From: Nitrospinota bacterium | GTDB taxonomy: Bacteria > UBA8248 | Direction of reading: 5' to 3' | DNA: 64,000 bases | Assembly (NCBI GenBank): GCA_036231405.1 | Contig: JAZAHK010000028.1 | Location: 75,164-139,163 of the forward strand | Part shown: positions 1 to 64,000 of the stretch, piece by piece | How positions within the stretch are numbered: the stretch's first letter is position 1 | How the letters are laid out: every line of letters begins with the position of its first letter | Notes under the pieces: generated by a model | The model's database searches: none | Seen by the model: only the letters and a program-made list of their open reading frames with translations | What the model was told of the DNA's origin: nothing | Program-made: the position numbers and the translations under genes

Positions 1-1089
1 AAATTCGAGCTTGATTAAAAATTTTATTTTGTTTTTCAATTCTCCTTTCAATTTTCTTGGCTGAATTTTTAGTTTCATTTTTTTCGCCTCAGGATCTATC
101 TGGTACTTGGATGGTTCGCAGTGCTGACGGAAATTATATGCTCAATAAAAGTTATGGTTCTGCACGTCACCAGTTTAAGAAGATAGTTGTAAATTATTCC
201 TTTGGAGAACATCACACTCGTTTGTCCTCAAAGAAAACAAAATGTGAAAAAAATATTAATACTAGGCGACTCATTTACTTTTGGTTGGTTACTGAAGGAA
301 AAAGATACTTTTGTTTTTAAATTACAAAATCATATTGAAAACAGGAAAAGGAAAAGATGTTTTTTAAACGCTACTGCAGGTGGTTGGGGATTGTCTCAAT
401 ATCTTGCATATACACAGGATTTTATACAAAGAATAAAGCCTGATGTTGTTTTGTTTTTTTTGAGCTTAGATGATGTAAGTAGAATTTTTCGAAAGAAAAT
501 CTTTGAGTTGGATAACGGAATACTTAGGAGGAATCGTATTAAGTCAGATAGCCTTACATTTAAGGAAATTGTAAATTCAATTCCATTCTATAATTGGTTG
601 CTAGAAAGGTCACATATCATGAATCTAATTAGAAAAATCATATTGACCGGTTTTAATAATCAAAAGTATACGTTAAATGAATCAGCAAATAGGTTCACTA
701 TTTATCATGGAACTTCGCTCTTATCTAAAAGAGATTCTGAACGGGCTGTAAGATTTGCGGAAAAGATTTTTGCTTCAATAAAGATTCATGCTAGTCGTGC
801 AGGATCAAAATTGTTCGTGGTTACAACAGGTTGGCAAGGATTAACTACTAATTTGGATCATCCAAAAAATCCTAATATTCAATTTTTTAAGAATGCAAAG
901 AGTTTTTTTAAGAATCTGCAAGTTTCTTATATTGATTCTTCGAAAAAAATGAGAATTTTAAAGGGAAATACTCCTATTTCGAATTATCTTATCCCTATGG
1001 ATGGACATCCAAATGCAATGGGATCAGAATTTATTTATCGATCTTCTGTGAATGGAATCCTAGATTTATTGAAAAAGCATTCTTTGTGA
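1..1089 (+). pseudogene. SGNH/GDSL-family hydrolase with N-terminal membrane anchor, split by two frameshifts (pseudogene or assembly error); 5' end may lie outside the window
   Basis: Frame 2 NSSLIKNFILFF joins frame 3 SILLSIFLAEFLV...KTKCEK at a T5 tract (32-36). That joins frame 1 KILILGDSFTFG at an A7 tract (247-253). GDSF block I, NATAGGWG block II and DGHPN block V are present. Confidence 0.75.
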
Positions 1090-1104
1090 TTTTTTAATTG
1101 AAAA

Positions 1105-2469
1105 TTAAATTCTCGAAAATTCCTCGCAAATACTAGCCATGTACTTTGCACCTTCTATTAAATGTTCAATCTTTATGTTCTCGTTCACGCTATGAGTTCT
1201 GGCAGTGATATATCCCACTCCTGTTGAACAAAGAGGAATGCCTAGATGCTTAATAATTGTCCAGGTAGGAGTACTTCCAATTCCAAATGGATTTATTACT
1301 GGAACAGCTCCATACACGTTTTGAGATGCAGTTTGGCAGGCTTTTACTATTTCACTTTCCGGGTCGCTTTTCGCAGGATACGATCCGGTCCCTAGCATTT
1401 CTACTTTAATGTCGTCAAATCCATGTTTCTCTAAGTGACGACGAACACATTCGTAGATTTTTTCTGGTGTTTGTGCAACTACCAACCTACAATCAATTTT
1501 CGCGCTTGCTTTTCCCGCTACAATTGTCTTACTTCCTTTTCCAGTATACCCTGCATTCATTCCTGCCAGGTTGAATGATGGATTGGTGAGATGCCTGCGT
1601 GGCAACTCTTCGTTAGGAAGATCTAATAGAAATTTTCTAATTTCGAATTTATTTTTTCTGTCTTGTCCGTCATAGGGTTTCATCTTTTCGACAAGTTCCT
1701 CTTCGTTGGCAGTTAAAGGAACTACATCGTCATAAAAGCCTTCAATAAGAATATTCTCATCTTGGTCTTTCATTGTAGAAAGTGCCCAGTTTAGTCTCCA
1801 AGCTGCGTTTTCGTATATTTGCGCATGACTACTATGGAAATCAACATTTGCAGTTTGTACTGTTAACTCTAAATAACACATTCCTTTGTTCCCCAAGGAC
1901 AAGACTGGAATATCCTCACGAAACGTATCTTCCCAAATACAAGCATCTGCTGAAAGAAGTTTTTTATTTTCTGGCACAAAATGTCTAAAGGAAGGACTGC
2001 TCATCTCTTCATTTCCTTCTATCACATATTTTACCGAACAGGGTAGTTCTCCTCGAACAGCTATAAAAGCCTCAAAGGCAGCCAATCTACTCATGATATT
2101 TCCTTTGTTGTCAGTCGAGCCTCTTGCAAAGATGTGTCCATCTCTTATCGAGGGTTCAAAAGGTGGGGTCTCCCACTCTTCTTCTGGATCAGGTGGCTGG
2201 ACATCATAATGATTGTAAAAAAGTATGGTTTTTTCCGATATGCCCTTTAAAAATCCTGTTAAAATAGGGTTATGCGAGGTTTCGTGTCTTTTTACTTTAA
2301 AACCTGTTTTCTCAAGACGTTTTTGCATTAGTTGTGCCATCTGTTCAATTCCAATATCTGTCGTGGAAATACTGGGTTGACGGCAAAGTTCGCAAAGGTC
2401 TTCTACAATACTCTCTGAATTATTCTCAATATATTCGAAAATATTATCCATGGATTTTTCTCTGGACAT
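1105..2469 (-). CDS. M20/M25/M40 family metallopeptidase (ArgE/DapE-like)
   Basis: YNHYDVQP, RGSTDNKG, EGNEE and C-terminal THSVNE motifs; start moved to ATG 2469, which follows an AAGGA RBS. Confidence 0.9.
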   Translation of the reverse strand: MSREKSMDNIFEYIENNSESIVEDLCELCRQPSISTTDIGIEQMAQLMQKRLEKTGFKVKRHETSHNPILTGFLKGISEKTILFYNHYDVQPPDPEEEWETPPFEPSIRDGHIFARGSTDNKGNIMSRLAAFEAFIAVRGELPCSVKYVIEGNEEMSSPSFRHFVPENKKLLSADACIWEDTFREDIPVLSLGNKGMCYLELTVQTANVDFHSSHAQIYENAAWRLNWALSTMKDQDENILIEGFYDDVVPLTANEEELVEKMKPYDGQDRKNKFEIRKFLLDLPNEELPRRHLTNPSFNLAGMNAGYTGKGSKTIVAGKASAKIDCRLVVAQTPEKIYECVRRHLEKHGFDDIKVEMLGTGSYPAKSDPESEIVKACQTASQNVYGAVPVINPFGIGSTPTWTIIKHLGIPLCSTGVGYITARTHSVNENIKIEHLIEGAKYMASICEEFSRI

Positions 2470-2483
2470 AGAGTTCCTTTCCT

Positions 2484-2846
2484 TTAATGTTTTTTTGGTG
2501 GAAACAATTTCCACATTGCTATTGTCCATATCAGACATACACTATAAACGAATAAAAACAACTCCATCGGAAGATTCCAATATAGAATTTCTCTAAACCA
2601 ATAAGATACAAATGATTCAGAGTTGTAAATTCCGCGAAAACTGTTTTCTATCGATGTTAATGGACAGGTAATTCCCAAGACTGTTTCTGCAGTGACAATC
2701 AAAATGGCGATAGTATGGATGGTTCTAATTTTAAAACTTTTGCACCAATTCCACTTCAATTTATATCCAACTGGGATTAAAAAAAAACCGGAGGTGATGC
2801 AGAAGGCAAGTAGAAAGTGTAAAAAAAGAACGAAATTTGGAATCAA
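2484..2846 (-). CDS. DUF2784-family membrane protein
   Basis: Hydrophobic 120 aa with LH...R.IH...GITCPLTSIENSFR...SFVSYW pattern. Confidence 0.75.
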   Translation of the reverse strand: MIPNFVLFLHFLLAFCITSGFFLIPVGYKLKWNWCKSFKIRTIHTIAILIVTAETVLGITCPLTSIENSFRGIYNSESFVSYWFREILYWNLPMELFLFVYSVCLIWTIAMWKLFPPKKH

Positions 2847-2877
2847 TACACTTAGCCTTTTTTAGTATAGAGCGTAT

Positions 2878-5800
2878 TTAATTCTGACTTTTTTTCTCGG
2901 CAATTTGTCGAAATAATGGAATTCCAATTAAAACAATACCTAATGCAAGCATTGCTAAGCTGTGGAAGATAATAAATAGGATTAGGAAAACGAAGGCTAC
3001 AGATAAGAAGACCCTTTCGTAATATCGTAATCTTGCCAAGAGCCAACCCTGAGTAGCCGCTGAAAAAGCTATAAATGCAATTAATGTCATGACCGAGGAT
3101 AGAAGAATTCTTCCTGGTGTTCCAAAAGTAAGCAGAGAAGGTTCAAACATAAAAAGGAAGGGAACAACAAAACCAACAATTGCAAATCGAAGAGACATGA
3201 TCGAGGTTTTAAAATAAGGAGCTCCAGCAAGTTTCGCTCCCACAAGCGAAGCGATCGCAACAGGAGGTGTGATCGCTGAAAGAATTGCAAAATAGAAGAT
3301 AAACATATGCGAGGCTACTTTGTCTCCTTTGGCTGCAATGAATTCTTTTGCCCATACTTCTCCATACACATTTGTAAGTTCTGGTCCAACAAGTTTAATC
3401 AGTACTGGACCACCTAGGATAGCTAGTAAAACGTAGGCGGCCGTTGTAGGCATTCCCATTCCGAGAATAGCGCAACAAATTGCTGTTAATAGAAGTGCTA
3501 CGAAAAAACCATCTAGTCCCAGATAATAAGCGCACCCGCCTCCTACAGCTGTTCCAAAGAAACAAATGTCTTTCGCAAGTGTTTCTATTAAAAAAGCAAA
3601 CTTATTTCCAATTCCTGTTATAGTGAGCACCGTAACTACGATGTCTATAGTAGCTAGAGTAACTCCAAATTCAGCTCCTTGTTTTCCTCCTACTTTAAGA
3701 GCTTCACGTATTCTGTCAACCCATACACCAGCAGTATCAGATGCCTGTATGTCAGGCCCCTTTTGGTTAAGATTTTTGGCACGTTGAGAATAGATGAAAG
3801 GGTTGAGAAATATTGCAACTACCTGCTTGACACTTGGACGTGTATTGTCAATTTTGTCAGGATCTTTGTCTGAAGATAGGATAATTTTTTGGATGATCGC
3901 ACCAATTCCAAAAAAGACTATACAGTGGTAAATGAATCCGAAAGGAGTGAACCATCCTGAGAAGTTTGAAATTGCTGGAAAAACGTAATATAAGCCTTTT
4001 TGAAAATAGAAGGTCCCACCCCAAATTATAAGAAATAGCCACGGAATAGTAGTAGTAGTAGTAAAGAAATTTCCGCGGATCATTGATAGTAATGAAAGGA
4101 AAATTAAAACGATAAACGATCCTGCCACTCCAGATGTCCAGCCAAATGCCATCCAGAGTTCAAGCGCAGCTACAGGATATATTACTGGCCATGCGTTTTG
4201 TATTTCATTCCAGAATACCTTTCCCGACGAATTTGTCCTGATGAGCAGACTAGTGATGATCGTCCCTGTAATACCAACAACAATAGCAGACTTAATTACA
4301 GACATTATATGGACACTATCTCTAATACCTAAGGGCCAACCAAACCAAACTTCGAAAGTATTTAGCAGAGAGAAAATAATAAAACTGAAAGCCCAGAAAG
4401 TAACAGGAACAAAAACGTAAACATCATTTGGAATAATCGATACGTCTTTTCTATATGTTGCAAGAAATTCTGTAACATTTCGGTAGAACCAAACGCCAAC
4501 CATGATAAAAACTGACATTACACCTGCGAAAACTGGTGTTCTTCCCTCGAAAAGGAAAAACACAAGAAATGCAAGAGGTACTAGATAGAACCATCCAGAA
4601 CGAAGTTCCATTTTCCAATCTGGGATCTCGCTACTAGGAAGTGGTTTCATATTCAGTGCCCCAGATGCAAAATGAATATTTATGCCTACTATGACGAAAT
4701 AAAGTATGGCTGGAATAGTAGCGTAGAGGATGATTTGGAAATATGGGACCTCTATGAGTTCTGCCATAATGAAGGCGCCTGCACCCATTACGGGAGGCAT
4801 GATCTGACCACCACTACTAGCAGCAGCTTCTGCCGCACCCGCTATATGCGGACTAAGACCAATCCTCTTCATTAGCGGAATAGTAAATGTTCCCGTTGTC
4901 ACAACATTTCCAGATGCACTTCCAGAAACGGTACCCATTAGTGCACTTGAGCCAACTGCAGCAAGCCCCGCACCAGCTCTCATTTTTCCGAACAGTCCTA
5001 ATGCAAAATTCACAAAAAATTTACCAGCACCTGATTCGTGGAGGAAAGCACCTAGTATGAGAAACATAATTATAAATGTGGAGGAAATAACGACAAGGAA
5101 CCCTAGAATTCCGCCTATAAAATCAGTGGTAAGTTTTGCCAGCATTTCAACCCAATCGTGACCCCCATGCCCAAAAGGTGAGGCAAATAAATTTCCCCAT
5201 ATTCCATAAACGATAGAGATAATTGCTAAAATAGGAAGTGGGGGGCCGAAAGAACGTCGGGTTAGTTCTAATGCGACAACCATCATAACAAAACCGACTC
5301 GAGTATCTCCAACTGTTGGGGCAGAGACCCTGTCCACCATTTCTTCGTGAAAATAGAATAAGTAGAGACATGCAACCACAACGTAGAGAAGCATCCCGGA
5401 GTTTAGCCCGATTGTTAACCCTGCAGGATATGGATACGATGGAGTTTCAGAAAATTTTTCTCTCATTTTCCTTTTTGCCCAGAACAAAGGAATTAAAAGA
5501 ATGAAAGCAGGCCATAGATATGTAAAACTTCTTATTGCATCAGCTTGATTAGCCCATATAAACACTCGCCAACAGATTAAGAAAAGAGAAACAAAAAATA
5601 CTATTATAGATACGCTCGCATTTTTTATGCCAGAAATAGGTCTGTAAAAAACTCCAAACAAAGCCCACATCGTCGGAATTGCCGAAGCTAAAAGGAACCA
5701 CCATAAGGTTGGTTCTTGTGTACTTTCAGAAAGAGAACTCCAGTTTGGAAGTAAAACGAAAAATGGAATAAAACTTAGTAACCATAAGGTGAGTGCATAC

Positions 5801-6195
5801 CAACACTTCTCCACAGCTATCATGGCAGCCCAAAGGGCAAAAGGTATAATGTATACCCATATTAAATTTTGTTCTGACCATCCTTTTCCTAACTCTTCTG
5901 AAAAATAGAAAAAGAAGACAGCAGGGAAAAGAGAAACAACGTAGAGAATTGGGAGAATGTTTAGTTTTTTTATTTTTTCCCCATATACTTCGGGCATTGC
6001 GCCGGCACCACCGACCAAAAGGATAATGTAAGCTAGAAGCATATGCATGTTAGGGTGCATCTCTCCTGGAAGCGGATTTATATAGACTGCAGCAATGTGG
6101 TAAAGAGCGGACAGAACTGCAACCCATGAAGAAATGAAGATAAGACTACGGACTATTGGGTTTGATGTGTTTTTGGAATTAGAGCCGGTGACCAT
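2878..6195 (-). CDS. TAXI-type TRAP transporter fused 4TM/12TM permease (DctQM-like), unusually long
   Basis: LELTRRSFG, SSALMGTVSGSASGNVVTTGTFTIP, EAAASSGGQIMPPVMGAGAF, LGMGMPTTAAY, HMFIFYFAILSAITPPVAIAS; likely ATG at 6195 after GGAAGG. Confidence 0.93.
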   Translation of the reverse strand: MVTGSNSKNTSNPIVRSLIFISSWVAVLSALYHIAAVYINPLPGEMHPNMHMLLAYIILLVGGAGAMPEVYGEKIKKLNILPILYVVSLFPAVFFFYFSEELGKGWSEQNLIWVYIIPFALWAAMIAVEKCWYALTLWLLSFIPFFVLLPNWSSLSESTQEPTLWWFLLASAIPTMWALFGVFYRPISGIKNASVSIIVFFVSLFLICWRVFIWANQADAIRSFTYLWPAFILLIPLFWAKRKMREKFSETPSYPYPAGLTIGLNSGMLLYVVVACLYLFYFHEEMVDRVSAPTVGDTRVGFVMMVVALELTRRSFGPPLPILAIISIVYGIWGNLFASPFGHGGHDWVEMLAKLTTDFIGGILGFLVVISSTFIIMFLILGAFLHESGAGKFFVNFALGLFGKMRAGAGLAAVGSSALMGTVSGSASGNVVTTGTFTIPLMKRIGLSPHIAGAAEAAASSGGQIMPPVMGAGAFIMAELIEVPYFQIILYATIPAILYFVIVGINIHFASGALNMKPLPSSEIPDWKMELRSGWFYLVPLAFLVFFLFEGRTPVFAGVMSVFIMVGVWFYRNVTEFLATYRKDVSIIPNDVYVFVPVTFWAFSFIIFSLLNTFEVWFGWPLGIRDSVHIMSVIKSAIVVGITGTIITSLLIRTNSSGKVFWNEIQNAWPVIYPVAALELWMAFGWTSGVAGSFIVLIFLSLLSMIRGNFFTTTTTIPWLFLIIWGGTFYFQKGLYYVFPAISNFSGWFTPFGFIYHCIVFFGIGAIIQKIILSSDKDPDKIDNTRPSVKQVVAIFLNPFIYSQRAKNLNQKGPDIQASDTAGVWVDRIREALKVGGKQGAEFGVTLATIDIVVTVLTITGIGNKFAFLIETLAKDICFFGTAVGGGCAYYLGLDGFFVALLLTAICCAILGMGMPTTAAYVLLAILGGPVLIKLVGPELTNVYGEVWAKEFIAAKGDKVASHMFIFYFAILSAITPPVAIASLVGAKLAGAPYFKTSIMSLRFAIVGFVVPFLFMFEPSLLTFGTPGRILLSSVMTLIAFIAFSAATQGWLLARLRYYERVFLSVAFVFLILFIIFHSLAMLALGIVLIGIPLFRQIAEKKSQN

Positions 6196-6400
6196 ACATA
6201 CCTTCCATTGAGACAACTAAAGTCATAAAAATAGTACTTGACGATTTGCTGTTCTTTAGTTCTAATTGGAAACTATACTATATATTTTACTTTTTTTTAA
6301 ATACATTAGTTGTTTTTTAGTCTTCCCGTGAGGACTTTTTCTATAATGCGACTGAAATCTTAAAGTCCATTTCTTATTTTGTATTATGAAGGAGAATGTA

Positions 6401-7378
6401 ATGAGAAAAACAATGCTGCATGTAGTTTCGCTAGTAGCTGTCCTTGCCTTTCTAATAGGAACTGCTCCTATTGCAAGTGCTGGTCAGAAAATTTTGTTAG
6501 GAACTTCTCAACCAGGTGGTGCAACTTTTGAAGTGGGTGTAGCTATGTCAAAGGTTATCAATGATGGTTCTGGCGGAAAATTGAATGTTGAAGCTGCTGT
6601 TACTGGTGGTTCAACGGGTAACGTTCGAAGTTTGCAAAAGAAAAATAAGATGAGACCTTTCCGAGTTGGTATGGGAACTGCGCCTGCGGTCTCCTGGGGA
6701 CAGAATGGGAGAAAACCTTTCAAAAAGCCTCAGGATGTTCTCGCATTAGGTGCACTTTATCCTTTAACAGTTGTTTACGCTACTTACAAAACTTCTGGAA
6801 TTAAAAAGTGGAGTGATACTGCTGGAAGGAAGTTTGTTGTTGGTGGGCGTGGTGGTTCTATTTACATCGTAACACAGCTTGCTCTAGATATTAGTAAAGT
6901 AAAAGCGAAACGTGAATTCTTTAATAACAACCAGAATTCTGCTGCCATCAAGGATCAGCGTGTGGATGCTGGTTTCTTCTTCCTTAATGGTGGTATCCCT
7001 GCTCCTGCATACATGGATCTTTCCCGAGTTTTATCTGGGAAACTTCACTTTTTTGGACCGGATGAAAAAACTATCGCTACTTTAGCGAAAAATGAAGCTG
7101 GTCTTGTTCGTGATGTTGTTAAAGCAGGTTCTATTACAGGCTATAACAAGGATATCGTGAGTTGGGGTCAGATGTGGGCTTTAATGGCTAGTAGCAAGAT
7201 GAGCAATAGTACTGCATATACATTTGTTAAATCTCTCTATGATAATGCTTCTAAGATTAGTAAGTATCATCCAGTTGGGAAACATATAAAGAAAGGAACT
7301 GGAATGAGAGGATTGGGAAAACTAAAAATTCATCCAGGTGCTGCACGTTACTGGAAAGAAAATGGAGTTACTCCTTAG
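6401..7378 (+). CDS. TAXI family TRAP transporter solute-binding subunit
   Basis: Signal peptide (..PIASA), LGTSQPGG, TGGSTGN, C-terminal IHPGAARYWKE; ATG 6401 after AAGGAG. Confidence 0.92.
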   Translation: MRKTMLHVVSLVAVLAFLIGTAPIASAGQKILLGTSQPGGATFEVGVAMSKVINDGSGGKLNVEAAVTGGSTGNVRSLQKKNKMRPFRVGMGTAPAVSWGQNGRKPFKKPQDVLALGALYPLTVVYATYKTSGIKKWSDTAGRKFVVGGRGGSIYIVTQLALDISKVKAKREFFNNNQNSAAIKDQRVDAGFFFLNGGIPAPAYMDLSRVLSGKLHFFGPDEKTIATLAKNEAGLVRDVVKAGSITGYNKDIVSWGQMWALMASSKMSNSTAYTFVKSLYDNASKISKYHPVGKHIKKGTGMRGLGKLKIHPGAARYWKENGVTP

Positions 7379-7390
7379 TTTTTTAGCACT

Positions 7391-7428
7391 AAAAAAAACC
7401 TCCTCTTGTATGAGAGGAGGTTTTTTTA
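7391..7428. terminator. Bidirectional intrinsic terminator between the TAXI gene and the convergent FkbM gene
   Basis: A8-CCTCCTCT-tgtatg-AGAGGAGG-T7. Confidence 0.9.
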
Positions 7429-7539
7429 TCGTCTATTCGTTAGTTAGTGAAATAATTTTTCAATACTCTTAGTCTTCATCAAAGCCTGATTAGAATCTTG
7501 CTCCATCATCCGGATTAAGTTGGTACTCGTATTCCATAT

Positions 7540-8484
7540 TCATTCTCCTGTTTCATTTTTCTTTTTATTTATTTGAATTATTAAATTTCCCTTGAATTCT
7601 CCTTTTTTTGTTTCCTCTATTTGATGAGTGATAGCAGATTTTCTAAGAAAGAATCCTAATAGTGAAAAGATTTTTGAAATTTTCCCTTTGTCCTCATTCC
7701 ACAACGTTGTTCGTGAAAATTTAAATGCCTTAGCTCTTCCCTCAAAATCTTCAACTATAGAATTTATGTTTATATTTTCATTCCATGATTCGAAAACAAT
7801 AATTAGATTGAAGTTTTCAGGGACTGATTTAGCAATCGCTCTAATAATCGATATCTCTAGTCCTTCTACATCTATTTTAATAATTCCGTTAGCAAGGTTA
7901 TCCTTTGCTAGAGTATCAAAAAGATTTTCAAGGTTCTTCCATGCATTTTTAATTTTTACCTGTATTTTAGCGTAAGTGTTTTTGTCGGTTTTTCCACTCT
8001 TATCTTTTTTTGCAAGAATTTCTTCGTTGTACGGATTAGATTCATGTTTTATATAACCTCCGCCCCAGTTTTTTTGAGGGACAAACAATTCGAATATTCC
8101 ATCTTCCTCCCCTAATCCAAAATTGTATAAGAAATAATCGGTGTGTCTTAATGCGATTTTTGAATTTACTTCCAGTATCTTAAAGCAGTCAGGATTTGGT
8201 TCAAACATATGTATCTGCCTAAACTTTTCTCCAGTTTGACATGAGATAAGCCCAATATTTGCGCCAATATCTATTAAGAAATCTGAAAACCCTTCCTCCG
8301 AAAAATGGATTAGAAAATTCTTTATATGTTCTTCATAAGCACCAGATACCATAGGATAAGGAGAAATGATGTCTTGATTTCTCAAAAAAAGATTCAACCC
8401 ATTTTTGGTAATCTTTTTAAAAAAAAGAAATTTTAGATAGTTTCTGATAAACTTCTGAACGGATTGTTTGAAAATGAATTTCAT
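7540..8484 (-). CDS. FkbM family SAM-dependent methyltransferase
   Basis: LIDIGANIG, FEPNP, NFGLG, IIKIDVEGLE motifs. Confidence 0.88.
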   Translation of the reverse strand: MKFIFKQSVQKFIRNYLKFLFFKKITKNGLNLFLRNQDIISPYPMVSGAYEEHIKNFLIHFSEEGFSDFLIDIGANIGLISCQTGEKFRQIHMFEPNPDCFKILEVNSKIALRHTDYFLYNFGLGEEDGIFELFVPQKNWGGGYIKHESNPYNEEILAKKDKSGKTDKNTYAKIQVKIKNAWKNLENLFDTLAKDNLANGIIKIDVEGLEISIIRAIAKSVPENFNLIIVFESWNENININSIVEDFEGRAKAFKFSRTTLWNEDKGKISKIFSLLGFFLRKSAITHQIEETKKGEFKGNLIIQINKKKNETGE

Positions 8485-8571
8485 TATCCCTTCTTCTCTC
8501 GTTTTTTTAAACGAGTATGAGAAAGTGTGAGGTTTCCAAAAGTATGCATATTCATTTTTTTTAATGAAATT

Positions 8572-8967
8572 TTAAATTCCTTTCCAATCGTCTTTTTCAT
8601 CCCATTGATCGAAAACTTCCTGTGCTGCTCTTAAGGATGCGTTTGTTCTGGGATATCCGATATATGGTGCGCAAGTAGTAATAGATTCTATGATCTCATC
8701 TTGAGTTGCTCCTTTATTTAGTGCCCCTCTGACTTGTCTTTCCACTCCATCATATTCCCCCTGAGATGCACAAACCGCGATAAGTATAAATTCTTTTATC
8801 TTTATTGAAAGATTAGGTTGTGCCCATACAGTACCATAGCAGTATTCAAAGATTGCTCTCCCATGCATTGGTGATATTTTTTCTAATTGTCCTATTCTTT
8901 CCTCTCCACTTTTTCCTAGAACTGACAGAGCAATTGCCTTCCCATTTTCGTATCTTTCGGTTTCCAT
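8572..8967 (-). CDS. Carboxymuconolactone decarboxylase (CMD/AhpD-like) family protein
   Basis: YGTVWAQPNLS..KE, RGALNKGATQDEIIE, APYIGYPR pattern; AAGGAG RBS. Confidence 0.82.
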   Translation of the reverse strand: METERYENGKAIALSVLGKSGEERIGQLEKISPMHGRAIFEYCYGTVWAQPNLSIKIKEFILIAVCASQGEYDGVERQVRGALNKGATQDEIIESITTCAPYIGYPRTNASLRAAQEVFDQWDEKDDWKGI

Positions 8968-9002
8968 TTTAGAACTCCTTTAGATTAGATTCGAAGGTCA
9001 TT

Positions 9003-9385
9003 TTAAGAATTTGATAGTTTATGCAATATCTCTTCGTGATTTTCTGCTTGGACAAAATCTTGAACTAATTTCCCGTTTCCTGAGGGACTTTTAACCGAAA
9101 AAAACTTAGTAGAATTATCAATAGTCATTGCGCAGTGAGGAGTATTCTTAGGAATGTGAACTAGAGTGCCTGGTTCCGAGATTTGAATTTTATCCTCTAG
9201 AAACATTTTGATTTTTCCCTCTAATATTAGCATGTATTGTTCTTCATGAGGATGGAAGTGGGGAGATGGATTTTTTTCTGTGAGACAACCCATCCAGCTT
9301 TCATTAGTTCTCCAATAACCACATGATTTACATTAGCACCTTGTCCTTTTCTCTCTGTGACATTTTCTATGTTATAGAATGGCAT
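9003..9385 (-). pseudogene. Cupin-domain protein frameshifted at an A7 tract
   Basis: RBS AAGGA plus ATG at 9385 gives MPFYNIENVTERKGQGANVNHVVIGELMKAGWVVSQKK. After the A7 run (9271-9277) the cupin motifs PHFHPHEEQYMLILEG and PGTLVHIPKNTPH continue in another frame. Confidence 0.75.
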
Positions 9386-9426
9386 TTGATTTCCTTTAGA
9401 AAATCTAGTTTTTAAAAATGAATAAT

Positions 9427-9753
9427 TTAGCCTCGAGGAAGTGAACTGAGATCACGGGCAGGACTATAGATGGAAACAATTTTGACATTAGAAAGAGTCT
9501 CGATTCTGTGTGGAACATCTCCGGGTATTTGAACGGCATTGCCAGCTTCTACTATGTTTTCTTCTTCCTCAATTTTTACCTTTAAACGACCTTCTAAAAG
9601 ATAGACTACTTGTTCTTGAGGGTGGCTATGTTCTTGTACGATATTAGCTTCACGTTCTAGAAAAAAAATAGTGAGATTCTCTCCCTGCAAAATCTTTCGT
9701 TTTGTTCCTGTTAATTTTTCAAAATCCATTTCATTTACGTTAATAAAGCCCAT
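9427..9753 (-). CDS. Cupin-domain protein (cupin_2)
   Basis: EHSHPQEQVVYLLEG and AGNAVQIPGDVPH motifs; AGGAG RBS. Confidence 0.87.
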   Translation of the reverse strand: MGFINVNEMDFEKLTGTKRKILQGENLTIFFLEREANIVQEHSHPQEQVVYLLEGRLKVKIEEEENIVEAGNAVQIPGDVPHRIETLSNVKIVSIYSPARDLSSLPRG

Positions 9754-9783
9754 GAGCATCTCCTATTTAAGATTTTTATTTTA

Positions 9784-10308
9784 TTATGAACTGTATGTTT
9801 TTTTTTCGCTTTTTTTTGATTCTTCAAGTAACAAGTTTTCATAAGTTATTCCCCATTCTGAGAATGGTTTTAATGTTAAATGAGAGTTTAGATAGCGAAT
9901 TTGTTGTGTTACCTCAGGACCTAGCCAAGATGGGCAAATAAATTGATCATCCGTACTACTTAATTCTATTTCTGCAATGATTAGATGTTGATTTTCTGCC
10001 TTAAAAACATCAATTTCCCATTTTTTATCATCGTGAAAAACTATGTTACGAATTTTTGAGATTATGTTTGAAATGCAGTGTTTTTCGAGTAATAATTTAC
10101 CATGTTCTTCTTCTAATTTTGACTCAAATTCGAACCGTTCATTCTGGCTTTTCTCTATTTTAACAGTAAGAAAGTATTCTTCGTTATGACGTCTTACGCG
10201 GAGGCTTCTGCTTTTTTCAATAAAAAGATATCCCTGTTCAATTAACGAACTAGAATGAGATTCTCCCCATGCAGAACGTACTAAAAATTTCTTCTCAATT
10301 TCTACCAA
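9784..10308 (-). CDS. CYTH domain (triphosphate tunnel metalloenzyme) protein
   Basis: EIEKKFLV, QGYL, LRVR, RFEFE, ISKIR, WEIDVF, AEIEL, WLGPEVT..RYLN. Confidence 0.9.
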   Translation of the reverse strand: MVEIEKKFLVRSAWGESHSSSLIEQGYLFIEKSRSLRVRRHNEEYFLTVKIEKSQNERFEFESKLEEEHGKLLLEKHCISNIISKIRNIVFHDDKKWEIDVFKAENQHLIIAEIELSSTDDQFICPSWLGPEVTQQIRYLNSHLTLKPFSEWGITYENLLLEESKKSEKKTYSS

Positions 10309-10338
10309 GACCTACCTCTTTTCCAAAAAAATTAGATT

Positions 10339-11073
10339 TTAAATGGGAGGATAAAGTCTTCTAGCTACATTTGGGGAACCAGGAGCATGTACTAGTTTTC
10401 GGACTACCACGTCTGTCCATTCTTCCCTAACTGGGTCATGTTTTTCATGAATTGGGAAATACTTGTTTCTCAGTTCAAGAGAAACAAATTCGTAAAGAAC
10501 AGAATGTTTGGCCCAAGAAGCAGCAGATACAAGTTTCCTACATCCAATACAACCTTCGAGTGTTTCCATGCAAGGTAGCCTCCACTGTGCATACCAAGCC
10601 CCAAGTTCGTCTTCGTCTTCTACTTTTCCTGAGTTAAAACTCCCCATCTGGATCCATGGGCCAGGAGTCAGATCTGTGCTTCTTTTCGAAATGTCAGGAC
10701 CATCAACTCTTGCTTCTTCTACATAAATTCCGGAGCGTTCTCCGATTCTCCTTGAAAGCATTTCTTTTGTTTCATCAGAAAAAATTTCTTGTAATTCTGC
10801 AGGCGTAGGGTGAAAAAACGGTTTTGTTGTCTCTGCTCCAAATAAAAGGATGTATCTGTCTCCATTTGGTACAGAGGGGTCATCTGTATGCCCCAATCTG
10901 CCTTCAACACTATTGAGAATATCTTTTTTTTCTTGTGACTCATAATGAGCGACCCAAAGATAACCATCCCTGTTTGTTGCTTCCGGAAGATGTATCTGAT
11001 GAAGCCAATCAAGATATTCTTGTTTCCCTTCTTCTGGCAAATCATACCATGTAGCCCAAATAGAACGGTCCAT
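10339..11073 (-). CDS. Conserved hypothetical protein, probably two tandem EthD-like alpha/beta-barrel units
   Basis: Repeated units EYLDWLHQIHLPE and ELGAWYAQWRLPC; ATG 11073 after CAGGAG. Confidence 0.55.
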   Translation of the reverse strand: MDRSIWATWYDLPEEGKQEYLDWLHQIHLPEATNRDGYLWVAHYESQEKKDILNSVEGRLGHTDDPSVPNGDRYILLFGAETTKPFFHPTPAELQEIFSDETKEMLSRRIGERSGIYVEEARVDGPDISKRSTDLTPGPWIQMGSFNSGKVEDEDELGAWYAQWRLPCMETLEGCIGCRKLVSAASWAKHSVLYEFVSLELRNKYFPIHEKHDPVREEWTDVVVRKLVHAPGSPNVARRLYPPI

Positions 11074-11394
11074 GAAGTTCTCCTGTTGATATATATAATT
11101 TAAAAACAATTATATTATTTTTATTTCTAAATGCTCAATGACGCTTAGAGTTTTTGTCGCACCCGTTAAACCAATAAAAAAGTGCAAGTTTCTTTGGTAG
11201 AAATTTTTTTTGACGATCTAACTATTGAGAGATGAATAGAACTCTTCCAAGTTGCAAAATCGAAAGTATAATTGGATTAAGGAAACATTGAAATATTTCG
11301 AGAGATAATTTATGATGAAGGAATCTTGTTTGCAATTAAATAAAATGTATTAATTCCTAATATCGCCCAAATGTATTTGAAACGCGGAGCAAAC

Positions 11395-14300
11395 TTGAGT
11401 ACCGATTTCGTTCATCTTCATCTTCATAGTCAATACAGTTTGTTAGACGGTACTACTCGCATTAATGATTTAGTGAAAAGAGTAGATGAACTTGGTATGT
11501 CCGCAGTGGCCTTAACCGATCACGGGAATATGTTTGGTGCATTAAAATTTTATAAGGAAGCAAAAAAGGTAGGCGTAAAACCAATTATAGGTTGTGAAGT
11601 ATATGTAGCGCCAGGAAGCAGATTAGAAAAAGGTCAGGGAAGGAGTGTTGCAAACCGGTCTTATCATATGGTTTTGCTTGTGCAGAATGAAGTAGGATAC
11701 AAAAATTTATGCTCCCTCGTTACTTCAGGTTTTACCGAAGGCATGTATTATTTCCCAAGAATAGATCGAGAAATTCTTTCTGAACACTCAGAAGGTTTGA
11801 TTTGTACTACGGCGTGCCTCAGGGGCGAGGTGAATGATCATCTTTTAAAAGGAGATTATGAATCTGCGCAGGAGACAGTTAGTTTTTATAAGGAACTATT
11901 CCCTGGAAGATTTTATATAGAGTTGCAAGATCATGGTCTTGAAGAGGATAAGAGACTTATTCCTGAAGCTGTAAAAATTGCAAGAGAATTTGAACTCCCA
12001 TTGATCGCCACAAATGATGTGCATTATTTAATGGAGGGTGATCACCAGGTACAAGAAGTTCTCATTTGTGTGCAAACCGGAAAGACGCTAAACGATCCTG
12101 ACAGAATGAAGATTAAAAGCAATGAATTTTATTTAAAAAGTGTAGAAGATATGAGTACTCTCTTTGAGGATTACCCAGAGGCTATAGAAAATACACTTTT
12201 GGTTGCTGATGAATGTAGTTTTGATTTTAATTTTCATAACACACATTATCCGAGTTTAAATGTGCCAGAAGGACAGTCTTTAAAAGGTTTGATTTTTTCT
12301 ATTTCGGAGGAAGGTTTAGAGAAACGTTTTCAGGAGTTAGATTTAGAAGAGTCTCAAATGGGAGTTTATCGCGAAAGACTGGCAACTGAATTAGAAGTTA
12401 TCACATCACAAGGTTACGAAGGTTATTTTCTTATAGTTACAGATTTTATTCAGTATGCAAAAGAGCACGGGATTCCGGTTGGTCCAGGTAGGGGTTCGGT
12501 TGCTGGAAGTCTTGTTGCATTCGCTCTTGGGATAACTGGAATTGACCCCATTGCGTATGGATTGTTATTTGAAAGATTTTTAAATCCAGAGCGTGTTAGT
12601 CCACCAGATATTGACATTGATTTCTGTGTTGAAAGAAGGGATGAAGTAATTCGGTACGTCCAAGAGAAGTACGGTTCCAACAACGTTTCTCAAATTATTA
12701 CATTTGGAAGTATGCTCGCTAGAGGCGTTATCCGTGATGTAGGCCGTGTGATGGGAATCCCTTATGGAGAGGTAGATCGCATTGCAAAACTCATCCCTAA
12801 TGAACTGAATATTACATTGAAAGATGCGATTGATAAGGAACCTCGAATGATGGAGGTCCTTAAAAAAGATCCGTTAGTGCGTAACCTTATGGATACTGCC
12901 CAAAAATTAGAAGGGAATATTCGTCATGCAGGCACCCATGCTGCGGGAGTTGTAATTGCACCATCAAAGTTGACTGATTTCGTTCCTCTTTATAAACCCT
13001 CCGGCGGGGAAGTTGTTTCTCAGTATGACATGAGTGATATCGAAGAATTAGGTTTACTGAAAATGGATTTCCTTGGTCTTAAAACCTTAACTGTAATAGA
13101 AAAGTGTGTTGATTTGATTTCCTCAGAAGATAAAAGATTTAGTATAAAGGCAATACCTCTTGACGATCCAGATACTTTTTCTCTTCTTTCAGAAGGTAGA
13201 ACCACAGGTATTTTTCAACTTGAGAGTGCGGGAGTTAGAGAGTATTTGAAAAAACTTTCTCCCTCTAGTTTTGAGGATTTAATTGCTATGGTTGCGTTAT
13301 ATCGACCCGGGCCTCTCAATAGTGGAATGGTTGATGCTTTCATTGAAAGAAAGCATGGACGTGTGGAATTCGATTATTTCTTCCCAGAGTTAATCCCTAT
13401 TTTAGAAAGCACTTATGGAGTGATGGTATATCAGGAACAGGTGATGCGGATTTCGAATGTTCTTGCAGGCTTCTCTCTTGGTCGTGCAGACATTCTGCGA
13501 AAGGCAATGGGCAAGAAAAATGAAAGTCTTATGATAGAGCAAATGAATGATTTTATAGATGGTGCCCTTGAAAGTAATTACGACAAAAGTAAAGTAGTGG
13601 AACTGTGGGGTCAAATTGAGAAATTTGCAGGGTACGGTTTTAATAAAAGCCATAGTGCCGCATATGCTCTTATTGCCTACCGCACTGCTTATCTAAAGAC
13701 TCATTATCCCCAGCAATTCATGGCCGCTTTATTAACATGCGATTCAGATAACCCTGACAAAGTTATTAAAGATATTGCCGAATGTAGACAAATGAAAATC
13801 CCGGTTCTTTCTCCTGATATAAATGTTAGCATGAAAGATTTTATCGTTGAAGGTAATTCAATAAGGTTCGGACTGGCTGCCGTCAAGAATGTTGGCTCAG
13901 CCTTAGTCGATTCTGTTATAAAAAATAGAGAATACGATGGTCCTTTTAAATCGTTAGAAGAGTTTTGTTGTCGCGTTGATTACAAGCATTTTAATAGAAG
14001 GTCTCTTGAAAGTCTTATTAAAGCGTGTTGTTTCGATTCAATAACTGAAAATCGTGCAAGATCCATTGACTCTCTTGATCAGATCCTTGAAGTTGCGTCC
14101 AGAAGACAACAAAGTAAAGCTGTTGGACAAGGGTCACTTTTTTCATCTGATGGTTCTGAAGATTTCGAAATCCAAGGTTCGCAAGTAGAAGATTGGTCCG
14201 ACAAGGAACGTCTGGTATATGAGAGGGAAGTTTTAGGTTTTTACGTTTCTGGACATCCGTTAGATGATTGGGAAACTTCGATTAGTCGTTTTGCCAATAT

Positions 14301-14829
14301 AAATTCTCAAACTCTAACGGAGATTTTAGGTTCTAAAAGAGTCCGTATGGCGGGGATGATACGGTCTTCAAAGATGAGAACGACCCGAATGGGCCGTCGT
14401 ATGGCAAATTTTACTCTTGAAGATCGAGATGGAACCTCCGAGATGACGGTTTTTCCAGATGTTTTTGAAAATTGTTATCATTTTTTCGAAAGTGAAGAAC
14501 CGGTTTTAGTTATTGGTGACGTTGAATCCTCAGATGAAAGAGTTCAAGTGATAGTTCAGTCTATTGAATTTTTGCATGAAACTGAGAAAAATCATGCGAA
14601 AAAGATAGTGTTACAAATTAACGAAAGTAATTTTTCTTATAATAAACTAGAAGCCGTAAAAGAAGTTCTTTCTCGGTTTCCGGGAGGTTGTCCTGTTTGC
14701 CTTTCGGTTTCTCTCCGGAGTCAAGAAGTATTAGTAGAGGCTGGTCCCGATTTTGTGGTAGAACCTTGCGATAAATTAAGTGCCGAACTCGTTGGTCTTG
14801 TTGGTTCAGATTCTGTTTATTTTGAATAG
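11395..14829 (+). CDS. dnaE: DNA polymerase III alpha subunit
   Basis: FVHLHLHSQYSLLDG PHP domain, GPGRGS, PDIDIDF, KMDFLGL, GFNKSH; TTG 11395 after GGAG. Confidence 0.98.
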   Translation: MSTDFVHLHLHSQYSLLDGTTRINDLVKRVDELGMSAVALTDHGNMFGALKFYKEAKKVGVKPIIGCEVYVAPGSRLEKGQGRSVANRSYHMVLLVQNEVGYKNLCSLVTSGFTEGMYYFPRIDREILSEHSEGLICTTACLRGEVNDHLLKGDYESAQETVSFYKELFPGRFYIELQDHGLEEDKRLIPEAVKIAREFELPLIATNDVHYLMEGDHQVQEVLICVQTGKTLNDPDRMKIKSNEFYLKSVEDMSTLFEDYPEAIENTLLVADECSFDFNFHNTHYPSLNVPEGQSLKGLIFSISEEGLEKRFQELDLEESQMGVYRERLATELEVITSQGYEGYFLIVTDFIQYAKEHGIPVGPGRGSVAGSLVAFALGITGIDPIAYGLLFERFLNPERVSPPDIDIDFCVERRDEVIRYVQEKYGSNNVSQIITFGSMLARGVIRDVGRVMGIPYGEVDRIAKLIPNELNITLKDAIDKEPRMMEVLKKDPLVRNLMDTAQKLEGNIRHAGTHAAGVVIAPSKLTDFVPLYKPSGGEVVSQYDMSDIEELGLLKMDFLGLKTLTVIEKCVDLISSEDKRFSIKAIPLDDPDTFSLLSEGRTTGIFQLESAGVREYLKKLSPSSFEDLIAMVALYRPGPLNSGMVDAFIERKHGRVEFDYFFPELIPILESTYGVMVYQEQVMRISNVLAGFSLGRADILRKAMGKKNESLMIEQMNDFIDGALESNYDKSKVVELWGQIEKFAGYGFNKSHSAAYALIAYRTAYLKTHYPQQFMAALLTCDSDNPDKVIKDIAECRQMKIPVLSPDINVSMKDFIVEGNSIRFGLAAVKNVGSALVDSVIKNREYDGPFKSLEEFCCRVDYKHFNRRSLESLIKACCFDSITENRARSIDSLDQILEVASRRQQSKAVGQGSLFSSDGSEDFEIQGSQVEDWSDKERLVYEREVLGFYVSGHPLDDWETSISRFANINSQTLTEILGSKRVRMAGMIRSSKMRTTRMGRRMANFTLEDRDGTSEMTVFPDVFENCYHFFESEEPVLVIGDVESSDERVQVIVQSIEFLHETEKNHAKKIVLQINESNFSYNKLEAVKEVLSRFPGGCPVCLSVSLRSQEVLVEAGPDFVVEPCDKLSAELVGLVGSDSVYFE

Positions 14830-14836
14830 TGCGGAT

Positions 14837-15523
14837 ATGGCAGGAATCAAAGCATTTTCTCTAGGCCAACAAGAATTTTTGTATTCTTGGAATATTCAAA
14901 AAAAAATATGGGCAAAACGATCATCTGGGGAACTAGATCACGACGTTCTGCTATTCTTGGAGCACGATCCGGTTTTTACTCTCGGAATAGGTGGCAATGA
15001 AGATAACGTCCTATCTAGAAAATCACCATTAGATGGGAAGAATGTCCCCGTTTTGAGGATAAACAGAGGAGGGGAAGTAACCTTTCACGGTCCGGGCCAA
15101 CTTATGGTTTACGCAATTTTTGATCTTAGGAATTACGGAAAGGATGTCCATGTCCATTGTAGAAAATTGGAGGAGATTTTTGTTAAATATTCTTGTACTA
15201 TAGGGCTTCATATTTTCAGGAAAGATAAAAGCCCTGGACTCTGGGTGGGTGGTTTAAAGATCTTATCTTTGGGAATAGGAGTTCGAAGGTGGATAACGAT
15301 GCATGGAGTTTCATTTAATGTTTCTCCTAATTTAGATTTTTTTAAAATGATAAACCCTTGCGGGTCTATCGATGAACGAATTACTTCATTAGAGTCTCTA
15401 AACCTAAATGTTTCCTCTATTGGAGACTTAATCACTGATCTTATTCCTATTTGCTCGGAAATTTTCGATCAAGAAGTCGTCGTTTGTGAACCCAATGACT
15501 TAGATGAAATATTATTTAGCTAA
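14837..15523 (+). CDS. lipB: Lipoyl(octanoyl) transferase
   Basis: LEHDPVFTLG, RGGEVTFHGPGQL, HGVSFN, INPCG. Confidence 0.93.
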   Translation: MAGIKAFSLGQQEFLYSWNIQKKIWAKRSSGELDHDVLLFLEHDPVFTLGIGGNEDNVLSRKSPLDGKNVPVLRINRGGEVTFHGPGQLMVYAIFDLRNYGKDVHVHCRKLEEIFVKYSCTIGLHIFRKDKSPGLWVGGLKILSLGIGVRRWITMHGVSFNVSPNLDFFKMINPCGSIDERITSLESLNLNVSSIGDLITDLIPICSEIFDQEVVVCEPNDLDEILFS

Positions 15524-15539
15524 AATTTTGGAGGATGAG

Positions 15540-16277
15540 TTGAATCAAACTTTATTTCATTTCCCCTTAAAAAAATATTTTTCATTTTTTCTGTTATTTT
15601 TTATTTTTTCGGCAGACGATGTCTTTGCTGAAAGTATTTCAGGTTTAACTGAATTACCCACAAGCCTATTGTTTTTATTTAAAAAGGGCGGGTACGTGAT
15701 GATCCCAATTTTTCTGTGTTCTGTAATCGCTTTTGCTCTTACCTTGGAAAGGTTCTTGTTTTTGCGTAGGAGTAAGATTTTCCCACGTTTTATGATGAAG
15801 GAGATTGAATTATTAAATGGTTCGTCCAATCTCTCTGATGTAGATGCTATATGTAAACAATATGATGTTCCACTTACACGTATCATTGCAGCAGGATTTA
15901 CAAGGAAGGAACTTGGATTAGGTGAAATGGAAAAGGCTATGACTGGATGTGGTCAACATGAATCTAGTATTCTTTCTCGTAATCTAAGAGGTCTGGGTGT
16001 AATTGCAAACTTAGCACCTATGCTAGGTCTCTTTGGAACTGTGATAGGAATGATTCGCGCTTTTGATGTTATTAGTAAGGCAGGCACTGGTAACCCTGGA
16101 CTGGTTGCTGAAGGCATTTCTCAAGCTCTTTTTACGACTGCAGCAGGATTAATAGTTGGTATTCCCTCTTTAGCTCTTTACCATTTTTTTCGTTCTCGTA
16201 TAGAAAAGATTATTTTTGAATTGGAAAGTATATCCCTTGATTTACTTAATACCTTAGCTGATAAATTTAGGAAATAG
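15540..16277 (+). CDS. exbB: MotA/TolQ/ExbB proton channel family protein
   Basis: GGYVMIPI, APMLGLFGTVIGMIRAF, GISQALFTTAAGL. Confidence 0.88.
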   Translation: MNQTLFHFPLKKYFSFFLLFFIFSADDVFAESISGLTELPTSLLFLFKKGGYVMIPIFLCSVIAFALTLERFLFLRRSKIFPRFMMKEIELLNGSSNLSDVDAICKQYDVPLTRIIAAGFTRKELGLGEMEKAMTGCGQHESSILSRNLRGLGVIANLAPMLGLFGTVIGMIRAFDVISKAGTGNPGLVAEGISQALFTTAAGLIVGIPSLALYHFFRSRIEKIIFELESISLDLLNTLADKFRK

Positions 16278-16295
16278 ACTAAATGGAAAGACCAT

Positions 16296-16700
16296 ATGCT
16301 TTTTAATCATTTTAAAGAAGAAGAAGACTATAGTTTGCAGTTAACCTCTTTAATAGATGTGGTGTTTCTTTTATTGATTTTCTTTATGGTTTCGACAACT
16401 TTTGTTGATTTTACTAGACGTCTCGATATTCAATTGCCGGAATCTAAAAAGAGTAATGAGGTTTTTAAAAAAAAGGCAATTTTAATAGAAATTGGATTAG
16501 AAAAGAAGATTCACATGAATGGAAAATTGATTAAAGTGGAATCTGTAGAATCAGAGATTCGTGCTAGTGCAAAAGAAAAACTCAAATTAACTACGGTGAC
16601 TATAAAGGCGGATAAAAGACTTGATTACGGTTTTGTTATTAAGGTTCTTGGAAAAGTTTTTAATCTTGGGATAAGAGATATCGCAGTTGCTGTTAAATAA
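16296..16700 (+). CDS. exbD: ExbD/TolR biopolymer transporter
   Basis: LTSLIDVVFLLLIFFMV, IKADK..YG. Confidence 0.9.
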   Translation: MLFNHFKEEEDYSLQLTSLIDVVFLLLIFFMVSTTFVDFTRRLDIQLPESKKSNEVFKKKAILIEIGLEKKIHMNGKLIKVESVESEIRASAKEKLKLTTVTIKADKRLDYGFVIKVLGKVFNLGIRDIAVAVK

Positions 16701-16716
16701 AGGTTTGAATTTTTAA

Positions 16717-17355
16717 ATGTCATTTACTACCTCTTCTACTCATAGATTGCTTCTCATTAGGCATGGGATTTCTGAAGGAAGTGTAGATGGTCGTTTTTTT
16801 GGTAAGACAGATACTTTGTTATTACCTGAAGGAAAAGAACAAGTGATAGAAGTGTCTTCCAATATCTCTCATTGGTTGGAGGATTTTCCTTCTTTAAAGT
16901 TTTATACAAGTCCTTTGCGCCGTGCTACCAGCACCCTAGATGTCTTGATTAAATCGCTTGATTTAAATAATGAAAACTTGTTCTCTAGAGTAGTACATGA
17001 GTTTTCGGAGTTGAATTTTGGTGAATGGGAAGGAGAAACCTCTTCCTCATTATTGGAAAAAACCCCAGAAGTTTTCTCTGAGCATTGTGCAAATATTGCC
17101 ACATCCATTCCACCTGGGGGTGAGTCTTTGATCGAATTGTCTAAACGAGTATGCTCCACCCTATTTGATATTCTGTCTTCTGCAAATGGCCATACTATAG
17201 TTATTGTTGCGCATTTAGCAGTAAATCGCATAATTTTATGTCGTATTCTTGGCATTCCTCTCTCTAATTTCTTCTTTATTTGTCAGGATAATGCATCCCT
17301 AAATGTGATTGATTTTAAGGGAGAGATTCCACAGGTTCGTCTAATAAATGGTTAA
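16717..17355 (+). CDS. Histidine phosphatase family protein (CobC/phosphoglycerate mutase-like)
   Basis: LIRHG, TSPLRRA, ELNFGEWEG, PGGES, VAH. Confidence 0.88.
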   Translation: MSFTTSSTHRLLLIRHGISEGSVDGRFFGKTDTLLLPEGKEQVIEVSSNISHWLEDFPSLKFYTSPLRRATSTLDVLIKSLDLNNENLFSRVVHEFSELNFGEWEGETSSSLLEKTPEVFSEHCANIATSIPPGGESLIELSKRVCSTLFDILSSANGHTIVIVAHLAVNRIILCRILGIPLSNFFFICQDNASLNVIDFKGEIPQVRLING

Positions 17356-17479
17356 ATTCCAATACATTAAATTTCCTGATTGAATTTATTTGATTTTTCT
17401 AGTTGACATGATAGCCTTATTAAAGGTTTATTTACTTTTTGTTTTTTTGTTAGAAAATATGAGGTTTTTTGTTTTGAGA

Positions 17480-17923
17480 ATGTATCAGGGTACGTCAATG
17501 TTAACTAAAGAGAGCGCACCTCTTCTTCGGAAGTGGGTTCTGGTTGATGCATCTGATCAGCCTTTAGGACGTCTTGCTTCTAAAATTGCTTATGTTTTGC
17601 AAGGGAAGCACCGTTCGTCTTGGACCCCTCATGTTGATTCTGGTGATTTTGTTATCGTTGTTAATTCAAAAAAAATATCTCTCACCGGAATGAAGATGGA
17701 ACAGAAAAAGTACTATAGGCATTCTGGATATCCTGGGAATCTTAAAGAATTTACTGCGAAAGAAGTTTTAGCAACACATCCAAATCGTGTTATTGAGTCT
17801 GCCGTAAGACTCATGCTACCTAAGTCTAAGTTGGGTAGAAGTATGTTGAGTAAGATGAAAGTTTACTCAGGTGCTGAACATCCCCATAGTGCTCAGCAAC
17901 CAGAAATTTTATCTACTGAATAA
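17480..17923 (+). CDS. rplM: 50S ribosomal protein L13
   Basis: KWVLVDA..PLGRLAS, GKH..WTPHVDSGD, HSGYPG, HPHSAQQP. Confidence 0.97.
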   Translation: MYQGTSMLTKESAPLLRKWVLVDASDQPLGRLASKIAYVLQGKHRSSWTPHVDSGDFVIVVNSKKISLTGMKMEQKKYYRHSGYPGNLKEFTAKEVLATHPNRVIESAVRLMLPKSKLGRSMLSKMKVYSGAEHPHSAQQPEILSTE

Positions 17924-17939
17924 GTTTTGAGGATTATAC

Positions 17940-18338
17940 ATGGACAAAGCATCAGAATTGCATTATGCGACAGGAAAAAGAAAGTCTTCTATAGCTCGTG
18001 TTTGGATTGGAGCGGGCAATGGACGTATTTTGGTTAACAATAAACCCTTTGAGGAATACTTTCTGAGGGATACTTCTCTTATGGTTATTAAACAGCCCTT
18101 TGAATTAACAGAAACTTGGGGTTCCTATGATGTTAAGGCGACAGTTAAGGGTGGAGGAAAGACCGGACAGGCTGGCGCTGTTCGCCATGGGATTTCAAAG
18201 GCTTTGCTCGAAGTAGATCAGAATTTCCGTTCAGTTCTAAAGAAAGCTGGTCTTCTTACAAGAGATTCAAGAGTAAAAGAGCGTAAAAAATATGGTCGTA
18301 AGGGTGCCCGAAAGAGTTTTCAATTTTCTAAGCGTTAA
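17940..18338 (+). CDS. rpsI: 30S ribosomal protein S9
   Basis: [40 protein letters not shown]. Confidence 0.98.
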
Positions 18339-18362
18339 TAAGTTTTCAGAAATTATATCTTT

Positions 18363-18390
18363 GGGGTGCATTTTATGCATCCCTTTTTTT
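18363..18390 (+). terminator. Intrinsic terminator of rplM-rpsI
   Basis: GGGGTGCAT-ttt-ATGCATCCC followed by T7. Confidence 0.85.
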
Positions 18391-18487
18391 GTTTGTTTTT
18401 TTTTCTGACATGGTAGAATCTCGAGTTAGATGTAAATAGTTTTATACCTTCTGGGTTTTTAATGGATTTTTATTTGAGGTTAGTGAA

Positions 18488-19525
18488 ATGCAAAAAATTG
18501 CGGTTGTAGGAGCGACTGGGTATACGGGGTTTGAGTTACTGCGTTTGTTATCTTCTCACGATTCAGTTGAATTAGTCCTAGCAACTTCAGAAAAAAATGC
18601 CAATAAAAAAATTTCTGAAATTTTTCCGTCTCTTGAAAAATATTTTTCTCTGAAGTTTGAAAGTTTTTCTGTAGAAAAATGTCAAGGTGTCGACTTAGTT
18701 TTTTGTTGCCTCCCTCACAAAGTCTCTATGGATATAGTTCCCTCCTTGTTAGGACAGGGGAACAGAGTTATAGATTTTTCTGCAGATTATAGATTTAAAG
18801 ACAAAGAAGTTTATCAATCATGGTATAAAATAAAACATAAGAGCCCTGATGTTATACAAAAAGCTGTGTATGGCATGCCTGAATTGTACAGGAAAGAAAT
18901 AGTCGATAGTGAATTGGTTGCGAATCCGGGATGTTATCCTACAGGGGCTATTTTAGGTCTTTTCCCATTAGGAAAGGAAGGTTTGATTGAACCAAATTCT
19001 ATCGTTGTTGATGCTAAATCTGGAGTTTCGGGTGCAGGTAGAAAAGAGGGACTTCAATTTCAATTTAGTGAAATTGAGCAAGGGTTTAAGGCTTACAGCA
19101 TCGCAAACCATAGACATACTCCAGAAATAGAGCAAGAGTTGTCTAAAGCTTTCGGTGCAGATGTTAAAATAACTTTTACCCCACACTTAATTCCGGTTAC
19201 AAGAGGAATATTTTCCACCATATATTTTAAAGCTTTAGAGAATATTCAACTCTCGAAAATAAATGGAACACTTTCTAGGTTCTATGAAAAAGAAAAATTT
19301 GTAAGGATATTTGAAAATCAAGAGACTCTTGATATCAGTCAGGTAGTAGGCACAAATTTTGTGGATATTAAAGTGACGTTCGATGAAAGAACGGGTAGAT
19401 ATATAATGACCACTGTAATAGATAACTTAGTCAAAGGTGCATCGGGTGCTGCAGTGCAGAACATGAATCTAATGTTACGTATTCCGGAAACGAAGGGTTT
19501 GCCGAATGCAGGATTTTGGATATAG
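18488..19525 (+). CDS. argC: N-acetyl-gamma-glutamyl-phosphate reductase
   Basis: GATGYTG, ANPGCYPT, SGVSGAGR, HRHTPEI, DNLVKGASG. Confidence 0.97.
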   Translation: MQKIAVVGATGYTGFELLRLLSSHDSVELVLATSEKNANKKISEIFPSLEKYFSLKFESFSVEKCQGVDLVFCCLPHKVSMDIVPSLLGQGNRVIDFSADYRFKDKEVYQSWYKIKHKSPDVIQKAVYGMPELYRKEIVDSELVANPGCYPTGAILGLFPLGKEGLIEPNSIVVDAKSGVSGAGRKEGLQFQFSEIEQGFKAYSIANHRHTPEIEQELSKAFGADVKITFTPHLIPVTRGIFSTIYFKALENIQLSKINGTLSRFYEKEKFVRIFENQETLDISQVVGTNFVDIKVTFDERTGRYIMTTVIDNLVKGASGAAVQNMNLMLRIPETKGLPNAGFWI

Positions 19526-19527
19526 AG

Positions 19528-20733
19528 ATGGATGATTTCATAAAAAAAATAGAAGGTGGAGTCTGTGCTCCTCAGGATGTTTTGGCATCGGCATTCACAG
19601 CTGGGATTAAAGAATCTGGGCGTCCGGATATGGCTCTACTTCAGTTCCCAATCGGTACGAATACGTCAGGTGTTTTTACGAAAAATTTAGTCTGTGCAGC
19701 TCCTGTTCTGATTTGTCGTGAAGTGGTAGATAGGAATCTTTTGCGTGCAATCTTAGTAAATAGCGGTAATGCGAATGCCTGTACTGGCGAAAAAGGGGAA
19801 GAAGATGCTCGTATGTTATGCTCTTCTTTAGCAAACTTAATGAATTGCAATCCAGAAAATATTGCCATGTGCTCTACTGGAATAATTGGCGTTGAACTGC
19901 CTACAGGATTGATGTTATCTGCCTTGGAGGGCCTAGTTTCTGGTCTATCCACTAAAAATGGTGGTTCTGCCGCTGAAGCTATTATGACTACTGACACATG
20001 TCCTAAAGAATATGCCTTGGAGGTCGATTTTCCTGAGGGGAAGGTTAGGATAGGCGGAATGGCAAAGGGTGCTGGAATGATCGCTCCTAATATGGCAACT
20101 ATGCTTGCTTTCTTGACCACTGATGCGAATGTTTCGAAGGAGGTGTTAGACAAAATTTTAGTGGAGTGTGTAAATGAGACGTTTAATGCAATTACTATTG
20201 ATGGTGATACGTCCACAAATGACTCCGTTATAGTTGCATCGACTGGTTCATCCATTAAAATAGAGAGCGAAGAGTCGATTTCTCGCTTTCATTTTGCATT
20301 GAGAAAAATTTGTGGGGAACTTTCTCTTTCAATACTAAGGGATGGTGAAGGAGTTAGTAAGGTTGTCTCTATAAAGGTTTCGGGTACAAAGAACAACTTT
20401 GATGCTCATTCCGTTGCGAGGTCGGTTGCTGAGAGTTTACTTGTTAAAACTGCTTTAAATGGAGAGTTACCGAATTGGGGTAGAATTCTAGCTGCAGCTG
20501 GATATAGTGGTGTAGATTTCAATCCTAAAATTTTTGGGCTTAGAATTGGTGACGTTTTCGTTATGGAAGATGGAGTTGCAGTAGACGGTTGGGAAACTGC
20601 GCTCTTAAGCGTTTTAAAAAAAGAGGAATACGGTATAGAAATTAATGTGGGAAAGGGCAAAGGAACTGCTACCGTCTGGACAACGGATTTAAGTTCTGAC
20701 TATGTTCGCATTAATGCCGATTATCGTACTTGA
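19528..20733 (+). CDS. argJ: Bifunctional ornithine acetyltransferase/N-acetylglutamate synthase
   Basis: NSGNANACTG, AIMTTDT, KGAGMIAPNMATML, DGDTSTND, DGEG, INADYRT. Confidence 0.97.
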   Translation: MDDFIKKIEGGVCAPQDVLASAFTAGIKESGRPDMALLQFPIGTNTSGVFTKNLVCAAPVLICREVVDRNLLRAILVNSGNANACTGEKGEEDARMLCSSLANLMNCNPENIAMCSTGIIGVELPTGLMLSALEGLVSGLSTKNGGSAAEAIMTTDTCPKEYALEVDFPEGKVRIGGMAKGAGMIAPNMATMLAFLTTDANVSKEVLDKILVECVNETFNAITIDGDTSTNDSVIVASTGSSIKIESEESISRFHFALRKICGELSLSILRDGEGVSKVVSIKVSGTKNNFDAHSVARSVAESLLVKTALNGELPNWGRILAAAGYSGVDFNPKIFGLRIGDVFVMEDGVAVDGWETALLSVLKKEEYGIEINVGKGKGTATVWTTDLSSDYVRINADYRT

Positions 20734-20798
20734 TTTAGTTTTTCTAAATAGAGTTGAATCATCATTCTTCTTATGAGACATTCTTCTTTCGATTTATA

Positions 20799-20892
20799 AG
20801 CGGAGTTTCGAAAAAAGATGATATTTTAGTTCTTACGATGTCTTTTCCGCTAAAAGGCGTTATTTCGCTTCACGTTACTTAAAACCGTGGGG
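20799..20892 (+). promoter_or_regulatory. Structured 5' leader of rpsB (candidate S2 autoregulatory RNA)
   Basis: Helices AGCGGA/TCCGCT (20799-20851), AGGCG/CGCTT (20855-20870) and CACG/CGTG (20871-20889) just before the RBS. Confidence 0.35.
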
Positions 20893-20908
20893 TAGGGAGG
20901 GAGTTTTT

Positions 20909-21739
20909 TTGGATCAATTATCTTTACGTGAATTACTAGAGTCAGGTGCACATTTTGGTCATCAGACTACGCGTTGGAATCCTCTTATGCAACCTTATAT
21001 TTTTGGTGCTAGGAATGGGATTTATATTATTGATCTCCAAAAAACCTTAGGTCTCTTTAATATTGCAAGGGACTACTTGAAAGAAGTTGCTGCAGAAGGT
21101 GGAAAGATTCTTTTCGTAGGGACTAAACCCCAAGCACAAGAAATAGTTGCAGAAGAAGCGAAAAAGATCGGGATGCCATATGTCACACAACGTTGGCTTG
21201 GTGGAACTTTGACAAATTTTTCTACTGTTAAAAATTCTATTGCACGTCTTATAGATTTAGAAACGATGAAAGAAGACGGGACATTTGATTTGTTAGCCAA
21301 GAAAGAAGGTTCGAAGAGAGAAAAGGAACGGTTGCGATTGGAAAAATTCCTGGGTGGCATTAAAGACATGAAGGAATTTCCTCAGGCTATGTTCGTTGTG
21401 GATGCGGGATATGAATATAATGCAGTTCGCGAGGCAAAGAAATTAGGTATTCCTGTTGTTGGTGTTGTTGATACAGATGCTGATCCAACGGGTATAGATC
21501 ATCTCCTTCCTGGAAATGATGATGCGTTGAGGTCGATTCGGTTTTTTGTATCAAAATCGGCTGAAGCAGTTCAAGAGGGTGTAAACATAAGAGAGGATTC
21601 CGGTACCGAAGAAATAGAAGCAGTTATGAAAACAGGAGATACGGTTGCAGCCGAGATCCTTGCAGAATCCTATAAAGAAGGTAATGAAACTGATTCCGAA
21701 AATAAAGAGGAAAAAGATAACGCTAAAGATGAAAAATAA
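20909..21739 (+). CDS. rpsB: 30S ribosomal protein S2
   Basis: LLESGAHFGHQT.RWNP, RWLGGTLTN, PGNDDA. Confidence 0.98.
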   Translation: MDQLSLRELLESGAHFGHQTTRWNPLMQPYIFGARNGIYIIDLQKTLGLFNIARDYLKEVAAEGGKILFVGTKPQAQEIVAEEAKKIGMPYVTQRWLGGTLTNFSTVKNSIARLIDLETMKEDGTFDLLAKKEGSKREKERLRLEKFLGGIKDMKEFPQAMFVVDAGYEYNAVREAKKLGIPVVGVVDTDADPTGIDHLLPGNDDALRSIRFFVSKSAEAVQEGVNIREDSGTEEIEAVMKTGDTVAAEILAESYKEGNETDSENKEEKDNAKDEK

Positions 21740-21798
21740 ATATTAAACATCTTCTAATGATTTTTTTGCAAGCTTAGTTTTTAGGAGAATTTGATAAC

Positions 21799-22686
21799 AT
21801 GGAAGTTAGTGCTGAGATGGTAAAGGAATTGCGTTCAAGAACTGGTGCGGGGATCATGGATTGTAAGGAAGCGTTACTTGAAAAGGATGGAGTTCTTGGT
21901 GAGGCTATAAAATATCTTCGTGAAAAAGGTCTTTCAAATGCTGCTAAGAAAGCGGGCAGAGAAGTGCGTGATGGTCAAATATACACAAGTATTAACGATG
22001 CAGGGACAATAGGCGCGCTTATCGAGGTAAATTGTGAAACAGATTTTGTTGCTAGAACCGAAGAATTTCAATCTGCTCTAGAGAGAATTTCCAGTCACAT
22101 TATAGAAACAAAAGACTCAAATAATACTATTATTGAAGAAGATGAATTCCTAGAAGAAACAATTAAATCTGCTATAGCCAAACTAGGAGAAAATATACAA
22201 TTTGCTCGTGCAGATAGATTTTCATTGGAAGAAGGGAGTACGGGTCTTTTGTCATCCTATATACACCCAGGGGCAAAAATCGGTGTTCTATTGAAATTAC
22301 ATTGTGAATCATCAGGTATTCAGAATTCAGATGAATTTAAAGAAACAGCTCACGATCTTTGCATGCACATAGCAGCAACAAATCCACAGTATTTATCACA
22401 GGAGAACATTCCTGAAAATATTGTCAGTGCAGAGAGAGATATTTTGTTTGCGCAGTTATCAGAAGAAGACAAGCCTCAAGAAATTTTGGAAAAAATTGTA
22501 GACGGCAGAATTAAAAAATTCAAGAAGGAAATGTGTCTTCTTGACCAACCTTTTGTTAAAGACCCAGACATCGATATAGATACGTATATGAAGAATAAGA
22601 GCAAGTTATTAAAAGAGGAAATTAAGTTGACGCATTTTAAATGTTATGTCCTTGGTGAGTCTCAAATTGATAGTGCTAATACTTAG
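21799..22686 (+). CDS. tsf: Elongation factor Ts
   Basis: VKELRSRTGAGIMDCK, EVNCETDFVA. Confidence 0.98.
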   Translation: MEVSAEMVKELRSRTGAGIMDCKEALLEKDGVLGEAIKYLREKGLSNAAKKAGREVRDGQIYTSINDAGTIGALIEVNCETDFVARTEEFQSALERISSHIIETKDSNNTIIEEDEFLEETIKSAIAKLGENIQFARADRFSLEEGSTGLLSSYIHPGAKIGVLLKLHCESSGIQNSDEFKETAHDLCMHIAATNPQYLSQENIPENIVSAERDILFAQLSEEDKPQEILEKIVDGRIKKFKKEMCLLDQPFVKDPDIDIDTYMKNKSKLLKEEIKLTHFKCYVLGESQIDSANT

Positions 22687-22737
22687 GCAAAGTTATATTA
22701 TCTTTCTTAACCATTTCCAGTTTCTCGGAGTATTCTT

Positions 22738-23460
22738 TTGAGTTCATCTCTACGTTTTAAGCGAGTATTATTGAAACTTTCTGGAGAGGCATTGGGTGGT
22801 CAAAGTCAGTATTCAATTGATCATAAATTAGTTGATGAGATTGCTAATGAAATTTTAGACGTTCATAAAATGGGAGTTCAGGTTGCTGTTGTAGTGGGGG
22901 GAGGAAATATTTTTCGAGGAGCTGCAGCTGCTGAATCTGGAATGGAGCGAACTAATGCAGATTATATGGGGATGCTTGCAACAGTTATAAACGCTCTTGC
23001 ATTACAGCATGCTCTTGAAAAAGTTGAACTAGAAACTCGTGTTCAGAGTGCAATCCATATGATGGAGCTTTGTGAACCATATATTCTGAGAAGAGCAGTT
23101 CGTCATCTAGAGAAAAATAGAGTTGTAATTTTTGCCGGAGGCACCGGTAATCCTTATTTTACGACTGACACGACTGCCAGTCTGAGAGCTAGTGAAATTA
23201 AAGCAGATTGTATTTTGAAGGCTACGAATGTAGATGGAGTATATTCTTCTGATCCGAATAAAAATTCTGATGCTGAATTCATTCCTAGGCTTTCATATAT
23301 AGAGGTTCTGAATCGACAACTTGGGGTAATGGATACCACAGCAGTAAGTCTTTGTATGGATAATGACTTGCCCATAATTGTTTTTAATCTTTTGAAGAAA
23401 GGTAATATTTGTAGAGTTGTTAACGGAGAGAATGTAGGGACAGTTGTCGCATCTAAATAG
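22738..23460 (+). CDS. pyrH: UMP kinase
   Basis: [36 protein letters not shown]. Confidence 0.98.
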
Positions 23461-23489
23461 GACATTGCTTTTCAGGGGAGGTCTTCACT

Positions 23490-24044
23490 ATGCAAGATAT
23501 TATCAATGAAGTTGAAAAAGGAATGAATGCAACGATCGATTCTCTTAAAAAAGAATTGGCTCGGGTAAGGACTGGTCGTGCAAATACTTCTCTTGTGAGC
23601 CATATCAAGGTAGAATATTATGGTACCCCCACAGATCTAAATCAGATTGCAAATCTAAGTGTTCCAGAGCCGCAACTTATAGTTGTCCAACCTTTTGATC
23701 CTAATTCAATAGGCGATATAGAAAAGGCAATCAGACTTTCTGATTTTGGATTTAATCCAATTAATGATGGAAAAGTTGTGAGAGTTCCCGTTCCTGCTCT
23801 TACCGAGGATCGTCGAAAAGAGATAGTAAAACTTGTTAAAAAATCTGGAGAAGAACATAAGGTCGGATTACGTAATGTTCGTCGCGATGGCAATGAAAAT
23901 TTAAAGAATGCAGAGAAAAAGAAGGAAATCACTGAAGACGATTCACGAAAAGGACAGGAAGAGGTACAGAAGATAACGAATAATTATGTTTCTCAAATTG
24001 AAGAGATCGTTTCGGTGAAAGAGGAGGAAATTTTGGAAATTTAA
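23490..24044 (+). CDS. frr: Ribosome recycling factor
   Basis: VRTGRAN, VEYYG, RNVRRD. Confidence 0.97.
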   Translation: MQDIINEVEKGMNATIDSLKKELARVRTGRANTSLVSHIKVEYYGTPTDLNQIANLSVPEPQLIVVQPFDPNSIGDIEKAIRLSDFGFNPINDGKVVRVPVPALTEDRRKEIVKLVKKSGEEHKVGLRNVRRDGNENLKNAEKKKEITEDDSRKGQEEVQKITNNYVSQIEEIVSVKEEEILEI

Positions 24045-24063
24045 TTCATCTTTGAGAGTTCTT

Positions 24064-24819
24064 ATGGAATATGAAGGTCGAAGTATTGATTTGAGTCGTT
24101 TGCCGCGTCATGTAGGTATTATCATGGATGGGAACGGTCGCTGGGCTAAAAACAAGTCCTTGCCAAGAATTTCCGGGCATAGGGCAGGTGTAAAAGCGGT
24201 GCAATCTACTGTAGAGTTTGCTCGAAAAATTGGCATTTCTGCGATCACCCTATATAGTTTTTCCTCTGAAAATTGGAGCCGACCTAAGAAAGAGATCGAT
24301 TCTTTAATGGGTATTTTATCAGAATATTTGGAAAAAGAGTTGAATCGTATGTTAGTTCAAGGAATTCGCTTTAACTGCATAGGACAAATTGAGAATTTAC
24401 CTGATTTTGTACAAAAAATTATTATGCGTGCTATTCATGAGACAGCTGATCGTAAGAGTATGGTTCTTACTCTTGCATTGAGTTATAGTGGAAGAATGGA
24501 AATTACAAATGCAGCAAAGTCAATTGCAAAAAAAGTGAGTACTGGAGAATTAAGCGTTGATGAAATAGACGAATCGACCGTTGAAGAACACCTATATACC
24601 ATGGATTTGCCAGAACTAGATCTGCTTATAAGAACGGGTGGAGACCTTAGGTTATCTAATTATCTTCTTTGGCAAGTTGCATACTCAGAATTATTTTTTA
24701 CCGAGTTGAATTGGCCTGATTTCAATGATTCAGAATTTCGAAGAGCCATTCTCGCTTTTCAAAAACGTGTTAGAAAATTCGGCCTTACCGAGGAACAACT
24801 CCTGTCGAAGAAGGTTTAA
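24064..24819 (+). CDS. uppS: Undecaprenyl diphosphate synthase
   Basis: PRHVGIIMDGNGRWA, FSSENWSRP, LIRTGG..RLSNYLLWQ. Confidence 0.97.
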   Translation: MEYEGRSIDLSRLPRHVGIIMDGNGRWAKNKSLPRISGHRAGVKAVQSTVEFARKIGISAITLYSFSSENWSRPKKEIDSLMGILSEYLEKELNRMLVQGIRFNCIGQIENLPDFVQKIIMRAIHETADRKSMVLTLALSYSGRMEITNAAKSIAKKVSTGELSVDEIDESTVEEHLYTMDLPELDLLIRTGGDLRLSNYLLWQVAYSELFFTELNWPDFNDSEFRRAILAFQKRVRKFGLTEEQLLSKKV

Positions 24820-24823
24820 CGTA

Positions 24824-25609
24824 GTGGTCCGAACCGCAAGTGCTCTTTTCCTAGTTTCTCTTACTGTCCCAATTGTTCTTTATTCCCCTAGTTGGTTTTT
24901 CTCTCTTTTTGTCATTTCTGTATGTTCAATTATAGCGTATGAATATAATCAATTGTCTAGGAAAATCTTTCCTGAAATAACAGCATGGGACGTCATTTTA
25001 GACGTAATTCTTTTCATTTTTTTTGCTTGCTATACTGATTATTTGCTATTTCCCCTTCTGTTTTATTTAACGTTAAGAATATTAATGAAACTATTTTTCT
25101 CGAAATCTTTAATTTCTGGTTTTTTGTCTTTAGGTGGTATTTTTCTTGGAGTTGTTTGGGTGGCCTTGCCAGGTATTTCTATTATTCTTGTTGAGAGAAT
25201 GGAATTGGGAAGAATGCTAATAGTCTTCCTTTTAATTCTCACTTGGGCTAATGATATTCTTGCTTTCTTAGCTGGCAGAGGCATCGGCCGAAAGAAACTA
25301 ATTCCTAGTATTAGTCCAAATAAAACTGTTGAAGGATCAATCGCAGGATTAGTGGGTGGAACTATTTCTGGGGTTTTTCTTTTCAGGTTATTGTCCTCAT
25401 ATGATTTTGGGTTTCTTAGTATACTTCTAGTTTCTCTTACACTATCTATACTTGGTCAGTTGGGAGATTTATGTGAATCTGCTTTTAAGCGAGTTGCCCA
25501 AGTGAAGGATTCATCTAGTTTGATCCCAGGACACGGTGGTTTCTTTGATAGACTTGACAGTTTTCTTTTTGCTATACCGTTTCTTTTTACTGTATTTCAA
25601 CTGGTGTGA
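24824..25609 (+). CDS. cdsA: Phosphatidate cytidylyltransferase
   Basis: ISPNKTVEG, GDLCESAFKR...KDS..IPGHGG.FDRLDS; start taken as GTG 24824. Confidence 0.93.
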   Translation: MVRTASALFLVSLTVPIVLYSPSWFFSLFVISVCSIIAYEYNQLSRKIFPEITAWDVILDVILFIFFACYTDYLLFPLLFYLTLRILMKLFFSKSLISGFLSLGGIFLGVVWVALPGISIILVERMELGRMLIVFLLILTWANDILAFLAGRGIGRKKLIPSISPNKTVEGSIAGLVGGTISGVFLFRLLSSYDFGFLSILLVSLTLSILGQLGDLCESAFKRVAQVKDSSSLIPGHGGFFDRLDSFLFAIPFLFTVFQLV

Positions 25610-25633
25610 TTATAATTTTCCAAGGTAAATGCT

Positions 25634-26797
25634 ATGGGACGTAAAAAAATTTCTATTCTCGGTTCTACCGGAAGTATTGGGAGAAATGCTTTGCGGGTTG
25701 TCAGGGAAAATAAGGAGAAATTTGAAATATCTGCGCTTACAGCTGGGAAGAACTGGGAAGAGTTAGCAAGACAGGCTATTGAATTTTCTCCCTCGGCAAT
25801 TTCAATTTCAGATCCCAAAGATGTTTCTCGTTTAGAATCCGTCGTGCCATCGGAAACCAAGATTCTAAGTGGAGACGAAGGGTTGCGTGAAATTGCAAAG
25901 AATTCAGGTGGAGATGTTGTCCTTTCAGCACTCGTTGGCTCTATTGGATTGATGCCAACACTAGATGCAATTAACTCAGGTTCAACTATTGCTATAGCGA
26001 ATAAAGAAGTTCTTGTAATGGCGGGAGAGTTAGTTATGGGTCTTTCTAAGTCCTTAAATGTTGAATTGTTTCCTGTGGATAGCGAACATGCAGGTATTGC
26101 TCAACTCCTTGCGGGAAATAAAATGAGAGAGGTGAAAAAAATTATTTTAACTGCGTCTGGTGGGCCATTTAGGGAATTCAATAGAACTTCTCTTCAGAAT
26201 GTTACGGTTAAACAAGCTCTTTCGCATCCGAATTGGGATATGGGGCCAAAGATAACAATTGATTCTGCTACTCTAATGAATAAAGGTTTTGAACTTATCG
26301 AAGCAAGATGGTTCTTTGATGTAGAACCGTCTTTCTTAGATGTGATTATTCACCCTCAAAGTATTGTCCATGGACTGGTTGAGTTTGTAGATGGGAGTGT
26401 TGTCGCTCAGTTGAGCGTTCCGGATATGCGTTTTTCTATCGCGCAGGCTATCAATTCTTCGAAGAGAGTGAAAAATAATATAAAGCCACTTAATCTTGCT
26501 GATTTAGGCAAATTAACTTTTGAACATCCTAAAGAGGACTTATTCCCCTGTCTAAAGTATGCAAAGGAAGCGATGAAAGTGGGTGGCACTGCACCTGCCG
26601 TCTTGAATGCGTCTAATCAGGTTGCAGTTGATGCTTTTATCAGCGAAAAAATTAATTTTTTAGATATTCCTAACCTTGTTTCTCGAGTTTTAGATAAACA
26701 TGAAGTATTGGAAGTTAAAGAGCTTGAGGATGTATTAGAAGCGGACCGTTGGGCAAGCGAATTGGCAACTGAATTCATAAGCAAAAAGCTCTCTTAA
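25634..26797 (+). CDS. dxr: 1-deoxy-D-xylulose 5-phosphate reductoisomerase
   Basis: LGSTGSIG, ANKE, PVDSEH, HPNWDMGPKITIDSA. Confidence 0.97.
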   Translation: MGRKKISILGSTGSIGRNALRVVRENKEKFEISALTAGKNWEELARQAIEFSPSAISISDPKDVSRLESVVPSETKILSGDEGLREIAKNSGGDVVLSALVGSIGLMPTLDAINSGSTIAIANKEVLVMAGELVMGLSKSLNVELFPVDSEHAGIAQLLAGNKMREVKKIILTASGGPFREFNRTSLQNVTVKQALSHPNWDMGPKITIDSATLMNKGFELIEARWFFDVEPSFLDVIIHPQSIVHGLVEFVDGSVVAQLSVPDMRFSIAQAINSSKRVKNNIKPLNLADLGKLTFEHPKEDLFPCLKYAKEAMKVGGTAPAVLNASNQVAVDAFISEKINFLDIPNLVSRVLDKHEVLEVKELEDVLEADRWASELATEFISKKLS

Positions 26798-26801
26798 AAA
26801 T

Positions 26802-27305
26802 ATGCGAATAAAATTGATGAAATCCACAGAGTCACCTTCTTCTAATTGTAAATTAGGGTTTTCCGAAACCGTTTTTTCCACGGTTTTTGGCATAGGATAT
26901 TCCCCTTTTTTCCCGGGGACGATTGCTTCTCTTGTCGGTCTTCTATGTTATGTGGCAGTAGAAAAATATATTCAATATGGATCTATACTCATTCTGCTAG
27001 TAATAATTCCTTTGGGAATTATTTTTTCTGGGATTTATGAAAAGAAAAGAGGAATGTCCGATCCTCCTGAAATTGTAGTAGATGAGTTTTGTGGTCAGAT
27101 TTTGTGTTTAGTAGGTTCTAATACTAGTATTGAAAATTTAGTTTTGGGTTTTTTGATTTTTAGATTTTTGGATATCTTAAAGCCTCCTCCTATAAAATAT
27201 CTTGAAACTTTTCCTCGAGGATGGGGTATTTTTTTAGATGATTTGTTTTCAGGTTTAATTGGTTTTCTTATCCTCTTTTTTTTGAGATCATTGATCTTAT
27301 TTTAA
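26802..27305 (+). CDS. pgpA: Phosphatidylglycerophosphatase A
   Basis: GIGYSPFFPGT, DPPEIVVDE, FRFLDILKP, GIFLDD. Confidence 0.92.
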   Translation: MRIKLMKSTESPSSNCKLGFSETVFSTVFGIGYSPFFPGTIASLVGLLCYVAVEKYIQYGSILILLVIIPLGIIFSGIYEKKRGMSDPPEIVVDEFCGQILCLVGSNTSIENLVLGFLIFRFLDILKPPPIKYLETFPRGWGIFLDDLFSGLIGFLILFFLRSLILF

Positions 27306-27321
27306 TTTTTTGAGAGGGAAT

Positions 27322-27798
27322 GTGGTGGCAAAAAGATCTGAAGATAAAATTGGGTCTCTTTTACTTTCTCGTAATTGGAGGCTCGTTACTGCCGAAAGTT
27401 GCACAGCAGGTTTGATAGCTAGTACGATTACAGATGTCCCTGGAAGTTCTGCTTATTTTGACAGGAGTTATGTTACCTATAGCAATGAAGCAAAAGTACA
27501 AATGTTAGGAATTCCAGAAGAAATCCTGATCACAGAGGGTGCAGTTAGCGAATCTTGTGCTCGATTAATGGCAGAGGGCGCTCTTTCTGTTTCTGGAGTC
27601 GAAGTCGCTTTGTCAGTTACTGGTATTGCTGGTCCTGCTGGAGGTTCTGCTCTTAAACCTGTTGGTACGGTTTTTATGGCGATTTCTTCATTGTCATCCA
27701 CCTCTTGTCATCTACATAACTTCACAGGTAGTCGTTCTGAAATTAAGAATGAGACAGTTCAAACTGCATTAGAGATGCTTCTTAAATTTTTAAACTGA
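27322..27798 (+). CDS. cinA: CinA C-terminal domain protein (NMN deamidase PncC)
   Basis: TAESCTAG, PGSSAYF, YSNEAK, GAVS, TGIAGP, KPVGTV. Confidence 0.92.
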   Translation: MVAKRSEDKIGSLLLSRNWRLVTAESCTAGLIASTITDVPGSSAYFDRSYVTYSNEAKVQMLGIPEEILITEGAVSESCARLMAEGALSVSGVEVALSVTGIAGPAGGSALKPVGTVFMAISSLSSTSCHLHNFTGSRSEIKNETVQTALEMLLKFLN

Positions 27799-27816
27799 AA
27801 ATACATTTTACGTTTT

Positions 27817-29127
27817 TTAATAGGCTTTCACAATTGGGAGTTCATTCCATTGGGTTGTGTATGAATCGGACTTATTAGAAGACCTACTTCTCCAAATTTT
27901 TTTATTTCCCTCGCTCGCATATATAATCGTTCCTCTTCCCATCGTATTATTTAAACTGTCAATTGTATTCATTAGTTTCATCGATTTGTTCCGGTCAATC
28001 TTAGGAAATAGCTCTTGTTGATATTCATCCTCGGAGATTAAGTCTAGGAATATGATGCCGACCTTATGATACTGAGTTTTATGTCTGAAGATTTCTTTCA
28101 GTAAAGAGAAAGAGATTCGAATAAATATCCTTGTGTCGTTTGATGCATTATGTAGGTGATAAGTTAAACTTTCGTGGTGTTGTGGTTCTGATTTTCTGAA
28201 GGGATTTGTATGTAAAAAAATTACTATTGTTGTAGCGAGCAATCGATTTTTTCTTAGTTTTTCTGCTGCATTTGTTATGTAGTTTGTTAATGCTTCTTCT
28301 AGTTTTTTTATACATGAAATTTGTTTTTTGAAGGATCTTGAGACACATATACTTTTCTTCCTCGTGGGTGTGTGTTCTAGGTCGATACATCGTATTCCTT
28401 GTAATTCGAATATGGTTCGTTGGATGCTGACGTTGAATCTTTCCATTATCTCTTGCTGTTTTAAACCCATCAGTTCAAAAATAGTTTTTATATTCATTGA
28501 TCTAATGTTTTGACCTACCCTGTTTCCTATTCCCCATACGTCTTCTAGTTCTATGTTTCTCAGAGATTTTTTTTCATTCTCCAGTTTGTGTATTACATAT
28601 ACTCCATTTGCGGTTACTACCCTTTTAGCGAGTTCATTTGCTAGCTTTGCAAGAGTTTTTGTTTTACCTATTCCTACCGAAACTGGTATTCCAACCCATT
28701 GTTTTATTTTTGCTCTTATTTCGGAGCCATATTCTAGAAGATTTTCTTTTCTTTCTTTTGATATATCTAGGAATGCCTCATCGATTGAATAAACTTCTAC
28801 AGAGGTGCTAAATTCAGATAAACTGCTCATGATTCTTCGCGAAATATCGCCATAAAGTGCGTAGTTTGATGAAAATACTTGGACGTTAGAATTCTTTATA
28901 ATTCTCTTTGCCTTGTATAGGGGGGTTCCCATTTCAATTCCAATTGATTTTGCTTCTTTTGATCTTGCAATGATGCACCCATCGTTATTCGACAATACAA
29001 CAATAGGTTTGTCTTCTAGACTTGGTGAAAATATTCTTTCACAAGATGCGTAAAAATTATTACAGTCTACAAGTGCAAACCAGGTATCTGTTCTGTTTGT
29101 TTCTTTTTTATAATTTATGGATGACAT
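27817..29127 (-). CDS. umuC: Y-family DNA polymerase V catalytic subunit
   Basis: LVDCNNFYASCE, VLSNNDGC, YSIDEAF, VWGIG, C-terminal W...YTTQWNELP. Confidence 0.95.
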   Translation of the reverse strand: MSSINYKKETNRTDTWFALVDCNNFYASCERIFSPSLEDKPIVVLSNNDGCIIARSKEAKSIGIEMGTPLYKAKRIIKNSNVQVFSSNYALYGDISRRIMSSLSEFSTSVEVYSIDEAFLDISKERKENLLEYGSEIRAKIKQWVGIPVSVGIGKTKTLAKLANELAKRVVTANGVYVIHKLENEKKSLRNIELEDVWGIGNRVGQNIRSMNIKTIFELMGLKQQEIMERFNVSIQRTIFELQGIRCIDLEHTPTRKKSICVSRSFKKQISCIKKLEEALTNYITNAAEKLRKNRLLATTIVIFLHTNPFRKSEPQHHESLTYHLHNASNDTRIFIRISFSLLKEIFRHKTQYHKVGIIFLDLISEDEYQQELFPKIDRNKSMKLMNTIDSLNNTMGRGTIIYASEGNKKIWRSRSSNKSDSYTTQWNELPIVKAY

Positions 29128-29542
29128 TTGTTACTACACCCCAAATATGAAAATTCATTTCTTCTGTAACTTTAATTGAATGAAAGTTCTCGTTGTCTGC
29201 GTCAAGCCATATCTGATTTTTTGAAAATCGAAGACGTTTGACTGTTAATTCTCCCGATATTACTGCGATAATTATTTTTCCATTAGATGCTTCTAAAGAT
29301 CGATCAACAATTAATATATCATTCGAGTTAATTCCGGATCCAAGCATTGATTCTCCTTCAACACGTACGAAAAAAGTGGAGACCGGATTTTTAATTAAAT
29401 ATTCATTGAGGTCTAGATTTTTCTCTAGATGATCGTCTGCAGGTGATGGAAATCCGGCTGAGACACTAGAATCGTAAAGTGGAATGATGACGTTTTTTTC
29501 GATTTGAAAAGGTGATATTTTCCTATATGAATTTATAAACAT
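29108..29542 (-). CDS. umuD: DNA polymerase V autoproteolytic subunit (S24)
   Basis: VSAGFPSPA cleavage site, GESM Ser and TVKRL Lys. Confidence 0.95.
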   Translation of the reverse strand: MFINSYRKISPFQIEKNVIIPLYDSSVSAGFPSPADDHLEKNLDLNEYLIKNPVSTFFVRVEGESMLGSGINSNDILIVDRSLEASNGKIIIAVISGELTVKRLRFSKNQIWLDADNENFHSIKVTEEMNFHIWGVVTNVIHKL

Positions 29543-29569
29543 TGTGCTCTCTTAAAGTTTAAAAACTTG

Positions 29570-29654
29570 TTTTATACGAAAATAAAACGAAAGTCAATTG
29601 ACTTAATATTCTCAAATTTAACTTGACTTTCGCTATAATTATGGCGTATAAAAT
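29570..29654. promoter_or_regulatory. Divergent sigma70-type promoters for umuDC (-) and recA (+)
   Basis: Minus strand TTGACTTTCG..CGTATAAAAC; plus strand TTGACTTTCG(29623)..CGTATAAAAT; central palindrome AAGTCAATTGACTT at 29591-29604. Confidence 0.55.
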
Positions 29655-29751
29655 ACGAAAGAAAGATTCAGTTTTATATGAAAATATTTAGTTTGGATCA
29701 AAATTTAGATCGATGTATAATTAACAAGCCCGTAAATATTATTCGTAAGGA

Positions 29752-30870
29752 GTGAGTTCGGTGAGTTCTAAAAATGGAAATTTAAAGAAAAATACAAACA
29801 ACGAGAATCAGGATAAGGCTTTAGATATAGCGTTTTCTCAAATTAACCAACAATTTGGGAAAGGATCAATCATGCGATTGGGTGAAGGTCCATCACTTGA
29901 ACGAATTCCTACTATCAGTACTGGTTCTGTATCGTTGGATTCTGCCCTGGGTACAGGTGGTGTGCCAAGAGGGAGGATTGTTGAAATCTTCGGACCAGAG
30001 TCTTCAGGAAAGACAACGATTGCATTGCAAATTGTTGCTGAGGTTCAAGAACGAGGTGGAAATGCTGCGTTTATTGATGCTGAGCATGCACTTGACCCCA
30101 TTTATGCTAAGTCCCTTGGTGTACATACTGATAATTTGATTCTTTCTCAACCAGACACAGGCGAACAAGCACTAGAGATAGCAGAAATTTTGACTAGTAG
30201 TGGTTCTTTAGATGTAGTTGTTATTGATTCTGTAGCTGCCCTTGTGCCAAAAGCTGAATTAGAAGGGGATATGGGAGATCATCACGTAGGGCTACAAGCG
30301 CGTTTAATGAGCCAGGCCTTGAGAAAACTTACTGGAGTCGTTCATCGTAGCAAAACATGTTTTATTTTCATTAACCAGATGAGGATGAAGATAGGTGTTA
30401 TGTTCGGTAATCCTGAGACTACAAGTGGAGGAAATGCACTGAAGTTTTATGCATCTGTTAGACTAGATGTTAGAAGGATTGCAACGATTAAAAATGGAGA
30501 AGAAAACGTTGGGAATAGAACTAGGGTACGAGTAGTAAAAAATAAATTGTCGCCACCATTTAAGACTGCGGAATTTGACATTATGTTTGGTAAAGGTATT
30601 TCCCGAGAGGGTGATGTTCTGGATTTAGCAGTGGAAAATAATATCGTTGAAAAATCAGGCGCTTGGTACTCTTTTGAAGGAGAACGTATTGGACAAGGAA
30701 GAGAGAACGTGAAGAGTTATTTCTTGGACAATAGAGAGATTTTAAAAGAAGTGGAATCTAGAGTCAGAGCTGCTATCGGTATTACAACGAACAGTTCCCT
30801 AAAGGGAAATGAATCAGTATCAGAGAAAAATGAAAATGTGGAGAATGAAAGTTCTTCTGTTTCTAAGTAG
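29752..30870 (+). CDS. recA: Recombinase A
   Basis: [39 protein letters not shown]. Confidence 0.99.
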
Positions 30871-31091
30871 AATAAAAATAATCCGTATAAGTTTGTAGAC
30901 AGAAATTATATGTTCGAAAATGGATTTAGTTTATTTAAATTTCAGGTGTCCTGTGCCTGGAAATTATTACATCTGAGCGTTATCAAAAAGTTTTGTTCCT
31001 CAGAATTGCATTTTTCAATAAACTCAAGTAGAAGAAAAATATTTCACTGATTTTTTGATAGTTTTCTATATTGTCAAAGGAATCGATAATC

Positions 31092-32054
31092 ATGAGAATA
31101 GTTTTTCTCGGAACTCCTGACTTTGCTGTTCCTTCATTGGTTGCTCTGCAAAATTCCTCTGTTGATATAGTTAAAGTTTTTTGTCAGCCAGATAGAAGAT
31201 CTGGAAGGGGAAGAAAGTTATTTATGTCTTCGGTCAAAAAAAAGGCGAATTCACTAGGATTAACGGTGGAACAACCGGAAAGAATTAATTCAAGGGATAT
31301 ACAAAATTTAGAGCCAGATCTTTGCGTTGTAGTTGCCTATGGCCAGATCCTAAGTAAAAAGTTCCTTGATGTTCCTAAAAATGGAGTAATAAATCTACAT
31401 GGATCATTATTGCCACGTTGGAGAGGAGCTGCTCCTATTCAACGTTCCATTCTTCATGGGGATGAAGAAACAGGTGTTTGTATTATACGTTTAACTCCAG
31501 AGATGGATGCTGGTCCAATACTTGCTGAGAAGAAAATTGTCATGGATATTAGAGAAACAGCAGATACATTGTACGAAAAGATGTCAGGAATTGGTGCGAT
31601 TTTACTTGAGGATACAGTTAAAAAATTGACTAGTAATTCTCTGACAGAAAAAATGCAAGATGTGTCTAAAGTTACATTTGCTAAAAAAATACACAAAGAT
31701 GAAGCAAAAATAGATTGGGATACACCGGCAGTTAATATTGAGCGTAAGGTACGTGCTTTTAGATCGTGGCCAGTTGCGGAAAGTTTTTTGTCAGAGAGAA
31801 ACGATCGATTAAGAATATGGGATGCATTTGTTGTCAAGTCAGATAAAGACCTTGTTGCATCCCCAGGTACCTATTTGGGGGTGGGAGATTGTGAATTTGG
31901 AAATGGTCTAAGAGTTAGGACTGCGAAAGGTGATTTATTGCTTTTAAAGATACAATTATCCGGAAGGAAAATTATAGACGCGGTTGATTTTTTAAAAGGA
32001 TTTCCATTAGAACTCGGTAGTAAATTCGTAAATAGACTAAATTCTAGAGATTAA
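31092..32054 (+). CDS. fmt: Methionyl-tRNA formyltransferase
   Basis: MRIVFLGTPDFA, VVAYG, NLHGSLLPRWRGAAPIQ. Confidence 0.97.
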   Translation: MRIVFLGTPDFAVPSLVALQNSSVDIVKVFCQPDRRSGRGRKLFMSSVKKKANSLGLTVEQPERINSRDIQNLEPDLCVVVAYGQILSKKFLDVPKNGVINLHGSLLPRWRGAAPIQRSILHGDEETGVCIIRLTPEMDAGPILAEKKIVMDIRETADTLYEKMSGIGAILLEDTVKKLTSNSLTEKMQDVSKVTFAKKIHKDEAKIDWDTPAVNIERKVRAFRSWPVAESFLSERNDRLRIWDAFVVKSDKDLVASPGTYLGVGDCEFGNGLRVRTAKGDLLLLKIQLSGRKIIDAVDFLKGFPLELGSKFVNRLNSRD

Positions 32055-32064
32055 GAAGATAAAT

Positions 32065-33420
32065 TTGTCTGAAACCCAAAAAGATCATGAGACAAAAAAT
32101 GTTAGAGAATATGCATTTAGGGCTTTAAATTATTTTGAAAATAATCCAAAACATGCAAGAGATCTTTTTATAAAATTCTGCCCAAATAGTCTCGATCATA
32201 GGGATAAAGCCCTTTTCCGTGAGATAATTTATGGGGTCTTGCGTTGGAGGAACCGTTTAGATTGGATCAGTGAATTTTATCTAAATAAATCCATTGGAAA
32301 GCTAAGCCATCAGGTTAAACAGGTATTTCGTATAGGTGTTTTTCAATTGGTTTTTCTAGATAAAATTCCTGATTATAGTGCTATAAATACATCAGTTTCT
32401 CTTTTGGACAATACGAAGGACAAGTGGGCAAAAGGGCTAGTTAACGCAGTGTTAAGGAAGGTGTCGAGTGCTACACCCAATCCACCAGAAAACGTACTTA
32501 AAGATTTGTCAATTTGGGAATCTCATCCCGAATGGATAGTGAATAGATGGGTTAGAGAATTAGGAACTGAGGTTGCAGAAAAACGTTGCCGTTATAATAA
32601 CGAAATTCCTAATATTGTTCTTAGAGTAAATCCTGAATGGGGAACAGTAGAAAATTTATCAAATAGATTAGGTGCAATGGGATATAATGTTAATGTTGGA
32701 GCATTCGATCCAGATTGTTTGCATTTAGATACTTCGTCTAAATCAGGGAATCTTTTCCTGGCGGATAACAATCTGTTTCGAGAAGGCGCTTTTTGGGTAC
32801 AAGATGAAGCTTCAAGTTTAGTCGTGCGGTATGCAAATCCAACGTTAAATAGTCGTGTATGGGATTGTTGTGCAGCACCAGGAGGTAAAACAATTGGATT
32901 GTTTTTTTCATTAGGTGAAGGTGGTGAGGTTTATGCTTCGGACTTTTCTAAAAGTAGAATTAATACAATCAAGATTAATTGTATTAGAATGAACGTTAAG
33001 GCTAATATTTTTGTTGCAGATGTATTAGATAAAGTTTTTAATAAGGTTTTTGATTTTGTCTTGCTTGATGCTCCATGTTCATCTCTAGGTGTTTTAAGAC
33101 GACATCCAGACACAAGATGGCGCCTGGAAGAGAATAAGTTAAGTGATTTTTCAACTCGTCAGAAACTTTTACTTGAAGCCGCTTCGAAGTCTGTTCGATC
33201 TGGAGGTTCTTTGGTTTACTCTGTCTGTAGCAACGAGCCTGAGGAGACGCATCAAGTGACTTCTTCATTCCAATCGAAAGATTTTTTTGTAAATGATAAC
33301 AACTCGAATATGCCGATTTGTGCAGGAAATTTTATTAAATCTGATGGATCTTTACAGATTAAACCAGAAGATGGAAATATAGATGGTTTTTATGCAATGA
33401 AGTGGGAAAGAAAAAAATGA
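32065..33420 (+). CDS. rsmB: 16S rRNA m5C967 methyltransferase (Sun)
   Basis: NusB-like N-terminus, VQDEAS, DCCAAPGGKT, LDAPCS, YSVCS. Confidence 0.93.
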   Translation: MSETQKDHETKNVREYAFRALNYFENNPKHARDLFIKFCPNSLDHRDKALFREIIYGVLRWRNRLDWISEFYLNKSIGKLSHQVKQVFRIGVFQLVFLDKIPDYSAINTSVSLLDNTKDKWAKGLVNAVLRKVSSATPNPPENVLKDLSIWESHPEWIVNRWVRELGTEVAEKRCRYNNEIPNIVLRVNPEWGTVENLSNRLGAMGYNVNVGAFDPDCLHLDTSSKSGNLFLADNNLFREGAFWVQDEASSLVVRYANPTLNSRVWDCCAAPGGKTIGLFFSLGEGGEVYASDFSKSRINTIKINCIRMNVKANIFVADVLDKVFNKVFDFVLLDAPCSSLGVLRRHPDTRWRLEENKLSDFSTRQKLLLEAASKSVRSGGSLVYSVCSNEPEETHQVTSSFQSKDFFVNDNNSNMPICAGNFIKSDGSLQIKPEDGNIDGFYAMKWERKK

Positions 33421-34367
33421 TGAGACGTGAAATAAAATTAATCTTAAAGTACTTCCTCTGTTTCGTTTTGGTAATTTCTATGATTGTTGTAGGAGGTATT
33501 TTTGGCTTATATCTTTTTAGAACAGGAGGTTCTGTTTTTCTCCCGAATGTCGTTGGTATGGATGTAGGGAGGGTCCTAGAGAGGTACGGCAGTCTTGATA
33601 TTCCTGTGACAGTTAAAAAACATATTTTTAGCAATTCGATTCCTAGGAATCACGTTGTAGAGCAAATTCCCACTGGTGGACGAAGGATAAGAAAAGGAAG
33701 AACGATAGGTTTAATAATTAGTCTTGGTTCACGAGACGTTGTAGTTCCTAAAGTTGTCGGTGAGAATGTGAATAGGGCTGAAACATTAGTTCGACTTAGT
33801 GGTTTGCGTGTTAAATTTGTAGGGAGACTTTACGATTCAGAAGTACCTTTTGCACAAGTTATGGGTATTTGGCCTAGTCCTAAAACCAAAGTTGCAAGGG
33901 GAGAGGGTGTTGTTTTAATCGTCAGCCAAGGTCCGCGTGAACGTGCTTACTCTATGCCCAAAATAGTTGGGGAATCTGTGAATACAGGATTAGATGTTGT
34001 ACGTAAGTTGGGTTTGACTGTCGGGAGAGTCAAGTATGTTAACAGTAAGGGCATTCCACGAGGTTACATAATTTCTCAAGTTCCCTTGTCAGGAAAGAAA
34101 GTTCTTTCAGGTCATAGCGTGCATGTGAAAGTGGCTAGAGGATTAGACCAAATTACGGGTAATTTCAGTGTTCTAAGGTATACGGTTCCAATCGGGTCAT
34201 ATGATCGTAGAATAAAAATTGTTTTAGTTGAAAAAGGGAAAGAAAAAGAAATTTTTTCAAAAAAAGTTAAGTCTGGGGAGAAAGTTCATACTTTGGTCCC
34301 CTCAACAGGATATACTAGGGTTAAAATCTTTCTAGATAATGTGCTCGTGGAAGAACAGGATCATTAA
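33417..34367 (+). CDS. Membrane-anchored triple PASTA-domain protein without kinase domain
   Basis: N-terminal TM, three repeats starting LPNVVG / VPKVVG / MPKIVG; ATGA overlap with rsmB. Confidence 0.85.
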   Translation: MMRREIKLILKYFLCFVLVISMIVVGGIFGLYLFRTGGSVFLPNVVGMDVGRVLERYGSLDIPVTVKKHIFSNSIPRNHVVEQIPTGGRRIRKGRTIGLIISLGSRDVVVPKVVGENVNRAETLVRLSGLRVKFVGRLYDSEVPFAQVMGIWPSPKTKVARGEGVVLIVSQGPRERAYSMPKIVGESVNTGLDVVRKLGLTVGRVKYVNSKGIPRGYIISQVPLSGKKVLSGHSVHVKVARGLDQITGNFSVLRYTVPIGSYDRRIKIVLVEKGKEKEIFSKKVKSGEKVHTLVPSTGYTRVKIFLDNVLVEEQDH

Positions 34368-34378
34368 CAGGAGAAAAA

Positions 34379-35053
34379 ATGCCTAGACCAGATATGACAC
34401 GTGGAAAAATTAAAATTGCGCCTTCAGTACTTGCGTGTCGTTTTGAAAGTCTTGAAGAAGAATTGCTCTTGATTGAGAAATCAGGCGCGGACTGGCTGCA
34501 TTTGGATGTTATGGATGGCCATTTTGTTCCAAATATTTCATTTGGACCTCAGTTTGTGAGTACTGCAAGGAAATGTTGTGAGAATTTAGTGTTGGATGTT
34601 CATTTGATGGTTTCGCATCCTGAAAGAATGATTGAAGAATTCGTAGATGCAGGAGCTGATATTATAACTTTTCACATTGAATCTAATTCTCATTTTCGGG
34701 AGACAGTACAAATGATCCGGTCTATGGGAGTTTTGGTTGGAATCAGTCTAAATCCTGAAACTCCTTTAAGCGCAGTTGAATCGATTTTAAATAAAGTAGA
34801 CCTTGTTCTTTTAATGAGTGTAAATCCTGGTTTTGGCGGGCAGTCTTTTATTCCCTCCTCGATAGAAAGAATACAAAAACTTGATTCTTACATTACAGAA
34901 AAGGGTTATGATGTTCTCTTAGAGGTAGACGGTGGAGTGAATACTGAAAATGCTGAAAAAATAAGAGAATCTGGCGCGGATGTTTTAGTGGCAGGGACTG
35001 CTATTTTTAGTTCCGAGAATTACGTAGAAACAATTAGTTTTCTCCGGGGCTAA
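34379..35053 (+). CDS. rpe: Ribulose-phosphate 3-epimerase
   Basis: IAPSVL, HLDVMDGHFVPN, DVHLM, MSVNPGFGGQ, EVDGG. Confidence 0.97.
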   Translation: MPRPDMTRGKIKIAPSVLACRFESLEEELLLIEKSGADWLHLDVMDGHFVPNISFGPQFVSTARKCCENLVLDVHLMVSHPERMIEEFVDAGADIITFHIESNSHFRETVQMIRSMGVLVGISLNPETPLSAVESILNKVDLVLLMSVNPGFGGQSFIPSSIERIQKLDSYITEKGYDVLLEVDGGVNTENAEKIRESGADVLVAGTAIFSSENYVETISFLRG

Positions 35054-35136
35054 GCAAAAGAATACTTCTCAACAATTGACATATTGCTTCTTATTCCTCT
35101 ATAAGTCATCTTTTGTAGATTGGAGGATTTTTCTTC

Positions 35137-36459
35137 GTGTTTGAGTCTTTAACTAGTCGTTTGTCTGGGATTTTTTCCGATCTTAGACAAAAGGGTCTTT
35201 TGAACGAAGATAATATTGATGTCGTCTTACGAGAAATCCGAATGGCTTTTCTTGAGGCTGATGTTAATTTCAATGTCGCCAAAACATTTATCGAAAAAGT
35301 CCGTGAAAAATTACTTGGGCAAAGGAGGGCTGCTCATCTAGATCCATCGAAGCAAGTTGTAAAAGCGGTTCATGAGGAATTGATTGGTTTGATGGGTGCG
35401 AAATCCTTTCCTCTTAAGAGAGTTGATTTTGGTGCTAGTATAATACTCTTGGTAGGATTGCAAGGTTCAGGAAAGACTACTACTGCTGGTAAAATTGCTC
35501 GCGGATTTAAAGAAAAAGGAATGAGAGTTCTACTGGTTCCTGCAGATCTCACTAGGCCTGCTGCAACAAAACAATTAGAAGTTTTATCTAAGCAAGCAGA
35601 GGTCGATTTTTTTGAACCTGTTAATTTTCAAGACCCTGTCTCCTTGGTTAAGAGTGCAGTTGAAAACACTAAATCAGGACACTATGATTATTGTATAATT
35701 GATAGTTCTGGAAGGTTGAGTGACGATGATGCTTTAATGGAGGAATTGAAAGAAATTTATGAAGTTTCAAAACCGGATGAATCTATACTGGTTGTTGATT
35801 CTATGGCTGGCCAAGATGCTGTTTCTATCGGTGAGTCATTTTCGAACAGAATTCCTCTAACGGGAGTGATTTTTACGAAGTTTGATGGTGATTCTAGAGG
35901 TGGAGCTGTTTTGTCCATTCGATCTGTTACCGACTTGCCAATAAGATTTGTTGGAGTTGGAGAAAAAATATTTGACATTGAAGAGTTTGATCCCGAAAGG
36001 ATGGCTTCCCGTATTTTAGGAATGGGGGATGTGCTCTCCTTAATTGAAAAAGCAGAAGCTTCTGTCTCATCCGAAAATATAGAAATGGTCTCTGATGGAG
36101 TTTTTAGCTTAGAAGAGATGAAGGAACAATTAAAACAAATGAAAAAAATGGGTTCTTTAAGTGATATGCTTTCAGCTGTCCCGGGTGTTTCTTCTAAAAT
36201 TAAAGATGTAAATTTTGATGAAAAGCAAATTTTTCGAAATATTGCTATAATAGACTCTATGACCCCTCAGGAAAGAATTTCTCCTGATATTATTAAAGGG
36301 AGTAGAAGGAAAAGGATTGCAAATGGAAGTGGAGTGCTTGTGCAAGACGTCAATCGCCTGTTAAAACAGTTTATGCATACAAAAAAGATAATGGGTAGTT
36401 TTTCTAAAACTAAAAATAAAGATAAACTTAGTTTTGTTAAGAAGATGTTTAAATCTTAA
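35137..36459 (+). CDS. ffh: Signal recognition particle protein
   Basis: LEADV, GLQGSGKTTT, TKFDGDSRGG, RILGMGD, SMTPQER. Confidence 0.97.
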   Translation: MFESLTSRLSGIFSDLRQKGLLNEDNIDVVLREIRMAFLEADVNFNVAKTFIEKVREKLLGQRRAAHLDPSKQVVKAVHEELIGLMGAKSFPLKRVDFGASIILLVGLQGSGKTTTAGKIARGFKEKGMRVLLVPADLTRPAATKQLEVLSKQAEVDFFEPVNFQDPVSLVKSAVENTKSGHYDYCIIDSSGRLSDDDALMEELKEIYEVSKPDESILVVDSMAGQDAVSIGESFSNRIPLTGVIFTKFDGDSRGGAVLSIRSVTDLPIRFVGVGEKIFDIEEFDPERMASRILGMGDVLSLIEKAEASVSSENIEMVSDGVFSLEEMKEQLKQMKKMGSLSDMLSAVPGVSSKIKDVNFDEKQIFRNIAIIDSMTPQERISPDIIKGSRRKRIANGSGVLVQDVNRLLKQFMHTKKIMGSFSKTKNKDKLSFVKKMFKS

Positions 36460-36470
36460 GGAGATTTGTT

Positions 36471-36716
36471 TTGGCTGTTAAAATTAGACTTGCAAGACGT
36501 GGAAAAAAGAAAGATCCTCGCTATAGAGTAGTTATTCAGGATGAACGTATGCCTAGAGATGGTCGTTTTATAGAATGGATTGGTCGTTACGATCCAATGC
36601 AAGATCCTCCCTTGATCGACATAGATGAAGTAAAAGCTAAACACTGGTTGGATAAGGGTGCTAAACCTACAGTGACCGTAAGAAGTTTACTTAAGAAGAA
36701 AGGCATTGCTTCATAG
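36471..36716 (+). CDS. rpsP: 30S ribosomal protein S16
   Basis: VKIRLAR.G, YRVV, PRDGRFIE. Confidence 0.97.
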   Translation: MAVKIRLARRGKKKDPRYRVVIQDERMPRDGRFIEWIGRYDPMQDPPLIDIDEVKAKHWLDKGAKPTVTVRSLLKKKGIAS

Positions 36717-36723
36717 CCGCTAA

Positions 36724-37227
36724 ATGACGGAAAACAAGAACAAGATAGAAGTTGGAGTTATAGTAAAACCACATGGCTATAAGGGCCTCGTAAAATTTAA
36801 GCCGTGGTTGGATTATTTTGAAGATTATTCGCGTGTGGAAAGTGTTTTTCTTGAAGAATTAGACAACCCTTCTTTTAAAGTAATTTCCGTCGTTCCCCAG
36901 GGAAAAAAACTTCAAATTTGGAAATTAGATGGAGTAGATTCTCTAGAAAGTGCTGAATTAATCTCGGGAAAGATTGTATCTGCAGATCGAAAATTTTTAA
37001 AAGGGGAATGTGAAGGTGTTTTTTATTGGGAAGATTTTGAAGGATATAAAGTAGTTAATGAGGAAGGGACAGAATTAGGAGTTTTTACAGATTTAATAGG
37101 TGCTGGTGGAAATGATGTGTTAGTTTTACAAGTTCCTAGCGGTGAAGAAATCATGATTCCTGCTGTGAAAGAGTTTCTGTTAGGATTTGATGCCGATAAG
37201 TGGGTTGTTAGAGTACCTCTTACTTAA
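36724..37227 (+). CDS. rimM: Ribosome maturation factor RimM
   Basis: VG.IVKPHGYKG, FYWED..G, GGNDVL, IPAV; position between rpsP and trmD. Confidence 0.9.
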   Translation: MTENKNKIEVGVIVKPHGYKGLVKFKPWLDYFEDYSRVESVFLEELDNPSFKVISVVPQGKKLQIWKLDGVDSLESAELISGKIVSADRKFLKGECEGVFYWEDFEGYKVVNEEGTELGVFTDLIGAGGNDVLVLQVPSGEEIMIPAVKEFLLGFDADKWVVRVPLT

Positions 37228-37250
37228 AATTTTACAGTTGTGATTATCCT

Positions 37251-37973
37251 ATGGCTATCCATTTCGATGTTTTAACTATTTTCCCAGACTCATTCAAGAA
37301 AGTATTTGATCAGGGTGTGATCGGTAGAGCTATTGAAAGAGGACTTATAGAACTTGTTGTCTGGGATTTGAGGGATTTTTCTGAAGGTTCTTATAGGAAA
37401 GTTGATGATGAGCCTTTTGGTGGAGGTGCAGGGATGGTTTTGAAAATTGAGCCTATCTATAAAGCTATCCAGGAAATATCAAAGATTAATCCCGACAAAG
37501 AATTATGGAAAGTGTTGATGACGCCGCAGGGTCGAATTTTGAATCAGAACCTTGCTAAAGACTTATTAAAGAAAGAGCGCTTTTTACTCATTTGTGGAAG
37601 ATATGAAGGTGTAGACGAGCGTGTTAGAGAATTTTGCGTAGACGATGAGATATCCGTCGGTGATTATATTCTTTCTGGCGGAGAGATCCCTTCTATGATT
37701 TTTATCGATGTCTTGTCTCGCTTGGTTAAAGGTGTTTTGTCAAATGAGAATTCCTTGAAGAATGAGAGTTTTTCCGGGAGACTTTTAGATTATCCTCATT
37801 ATACTCGTCCTGCAGAATTTAATGGAATGAAAGTACCTGATGTTCTGCTTTCAGGAAACCATGATGAGATCGAAAAATGGAGAAAAATCGAATCTTTTAA
37901 TAGAACGCAGATTAGAAGAAGAGATCTGTTTGAACAAAATAAATCCTCAAAGGAAGACTTAGGAACAGATTAA
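37251..37973 (+). CDS. trmD: tRNA (guanine37-N1)-methyltransferase
   Basis: VDDEPFGGGAGMV, CGRYEGVDER, ILSGGE, YPHYTRP. Confidence 0.97.
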   Translation: MAIHFDVLTIFPDSFKKVFDQGVIGRAIERGLIELVVWDLRDFSEGSYRKVDDEPFGGGAGMVLKIEPIYKAIQEISKINPDKELWKVLMTPQGRILNQNLAKDLLKKERFLLICGRYEGVDERVREFCVDDEISVGDYILSGGEIPSMIFIDVLSRLVKGVLSNENSLKNESFSGRLLDYPHYTRPAEFNGMKVPDVLLSGNHDEIEKWRKIESFNRTQIRRRDLFEQNKSSKEDLGTD

Positions 37974-37999
37974 CTTTCCCCTTTTAAGCTGCTAGCAAA

Positions 38000-38236
38000 C
38001 TGAGAAACTTATATACAGCTTTGCTTCATTATCCTGTTTTGGATAAATCTGGCAAGGTGGTTATTTCTTCTATTGCTAGTTTGAATATTCACGATATTTC
38101 GCGATCAGCACGTACTTATGGAGTTGTTTAATATTTTATTGTTAACCCTTCAGAAACACAAAGAATGTTTGTTGAAAAGGTTGTGAATCATTTTGTTATT
38201 GGTGAGGGGAATGATTTTAGATAAAATTTTAGGTAG
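38000..38236 (+). pseudogene. Truncated remnant of the trmD-associated SPOUT RNA methyltransferase (Methyltrn_RNA_4-like)
   Basis: Reads [76 protein letters not shown], with stops at 38129, 38222 and 38234; C-terminal half absent. Confidence 0.85.
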
Positions 38237-38239
38237 CAA

Positions 38240-38268
38240 TTGATTTAGAAGAGAAATCTATGTATAAG
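38240..38268 (+). promoter_or_regulatory. Candidate sigma70 promoter for rplS
   Basis: TTGATT-17 bp-TATAAG, ending 23 bp before the start codon. Confidence 0.4.
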
Positions 38269-38291
38269 AGTCTTTTTTTTGGAGTTTTGTT

Positions 38292-38639
38292 TTGAATCTT
38301 ATAGACGACTTAGAGAGACAAGGTATGCGTAAAGACGTTCCAAGGATACAGTCTGGTGATACTGTTCGTGTACATGTGAAAATTATAGAAGGCGATAAAG
38401 AGAGAATACAGGTTTTCGAAGGTATCGTTTTAGGATTAAGTGGTGGTGGTCTTCGTGAGACATTCCGTGTTCGTAAAATATCTTATGGAGTAGGAGTAGA
38501 AAGGATTTTTCCTCTTCATTCTCCGAGAATAGATAAAGTAGAGATAGCCAAAAAAGGAAGAGTAAGACGCGCTAAACTCTACTATTTGAGGGACAGGAAG
38601 GGTAAAGCCGCTCAAATAAAAGAAAAAAGAAGAGCCTAA
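38292..38639 (+). CDS. rplS: 50S ribosomal protein L19
   Basis: [31 protein letters not shown]. Confidence 0.98.
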
Positions 38640-38641
38640 TT

Positions 38642-39631
38642 TTAAGTTTCAAGGAAGTTTTGTACTTCCCTCATAAACTCTTTCCTGCACCATTCATACT
38701 GAGCAAAATGAGTTGTATCACCGAAAATTACCATTCTTTTACCTCTACTATTCCTTAGTGCTCTATATAAGCCAAAAAACTCGGGATCAAGAGAACTTCT
38801 GTCATGGTCACCTTTTATTAACAGGACAGGGCATTCGATTTTTTGTGCATCATATAGTGGAATGTTCCTAGCTCTATCATACCGATCTGCCATTGCTCCA
38901 TTAGGAACTCTAACTCCTGGAGTTCGTCTTTTTTGTCCTTCTAAATCAAATTTCAATTGCTGTAGCCAAAATTGTTTTATTGCTTTTTCAGTTCTCCATT
39001 TTTTGTGTTTCCCTTTTGGGATACTCCCATCCCAACGATCGCGCTGTTCAGATTCTGTAACCCATCTCCAAGCTCCATTTTTAGGGTTCCAACGACCTGG
39101 TCTTTTGGGGTCCTCGTTTTCTGCAGCTCTATTAGGGTCATCGTATGCATAAAATGGGGCGTAAAGGGCTAATCGTTTAACTCTTTGTGGATTATGAGCA
39201 GTATAAGCAGCAGTTGTAGTTGTTCCCCAAGAGTATCCTAATAGCAACAATTTTTTAATTTTATTTTTTTTGCAAATGAAATCTACTGCGGCATCAATAT
39301 CTTTTACTGCAGTCATACCCCTTACAATAGGAGGGATATTAGTTGGAGGTTTTTCTAATTCAGGAATTTTTGTGGATAGACCGTACCCTCTAATGGAAAG
39401 AGAAAACACATTCATCCCTCTTTTAGCAACATAATCCATCCAAGAATAACCTGGGAGTTGAAAATCAAAGGCAATCGGTCCAGGGACACTTTGACCATGA
39501 ACCATTAGAAGAGTTGTATCAGGATCTTTTTTATTCATTCCTTTTGGTTTTTTTTCACGAAGATGGAGAATAATCTCTGGGTCATGCGATGGAATGAAAT
39601 TCTCTATTAAGTCAATTTTTTTCGTAGCCAT
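38642..39631 (-). CDS. Alpha/beta fold hydrolase
   Basis: VHG, RGYGLS, nucleophile elbow GYSWG, GDHD, C-terminal TTH. Confidence 0.87.
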   Translation of the reverse strand: MATKKIDLIENFIPSHDPEIILHLREKKPKGMNKKDPDTTLLMVHGQSVPGPIAFDFQLPGYSWMDYVAKRGMNVFSLSIRGYGLSTKIPELEKPPTNIPPIVRGMTAVKDIDAAVDFICKKNKIKKLLLLGYSWGTTTTAAYTAHNPQRVKRLALYAPFYAYDDPNRAAENEDPKRPGRWNPKNGAWRWVTESEQRDRWDGSIPKGKHKKWRTEKAIKQFWLQQLKFDLEGQKRRTPGVRVPNGAMADRYDRARNIPLYDAQKIECPVLLIKGDHDRSSLDPEFFGLYRALRNSRGKRMVIFGDTTHFAQYEWCRKEFMREVQNFLET

Positions 39632-39759
39632 TTCTAACCTTTTTTTTAACGTTAGTTTCGAGAACTAACAATAAATTGTATTGTTTTTGTAATCAAGTTT
39701 TCGTTCAGAATTTTAAGAGAAATTTATTAGAATTGTATGAGAACTATACAAGGGTATTT

Positions 39760-40350
39760 ATGTATACCTATGAGAAAAAATTATGGTCTGGGAATTTCTC
39801 ACTTGTTGCTGGGATTGACGAAGTTGGCAGGGGGCCACTTGCTGGCCCCGTTGTTGCAGCTGCAGTAATTTTAGATCCATTGCAAATCATTGAAGATCTT
39901 CAAGATAGCAAGAAAATTTCGCCGGTAAAAAGGGAAAACCTTTTACCCGAAATTCTCGATAAATCTATTTCGGTTTCAATAGCATCAATAGGTCCAAGAC
40001 AAATTGAAAGGATGAATATTCTTAATGCTTCACTCGAGGCAATGAGGGTAACCGTATCCCGTTTAAAATTTAAACCAGATTTTCTTTTAGTCGATGGTAA
40101 CAGGATGGTTGATTCTAAAATTCCACAGAAGCCTATTGTAAAAGGAGATTCAGTTTCGGCAAGTATTGCAGCAGCCAGTATAGTCGCTAAAGTTTGTAGA
40201 GATAGAGTTATGGTTAGAATGAATTCACATTATCCTGGTTATGGTTTCGAGAGGCACAAGGGATATCCTACTAAAGAGCACCTTTTATGTATTCAAGCAA
40301 AGGGTGCATCTAAAATTCATAGACGCACGTTTAATGGAGTTGTCTTTTAG
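39760..40350 (+). CDS. rnhB: Ribonuclease HII
   Basis: GIDEVGRGPLAGPV, DSKK, LVDGN, SIAAASIVAK..RD, HKGYPT. Confidence 0.97.
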   Translation: MYTYEKKLWSGNFSLVAGIDEVGRGPLAGPVVAAAVILDPLQIIEDLQDSKKISPVKRENLLPEILDKSISVSIASIGPRQIERMNILNASLEAMRVTVSRLKFKPDFLLVDGNRMVDSKIPQKPIVKGDSVSASIAAASIVAKVCRDRVMVRMNSHYPGYGFERHKGYPTKEHLLCIQAKGASKIHRRTFNGVVF

Positions 40351-40366
40351 ATCTAACTCCATCTTA

Positions 40367-41143
40367 TTAGTTCATGTCAGCAATTAGACGAAGGCCAATA
40401 AGTGTTAGATTTGTATTTTTTTCGTCATAAAACTTTTCTTCTTCAGAAAAAATAGAACTAAAACCCCCTGTTGCAATTACTTTTGTTTCAGTGCCAAGTT
40501 CCTTTTTCATTTTTTCTAAAATTTCTTTCACTAAACCGCGATATCCAAAAAACATTCCTGCTTGAATACTACTCGTCGTATTTTTCCCAATGATATTTTT
40601 GGGCATTTTTGGTTCAACTCTTGGAAGTTTTGCAGTTCTTTCTGTGAGTGCTTCCAAAGTTATTCCGAAACCGGGGGCGATGGCTCCTCCTAAATATTCT
40701 CCCTTGTCTGAAATTGCATCAAAAGTTGTAGCAGTTCCGTAATCTATAATAATTAACGGTCCTCTATAAAGATGAAATCCTGCCACGGCATTAACTATTC
40801 TGTCTGCTCCAACCTCAGTAGGGTTTTCATATTTAATAATTATTCCTGTTTTAATTCCAGGTTTAACAAATAAAGGTTCGGTTTTAAAATATTTTTTTGT
40901 CATCTCTTCAAGAATTGAAATTAATTGCGGGACTACACTAGAGATAATAATTCTTTTAACACTTGAAATTTCTATTTTTTTGCTTTGGAAGAGTTCTTGA
41001 ATCAGGATACCAAGTTCGTCAGTAGTTCTGTAAACTAACGAACTAATTGACCAGTTTTCTAATAATTCTTTTTCGTGAAAAAGGCCAATTTGTGTTTGAG
41101 TGTTTCCGACATCTATTGCCATGAGATGATTTGTATTTTTCAT
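40367..41143 (-). CDS. coaX: Type III pantothenate kinase
   Basis: IDVGNT, SSVVP, VGADR, DYGTATTFD, ATGG. Confidence 0.95.
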   Translation of the reverse strand: MKNTNHLMAIDVGNTQTQIGLFHEKELLENWSISSLVYRTTDELGILIQELFQSKKIEISSVKRIIISSVVPQLISILEEMTKKYFKTEPLFVKPGIKTGIIIKYENPTEVGADRIVNAVAGFHLYRGPLIIIDYGTATTFDAISDKGEYLGGAIAPGFGITLEALTERTAKLPRVEPKMPKNIIGKNTTSSIQAGMFFGYRGLVKEILEKMKKELGTETKVIATGGFSSIFSEEEKFYDEKNTNLTLIGLRLIADMN

Positions 41144-41144
41144 T

Positions 41145-41900
41145 TCATATGATCTCATTCGAGAAAATTTCTAAAAGCTCGCCAGCTTCTTTTTGGATGA
41201 CTAAGTGTCCATTAGAGTTTATTTTTACAATTCTTCCTTCATCTTTACTTTCTTTGATATATACTCGTTCGCCTATTGAATCGCAAAAACTCGTCCATCT
41301 TGCCTGAATCTTTTCGAATCCGGTACATATAAGTTCATTGTATAATTGTTTTTGTTTTTCAAGTAGCGTGTAAAGTAGCTTTTTATTTTCTATTTCTCCT
41401 AAGCCTTCATTTTTTAGTGAAGTAGTATTTTTACGCAGATCGTCAGGGAGATTTCTAACGTTCATATTTGTATTTACTCCTATTCCTATAGTGACGGCAG
41501 GATTCTTTTCTTTGTCAATTTCAATTTCACAGAGAATTCCACCGATTTTCTTTTTATTAACACGTATATCGTTTGGCCATTTTAGGCCTATTGAAAGAGG
41601 TTTGTTTTTTATGTTAGAAAATTTCTGTAATCCTTCTGCTACGCCTAAACCAGAACTTAAACTGAGAAGATGTAATTTTTCTTTTGATAATTTTGGTCTT
41701 AAAAGAAATGAAAAATATAATCCATCCCTTTTAGGAGAGTACCATGTTCTTCCTAATCTACCTCGCCCCTTTTTTTGTGAATACGCATATACAACAAGTC
41801 CTTCTTTTGCCCCTTGTCGAGAACTATCAAGAATAATATCATTTGTAGACTCAACTTCTTTATATTCTTGAACATTCCAGATGAGTTCTTTTTTGGACAT
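41145..41900 (-). CDS. birA: Biotin-protein ligase without N-terminal HTH
   Basis: STND, Q.KGRGRLGR.W, KWPND, KKIGGIL, GIGVN. Confidence 0.93.
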   Translation of the reverse strand: MSKKELIWNVQEYKEVESTNDIILDSSRQGAKEGLVVYAYSQKKGRGRLGRTWYSPKRDGLYFSFLLRPKLSKEKLHLLSLSSGLGVAEGLQKFSNIKNKPLSIGLKWPNDIRVNKKKIGGILCEIEIDKEKNPAVTIGIGVNTNMNVRNLPDDLRKNTTSLKNEGLGEIENKKLLYTLLEKQKQLYNELICTGFEKIQARWTSFCDSIGERVYIKESKDEGRIVKINSNGHLVIQKEAGELLEIFSNEII

Positions 41901-41912
41901 TTTATTTATAAA

Positions 41913-44534
41913 TTAGCCAGTTTTGGTGAGTTTATTTAAATTTGTTGAAAGTTTTTCATGTCTATTTTGCTCGTCTTTAAGTTTTTCTTCGTTTTTTTCA
42001 ATAACTTCTTTAGGAGCTTTTTGCGTAAATTCCTTGTTTGAAAGTTTCTTTTTCAATGCGAGAACTGTTTTCTCAGTTTCGGCGAGTTGCTTTTTGAGAC
42101 GATTTGTTTCGCTATCGATATCAATTAGCCCCTCGAGGGGTATAAAAATCTGCATATTTCTAATTACTGCTGATGAAATAAGCTTAGGTGGTTGAATATC
42201 GGTTCCGATTGACCATTCTGATCCGATTTTGGACAATCTTTTTATTGTTTCTTCTTCTCTCAAAATTAAAGATTCGTGTTCTTGATTAGAGACTTTTATC
42301 AAACATGGAATTTCTTGTCCCGGAGATATATTGAGTTCACCACGTAAGTTCCTTATGGTGCTAACGATGTCAATTATTATTGAAAAATCCTCTTCTGAAT
42401 CTGGATTTTCAAATTCCGGGTCATATTTTGGCCACTCTGATACCATAATAGAACTTTTTTTCCCCTTAATGGGTAGTTTATCCCATATTTCTTCAGTGAT
42501 GAAGGGCATAACAGGATGGAGTAATCTAAGGATTTGGCTTAAAACGAGAACAAGAATATCTTTACTCTTTGAATCGATTTCATCATTTATAATATTAGGT
42601 TTAACTGCCTCTATGTACCAATCACAAAACTCATGCCAGATAAATTGGTAAAGTGTAGATGCAAAATCATTAAACCTGTATTCATCAAGGGATTTCTCAA
42701 CTTCTCTCGTCACACTGTTTGCTCTGCTTAGAATCCATCTGTCTGCAAGTGTAAGAGAAGAGCTTTCTGGAATGGTTTCAACTTCTTTTTCTACGTTTAA
42801 TAATATGAAACGTGCAGCATTCCAAATTTTGTTGCAGAAATTCCTGTATCCAGCAATTCTTTCCTCTGACAGTCGAACATCTCGACCTTGCGCGGCCATA
42901 GCAGTCAGAGTAAATCTCAGAGAGTCTGCACCAGATTCTTCAATAATTTCTATAGGATCAATTACATTGCCTCTTGTTTTGCTCATTTTTTGGCCATCTT
43001 CGTCTCTAACTAGAGCATGTATGTACACGTCTTTAAAAGGAACGTCATCCATAAACTTCAAACCTGCCATAATCATCCTAGCGACCCAAAAGAAAATGAT
43101 GTCAAATCCTGTAACTAGTGTTGAAGTTGGGTAAAAGTAATCTAAGTCAGGTGTTTTTTTTGGCCAACCGAAAGTAGAAAAGGGCCAGAGTGCGGAACTA
43201 AACCATGTGTCTAGAACATCAGTTTCACGGCGATAATTTTGATCTGTTATGTCTTCACGTGAGACTATAACCTCTCCAGTCTCTACATTGTACCAAGCAG
43301 GAATTTGATGGCCCCACCAAATTTGTCGGCTAATGCACCAATCTTTTATGTTATGCATCCATTCAAAATACGTATTTTCCCATTGTTTGGGGATAATACG
43401 TATTTTGCCATTCTCGACAGAACGAATAGCTTCCTCTGCTAAGGGTTTAGTTCTGATAAACCACTGTTTTGATAAAAAAGGTTCTATAATAGTTTCGCAA
43501 CGATAACAAATCCCGACATTGTGTTCGTGATCTTTAACCTGTTTCAAAAAAGATAAATTTTTTAAATCTGATATTATTTTTTCTCTTGCTTCAAACCGGT
43601 CAAGCCCCTGATATTTTCCCCCATTTTCGTTAATTTTCCCATCTTCGGTGAGAATATTTATTTGTGGCAATTCATTTCTTTTTCCGGCCTCATAATCGTT
43701 TGGATCGTGTGCAGGGGTTATCTTCACGACACCAGATCCAAACTCTGGGTCTACAAAATCATCGGCAATGAGAGGGATTTCTCTCCCTACTAGAGGGAGT
43801 TGTAATTTTCTCCCTATGAATTTTTTATATCTTTCATCTTGGGGATGGACTGCTAGAGCAGTATCACCGAGCATAGTTTCGGGTCTTGTTGTTGAAACTA
43901 TTAATCCTGATTCTTCATTCTCGAAAGGATAGAAAATATCCCATAAGGACCCTTGTTGTTCTTCGAACTCGACTTCAAGGTCTGAAACAGCTGTTCCGCA
44001 GCGTGGGCACCAATTTACAAGATAGTCACCTCTATAAATAAGGTCGTCTTCGTATAAACGTACAAATGCTTCTCTTACGGCAATAGACAGCCCTTCGTCC
44101 ATCGTGAATCGTTCTTTATCCCAATCACAAGACGCCCCAAGTCTATGTAATTGATTGATAATTGTCCCTCCACTTTTCTCTTTCCATTTCCAAATTTCTT
44201 TAACGAAATTTTCTCTCCCTAGCTCTTCTCTCGACTTGTTTTCTAGAGATAGCATTCTCTCAACCACATTCTGAGTTGCAATTCCAGCGTGGTCAGTTCC
44301 AGGCATCCAGCAAACTGAAAAACCTTTCATCCTATGCCATCTTGCGAGTATATCCTGAAGAGTATTATTTAATGCGTGCCCCATATGAAGAGAGCCGGTC
44401 ACATTGGGAGGAGGTATAACCAGAGAAAACATTTTTTTCTTACTATCAGGAATGCCTTTGAAATACTCTTTTTTTTGCCAGTCAGCATACCATTTTGCTT
44501 CTGTTACTTTTGGATTGTACCTAGTTTCTAACAA
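41913..44534 (-). CDS. valS: Valine-tRNA ligase
   Basis: PPPNVTGSLHMGH, DHAGIATQ, KMSKT. Confidence 0.98.
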   Translation of the reverse strand: MLETRYNPKVTEAKWYADWQKKEYFKGIPDSKKKMFSLVIPPPNVTGSLHMGHALNNTLQDILARWHRMKGFSVCWMPGTDHAGIATQNVVERMLSLENKSREELGRENFVKEIWKWKEKSGGTIINQLHRLGASCDWDKERFTMDEGLSIAVREAFVRLYEDDLIYRGDYLVNWCPRCGTAVSDLEVEFEEQQGSLWDIFYPFENEESGLIVSTTRPETMLGDTALAVHPQDERYKKFIGRKLQLPLVGREIPLIADDFVDPEFGSGVVKITPAHDPNDYEAGKRNELPQINILTEDGKINENGGKYQGLDRFEAREKIISDLKNLSFLKQVKDHEHNVGICYRCETIIEPFLSKQWFIRTKPLAEEAIRSVENGKIRIIPKQWENTYFEWMHNIKDWCISRQIWWGHQIPAWYNVETGEVIVSREDITDQNYRRETDVLDTWFSSALWPFSTFGWPKKTPDLDYFYPTSTLVTGFDIIFFWVARMIMAGLKFMDDVPFKDVYIHALVRDEDGQKMSKTRGNVIDPIEIIEESGADSLRFTLTAMAAQGRDVRLSEERIAGYRNFCNKIWNAARFILLNVEKEVETIPESSSLTLADRWILSRANSVTREVEKSLDEYRFNDFASTLYQFIWHEFCDWYIEAVKPNIINDEIDSKSKDILVLVLSQILRLLHPVMPFITEEIWDKLPIKGKKSSIMVSEWPKYDPEFENPDSEEDFSIIIDIVSTIRNLRGELNISPGQEIPCLIKVSNQEHESLILREEETIKRLSKIGSEWSIGTDIQPPKLISSAVIRNMQIFIPLEGLIDIDSETNRLKKQLAETEKTVLALKKKLSNKEFTQKAPKEVIEKNEEKLKDEQNRHEKLSTNLNKLTKTG

Positions 44535-44603
44535 AACTTACTCCATGTGCAAATTTACTTCAGATTTAAATAAACGAGAAAACCATTAAAAACTGAGTCG
44601 AAA

Positions 44604-45650
44604 TCATCTTGATGATGACACTCCGCCATAATTTAGGTCAACCTTTCTAAACCTTTGTTTTTTGATAAGGCGAATTTTCTTTCGGTGTTCTTTATATGTT
44701 CTCGAAAAGAGATGTCCTTTTTCTTCAGCGGCAACGAAATAGAGAAATCTTTTTGCCGAAGGATTTAATACAGCGGATATAGATTCGAATCCAGGATTAG
44801 CAATTGGTCCTGGAGGAAGTCCTCTATGTATATACGTGTTGTAGGGGGAATTATAACGCAAGTCTTTTTTTGATAATTTGCCCTTAAAAAAAGGGAGAGA
44901 ATAAATTACCGTGGGGTCACTTTGAAGTCGCATGTTCTTTTTTAATCTATTTAGAAAAACAGAGGCGATTAGGAATCTCTCATTGTGAATGGAAGTTTCT
45001 TTTTCCACTATTGAAGCAAGCGTGAGTACTTTGTGTAAAGTACTTTTTTTCTTACTTATTTTTGTCATAATTTGTGGGGTTATTTTTTTTCTTAGGTTTT
45101 GAAACATCTTTTTTAAAACAAGTTTAGGTTTCGTTTTTATTTTAAAAAAATAGGTGTCTGGAAAAAGATATCCTTCAAGTGAATCAACATTTAAGCCTAA
45201 GGAAGTAATAAACTCTTTTTCTCTGCTTATTCGAATGAAGTCTTCTTTACTAGTTATTTTATTTTCTTCTAGTTTCTGTGCGATCGATTGGACTGTAAAA
45301 CCTTCTGGGATGGTGATCTTTTTTGTCGCTACGAATCCATTTGTAAGAATTGTGTATATTTTTTTTTGTGTCATTGAGGGACTAAGTTCATAGATTCCAA
45401 CTCTTAATTTCTTTGATGCTCCTCTCAGCATAACTTGTATGTTAAATAAGTAGGGAGACTGAATAATTCCCCTTTTAAAAAGTAATGAAGACACTTGGAA
45501 TAATCCCATGCCTTTTTTGACTTCTATTAAATGATGTTCTTTTTTTTTCTCGCTTAAAGCCGTGTTGAAAATATTATTTGTATACATAAGTGCTAAGGAG
45601 AAAATTATCAAAATTGAGAAGAGATAAAATAATTTTATTTTGTAATTCAT
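44604..45650 (-). CDS. mltG: Endolytic transglycosylase MltG (YceG)
   Basis: TIPEG, LEGYLFPDTY, ASIVEKE, LQSDPT, SPYNTY..GLPPGPI. Confidence 0.95.
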   Translation of the reverse strand: MNYKIKLFYLFSILIIFSLALMYTNNIFNTALSEKKKEHHLIEVKKGMGLFQVSSLLFKRGIIQSPYLFNIQVMLRGASKKLRVGIYELSPSMTQKKIYTILTNGFVATKKITIPEGFTVQSIAQKLEENKITSKEDFIRISREKEFITSLGLNVDSLEGYLFPDTYFFKIKTKPKLVLKKMFQNLRKKITPQIMTKISKKKSTLHKVLTLASIVEKETSIHNERFLIASVFLNRLKKNMRLQSDPTVIYSLPFFKGKLSKKDLRYNSPYNTYIHRGLPPGPIANPGFESISAVLNPSAKRFLYFVAAEEKGHLFSRTYKEHRKKIRLIKKQRFRKVDLNYGGVSSSR

Positions 45651-45653
45651 TTT

Positions 45654-46079
45654 TTAATTTTTTCTATTTTTATCTAAATAACCTTGGAGAATGAGCTGTG
45701 CTGAAATTATATCTATACTTTCCTTTTTTTTATTTTTTGAAACTCCAGTCAATATTTTTCCAGCCTCGAGGGTAGATAAACGTTCCTCCCATTTTTCAAT
45801 AAGCAAATCAGAAGATTTTCTCATACGTGAAATGAATTTTTGTGTTTTTTTTGTCTGAGAAGAATAAGTTCCGTCTAGTGAAACGGGAAAGCCTACAATA
45901 ATCTTTTCTACATCATGCGCAACTGTTATTTCTTTAATTTCTGAAATCAAATCGGTGTCATTTTGTCTGTTGATAAGTGCAAGAGGTTGTGCTGTTAGCT
46001 GTAATTCGTCACTAATTGCCACCCCAACTCTTCTGTCTCCATAATCTATTCCAAGTACGCGCTTATTTTTTTTCGTCAA
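45654..46079 (-). CDS. ruvX: YqgF/RuvX nuclease
   Basis: LGIDYGDRRVGVAISD, IVGFP, EERLST, ILQGYLD. Confidence 0.93.
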   Translation of the reverse strand: MTKKNKRVLGIDYGDRRVGVAISDELQLTAQPLALINRQNDTDLISEIKEITVAHDVEKIIVGFPVSLDGTYSSQTKKTQKFISRMRKSSDLLIEKWEERLSTLEAGKILTGVSKNKKKESIDIISAQLILQGYLDKNRKN

Positions 46080-46095
46080 CTCTTATAACTTCTAT

Positions 46096-47682
46096 TTAGT
46101 TTTTTGAAAGAGTTATTTTGTAATGTGTTAAAGTTGTCTGTGTCGTTTTTCTGAGTAATGCTAAGTTTTTCTTATAATTTATCAGCGCATGTATATGGTT
46201 TAAAGATGCACTTTCTAAGGACTCTTGGTCTTCTAAAATCTGTCGGCTTGTCGCAAGTCCCAAACTGAATTTTTGTTCCTGGACTTTTAAACGTTGTTTT
46301 GCGAGCTTTTTAGCTAGGCGGGTAGTTTTTATTCTTTTCATGCTAGTTTTAGTCATTCGAGAATTTTTTTGTACTTCCTCTAAAATCTTTTGTTTATTTT
46401 TCTTGAAAATTTCTTTTGCCTCGTAATACTCATTTCTTGATTTTCTGTAATTAGATTTTGCTTCTCTATTCCCTAATGGAAATTCAAATGCCAGTTTACC
46501 TGATATTTCATATCCCTTGTTGGAGAATTGCCTTTTCAAGGCCTTTGTTGTCGAGTCTTGCCTTGAACTGTTTTTAAGGCTGCTAGTCAGATCGAGTTTT
46601 GGTAATAAGAGATTCCATTTTTTGTCGATAGTGATTCTTTTCTTTCGAATTTCAATTTTGTCTTTCATTAGATCAGTTCTTTTTGAAAGAGCTTTTTCAA
46701 ACAAATCAAATTCATTGAGTTTAACAGCCTTGAAGGAGAGCTTGTTGGTTGGATTAAGGGTAATTTTTCTAGAAGATTCAGAACTCATGGGTACATTTAG
46801 AAGGATTTTTAAAGCATCTTCTTTTTCAAGAGAATCTCTTTTTGCGACAATTAATTCGTCCTCTCTCATTGCTACACTTGTTTTTGCGTCTAGAATTTCT
46901 ATTCTAGTAAGAGTCCCTATTTTTACTTGTATTTTATTCCGACGAAGTAAATCTTTAGCAAGTTCTAGTGATTTCTTTTTTAATTTCAAATTTCTGAGTG
47001 CAAGGATTAAATCCCAATAAGATATTTCCACGTCCGTAACAATTTTTGTGATTTTATTCTTGTATTCGTTTGTTGATTGTCGAAGATTTTCCGTGGCTAT
47101 TCTAATATCTGCAGAATTTAGGTCTACCCCGTAATTCCTAAGAAGTGGTTGTGTGACAGAAAGAGTGAGTCCAGTACTGAAGTTTGGGTTAAAAAGATTG
47201 TTTTTTGAGTTTATTCTCTCACGATCCCAATCTAAAAGCATAGATAATTGTGCGCCACTTATAGCCTTTTTTTTGAAACCAGCTTGAATATTTTGTGAAC
47301 TACTTATTTTTTTTGTGTTACCAGTAGCGGTAGTACTTACAGTTTCATTCTTTAATTTTTCTGATTCCCCACTCGCGATAAAGGTCGTATCAAACTCTGA
47401 TTTTTTCTCTACAATTTCTTCTTTTTTAATTTGTTTCCTTAATTTTTCTATGCTGATGTCAAAATTTCTAGCTAAAGCTAAACTTATTGCTTCTTTTAAA
47501 GATAGTCCTAGTTTGAGAGAGTTTACTTTAGGTGTAGAAATCGGACTTTTGGGACGGTTTCTTTTAATACTATCTTCTTTATGAGACCGTTTTGAGAATT
47601 GGTTTGCAAATGAATTACTTCCTAGCCACAAAAAAGAACATAGAATCGTGTAAATTAAAAATATTTTTGATGAAATATGCAT
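46096..47682 (-). CDS. TolC family outer membrane protein
   Basis: Signal peptide, LSLKEAISLAL..N, TQPLLR, YWDL, LLPKLDL, two OEP-like halves. Confidence 0.85.
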   Translation of the reverse strand: MHISSKIFLIYTILCSFLWLGSNSFANQFSKRSHKEDSIKRNRPKSPISTPKVNSLKLGLSLKEAISLALARNFDISIEKLRKQIKKEEIVEKKSEFDTTFIASGESEKLKNETVSTTATGNTKKISSSQNIQAGFKKKAISGAQLSMLLDWDRERINSKNNLFNPNFSTGLTLSVTQPLLRNYGVDLNSADIRIATENLRQSTNEYKNKITKIVTDVEISYWDLILALRNLKLKKKSLELAKDLLRRNKIQVKIGTLTRIEILDAKTSVAMREDELIVAKRDSLEKEDALKILLNVPMSSESSRKITLNPTNKLSFKAVKLNEFDLFEKALSKRTDLMKDKIEIRKKRITIDKKWNLLLPKLDLTSSLKNSSRQDSTTKALKRQFSNKGYEISGKLAFEFPLGNREAKSNYRKSRNEYYEAKEIFKKNKQKILEEVQKNSRMTKTSMKRIKTTRLAKKLAKQRLKVQEQKFSLGLATSRQILEDQESLESASLNHIHALINYKKNLALLRKTTQTTLTHYKITLSKN

Positions 47683-47895
47683 CTAATTCCTTTATAAGGA
47701 AATGGACTTTACCCGGTTTAATCACATTTTTATGCCATCAATGATTAAAGCGTATTCTAAGATTGATTGCAATCGATTAAGTAATGGAATTTGTTTGTTT
47801 ATTTTTTTGTAGTTATATGGTTGAAATTCTTTAGTTTTCAAGGTACTGATTTCTCTGTTGTAGTGACTATGTTTTCTTTCTTATAGGATTGTTGT

Positions 47896-48831
47896 ATGGA
47901 AATTATAAAAGGTATTGATAGTATAGGTTCTGATTGGGGTGGGGCAGTTCTGTCAATCGGCAATTTCGATGGAGTCCATCTGGCACATAAAAATATTTGT
48001 GCAAAACTACGAGAAAAGTCGCAAAGTGAAAGATTGAAATCCGTAATACTTACTTTTGACCCACATCCTTTGTCCGTTGTGGCACCAGACAGGTGTCCTT
48101 CTTTAATGACAACATTGTCTGAAAAAATAGCAAGGCTCGAGAAAGAAGGCGTCGATGCTCTCATAGTTGAACCTTTCACGCGAAATCTTTCTGGATTTAG
48201 TCCCGAAGAATTTGTGGCTACCTATATAATTGACGGGATAAAATGCAAACATATTTTGGTAGGTTATAATTTTCGTTTTGGTAAGAATAGAGAAGGAAAT
48301 ATAGATTTTCTTAAAACACTGGGAAAGGAGTTTGATTTTTTAGTTGACGTTTTAGAACCTTTCTCTTTTCAGGGAAAAGTAGTTAGTAGTACAGAGATTC
48401 GTAAGTTGCTTGCATCTGGTTCTGTTGCGGATGCAAATTTACTGCTTGGAACAAGGCATAGCCTTGAAGGTCTCGTAGAAAGAGGAGATGGAAGAGGCTC
48501 GAAAATTGGGGTTCCTACTGCAAATATTTCTTCTCCTTCAACACTAGTTCCATCTAATGGGGTTTATGCGTGTTGGTCAAAAGTCGACGCTGTTTCTTCT
48601 GAATATTTGCCGACTGTTTTGAATATAGGAAATAGACCAACTTTTGATGGTCTGGGTGTTACTATAGAGGCTCATCTGATTAATTGGGAAGGCGGAGATA
48701 TATACGGAGAAGAAATTCGTTTAGAGTTTGTTAGAAAAATTAGGGATGAAATGAAATTTCCCAGTGTTGAAAATCTTGTGCAGCAAATTGGTTTAGATAT
48801 TGAACAAGCACGCACGATACTTGAAAAATAA
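47896..48831 (+). CDS. ribF: Bifunctional riboflavin kinase/FAD synthetase
   Basis: GNFDGVHLAH, TFDPHP, SSTEIR, PTAN, NIGNRPTF, IRDEMKF. Confidence 0.96.
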   Translation: MEIIKGIDSIGSDWGGAVLSIGNFDGVHLAHKNICAKLREKSQSERLKSVILTFDPHPLSVVAPDRCPSLMTTLSEKIARLEKEGVDALIVEPFTRNLSGFSPEEFVATYIIDGIKCKHILVGYNFRFGKNREGNIDFLKTLGKEFDFLVDVLEPFSFQGKVVSSTEIRKLLASGSVADANLLLGTRHSLEGLVERGDGRGSKIGVPTANISSPSTLVPSNGVYACWSKVDAVSSEYLPTVLNIGNRPTFDGLGVTIEAHLINWEGGDIYGEEIRLEFVRKIRDEMKFPSVENLVQQIGLDIEQARTILEK

Positions 48832-48874
48832 AAAATTAATCTTTTTCGTTCGCAATGATTGATTAGGAGGTAAA

Positions 48875-50128
48875 ATGGAAGTAAGGAAAAGTGTTTTATC
48901 CAATGGTATTCAGGTGGTTACGACCGAAAGGAGCGAATCTGCTGCAGTAGCATTTCATATCTATTTTGGCTGTGGTGGTCGTCATGAAAGAGACGAAGTT
49001 GTTGGTGTTTCACATGCCCTTGAACATATGGTTTTTAAAGGAACACCAACTCGCTCTACTTTAGATATTGCAAGAGAAATGGAAGGTAATGGGGCTTCGA
49101 TTAATGCGAACACTGCTGCAGAACGAACTTGCTATCATTTCACCTCTCCAGTGCAAGTTTTTGAAAAAGTCTTAAATGTTTACGCAGATGCTGTAAATAA
49201 CTGTCTGTTGGATAAGGATGAGTGGAGCCGTGAGAGACATGTTATCTTGGAAGAGTTGAAAATGTATGAAGATATGCCGAGGGTTTGGGTTTCGGATTTG
49301 CTTGAGACTACTATGTTCAATCTTCAAGTAGGCGTTATTGGAAGTAAAGAAACAATAAATAGCATTGAACCTGAGAATATGCGTGAACTAATTGATACTT
49401 GGTACCAGCCTGGAAATACGGTTATCTCGGTAGCAGGTGGGGTTAAACACGAACAAGTTGTTGAACTTTCTGAAAATTTTTTTGGGTCTCGTTTCGGTAG
49501 TTCTGAAAGGCCTCAAAACGTTTCTCTCCCAGAATTGAGTAAGATGTCTTTTGTAGAGCAAGTAAGGCAAACAGATCAGGTTAACTTGTCTATTGGATTT
49601 CGTGGATATGGTCTTAATCACGAGAAACTTCAGTCACTCAGAGTGATGTGTAATATATTAGGTGGCAAAATGAGTAGTCGACTTTTTACAGAGGTGAGAG
49701 AAAAAAGGGGATTGGCTTACAGCGTAGGGGCCAGTGCTAATTGTTTTACAGATGCCGGGTATGTTGAAATGAAAGCAGGTGTCGCTTTAGAAAAGGCAGC
49801 TGAGGCGACTAAAGTGATTTTAGAGGAATCTGCAAAATTCAAGGATGAAGAAGTTTCGGATGAAGAACTGTCAGAAGCGAAAAGTTACATAAGAGGTAAT
49901 CTCCAAATTTACGAAAATTCAAGTTATTTCGCTGGTAGAAATGGTTCAAGTTTAATGTTGCGTAACATTCTTTATCCAATAACACAGGAAATAGAAGATG
50001 TGGAATCAGTTAATAAACAAGATATCGTTAGCGTTGCAAAGGATATCTTTGTGAAGGAAAAAATGACCGTTGCAGTTATTAGTGAAAAGTCTTTACGTGA
50101 GGAAATCAAAGAAAACTCACAGATTTAG
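48875..50128 (+). CDS. M16 family zinc peptidase (pitrilysin-like)
   Basis: HALEHMVFKGT (HxxEH), SSRLFTEVREKRGLAYSV. Confidence 0.93.
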   Translation: MEVRKSVLSNGIQVVTTERSESAAVAFHIYFGCGGRHERDEVVGVSHALEHMVFKGTPTRSTLDIAREMEGNGASINANTAAERTCYHFTSPVQVFEKVLNVYADAVNNCLLDKDEWSRERHVILEELKMYEDMPRVWVSDLLETTMFNLQVGVIGSKETINSIEPENMRELIDTWYQPGNTVISVAGGVKHEQVVELSENFFGSRFGSSERPQNVSLPELSKMSFVEQVRQTDQVNLSIGFRGYGLNHEKLQSLRVMCNILGGKMSSRLFTEVREKRGLAYSVGASANCFTDAGYVEMKAGVALEKAAEATKVILEESAKFKDEEVSDEELSEAKSYIRGNLQIYENSSYFAGRNGSSLMLRNILYPITQEIEDVESVNKQDIVSVAKDIFVKEKMTVAVISEKSLREEIKENSQI

Positions 50129-50131
50129 GAT

Positions 50132-50164
50132 AAAAACCCCCTGGAAAAAATAATTCCAGGGGTT
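50132..50164. terminator. Intrinsic terminator between the M16 peptidase and the convergent BI-1 gene
   Basis: AAAAA-CCCCCTGGAA...TTCCAGGGG-TT; U-tail on the minus strand. Confidence 0.75.
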
Positions 50165-50174
50165 GAGAATTCGC

Positions 50175-50885
50175 CTAGTCTCTTGAACTTCCTAATAAAT
50201 GAGTAAGAAAAATAAACATGTTTATAAAATCAAGGTAAAGTTCAAGTGCAGCCATGACTGATGCTCTTCTGCCAATTTCGTTGTTGGTATCTTGAGAATA
50301 GGCATATTCTTTCATTTTTTGAGTGTCATAGGCAGTAAGACCTGCAAAAACGAGGACTCCAATAACACTTATTGCAAAATGAAGAGCGTTGCTTTGCATA
50401 AAGAAATTAACAATCATCGCTATAATAATTCCAAACAGACCGACGTAAAGGAAATTTTGCCATCCAGATAAGTCTTTTTTGGTAACAAAAGCAAAAATGG
50501 TCATTGCCCCAAAAGCGCCTGAAGTAACAAAGAAAGCTTGTGATACAGATGAAAAGGTATAACGTAGCAAGAGACTGGAAACGGTTACTCCAAGTGAAGC
50601 ACTGAATGCGATAAAGAGGAGGAGTCCAATTTGCCAACCGCCACTCCTCATAGCTGGTCTAATCGCAAAAACAATACCTATTTGGACAGCTAGAATCAAT
50701 AAAATAGACATAGAACTACCGAAGATAAATCGAATTGCACTTTCACTTGATGCAATATAGAAAGAACTAAACCCAGTTACAATTAGACCGAGTGTCATCC
50801 AACCATATACACGTTGCATGAATGCTGCCGCCTGAAGTGCAATAGAATCTTGTCGATTTAGTTGTGTTGCATTACCCGAACGCAT
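50175..50885 (-). CDS. Bax inhibitor-1/YccA family membrane protein
   Basis: FMQRVYGWM, TKKDLS, TAYDTQ, ALELYLDFINMF. Confidence 0.93.
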   Translation of the reverse strand: MRSGNATQLNRQDSIALQAAAFMQRVYGWMTLGLIVTGFSSFYIASSESAIRFIFGSSMSILLILAVQIGIVFAIRPAMRSGGWQIGLLLFIAFSASLGVTVSSLLLRYTFSSVSQAFFVTSGAFGAMTIFAFVTKKDLSGWQNFLYVGLFGIIIAMIVNFFMQSNALHFAISVIGVLVFAGLTAYDTQKMKEYAYSQDTNNEIGRRASVMAALELYLDFINMFIFLTHLLGSSRD

Positions 50886-50989
50886 CTCTATTTTCTCCTA
50901 TAATTAGTTTTAAAAACTTAGTAACATCTCAATTATAATTTAAAATTGTTTAGTTATGCAATTTTTAATTGAAACTTTGGTTCTAAAGT

Positions 50990-51015
50990 TTTATAGTTAG
51001 GTGGCTAACTATAAA
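50990..51015. promoter_or_regulatory. Candidate MarR operator (perfect 11-bp inverted repeat)
   Basis: TTTATAGTTAG-gtgg-CTAACTATAAA directly upstream of the marR RBS. Confidence 0.7.
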
Positions 51016-51026
51016 TGAGGTTCCAA

Positions 51027-51542
51027 ATGTTTTGTATGAAAGACCTTCCGACTAGAGAGGATTTTGCACCATTGGAAGTTTATGCAAGTTTAGAACCTTC
51101 CTCCATGCTCCTTTTCTATCAATTTTTGAGATCAGGAAGTGATCTTCTTACAATTTTCGATGATTTTCTCATTTCTCATGGGATATCACAGGGAAGATTT
51201 GTTGTCCTTTTAATCCTCAGAAGAAAAGAGGAAGGTTTCGCGCCGTCAGACTTAGCAGAAAGTGCTGGAGTGACTAGAGCGACTATGACTGGTCTTGTGG
51301 ATGGTCTTGAGCGTGATGGATTTGTTAAGAGATATGATTTACACGAAGATAAAAGAAGAACGAATGTAAGAATTACAGAAAAAGGAGAGGAACTTCTGAA
51401 AACTATTTTTCCTGATTATTTTTCTTCAATAGCTGATTTAATGTCAGATATGACAGATGAAGAGAAACGGATTATATCTAAATTTCTGTTAAAATTGGAT
51501 ATAGGAATATCAAATTCGAAGGGAGCCAAAAGTGTTGCATGA
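51027..51542 (+). CDS. MarR family transcriptional regulator
   Basis: ISQGRF.VL, PSDLAE.AGVTRATMTGLVDGLERDG, DKRR..VRITEKG; ATG 51027 after GAGG. Confidence 0.93.
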   Translation: MFCMKDLPTREDFAPLEVYASLEPSSMLLFYQFLRSGSDLLTIFDDFLISHGISQGRFVVLLILRRKEEGFAPSDLAESAGVTRATMTGLVDGLERDGFVKRYDLHEDKRRTNVRITEKGEELLKTIFPDYFSSIADLMSDMTDEEKRIISKFLLKLDIGISNSKGAKSVA

Positions 51543-51584
51543 GATTTTAAATGGGAGTGTTCATTTTTAAATAAGGAGTAAGAA

Positions 51585-52829
51585 ATGGCAAAGCCAAAAG
51601 TGATAGTACAATTATACCCAATGCTTCCAACAAAGGATCGTGCTGAGCGAGAGGAGAAAAGACCACTCGCACGTGACAAAGATCTCTACCATCGTGTTCT
51701 TCATGAATGGTTAGATATAGTCAAGGCGGCAGATGAAATGGGGGTTTGGGGAGTTAGTACGATTGAACATCACTTTCATTCAGAAGGTTATGAAGTTGGC
51801 CCTAATCCTGGCGTTTTAAACGCTTGGTGGGCAAGTTACTTGAAAAATGCTCGTGTTGGAGCATTAGGGTATGTTATGGCTACCCAGGATCCAGTTAGGG
51901 TAGCAGAAGAAACCGCAATTTTAGATCATATTACTAAAGGAAAGATGTTTGTAGGGATGGCACGTGGTTATCAGTCAAGATGGGCTAATGTTTTAGGTCA
52001 ATTTACCGATTCAGTCGCAACAGTTAGTACTGATCTTGGTGGCGACGATGATGTGAAGAATCGAGAGATTTTCGAGGAACGTGCAGAGATGCTTTTGAAA
52101 TTCTGGACTGAAGATTCTACTCAAGTAGATGGAGACTACTATAAAATTCCGTATCCGTACGAGGATGGGATAGAATATCCAGCTTGGAAAAGTGCTCGTG
52201 ATGCAGGAACAGATGGCGAAGTAGGTGAGGACCAAAGGGTACATAAAGTGAGTGTGGTCCCAAAGCCGTATCAGTCACCTCATCCACCAGTTTTTCAGGC
52301 AGTTAGCGCAAGCAATGATTCCATTAAATTTGCGGCTAAGCATGGATTTCGACCTGTATATTTTACTAAGTTAGAGAAGATGGAGGAGATGTCTCATCTT
52401 TATGTAGAAGAGTCACAAAAATATGGGCATAATTTTGCTCATGGGGAAAGACAGTGTGTTTGTAGGTGGATTCACGTAGCAGAAAGTGAAGAGGATTATG
52501 ATCGTAAACTTAAAGAGTACGATCAGGATATTTACGAAAACTTTTATGTTCCTTTTTTTCCACAATTTCCATCTGACACTTCAAATATAGATTGGGTAGA
52601 AAATATGAAAGAAAGTGGTATATTTCTTGGTGGGACGATAGATCAATTGAAAGAACAATTTCTTCATACTTATGAGAAGGTCCCCTCAGAATATATTACT
52701 TTGATTTGGCATTATGCGCAGATTCCTTCAAAAGAAGTGATTTCTGAATTAGATGCTTTTATGACGCATGTTTTGCCGGCACTTGAGGCACCAGAGCCTA
52801 ATGGAGTAACAGTTGGGGGTATTGGATAA
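51585..52829 (+). CDS. LLM class (luciferase-like) flavin-dependent oxidoreductase
   Basis: IEHHFHSEG, DPVRVAEE.AILDH..KG, ARGYQ, PKPYQSPHPP. Confidence 0.9.
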   Translation: MAKPKVIVQLYPMLPTKDRAEREEKRPLARDKDLYHRVLHEWLDIVKAADEMGVWGVSTIEHHFHSEGYEVGPNPGVLNAWWASYLKNARVGALGYVMATQDPVRVAEETAILDHITKGKMFVGMARGYQSRWANVLGQFTDSVATVSTDLGGDDDVKNREIFEERAEMLLKFWTEDSTQVDGDYYKIPYPYEDGIEYPAWKSARDAGTDGEVGEDQRVHKVSVVPKPYQSPHPPVFQAVSASNDSIKFAAKHGFRPVYFTKLEKMEEMSHLYVEESQKYGHNFAHGERQCVCRWIHVAESEEDYDRKLKEYDQDIYENFYVPFFPQFPSDTSNIDWVENMKESGIFLGGTIDQLKEQFLHTYEKVPSEYITLIWHYAQIPSKEVISELDAFMTHVLPALEAPEPNGVTVGGIG

Positions 52830-52874
52830 AATTACTTGTTTGAAAAATAATTGAACTTTTAGGAGGGTCGTTTT

Positions 52875-53588
52875 ATGTATGACATAGTTAATCTTAGTCA
52901 GGATATTTATACGGGTGCTCCGCGTTTCCCTGGCCACCCGCCTACAGAAATTGAATTTGTTGCCACTCATGAGGATGCTAGAAATGCTCCAATTAAGCCT
53001 AAAGATATTACCTACGCTGCTATGATGCTTCATATGTGTGATCACGGTCCCACCCATGTTGATGCAGTAAGTCATATAGACGAAAGGGATACTGCTCCTA
53101 CAATAGATCAGTCTAGTCTTGATACGTTTTTTACCAGAGGTATTGCACTTGATTTTACAGGGAAGGTAGAACCTAAAGAGGAGATCTCTCTAAATCTTTT
53201 GCAGGACGAACTTACTAAAAAAGAGTTAGCTCCTCCTAAGGCAGGGACCTTCCTTTTTACAGGCGGTCATTTTCAACGAACTTATCCTGAAGATCATTAC
53301 AATACAGACTATCCTGGTCTTTCTTACGAGGCGGGTAATTTCCTTTATAGGGAATGTGGGGTTGTAAATATTGGGCAGGATGCTCCAAGCATCGATGCAG
53401 GGATAAATACAGGAGATATGACGTTTCCTTGTCATGTTTTATGTCGGGAATTGCAATGTCATAATACCGAAAATCTTTGTAATATAGAAGAAGTGGCCGG
53501 CAAGGAGTTTCTTTATGTAGGGTTACCACTCAAGATACGTGGCGGTTCAGGTTCTCCAATTCGAGCGGTTGCTGTATTGAATCTTTAA
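52875..53588 (+). CDS. Cyclase family (KynB/isatin hydrolase-like) metal-dependent hydrolase
   Basis: NLSQ, DHGPTHVDA, YPGLS, IGQDAPSID, ENL, PLKIRGGSGSPIRAVA. Confidence 0.9.
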   Translation: MYDIVNLSQDIYTGAPRFPGHPPTEIEFVATHEDARNAPIKPKDITYAAMMLHMCDHGPTHVDAVSHIDERDTAPTIDQSSLDTFFTRGIALDFTGKVEPKEEISLNLLQDELTKKELAPPKAGTFLFTGGHFQRTYPEDHYNTDYPGLSYEAGNFLYRECGVVNIGQDAPSIDAGINTGDMTFPCHVLCRELQCHNTENLCNIEEVAGKEFLYVGLPLKIRGGSGSPIRAVAVLNL

Positions 53589-55036
53589 TTGAAAGTCAAC
53601 TGACTTTCTGTTGGTTCCGCTCAACAAAACCATGATTCTGTTAGTTTTGGTGGTTTGGGAGTTTGTTTTTTGACTGAAAATATAATGTTTTTATCGTTAT
53701 TGATCATTTCTGGGAAGATTGTGAAGAACTCTTTTTTGATGGCAACAAATATTTCCAGAGGGTCAGCGCTTGTTGCCGAGTAATTTCCTGCAATTTTTGA
53801 GACCCTATAGTTTAAAAGTTCCATGTTCGGGTCCGGATGTTTCCAAGTGTGAATAAATTTTTCTGGTTCAAATTTTACAATGTATTTTTTTAAATCATCG
53901 AGTTTCAGTAAATTCGAACCGGGTGGTATGAGCAAGCGAATGGACATTTGTACTGGTTCTATTTCATAAACCAACTGATTTTTCTCGATAAAGTTCAATA
54001 GTTCCATATAATCATAGGGAGTTGTCCATGGCGTAAATGCTATCAATGAAGGACGGATAGAAATATCGGTCTCTCTTGCAATTTTTAATACTTTCAAGAA
54101 ATCTTTTTTTGTGTGTCCTTTGATTAGTTTCTTTAAAATTTCACCGTTCAGTGATTCCAATGCAGTAACGATAAACAAACAGCCTAATTGTTTGAGTTCA
54201 GGAAATATGTCTTTATTTTTAAGAAGATGTTCAACTTTTGCAGTAAAATCGAAAGTCATTTTAGGGAACGATTTGTTCATATTTCTGAGTATCCTAAGAG
54301 AATGTGTAGGTCCGTTTAAAAAGTCGGGATCAGTAAATGTGATATGTCTTGCTCCTTGTCCGTAAAGATTTCTTATGTCAGTTAAAACAATTTTTTCTGG
54401 AATAACAAAAAAACGCCCTTCGTAAATGGGAGTGATTGGGCAATGTAGGCATTGATGCTTGCATCCTCTGCTCGTTTCAACTGCTCCAGTCACAATGTGG
54501 GTACTTCCTTTAATCAATTTGTTGTAATGAGATAGAGAAGGTAAAAAGGATCTATCTGGAGTTTTGAAATCAGGTTTTTTTATAAAAGGACTTTTGTTTT
54601 TATGTCTACTATTAATACCTTTCATTGCACTAGAAGATTGAGAATTTTCGATTGATTTAATTAGTTCGAGCATCGGAATCTGTATTTCCCCACTAATACA
54701 ACTATCTGCAATATTGTCTAGAAGATAGTCGGAGTTCAGATGAGCGTAATCGCCGTAAAAACAAACATGACATTTCTTGTTTATTTCACGAATCATTTTA
54801 GTTGCTTCTACTGCTATACCTAGAGCAGTATGCATAGGAGTACTCATAGCAATGAAATCGTAATTTTCAATTTCTTTGAGATCTATTTTCTGTGTAGATA
54901 AATCTAATACACTTGGCTTGTAGCTAAAGTTCTTTAAAAATGCGTGTAGGCTAGCAGTAGATACAGGTTGATTGCCAAGCTCGTAACAGGAAATTAGAAG
55001 AATGTTTATTTCGGAATTATGGCTATTTTTTTTCAA
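53585..55036 (-). CDS. CUAEP/CCAEP-tail radical SAM selenoprotein (Sec at UGA 53623-53621) with B12-binding-like N-terminal domain
   Basis: SRGCKHQCLHC CxxxCxxC motif; LLISCYELGNQP N-terminus; reading through TGA gives PKLTESWFC-U-AEPTESQLTFN* (TAA 53587-53585). Confidence 0.88.
53591..53608 (-). promoter_or_regulatory. Putative bacterial SECIS hairpin
   Basis: mRNA UGA-GCGGAACCAACA-GAAAGUC-AGUU-GACUUUC: 7-bp stem, loop 19 nt after the UGA, G at loop position 2 followed by U. Confidence 0.7.
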
Positions 55037-55042
55037 GGGAAT

Positions 55043-55834
55043 CTACTTCCACTTTCGCCCAGGTAGATGATTCATGACGGTCTTGCTCAGTCCTCCGTCA
55101 ATTTCTAAAGCTGTAGCAGTAATATAGTCGGCTTCGTCAGAAAATAAGAATAAAATTCCGTTAGCAATATCTATAGGTTGTGCAACCCTCTTGAGTGGAG
55201 TTACTTCACTCCTGCCTTTTTTAATGTCTGGGTCTTTTAGATAAGAAGTTAGAGGTGTTTCAGTATGCCCAGGACAGATAGCATTAACTCTAATCTGGTG
55301 GGCTGCCCATTCTATTCCAAAGTGTTCTGCCAGCATGATTACTGCAGCCTTGACAGTCGAATAGGCACCTGACATGCCGTAGGGTTGTAAACCTCCGATG
55401 GATGACATCGTCACTATAGAACCAGGAGTTTTACTGTCTATCATCCAACGTCCTGCTGCTTGTGTCATAAGAAATGTGCCAGTTAGGCCAATGGTGATCA
55501 TCGTGTTCCAATTCTCCAAGGAAAGATCTTTTAACATTCCTGGTGCCATTTTTACGGCGCTGTTAAGTACACAATGCAATCCGCCAAATTCTTCTATGGT
55601 TTTTTCTACAGCTTTTTGGCAATGGTCAGGATTAGAGACATCTAGGTGAAAATAAATTGCAGTATCTTTATTGTGTTTTTTTATGATTTTGTCTTGCAAC
55701 TTCCGTCCTGTTGTATCATCAACATCCCCGATTAGGACTTTTCCTCCTTGTTCAACAAACATTTCAGCTGTTTGGGCTCCAATACCGCTTGCTCCACCAG
55801 TTATTATGCAAACTTTATTCTTAAAGCGTTTCAT
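55043..55834 (-). CDS. Short-chain dehydrogenase/reductase (SDR)
   Basis: ITGGASGIG, MSSIG, YSTVK (YxxxK), IRVNAICPG. Confidence 0.93.
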   Translation of the reverse strand: MKRFKNKVCIITGGASGIGAQTAEMFVEQGGKVLIGDVDDTTGRKLQDKIIKKHNKDTAIYFHLDVSNPDHCQKAVEKTIEEFGGLHCVLNSAVKMAPGMLKDLSLENWNTMITIGLTGTFLMTQAAGRWMIDSKTPGSIVTMSSIGGLQPYGMSGAYSTVKAAVIMLAEHFGIEWAAHQIRVNAICPGHTETPLTSYLKDPDIKKGRSEVTPLKRVAQPIDIANGILFLFSDEADYITATALEIDGGLSKTVMNHLPGRKWK

Positions 55835-55876
55835 CTTTCATTATCCTTTTTGGTAGTAAGATTTGTCCCGAAACAG

Positions 55877-55908
55877 AAACAGGTTATATTTTTCAATATA
55901 ACCCGTTT
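55877..55908 (-). terminator. 14-bp hairpin downstream of erpA (terminator or attenuator candidate)
   Basis: Minus strand AAACGGGTTATATT-GAAA-AATATAACCTGTTT with one G-U pair and a weak U tail. Confidence 0.55.
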
Positions 55909-55942
55909 TAAATATTTGGTGGTAGTAATTAAGGTTCTTTGT

Positions 55943-56311
55943 TTATGCTGTGAAGGATTTCCCACAGCCACATGTGCCAGTCGCGTTTGGGTTGTTAATT
56001 TTAAAGCCTGAACCTTCTAAACTGTCTAAATAGTCTATCTGGGTTCCAGAAAGTAGCATATCGCTTTGTGGATCTACGAAAATATTAAAACCTTTTGATT
56101 CATAAATTTTATCGTCTGGGTTTGATTTTTCGTCAAAAAAAAGTCCGTAATTGTGTCCTGAACAACCCCCATCCGTAACCGATACTCTAAGCCCATGCCC
56201 TTCTTTGTCTTCTGTTTTTAGAAGTTCAACTACCTTCTTTGAAGCGTTCTCGGTGATGGTAATTCCAATATTGTTAGTAGGAGCCTTTGTTTCATCGAAT
56301 AAAGTTACCAC
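55943..56311 (-). CDS. erpA: A-type Fe-S cluster carrier (IscA/ErpA/HesB family)
   Basis: LRV.V..GGCSG..Y, IDY, NPNA.GTCGCGKSF. Confidence 0.9.
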   Translation of the reverse strand: MVTLFDETKAPTNNIGITITENASKKVVELLKTEDKEGHGLRVSVTDGGCSGHNYGLFFDEKSNPDDKIYESKGFNIFVDPQSDMLLSGTQIDYLDSLEGSGFKINNPNATGTCGCGKSFTA

Positions 56312-56464
56312 TCTTTTACCTCTTCATTGAATAAAAATTATAATATTTTTAATATCACTAATCATTAAGTTATCTTTATAATCATGAATTGTCAAACATT
56401 AATAAATTTTTTTAAATTCCAATTTATTCTCATATTGGTAGACTGAAGATCTAAGTATTTTTTA

Positions 56465-56518
56465 TATGAGCATAATAAGCTTATATAACTTGACTGTATA
56501 TCACTCATATATTACAGT
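56465..56518 (+). promoter_or_regulatory. dnaK promoter with two HAIR-like (HspR) operators
   Basis: CTTGACT-N7-ACTCATA (56489-56509) and TATGAGC-N7-GCTTATA (56465-56485) against consensus CTTGAGT-N7-ACTCAAG; -35 TTGACT (56490)-17 bp- -10 TACAGT (56513). Confidence 0.7.
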
Positions 56519-56580
56519 TCCTACTGTTTTTCTTTTTTTTTTAATTGTTGTTTTTAATTTTTTAGTTTTAGGAGGTAAAA

Positions 56581-58503
56581 ATGGGTAAAGTAATTGGTAT
56601 TGATTTAGGTACCACAAATTCTGTTGTTTCCGTTATGGAAGGAGGAGAACCTACAGTCATACCAAATCAGGAAGGTAATCGTACGACACCTAGTATAGTT
56701 GGTTTTACTCCAGAGGGTGAAAAATTAGTAGGAGTTGTAGCTAAAAGGCAAGCAGTAACTAATCCTACTAATACTATTTACTCTGTTAAACGATTTATGG
56801 GTAGACGCCATGAAGAGGTTCCTGAAGAAGTTAAGATGGTACCATATGAAATTATTAAGGCCGAAAATGGTGATGCTAGAGTTAAGATAAATGGTAAGGT
56901 TTATGCCCCACCCGAAATTTCTTCTAGCGTACTCCAAAAATTAAAACAGGCTGCAAGTGATTATCTTGGGGAGGAAGTAACAGACGCTGTTGTGACAGTG
57001 CCTGCATATTTCAATGATAGCCAGCGTCAAGCTACTACTGATGCAGGTAAAATTGCTGGATTAAATGTTCTACGTATAATTAATGAACCTACTGCTGCAG
57101 CGCTAGCATATGGTCTAGATAAAAAACAGGATCAAACCATTGTGGTTTATGATTTTGGTGGTGGTACATTTGATGTCTCTATCCTTGAAGTAGGAGATAA
57201 TGTTGTTGAAGTTAAAGCGACAAATGGAGATACTCATCTTGGTGGCGATAACATAGATCAACAAATAATAGATTGGTTGGTTGATGAATTTAAGAAAGAC
57301 CAAGGAATAGATCTATCTTCTGATCCTATGGCCCTACAGAGGTTGCGTGAAGAATCTGAAAAAGCGAAAATTGAACTTTCTAGTTCAATGGAAACTGATA
57401 TCAATCTGCCATTTATTACAGCTGACTCTTCTGGACCTAAGCACTTAAATATAAAAATTTCTCGTTCTAAATTGGAGCAACTAGCTGGAGATTTAGTTGA
57501 AAGAACGCTTGCTCCTTGTCGTCAATCACTGAACGACGCAAAATTACAACCAGGTGATATAGACGAGGTAGTTTTGGTTGGGGGTTCAACTCGTATGCCC
57601 CTCGTACAGGAGACAGTGAAGAAATTTTTTTCTAAAGATCCTCATAAAGGGGTAAACCCTGATGAGGTAGTAGCAGTTGGTGCAGCAGTGCAGGGTGGTG
57701 TTCTCGCAGGTGATGTTAAAGACGTTTTATTATTAGATGTTACTCCTCTATCTCTTGGAATAGAAACTTTAGGTAATGTTTGTACTAAATTAATTGAACG
57801 TAACACTACAATTCCTGTTAAAAAAAGCGAAACTTTTTCAACCGCGGCTGATAATCAGACTTCAGTTGAGGTTCATGTTTTACAAGGTGAGAGGGAGATG
57901 GCAGTTGATAACCGTAGCCTCGGGAAATTCCACCTTGTTGATATCCCATCTGCTCCACGGGGAGTCCCACAAATTGAAGTTACTTTTGATATTGATGCAA
58001 ATGGAATAGTTAATGTTTCAGCGAAAGACCTAGGTACTGCGAAGGAACAAGCAATTACCATTACAAGCTCAAGTGGTATTTCTGATGATGAAATTAACAA
58101 TATGGTACGTGATGCAGAAGAAAATGCTGGGGAAGATAAAAAACGTCGAGAATTAGTTGAGTCTAGAAATAATGCGGAATCGCTAGCGTATAGCACCGAA
58201 AAAATGTTGAATGAAAATAACGACAAAGTTTCGGAAGAAGATAAAAAAGCTATAGAAGATGCTATTGCAGAAGTTCGTAAGGTTCTTGAAAATCAGGATG
58301 CAAGTATAGAGGAAATTAATTCAGCAAATTCTAATTTAGAGTCTGTATCCCATAAATTATCGCAGGCGATGTATGAAGAAGCTAGCAAACAGGCAAATGC
58401 AAATCCTGAACAATCTAATGATTCACAGAGTGGTGGTAAAACAGGTGAAGACAATGGTGATGTAGTAGATGCGGAATTTGAAGAGGTAGAAAAAGATAAA
58501 TAA
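56581..58503 (+). CDS. dnaK: Molecular chaperone DnaK
   Basis: [37 protein letters not shown]-terminal VVDAEFEEV. Confidence 0.99.
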
Positions 58504-58527
58504 TTTCTTATATTTTAGGAAGTTTGT

Positions 58528-59478
58528 ATGTCAAAACGGGATTATTATGAGGTTTTAGGAGTTAGCAGAGATGTTTCTTCTGATCAATTGAAAAGAGCAT
58601 TTAAAAAACTTGCTAGAAAATTCCATCCTGATGTGAATCCCGGAAACAAATCTGCAGAAGAGCGTTTTAAAGAAATAAGCGAAGCTTATGCTGTTCTTTC
58701 TGATAATGAAAAAAGGCATCAATATGACACCATGGGTCATTCCGCATTTGCTGGAGGGAATCCTTGGGAGAGTGGAGTAAATGTTGATGATATTTTCAAA
58801 GAATTTGGATTCGGAGATATTTTTGGCAGTTTTTTTGGCGGACAACGAGGAAGAACTTCGTATCGCTCGTCAAACCGGGGTGTCCCTATCAATACTAAGG
58901 GAGAAGATGTAAATTATTCGATGGAAATTGGGTTCGATGATGCACTCCGTGGTTTAGAAACTGTTGTAACAGTACCTAAGAACGTTATTAATAATGGTGT
59001 CCTTACAAGAGTTACCGAACGTATTAAAGTGAAAATTCCTGCGGGTGTTTCAAGTGGTTCTCGAGTTCGATTAGCCGGTCAAGGGGAACCTTCTCAATCT
59101 GGAGGAAAGAATGGGGATCTTTATATTTTAACGAAAGTCAGTACTCATCCTTATGTTGAAAGAAAAGGGGCTAATCTATATATTGATCTTCCCTTGACTT
59201 TGGGGGAACTTTCTTTAGGTACTCGTGTGGAACTTGAAACGTTTGAAGGAATAACGAAAGTTACAATTCCTCCAGGGACTCAAAACGGTCAAAGACTAAG
59301 ATTGAACGGAAAGGGTGTTCCGCACATGAAGGGAACAGGAAAAGGAGATTTGTACGTGGTCGTGAACTTAAAACTTCCAAAAAGAATTGATGACAAAAGC
59401 AAGGATCTCATTCGAGAATTTGAAAGATTAAACCCAATTGATCCTAGAGATGGAATGAATATCGCACGTACTTCATAA
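58528..59478 (+). CDS. DnaJ-class B / CbpA-like co-chaperone (no zinc finger)
   Basis: J domain with HPD, G/F region, C-terminal KIPAG...GDL domains, no CxxCxGxG. Confidence 0.9.
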   Translation: MSKRDYYEVLGVSRDVSSDQLKRAFKKLARKFHPDVNPGNKSAEERFKEISEAYAVLSDNEKRHQYDTMGHSAFAGGNPWESGVNVDDIFKEFGFGDIFGSFFGGQRGRTSYRSSNRGVPINTKGEDVNYSMEIGFDDALRGLETVVTVPKNVINNGVLTRVTERIKVKIPAGVSSGSRVRLAGQGEPSQSGGKNGDLYILTKVSTHPYVERKGANLYIDLPLTLGELSLGTRVELETFEGITKVTIPPGTQNGQRLRLNGKGVPHMKGTGKGDLYVVVNLKLPKRIDDKSKDLIREFERLNPIDPRDGMNIARTS

Positions 59479-59488
59479 GGATAAGATT

Positions 59489-59893
59489 TTGGTACGCAGA
59501 AGTAATAAACAAGTAAGATATACAATAAGTACTGTAGCTGAAATGTTTGAGATCCATCCTCAGACTTTAAGAATGTACGAACGAGAAGGTTTGATTGAAC
59601 CTATGCGTAGTGAAGGGAAGACCCGTCTTTATGAAGAGAAAGATTTGGAAAAGTTAGAAATAATTCTAACACTTACTAGAGATATGGGAATTAATTTGGC
59701 TGGTGTTGAGGTAATTATAGAATTACGTCAAAAATTACATTTGGCTATAGAGAGACTTGAACAGATGGAAGAGGTTTTAAGTAGTGATGCGTTTGAGGAA
59801 CTTCGCCAAAAAATTGAAGACGCTACTCCTGACATGAACGCTCTTATTCCTTCGATAGGAGCTAAACTGATGAAACTTAAAAGAGAGAAATGA
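59489..59893 (+). CDS. hspR: MerR-family heat-shock repressor HspR
   Basis: YTISTVAEMFEIHPQTLRMYEREGLI.P.RSEG.TRLY...D, GINLAGV. Confidence 0.9.
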   Translation: MVRRSNKQVRYTISTVAEMFEIHPQTLRMYEREGLIEPMRSEGKTRLYEEKDLEKLEIILTLTRDMGINLAGVEVIIELRQKLHLAIERLEQMEEVLSSDAFEELRQKIEDATPDMNALIPSIGAKLMKLKREK

Positions 59894-59983
59894 TTAAATA
59901 AAAATTTTCTGTCATTCCAAAATTATGTATTCCTATGAAGAATATGTTCAGAATGAAAGATGCTAACACTTGGAGGTTGTTTA

Positions 59984-60718
59984 ATGTTGGAAGAGGAAAT
60001 TGGTTCTATCCATGAAAAAGTGCCACATGTAGACAAGAGCAATCTTTCTTCAGAAGTTGAAGGTGAGCAAAACGTTGAAGAAGATCCAAAAAAAGGAAAA
60101 AAGGCTCGTGTGAATGATCGTAGACGATTTAATTCAAAAGAAAAAGATGATTCCACAGTAGAGGACGACGACACTCCATCTTTAGTGCCGAGTTATGTTG
60201 AACTATTAGAGAAAAAAGTTTCCATTGCTGAAGAAAAACTTCAAGAACACATTGCTAAAGTGAATAAGGAATCAAAGGAATTTAGAACACGTCAGGAAAA
60301 AGATTTTGAACGTAGAATTCAGCAAGTAAGGAAGGAGTTGTTTTCTGGCCTTCTAAGTATTGCAGATGATTTATCTAGGGCGAATAGTGCGGTAAAGGAC
60401 GTCCCTTTGGATGAACTTGATGAAAATATTAAAGGTGTAGATTCCTTGATTCAGGGATTCCAAATGGTTCAGAGTAGATTTTTTCAAGAATTGTCATCCC
60501 AAGGAGTACAACCCATAGAGTCGGTTGGGGAAATTTTTGATCCAGCTAAGCATGAGGCAATACGTTCTGATGAAGTTACAGACAAAGAATTAGATGGGAA
60601 AATTTTAGAAGAACTTTCAGTGGGATATCTTTTGAACGATGAGATTCTTCGTCCAAGCCGTGTCGCTGTTGGAAAATACACTCAGGATAAAAAAAATGAC
60701 CAATCTACTGAAGAATAA
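59984..60718 (+). CDS. grpE: Nucleotide exchange factor GrpE
   Basis: Coiled coil, LLSIADDLSRA, FDPAKHEA, GY.LND.ILRPSRV.V; ATG after GGAGG. Confidence 0.92.
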   Translation: MLEEEIGSIHEKVPHVDKSNLSSEVEGEQNVEEDPKKGKKARVNDRRRFNSKEKDDSTVEDDDTPSLVPSYVELLEKKVSIAEEKLQEHIAKVNKESKEFRTRQEKDFERRIQQVRKELFSGLLSIADDLSRANSAVKDVPLDELDENIKGVDSLIQGFQMVQSRFFQELSSQGVQPIESVGEIFDPAKHEAIRSDEVTDKELDGKILEELSVGYLLNDEILRPSRVAVGKYTQDKKNDQSTEE

Positions 60719-60742
60719 GATTGATTTAGGAGAAAAATAAAG

Positions 60743-61894
60743 GTGGCGAAAAGGGACTATTATGAAGTTTTAAATATAGGTAGAAACGCGACTGAGTCAG
60801 AAATAAAAAAAGCTTATCGCACAACGGCAATGCAATATCATCCAGATAGAAATCCGGGTGATACAAAAGCTGAAGAGCTTTTCAAGGAAGCTTCGGAAGC
60901 TTATCAAGTACTTAGTGATCCCCAGAAGAGAGGAGTTTATGATCAATATGGACATGAGGGGTTTTCTGGTGGATTTTCATCTGGGTTCTCTAATGTAGAA
61001 GATATTTTTTCATCTTTTGGTGACGTTTTCTCTGATATTTTTGGCGGTGGATTTGGGAGACGATCTCGAAGGGATAGTAGTTCGAAGGGAAGAGATCTTG
61101 CATATCAATTAGATCTAACATTTGAGGAATCAGCCCTAGGTTCAGAACATGATATTGAGTTTGAACGTGAAATAGAGTGTGCATATTGTGGAGGTACAGG
61201 TGCAAAAAGCTCAGATTCGATTATAAACTGTGGAGAGTGTAATGGCAGTGGGCAAGTTGCATATAGACAGGGTTTTGTAACTTTTAGTTCTCAATGTACA
61301 GACTGTGGTGGTTCAGGGAAGAGAATTTCAGAACACTGTAATGAATGTACAGGTTCTGGAAAACGTTCTGAAAAATGTGCTGTAAAAGTGAAAATTCCTG
61401 GCGGTGCAGATCATGAATCACGTTTAAGATTACGAGAAAAAGGAGAAGGAGGAACTAACGGAGGACCCTCTGGTGATTTGCATGTAATAGTGAACCTCTT
61501 AAGTCATGAGAGATTTGAGAGAGAGGGAAATAATATTTTCAGTAGAGAAGACGTTACATTTTCTCAAGCTGCACTTGGCGGAAAGATTTTTGTGCAAACT
61601 TTATATGGAGAAAGTGAGGTTGTTGTGCCACAAGGAGTACAGTCTGGTGAAAGTACTATAATTAAAAAACAGGGGTTCCCATTTTTGGGACAGAACTCAA
61701 AGGGCGATCATATTGTGGTTTTCTCTGTACTTACACCAAAAGAATTAAGTTCGAAAGAGAAGAAATTATTCCGAGAACTAGCTAAATTTGAAGAACAGAG
61801 AACCTCTACTGTTAAATCCTTTATGAATTATTTTTCAAAATTTGATAGGATAAAGAAGTTTTTTTGGTTTGATAGGTTGCCTTTCTATAGATAA
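60743..61894 (+). CDS. dnaJ: Molecular chaperone DnaJ
   Basis: HPD J domain, G/F region, four CxxCxGxG motifs. Confidence 0.96.
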   Translation: MAKRDYYEVLNIGRNATESEIKKAYRTTAMQYHPDRNPGDTKAEELFKEASEAYQVLSDPQKRGVYDQYGHEGFSGGFSSGFSNVEDIFSSFGDVFSDIFGGGFGRRSRRDSSSKGRDLAYQLDLTFEESALGSEHDIEFEREIECAYCGGTGAKSSDSIINCGECNGSGQVAYRQGFVTFSSQCTDCGGSGKRISEHCNECTGSGKRSEKCAVKVKIPGGADHESRLRLREKGEGGTNGGPSGDLHVIVNLLSHERFEREGNNIFSREDVTFSQAALGGKIFVQTLYGESEVVVPQGVQSGESTIIKKQGFPFLGQNSKGDHIVVFSVLTPKELSSKEKKLFRELAKFEEQRTSTVKSFMNYFSKFDRIKKFFWFDRLPFYR

Positions 61895-61950
61895 ATGTGA
61901 TTCTCTGGTGTCTTTTGTTTTAAAAAAATTTAATAAAAAATGAGGGAAAA

Positions 61951-62463
61951 ATGTCTGAAGAAGATAAAAGTATTTCGGAAAATGAAGAACCTCAAAATTT
62001 TAAGGTTTCAGATAAAAGGTACTCTGTTACTGGCTATGATGTTGAAGAAACTGAAGTTAAACCAGATGAAATTACTACTTCAATTTCTTCGGATGGATCT
62101 ATGACTTCTGAGCAATCTTCAGATATCCCGCAAGAACAGCATCAGGAGGAAACCAGTCGAGAAACAGAACAACCACCTGAACCCTTAAAGGAAGAAGAAA
62201 AAGAAGATGAAGAAGATGAAAAACACTTTGAAATGATGATTGCTATTCTTCAAGCGAATGCTCTTGGTGCAATGGGCCTTAATCCACAAACTGGGGAGAA
62301 AGTTGGTTCTGCTGACCCCAGGGCAGCCAAATTATTTGTTGATCTGTTTGCTATGTTGGAAGAAAAGATGAAAGGTAATTTAACTGAAGAAGAAAGTGAC
62401 ATACTTAAACAAGTTCGATCTAACATGCAGGTTGCTTATGTTCAACATGTTGGAATTGGATGA
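61951..62463 (+). CDS. DUF1844 domain protein
   Basis: Acidic N-terminus, then F...IAIL..NAL.AMG..P...AK..VD..AML.EK.KGNLT.EE..L......LQ.AYV-like C-terminal domain. Confidence 0.8.
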   Translation: MSEEDKSISENEEPQNFKVSDKRYSVTGYDVEETEVKPDEITTSISSDGSMTSEQSSDIPQEQHQEETSRETEQPPEPLKEEEKEDEEDEKHFEMMIAILQANALGAMGLNPQTGEKVGSADPRAAKLFVDLFAMLEEKMKGNLTEEESDILKQVRSNMQVAYVQHVGIG

Positions 62464-62505
62464 ATAAATTTCAGAAAATTATAAATAGTGTTTTTGGAGG
62501 CATCT

Positions 62506-62775
62506 ATGTTAGAGCAAGCTAGTTACGACGAATTATTTGAACGTGCATCCAATGAGGTTCAAAATAGATTTTTACTCTCTATCTTACTTGCAAAGAGAGT
62601 TAATCAGTTGAGAAATGGAGCAGAGCCACTTGTAGAAACGAAGAAATCGGATACTAAGGAAGAGATAGTTTTTCGAGAAATAATCGAGGGTAAACTTGAG
62701 TGGACAGATACTAGTAATGAGTCTGGAGAAGCTCTTTTGGACGAGAATTCTGTAGAATTGAATACGCAAGATTAG
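62506..62775 (+). CDS. rpoZ: RNA polymerase omega subunit
   Basis: NRFLLS...AKR..QL..GA.PLV.....K....VFREI.EG. Confidence 0.85.
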   Translation: MLEQASYDELFERASNEVQNRFLLSILLAKRVNQLRNGAEPLVETKKSDTKEEIVFREIIEGKLEWTDTSNESGEALLDENSVELNTQD

Positions 62776-63908
62776 AGATATTTTTCTTTTAAGTATTCCC
62801 CTATTAATTTAATGCCTCTTTCTATATTTTCGTTTGAATTGCAATAAGATAGTCTGAGGTGACCTTCTCCAAAAGGTCCGAAGTCTTTCCCAGGAGCGAG
62901 TGCTACGCCAGTCATAGCAAGTATTTCGCTGGCTAGTTTCATGCTATCCTTTTCATATTCACTTACATTAAAAAGTGCGTAAAAAGCGCCATCAGGTTGA
63001 GGATTAGTTTCTAGTCCAATTGACTTGAGGCCTTCTAAGGCTAACTTTCTTCTCTCTGTGTAAATTTCGTTCATCAGTCTTGCTTCAGGAATTGCTTCTT
63101 GGAGAGCAGTAATTCCTGCTATTTGGACAAATGGATTGGCAGAAATAAAGAAATTTTGTTGAAGAATCTCTAATCTCCTTATATATTTTTCAGGTACAAT
63201 CATATATCCTAACCTCCATCCTGTCATAGCAAAAAATTTTGAAAACCCGTTTATAACTATAGAATTGTCAGAGAATTCTAATGCAGAGTAGTCTCTATTT
63301 CCCGTACTGATACCATGGTATATTTCATCTGAAACTATAATTGGTTTTGTATTGGATATTTGTCTCAACTCTTCCCTAGTTAATCTTATCCCGGTTGGAT
63401 TAGAGGGAGAGTTAATTAAAATAATTTTGGTTTTATCAGAAATGTACTTTCCAATCTCTGAACTAAAATTTTTACATGGGACTAAAATAGATTTAGCACC
63501 TGTAGAACTGATAAAAGAAGGGTAACAGGCATAGTGAGGATCCGAGATGATAACTTCGTCATTCTCCTCTAAGAGTAGTTGAAATAAAATTAACATAGCA
63601 GGGCTAGTTCCGTTTGTAACAATTACTCTATTTGGAGAAATACTTAAGTTGTAACTGTGGTTGTAATGATCTGAAATTGCATTTCTTAGCTCTGAAATTC
63701 CTAGAGAATTTGTATAGCGTGTCTCTCCATTTTCAAGAGCTTTTTTTGCTGATTCGACTATCACTCTAGGCGTAGGGAAATCTGGTTCTCCAAGTTCTAA
63801 GTGGATAACTTTTCTCCCATCTCTTTCAAGACTTTTTGCTTTTCTTAAAATATCCATTACCAGAAATGGTTCAATTTGGTCAATTTTTTTTGAAAATTTT
63901 GTTTTCAT
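62772..63908 (-). CDS. PLP-dependent aminotransferase class I/II (AspC-like)
   Basis: LELGEPDF, NSPSNPTG, SDEIY, NGFSKFFAMTGWRLG, LRLSY. Confidence 0.93.
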   Translation of the reverse strand: MKTKFSKKIDQIEPFLVMDILRKAKSLERDGRKVIHLELGEPDFPTPRVIVESAKKALENGETRYTNSLGISELRNAISDHYNHSYNLSISPNRVIVTNGTSPAMLILFQLLLEENDEVIISDPHYACYPSFISSTGAKSILVPCKNFSSEIGKYISDKTKIILINSPSNPTGIRLTREELRQISNTKPIIVSDEIYHGISTGNRDYSALEFSDNSIVINGFSKFFAMTGWRLGYMIVPEKYIRRLEILQQNFFISANPFVQIAGITALQEAIPEARLMNEIYTERRKLALEGLKSIGLETNPQPDGAFYALFNVSEYEKDSMKLASEILAMTGVALAPGKDFGPFGEGHLRLSYCNSNENIERGIKLIGEYLKEKYL

Positions 63909-64000
63909 CTTTCTCAACTTAATATTTAGAAAATGCTTGTTTTTCTTGCTCCTTCAATTACACAATGGTAATATAAATTATATCTTTTTTGTATTTATAT

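Follow-up and report, generated by a model that had tools for sequence, protein, structure and literature searches.

The 64,000-nucleotide window analysed here (contig JAZAHK010000028.1 of a Nitrospinota bacterium, positions 75,164 to 139,163) belongs to a marine Nitrospinaceae-like metagenome-assembled genome that is 92% complete. On its minus strand, a gene coding for a radical SAM enzyme is preceded by a gene for an SDR-family oxidoreductase and, further upstream, by a gene for an A-type iron-sulfur carrier. The features of the locus are the following:

55943..56311, minus strand: ErpA/IscA A-type iron-sulfur carrier, upstream (TIGR00049, 127.4 bits; ErpA model NF010147, 118 bits for a cut-off of 117)
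55043..55834, minus strand: SDR-family oxidoreductase, with its end 6 nt before the start of the radical SAM gene
53585..55036, minus strand: full gene of the predicted CUAEP-tail radical SAM selenoprotein (483 residues, TTG start, UGA as U472, TAA stop; NF040546, 593.8 bits)
54440..54463, minus strand: CX3CX2C motif (C192, C196, C199), ligands of the radical SAM [4Fe-4S] cluster, invariant in the alignments
53621..53623, minus strand: in-frame UGA, predicted to be read as U472, directly after Cys471 and aligned with a Cys of the CCAEP homologues
53588..53620, minus strand: eleven post-UGA codons, AEPTESQLTFN, of which AEP-T-x-x-Q-(L/F/V) is kept in the Sec and Cys forms
53591..53608, minus strand: putative SECIS hairpin within the codons of the tail (stem of 7 bp, AGUU loop), present in the TGA loci and absent from the Cys loci

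The minus-strand ORF at 53621..55036 has a TTG start and codes for 471 amino acids, ending in ...TESWFC followed by TGA. The codons past this TGA are GCG GAA CCA ACA GAA AGT CAG TTG ACT TTC AAT TAA, with the TAA stop at 53585-53587, and the read-through product is a protein of 483 residues with a C-U-AEPTESQLTFN end. The sequence is thus exactly the WFC-U-AEPTESQLTFN read-through proposed in a preliminary description of this DNA, with the TGA at 53621-53623 and the TAA behind it. The AEPTESQLTFN codons are overlooked by ordinary ORF calling.

The conservation of this tail was followed in related genomes and in metagenomes. A six-frame search of the host genome with NF040546 gave a match of 587.2 bits with one TGA inside. 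Exactly one TGA was found at the tail position in 30 of the 31 related genomes carrying the family above cut-off, and a TGA occupied the same position in 16/16 cases of a second phylum sample (88 genomes). In the host and related genomes, C-TGA-(A/T)EP is in frame in 21/21 loci, and the 80 metagenome loci comprise 62 with TGA, 13 with TGY and 5 that end before the tail. The AEP-T-x-x-Q peptide and the frame after the TGA are kept in all 62 metagenome TGA loci and in all 21 genome loci. CCAEP is carried by 45 of the best 150 of 8165 representatives. A further 37 stop precisely at W[F/Y]C, as public gene calls truncate many family members at the UGA. In the alignment of the C-termini, the UGA faces the Cys of the CCAEP homologues and AEP is conserved behind it, in agreement with the recoding first proposed. 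The host genome also harbors the whole Sec machinery, which the preliminary description had left to be looked for: selA (568.6 bits), selB (391.8 bits) and selD (334.7 bits) are all above cut-off, the last one being of the Sec type with its own in-frame TGA, and a tRNA-SeC(tca) was detected by ARAGORN.

The hairpin GAAAGUC-AGUU-GACUUUC described earlier is present in all its parts: GAAAGUC at 53602-53608, AGUU at 53598-53601 and GACUUUC at 53591-53597. The loop begins 19 nt past the UGA and its positions 2 and 3 are G and U. This arrangement is compatible, as had been claimed, with the bacterial SECIS model as generally described, in which a stem-loop follows the UGA at a short distance and carries a G early in its apical loop. 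The folding energy of the hairpin is -12.9 kcal/mol (z = -1.97; 7/200 shuffles as stable), and the fold of the single sequence is only modestly better than chance. Because folding energy alone is too weak to carry the argument, the contrast with the Cys loci was used instead. Of 100 TGA-type loci, 87 have 6 or more uninterrupted base pairs in the stem and 78 of the 100 have a loop that begins 19 nt past the UGA, whereas in the Cys-type (TGY) loci (n = 13), which encode the same peptide, the median stem is 4 bp and its position is variable. The covariation score of the 100-sequence alignment is 0.297 versus 0.206 +/- 0.012 for shuffles, a value reached by 0/500 shuffles. Three stem pairs are changed on both sides relative to high-GC relatives, and the compensatory substitutions change the encoded residues while the distance from the UGA stays. 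The comparison across loci shows that the predicted hairpin is above chance. A single fixed helix register was considered and rejected, since 72.4% of the cells of the SECIS alignment pair in one register and 74.6% when the register is slid by +1. As loops of 4 nt and loops of 5 nt both occur, per-sequence stem counts are a better measure than one register. An Rfam scan of 53400-53800 (E up to 10) returned chance matches to unrelated families, none above the gathering score.

If the TGA were a real stop, the protein would end in ...WFC and the codons and hairpin behind it would be a 3' UTR or a terminator serving the convergent gene as well; this is in line with the end given by ordinary ORF calling, with the z value of the hairpin taken alone and with its position at the junction of two convergent genes, but it is hardly credible in view of the frame and peptide conserved in the 21 genome and 62 metagenome TGA loci, the Cys-type homologues that read on through the same peptide, the constant distance between UGA and hairpin despite substitutions that alter residues, and the complete Sec machinery of the genome. 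The predicted recoding of UGA 53621-53623 to selenocysteine is directly supported by these comparisons. SelB and tRNA-Sec would be guided by the hairpin within the last 11 codons, and the gene very probably codes for a genuine selenoprotein that belongs to NF040546, the curated family of CUAEP/CCAEP-tail radical SAM proteins. In the annotation, the gene is due 12 extra codons and a selenoprotein label.

The read-through protein exceeds the NF040546 cut-off of 500 bits (E = 2.2e-178), with residues 12-480 matching profile positions 1-466 of 468. As the match reaches position 466, the tail is included, and the CUAEP/CCAEP family invoked in the preliminary description does exist as a curated model. 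This family is already known: besides being curated, it is mentioned in print, the consulted part of Haft's 2022 preprint (10.1101/2022.07.06.499078) calling it uncharacterised. In the main texts of the literature on the CUAEP/CCAEP-tail family, no function is described. The protein has the same CX3CX2C motif and W(F/Y)C-(U/C)-AEP tail as the rest of the family, with UGA where others have Cys. Nothing sets it apart from the other members; its genus has an SDR gene between the ErpA and enzyme genes. Pfam Radical_SAM is matched with 47.5 bits, and C192, C196 and C199 are invariant in alignments of 31 and 26 sequences. The only invariant cysteines are those of CX3CX2C and C471, without a conserved second set for an auxiliary cluster, and the sole invariant cysteine outside the motif, in the tail, adjoins the selenocysteine.

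The AlphaFold2 model of the protein has a pLDDT of 91. Its nearest solved folds are OxsB, AprD4, TsrM, MgmA and MiaB, and RimO, CysS and TokK are also among the neighbours. A Rossmann-like domain followed by a radical SAM barrel is shared with the class B enzymes and the B12-free AprD4 (PDB 5ul3 OxsB, 6fd2 AprD4, 6wte TsrM, 9ccb MgmA), with query-length TM-scores of 0.54-0.69 and E-values of 4.6e-16 to 4.3e-13 at a sequence identity of merely 12-16%. A class-B-like layout is directly supported: the Rossmann-like domain is N-terminal, the radical SAM barrel has a single [4Fe-4S] site with the CX3CX2C motif, and a further domain forms the C-terminus. The Pfam B12-binding domain was not detected in the CUAEP-tail protein, and the orthologue in locus L051 scores 31.5 bits against it for a cut-off of 32.1. 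A sequence search of solved structures gave no close relative, the best match being MgmA (9ccb, 47.5 bits), and ArsL has no entry there. Vicinal C-U is shared with other Cys-Sec selenoproteins (SAO-locus proteins, HgcA forms, some MerT forms and KCU-star), whose folds are unrelated. In the part of the Haft preprint consulted (10.1101/2022.07.06.499078), vicinal C-U is read as suggesting that a heavy-metal atom is contacted; around the CUAEP-tail family, the loci examined showed no mercury or organometal genes.

The gene neighbourhood was compared across the same loci. The SDR gene of the window is probably co-transcribed with the radical SAM gene. Apart from the window, only loci L033-L035 have it next to the enzyme, and this pairing is specific to the genus of the host. 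ErpA is the conserved partner throughout the Nitrospinaceae loci: it adjoins the enzyme in 17/17 family-level loci, and it is also present in L033-L035, where the SDR gene intervenes. More widely, 56 of 83 evaluable loci have a gene for an iron or Fe-S carrier on the strand of the enzyme and no more than 500 nt away from it (23/39 when clustered at 70% identity; rough expectation from the host genome, 0.8%), a count drawn from related genomes and not from independent samples. No carrier lies within 500 nt in 27 of the 83, and the ErpA gene of the host window, 923 nt from the enzyme with the SDR gene between, is not counted in the 56. The carrier is ErpA in the Nitrospinaceae loci and NifU/Nfu, YggX or Mrp elsewhere, these families being non-homologous. 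A co-transcribed ErpA would keep an oxygen-sensitive cluster loaded in the aerobic host, and the NifU/Nfu, YggX or Mrp-type carriers may serve the same role in other lineages.

A second partner is an L-amino-acid-ligase-type ATP-grasp gene, adjacent to the enzyme in several lineages. In one phylum sample it is present in 19/19 genomes with the enzyme versus 13/69 without it, a co-occurrence which again concerns related genomes and not independent samples; the homologue of the host genome is on another contig. The database clusters of this partner are titled only 'ATP-grasp domain-containing protein'. The ATP-grasp gene also has an SDR neighbour, and a specific pairing with the SDR beside the enzyme was considered, but at only 29% identity the two show a generic SDR likeness. 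The carrier-gene and ATP-grasp associations are new leads, and the ATP-grasp enzyme may act on the product of the radical SAM enzyme.

The CUAEP family is the closest relative of ArsL. The protein scores 320 bits with the ArsL model NF040542 over residues 12-408; as the cut-off of 450 is not reached, it is an ArsL paralogue and not ArsL itself. The likeness to ArsL pointed out earlier is therefore real, but paralogous, and in a quick tree the ArsL-type rows stand on a separate branch with a support of 100. The whole core is homologous, with the same domain order and one radical SAM cluster, and the vicinal Cys-Cys of ArsL's RCCLKC tail aligns with C-(C/U). The CUAEP tail differs in being C-U-AEP and not R-CC-LK-C, with 2 soft ligands instead of 3, and the linker from core to tail is about 60 residues longer. 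The C-terminal RCCLKC (CCXXC) arsenite-binding motif is not in the CUAEP protein, where only the CC/CU dipeptide aligns. Moreover, PMHT (67-70), H198, H245 and H308 are invariant in the CUAEP family and absent from the ArsL-type rows, so that the active site may differ. From the consulted parts of two preprints (10.1101/2024.02.01.577332; 10.64898/2026.04.29.721666), the ArsL tail binds arsenite and holds no auxiliary cluster, and ArsL makes an ACP radical, no other canonical radical SAM enzyme being known to generate an aminocarboxypropyl radical from SAM. The second of these sources, in the part seen, has arsenite bound through three cysteines (10.64898/2026.04.29.721666).

By analogy with this paralogue, we tentatively propose, at chances well short of even, that the enzyme works like ArsL and that its Cys-Sec dyad holds a non-arsenic soft atom or substrate. 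The reduced cluster would cleave SAM, and the C-terminal Cys-Sec dyad, aligned with the Cys-Cys of the arsenite-binding tail, would hold the soft atom or substrate which receives the radical and which should not be arsenic.

The dyad could instead be a mobile redox arm, cycling between selenolthiol and selenenylsulfide, which brings reducing equivalents to the active site and is re-reduced by a thiol system; the preliminary description had also allowed for a redox arm, beside a metalloid-binding tail. Comparable arms would be the GCUG tail of mammalian thioredoxin reductase and, in class I ribonucleotide reductase, the cysteine pair at the C-terminus. Sec and Cys have been exchanged at the tail site at least twice in the quick tree, and such exchange is typical of redox-active sites. 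Several neighbours point in the same direction: a glutathione-disulfide reductase gene lies directly upstream of the enzyme gene and overlaps it in L060 and L061 (556 and 584 bits; cut-off 480), thioredoxin and rhodanese genes are upstream in L069, a redoxin gene is near the enzyme in L056, a bacilliredoxin-like gene is downstream in L133, and YggX ('oxidative damage protection protein') is a frequent neighbour. These redox neighbours are, however, lineage-specific and found in few of 113 loci, and in the parts of the ArsL sources consulted, the aligned Cys-Cys of ArsL serves to bind the substrate, with no description of it as a redox pair. A redox arm is possible, though rather unlikely.

Less probable still is an enzyme handling sulfur or Fe-S fragments, whose tail carries sulfane sulfur or contacts a cluster consumed in the reaction. 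Consumption of the cluster would explain why a cluster-rebuilding carrier is encoded alongside, in the way that NfuA rebuilds the lipoyl synthase cluster. The Fe-S carrier genes from several families found beside the enzyme in 56 of the 83 evaluable loci, the NfuA-like neighbour of L057 and L059 with its fused rhodanese domains, the rhodanese gene upstream in L069, and MiaB and RimO among the fold neighbours are compatible with such chemistry. On the other hand, carrier genes near a cluster enzyme can simply serve its maturation, and the invariant cysteines, limited to CX3CX2C and C471, leave none for an auxiliary cluster. In ArsL, according to the part of the source consulted, the iron and sulfur content is unchanged when the tail is removed (10.1101/2024.02.01.577332).

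A true ArsL orthologue, forming a carbon-arsenic bond with Sec in place of one arsenite ligand, would account for ArsL being the closest characterised family and for the alignment of its Cys-Cys with C-U; we consider it very improbable, given the score below 450, the AEP in place of LKC, the separate branch of the ArsL-type rows and the genomic context. In the host genome, the best match to model NF008823, which we take to be arsM, is 151.6 bits for a cut-off of 263 and lies on another contig, and acr3 gave no match in this 92% complete genome. No ars-type Pfam domain was found in 339 neighbouring proteins scanned. The absence of arsM and other ars genes around the enzyme, as given in the preliminary description, is thus upheld. 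Furthermore, the gene is present in 24/24 Nitrospinaceae-family relatives searched (some copies only cut-off or split), suggesting a housekeeping role.

The family is widespread: its metagenome matches number in the hundreds, record titles place it in Nitrospinaceae and SAR324, and the rest of its range is drawn from further genomes and metagenome contigs. The enzyme, its Fe-S or iron carrier and the ATP-grasp ligase might together form a widespread, undescribed housekeeping pathway, in which an ArsL-like radical transfer would place the aminocarboxypropyl group from SAM on a chalcogen, or on another soft atom, held by the Cys-Sec arm, giving a non-proteinogenic amino acid which the ligase would couple to a partner. 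This extension of the ArsL-like reading is put forward as a doubtful one. The organisms which it covers are aerobic bacteria: Nitrospinota, SAR324 and many soil lineages. The partner genes offer handles for expression and assay, with a Fe-S carrier adjacent in two thirds of the evaluable loci and the ATP-grasp ligase co-occurring. The reaction of the CUAEP family would tell whether ArsL-type chemistry is common; if the housekeeping pathway is real, this non-canonical radical SAM chemistry would be common and untied from arsenic.

The radical SAM gene on the minus strand of the window, its tail and the hairpin lying within it are arranged as follows.

55036 (TTG) to 53621-53623 (TGA), minus strand: radical SAM ORF of 471 aa, with the C-terminus ...PKLTESWFC.
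After the TGA, minus strand: eleven codons in frame (AEPTESQLTFN), then TAA at 53585-53587.
53602-53608 (GAAAGUC), 53598-53601 (AGUU loop) and 53591-53597 (GACUUUC), minus strand: SECIS hairpin, a perfect 7-bp stem inside the tail codons.

ORF, tail codons and hairpin are exactly those of the preliminary description, and decoding of the TGA as selenocysteine (U) gives a protein of 483 residues ending in WFC-U-AEPTESQLTFN. A CUAEP/CCAEP-tail family had been invoked for it. This family exists as NCBIfam NF040546, "CUAEP/CCAEP-tail radical SAM (seleno)protein", against which the read-through protein scored 593.8 bits (cut-off 500), the match reaching profile position 466 of 468. The second-best model was that of ArsL, the radical SAM enzyme of arsinothricin biosynthesis (NF040542), with 320 bits for a cut-off of 450 and over residues 12-408 only. 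The gene is therefore a member of the curated NF040546 family and a paralogue of ArsL; the proposed resemblance to ArsL holds as homology, not as identity. With Pfam, the Radical_SAM domain alone was detected. In the available text of a 2022 preprint by Haft (10.1101/2022.07.06.499078), the family is listed as uncharacterised and as one of a small number of selenoproteins that contain a C-U dipeptide. The finding is ordinary in kind, a Sec-containing member of an already catalogued selenoprotein family, and the preliminary description was right in both observation and interpretation.

The in-frame TGA is widely conserved. A match above the family cut-off was obtained in 31 of 41 related genomes, 30 of them with exactly one internal TGA, the sole exception being cut by a contig end ahead of the tail. 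Of 88 genomes from the phylum to which the SAR324 record belongs, 16 matched above the cut-off and all 16 had one TGA. The pattern C-TGA-(A/T)EP-(T/L)-x-x-Q was found in frame in all 21 loci from the window's own genome and related genomes. Among 80 metagenome loci, the codon at the UGA site is TGA in 62 and TGC or TGT in 13, and the contig ends ahead of the tail in 5. When 1.84 billion representative proteins were searched, 8165 relatives were returned (E up to 0.001). Tails were classed in the best 150: 45 carry CCAEP, 37 end exactly at W[F/Y]C and are truncated Sec forms, 6 fit an RCCxK pattern (mostly RCCLKC or RCCIKC ends), 11 show a different CC tail, and the remaining 51 comprise fragments and other sequences. 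The UGA consequently aligns with Cys in homologues, in the CCAEP proteins and the TGC/TGT metagenome loci, and AEP is conserved past it in genome loci, metagenome loci and CCAEP proteins alike. Among named relatives, uncultured Nitrospinaceae MAGs are the closest (69-72% identity in this enzyme, full synteny), and a SAR324 MAG homologue shares 40% identity.

The own genome (2.09 Mb, 48 contigs, 91.9% complete) encodes all the Sec machinery looked for: selA (568.6 bits) and selB (391.8 bits), adjacent on one contig, selD (334.7 bits; contig C3, 154791-155753) and a tRNA-SeC with anticodon tca. Since selD has one in-frame TGA, it is probably a selenoprotein gene too. None of the three findings that the preliminary description had set against the Sec reading (Sec machinery absent, AEP not conserved, homologues ending at WFC) refutes it.

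In the window, the hairpin loop begins 19 nt past the UGA. Taken alone, this hairpin is only modestly more stable than shuffled sequence (-12.9 kcal/mol, z = -1.97, 7 of 200 shuffles equally good). High-GC relatives have GAGGGCC-AGUU-GGCCCUC in its place, that is, three stem pairs changed on both sides around an unchanged loop, with the residues altered S/G, T/A and F/L. Among 100 TGA loci, 87 form a stem of 6 or more consecutive base pairs, and the loop starts 19 nt past the UGA in 78 and 20 nt past it in 8. The mean folding energy of these loci is -14.9 kcal/mol versus -9.3 kcal/mol for 13 Cys-type loci, which code for the same AEPTxxQ peptide but show a median stem of 4 bp and no common position or loop. 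The covariation score of the 100-sequence alignment (0.297) exceeds that of shuffles (0.206 +/- 0.012) and was reached by 0 of 500. In the same alignment, a register slid by one column pairs equally well (74.6% versus 72.4%) because part of the family (L067, L068, L071, L073, L079, L083 and other rows of the SECIS-region alignment) uses a 5-nt loop, AGUUU or AGUUC, with the 3' arm displaced by one base. These hairpins accompany a Q-F-G-P tail, Q-L-A-L being found otherwise. No Rfam family matched the hairpin. The hairpin is a SECIS element and not a by-product of the peptide, and the Cys-type loci introduced here serve as its natural control.

Alignments of 26 family members, and of these with 5 ArsL-type sequences, contain as invariant cysteines only C192, C196 and C199 of the radical SAM cluster and C471, and no auxiliary-cluster cysteine set. 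A confident AlphaFold2 model built from the 26-sequence alignment (pLDDT 91.0, pTM 0.91) gives residues 461-470, just ahead of the C471-U472 dyad, a mean pLDDT of 90, the final residues being flexible. A sequence search of solved structures yielded no close relative; the closest folds by Foldseek were the class-B-type OxsB, TsrM, MgmA, CysS and TokK, the B12-free AprD4, and MiaB/RimO, at TM-scores of 0.52-0.69 (query-length normalised) and 12-17% identity. The enzyme has one radical SAM cluster and a conserved Cys-Sec tail, which is probably mobile. In a MAFFT alignment, the CC of the ArsL-type R-CC-(L/I)-K-C tail falls on the C-(C/U) of the CUAEP family, whose linker ahead of the tail is about 60 residues longer. 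The PMHT motif (67-70) and H198, H245 and H308 are invariant within the family whereas they are replaced in ArsL-type sequences, and could make up a site for a metal or substrate that is specific to the family. A quick maximum-likelihood tree separates the branch of the five ArsL-type rows (SH-aLRT 100) from that of 25 of the 26 CUAEP/CCAEP rows (SH-aLRT 99); a Cys form on a long branch is placed closer to ArsL. Two or more changes are needed on this tree to account for the Sec forms.

The surroundings of the gene in the window are the following.

51015-53588, plus strand: run of a MarR regulator, a luciferase-like (LLM) oxidoreductase and a cyclase/arylformamidase-like gene.
52875-53588, plus strand: the cyclase/arylformamidase-like gene, converging on the enzyme tail with a 3' overlap of 4 nt (53585-53588).
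55043-55834, minus strand: SDR oxidoreductase, the radical SAM start lying 6 nt past its stop.
55943-56311, minus strand: ErpA/IscA-type carrier, upstream of the SDR gene.
56581-61894, divergent from the ErpA gene: heat-shock cluster of dnaK, a DnaJ/CbpA-like gene, hspR, grpE and a second full-length dnaJ.

Placed 3 nt past the stop codon of the cyclase-like gene, the SECIS hairpin might double as a terminator for both convergent genes. Many Nitrospinaceae loci keep the MarR/LLM/cyclase run on the downstream side of the radical SAM gene (70-94% protein identity). An M16-peptidase-like gene at 48875-50128 has sub-threshold matches to YfmF (116 bits, cut-off 285) and YfmH (94 bits, cut-off 250), families associated with 5-aminopentanol modification of EF-P. 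Metagenome loci L079 and L083 likewise have a DnaJ gene in the vicinity of the enzyme gene.

Neighbours were scanned in 11 long genome loci (115 proteins) and in metagenome loci (114 upstream and 110 downstream proteins). The adjoining gene is repeatedly an iron or Fe-S carrier, from different, non-homologous families.

Nitrospinaceae and L065-L067: A-type ErpA/IscA.
SAR324-type loci (upstream) and many soil loci (downstream): NifU/Nfu.
L057-L059: NfuA-like, with a fused rhodanese domain in two of three.
More than 12 loci: YggX, "oxidative damage protection protein" (142.6 bits, cut-off 74).
L105: Mrp/ApbC-type carrier with a DUF971 domain.

In the Cys-type loci L075 (1192-1893) and L087 (924-1535), the upstream YggX gene is a tandem fusion with two YggX domains (two Pfam stretches). 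All 17 family-level Nitrospinaceae loci have ErpA directly upstream of the enzyme gene; only in the window's genus does an SDR gene intervene. In a uniform tblastn census, the tail was located in 113 of 118 non-redundant loci, and 83 with at least 600 nt on either side were evaluable. A same-strand carrier gene lies within 500 nt of the enzyme in 56 of these 83, which come partly from related genomes and are non-independent samples (NifU 28, A-type 15, YggX 14, Mrp 1, DUF971 1, some loci having two). The window is outside the 56 because its SDR gene pushes ErpA to 923 nt. After single-linkage grouping of the enzymes, carriers accompany 23 of the 39 evaluable groups formed at 70% identity and 10 of the 18 formed at 60%. 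By a rough count, fewer than 1% of genes should have such a neighbour by chance, the same queries giving 8 matches, one overlapping another, in the whole own genome. Five unrelated carrier families, placed upstream or downstream, imply that the adjacency arose in several separate events. Most simply, the carriers would supply or repair the oxygen-sensitive cluster of the enzyme in these aerobes.

A second partner is the gene of an ATP-grasp ligase, with the L-amino-acid-ligase domain order ATPgrasp_N, ATP-grasp_4, LAL_C2. In class-level Nitrospinota relatives, in SAR324-type genomes and in many soil loci, it adjoins the enzyme gene or is no more than about 4 kb away. Its best named matches, BacD and DdaF, are far under cut-off, and no Atlas cluster for it bears a functional name. 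It occurs in 19 of 19 genomes with the enzyme versus 13 of 69 without in the 88-genome sample, and in 30 of 33 relatives that carry the enzyme, whole or in part, versus 0 of 8 without, a split that largely follows taxonomy. A single homologue (43% identity) is encoded in the own genome, on a contig other than the enzyme's, about 20 kb from selA and selB.

Contig C6, L146, 5494-8109: an SDR gene preceding and overlapping the ATP-grasp start, the ATP-grasp gene and a converging Nfu-type gene.

The two SDR proteins, beside the enzyme and beside the ATP-grasp, were considered as a close pair and rejected (29% identity only). Further neighbours are restricted to particular lineages: a glutathione reductase gene immediately precedes that of the enzyme in two loci, enoyl-CoA hydratase occurs with AtuA in six, DUF169 and Rrf2 in a few and a methyltransferase in one.

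ArsL is the best-studied relative. In the available text of two preprints (10.1101/2024.02.01.577332; 10.64898/2026.04.29.721666), it splits SAM into MTA and an aminocarboxypropyl radical, its C-terminal cysteines hold arsenite, and removal of the tail leaves SAM cleavage and iron-sulfur content unchanged. Because the CC of the ArsL tail aligns with the C-U of the enzyme, we tentatively prefer, while regarding it as more doubtful than probable, that the dyad would offer a soft atom or a substrate to the SAM-derived radical. A role of the dyad as a redox arm, in agreement with a few thiol-redox neighbour genes, is about equally likely. A role in handling sulfur or in consuming a cluster is less likely since a second cysteine set is absent. 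Arsenic as the substrate is very unlikely: the score is under the ArsL cut-off and the ArsL tail motif is lacking, the own genome gave no match for acr3 and none above cut-off for NF008823 (which we take to be the arsM model), and nearly all members of a family of marine nitrite oxidisers with small genomes carry the enzyme gene. The two conserved partner genes added here, the carrier and the ATP-grasp ligase, make the chemistry of the enzyme easier to attack.
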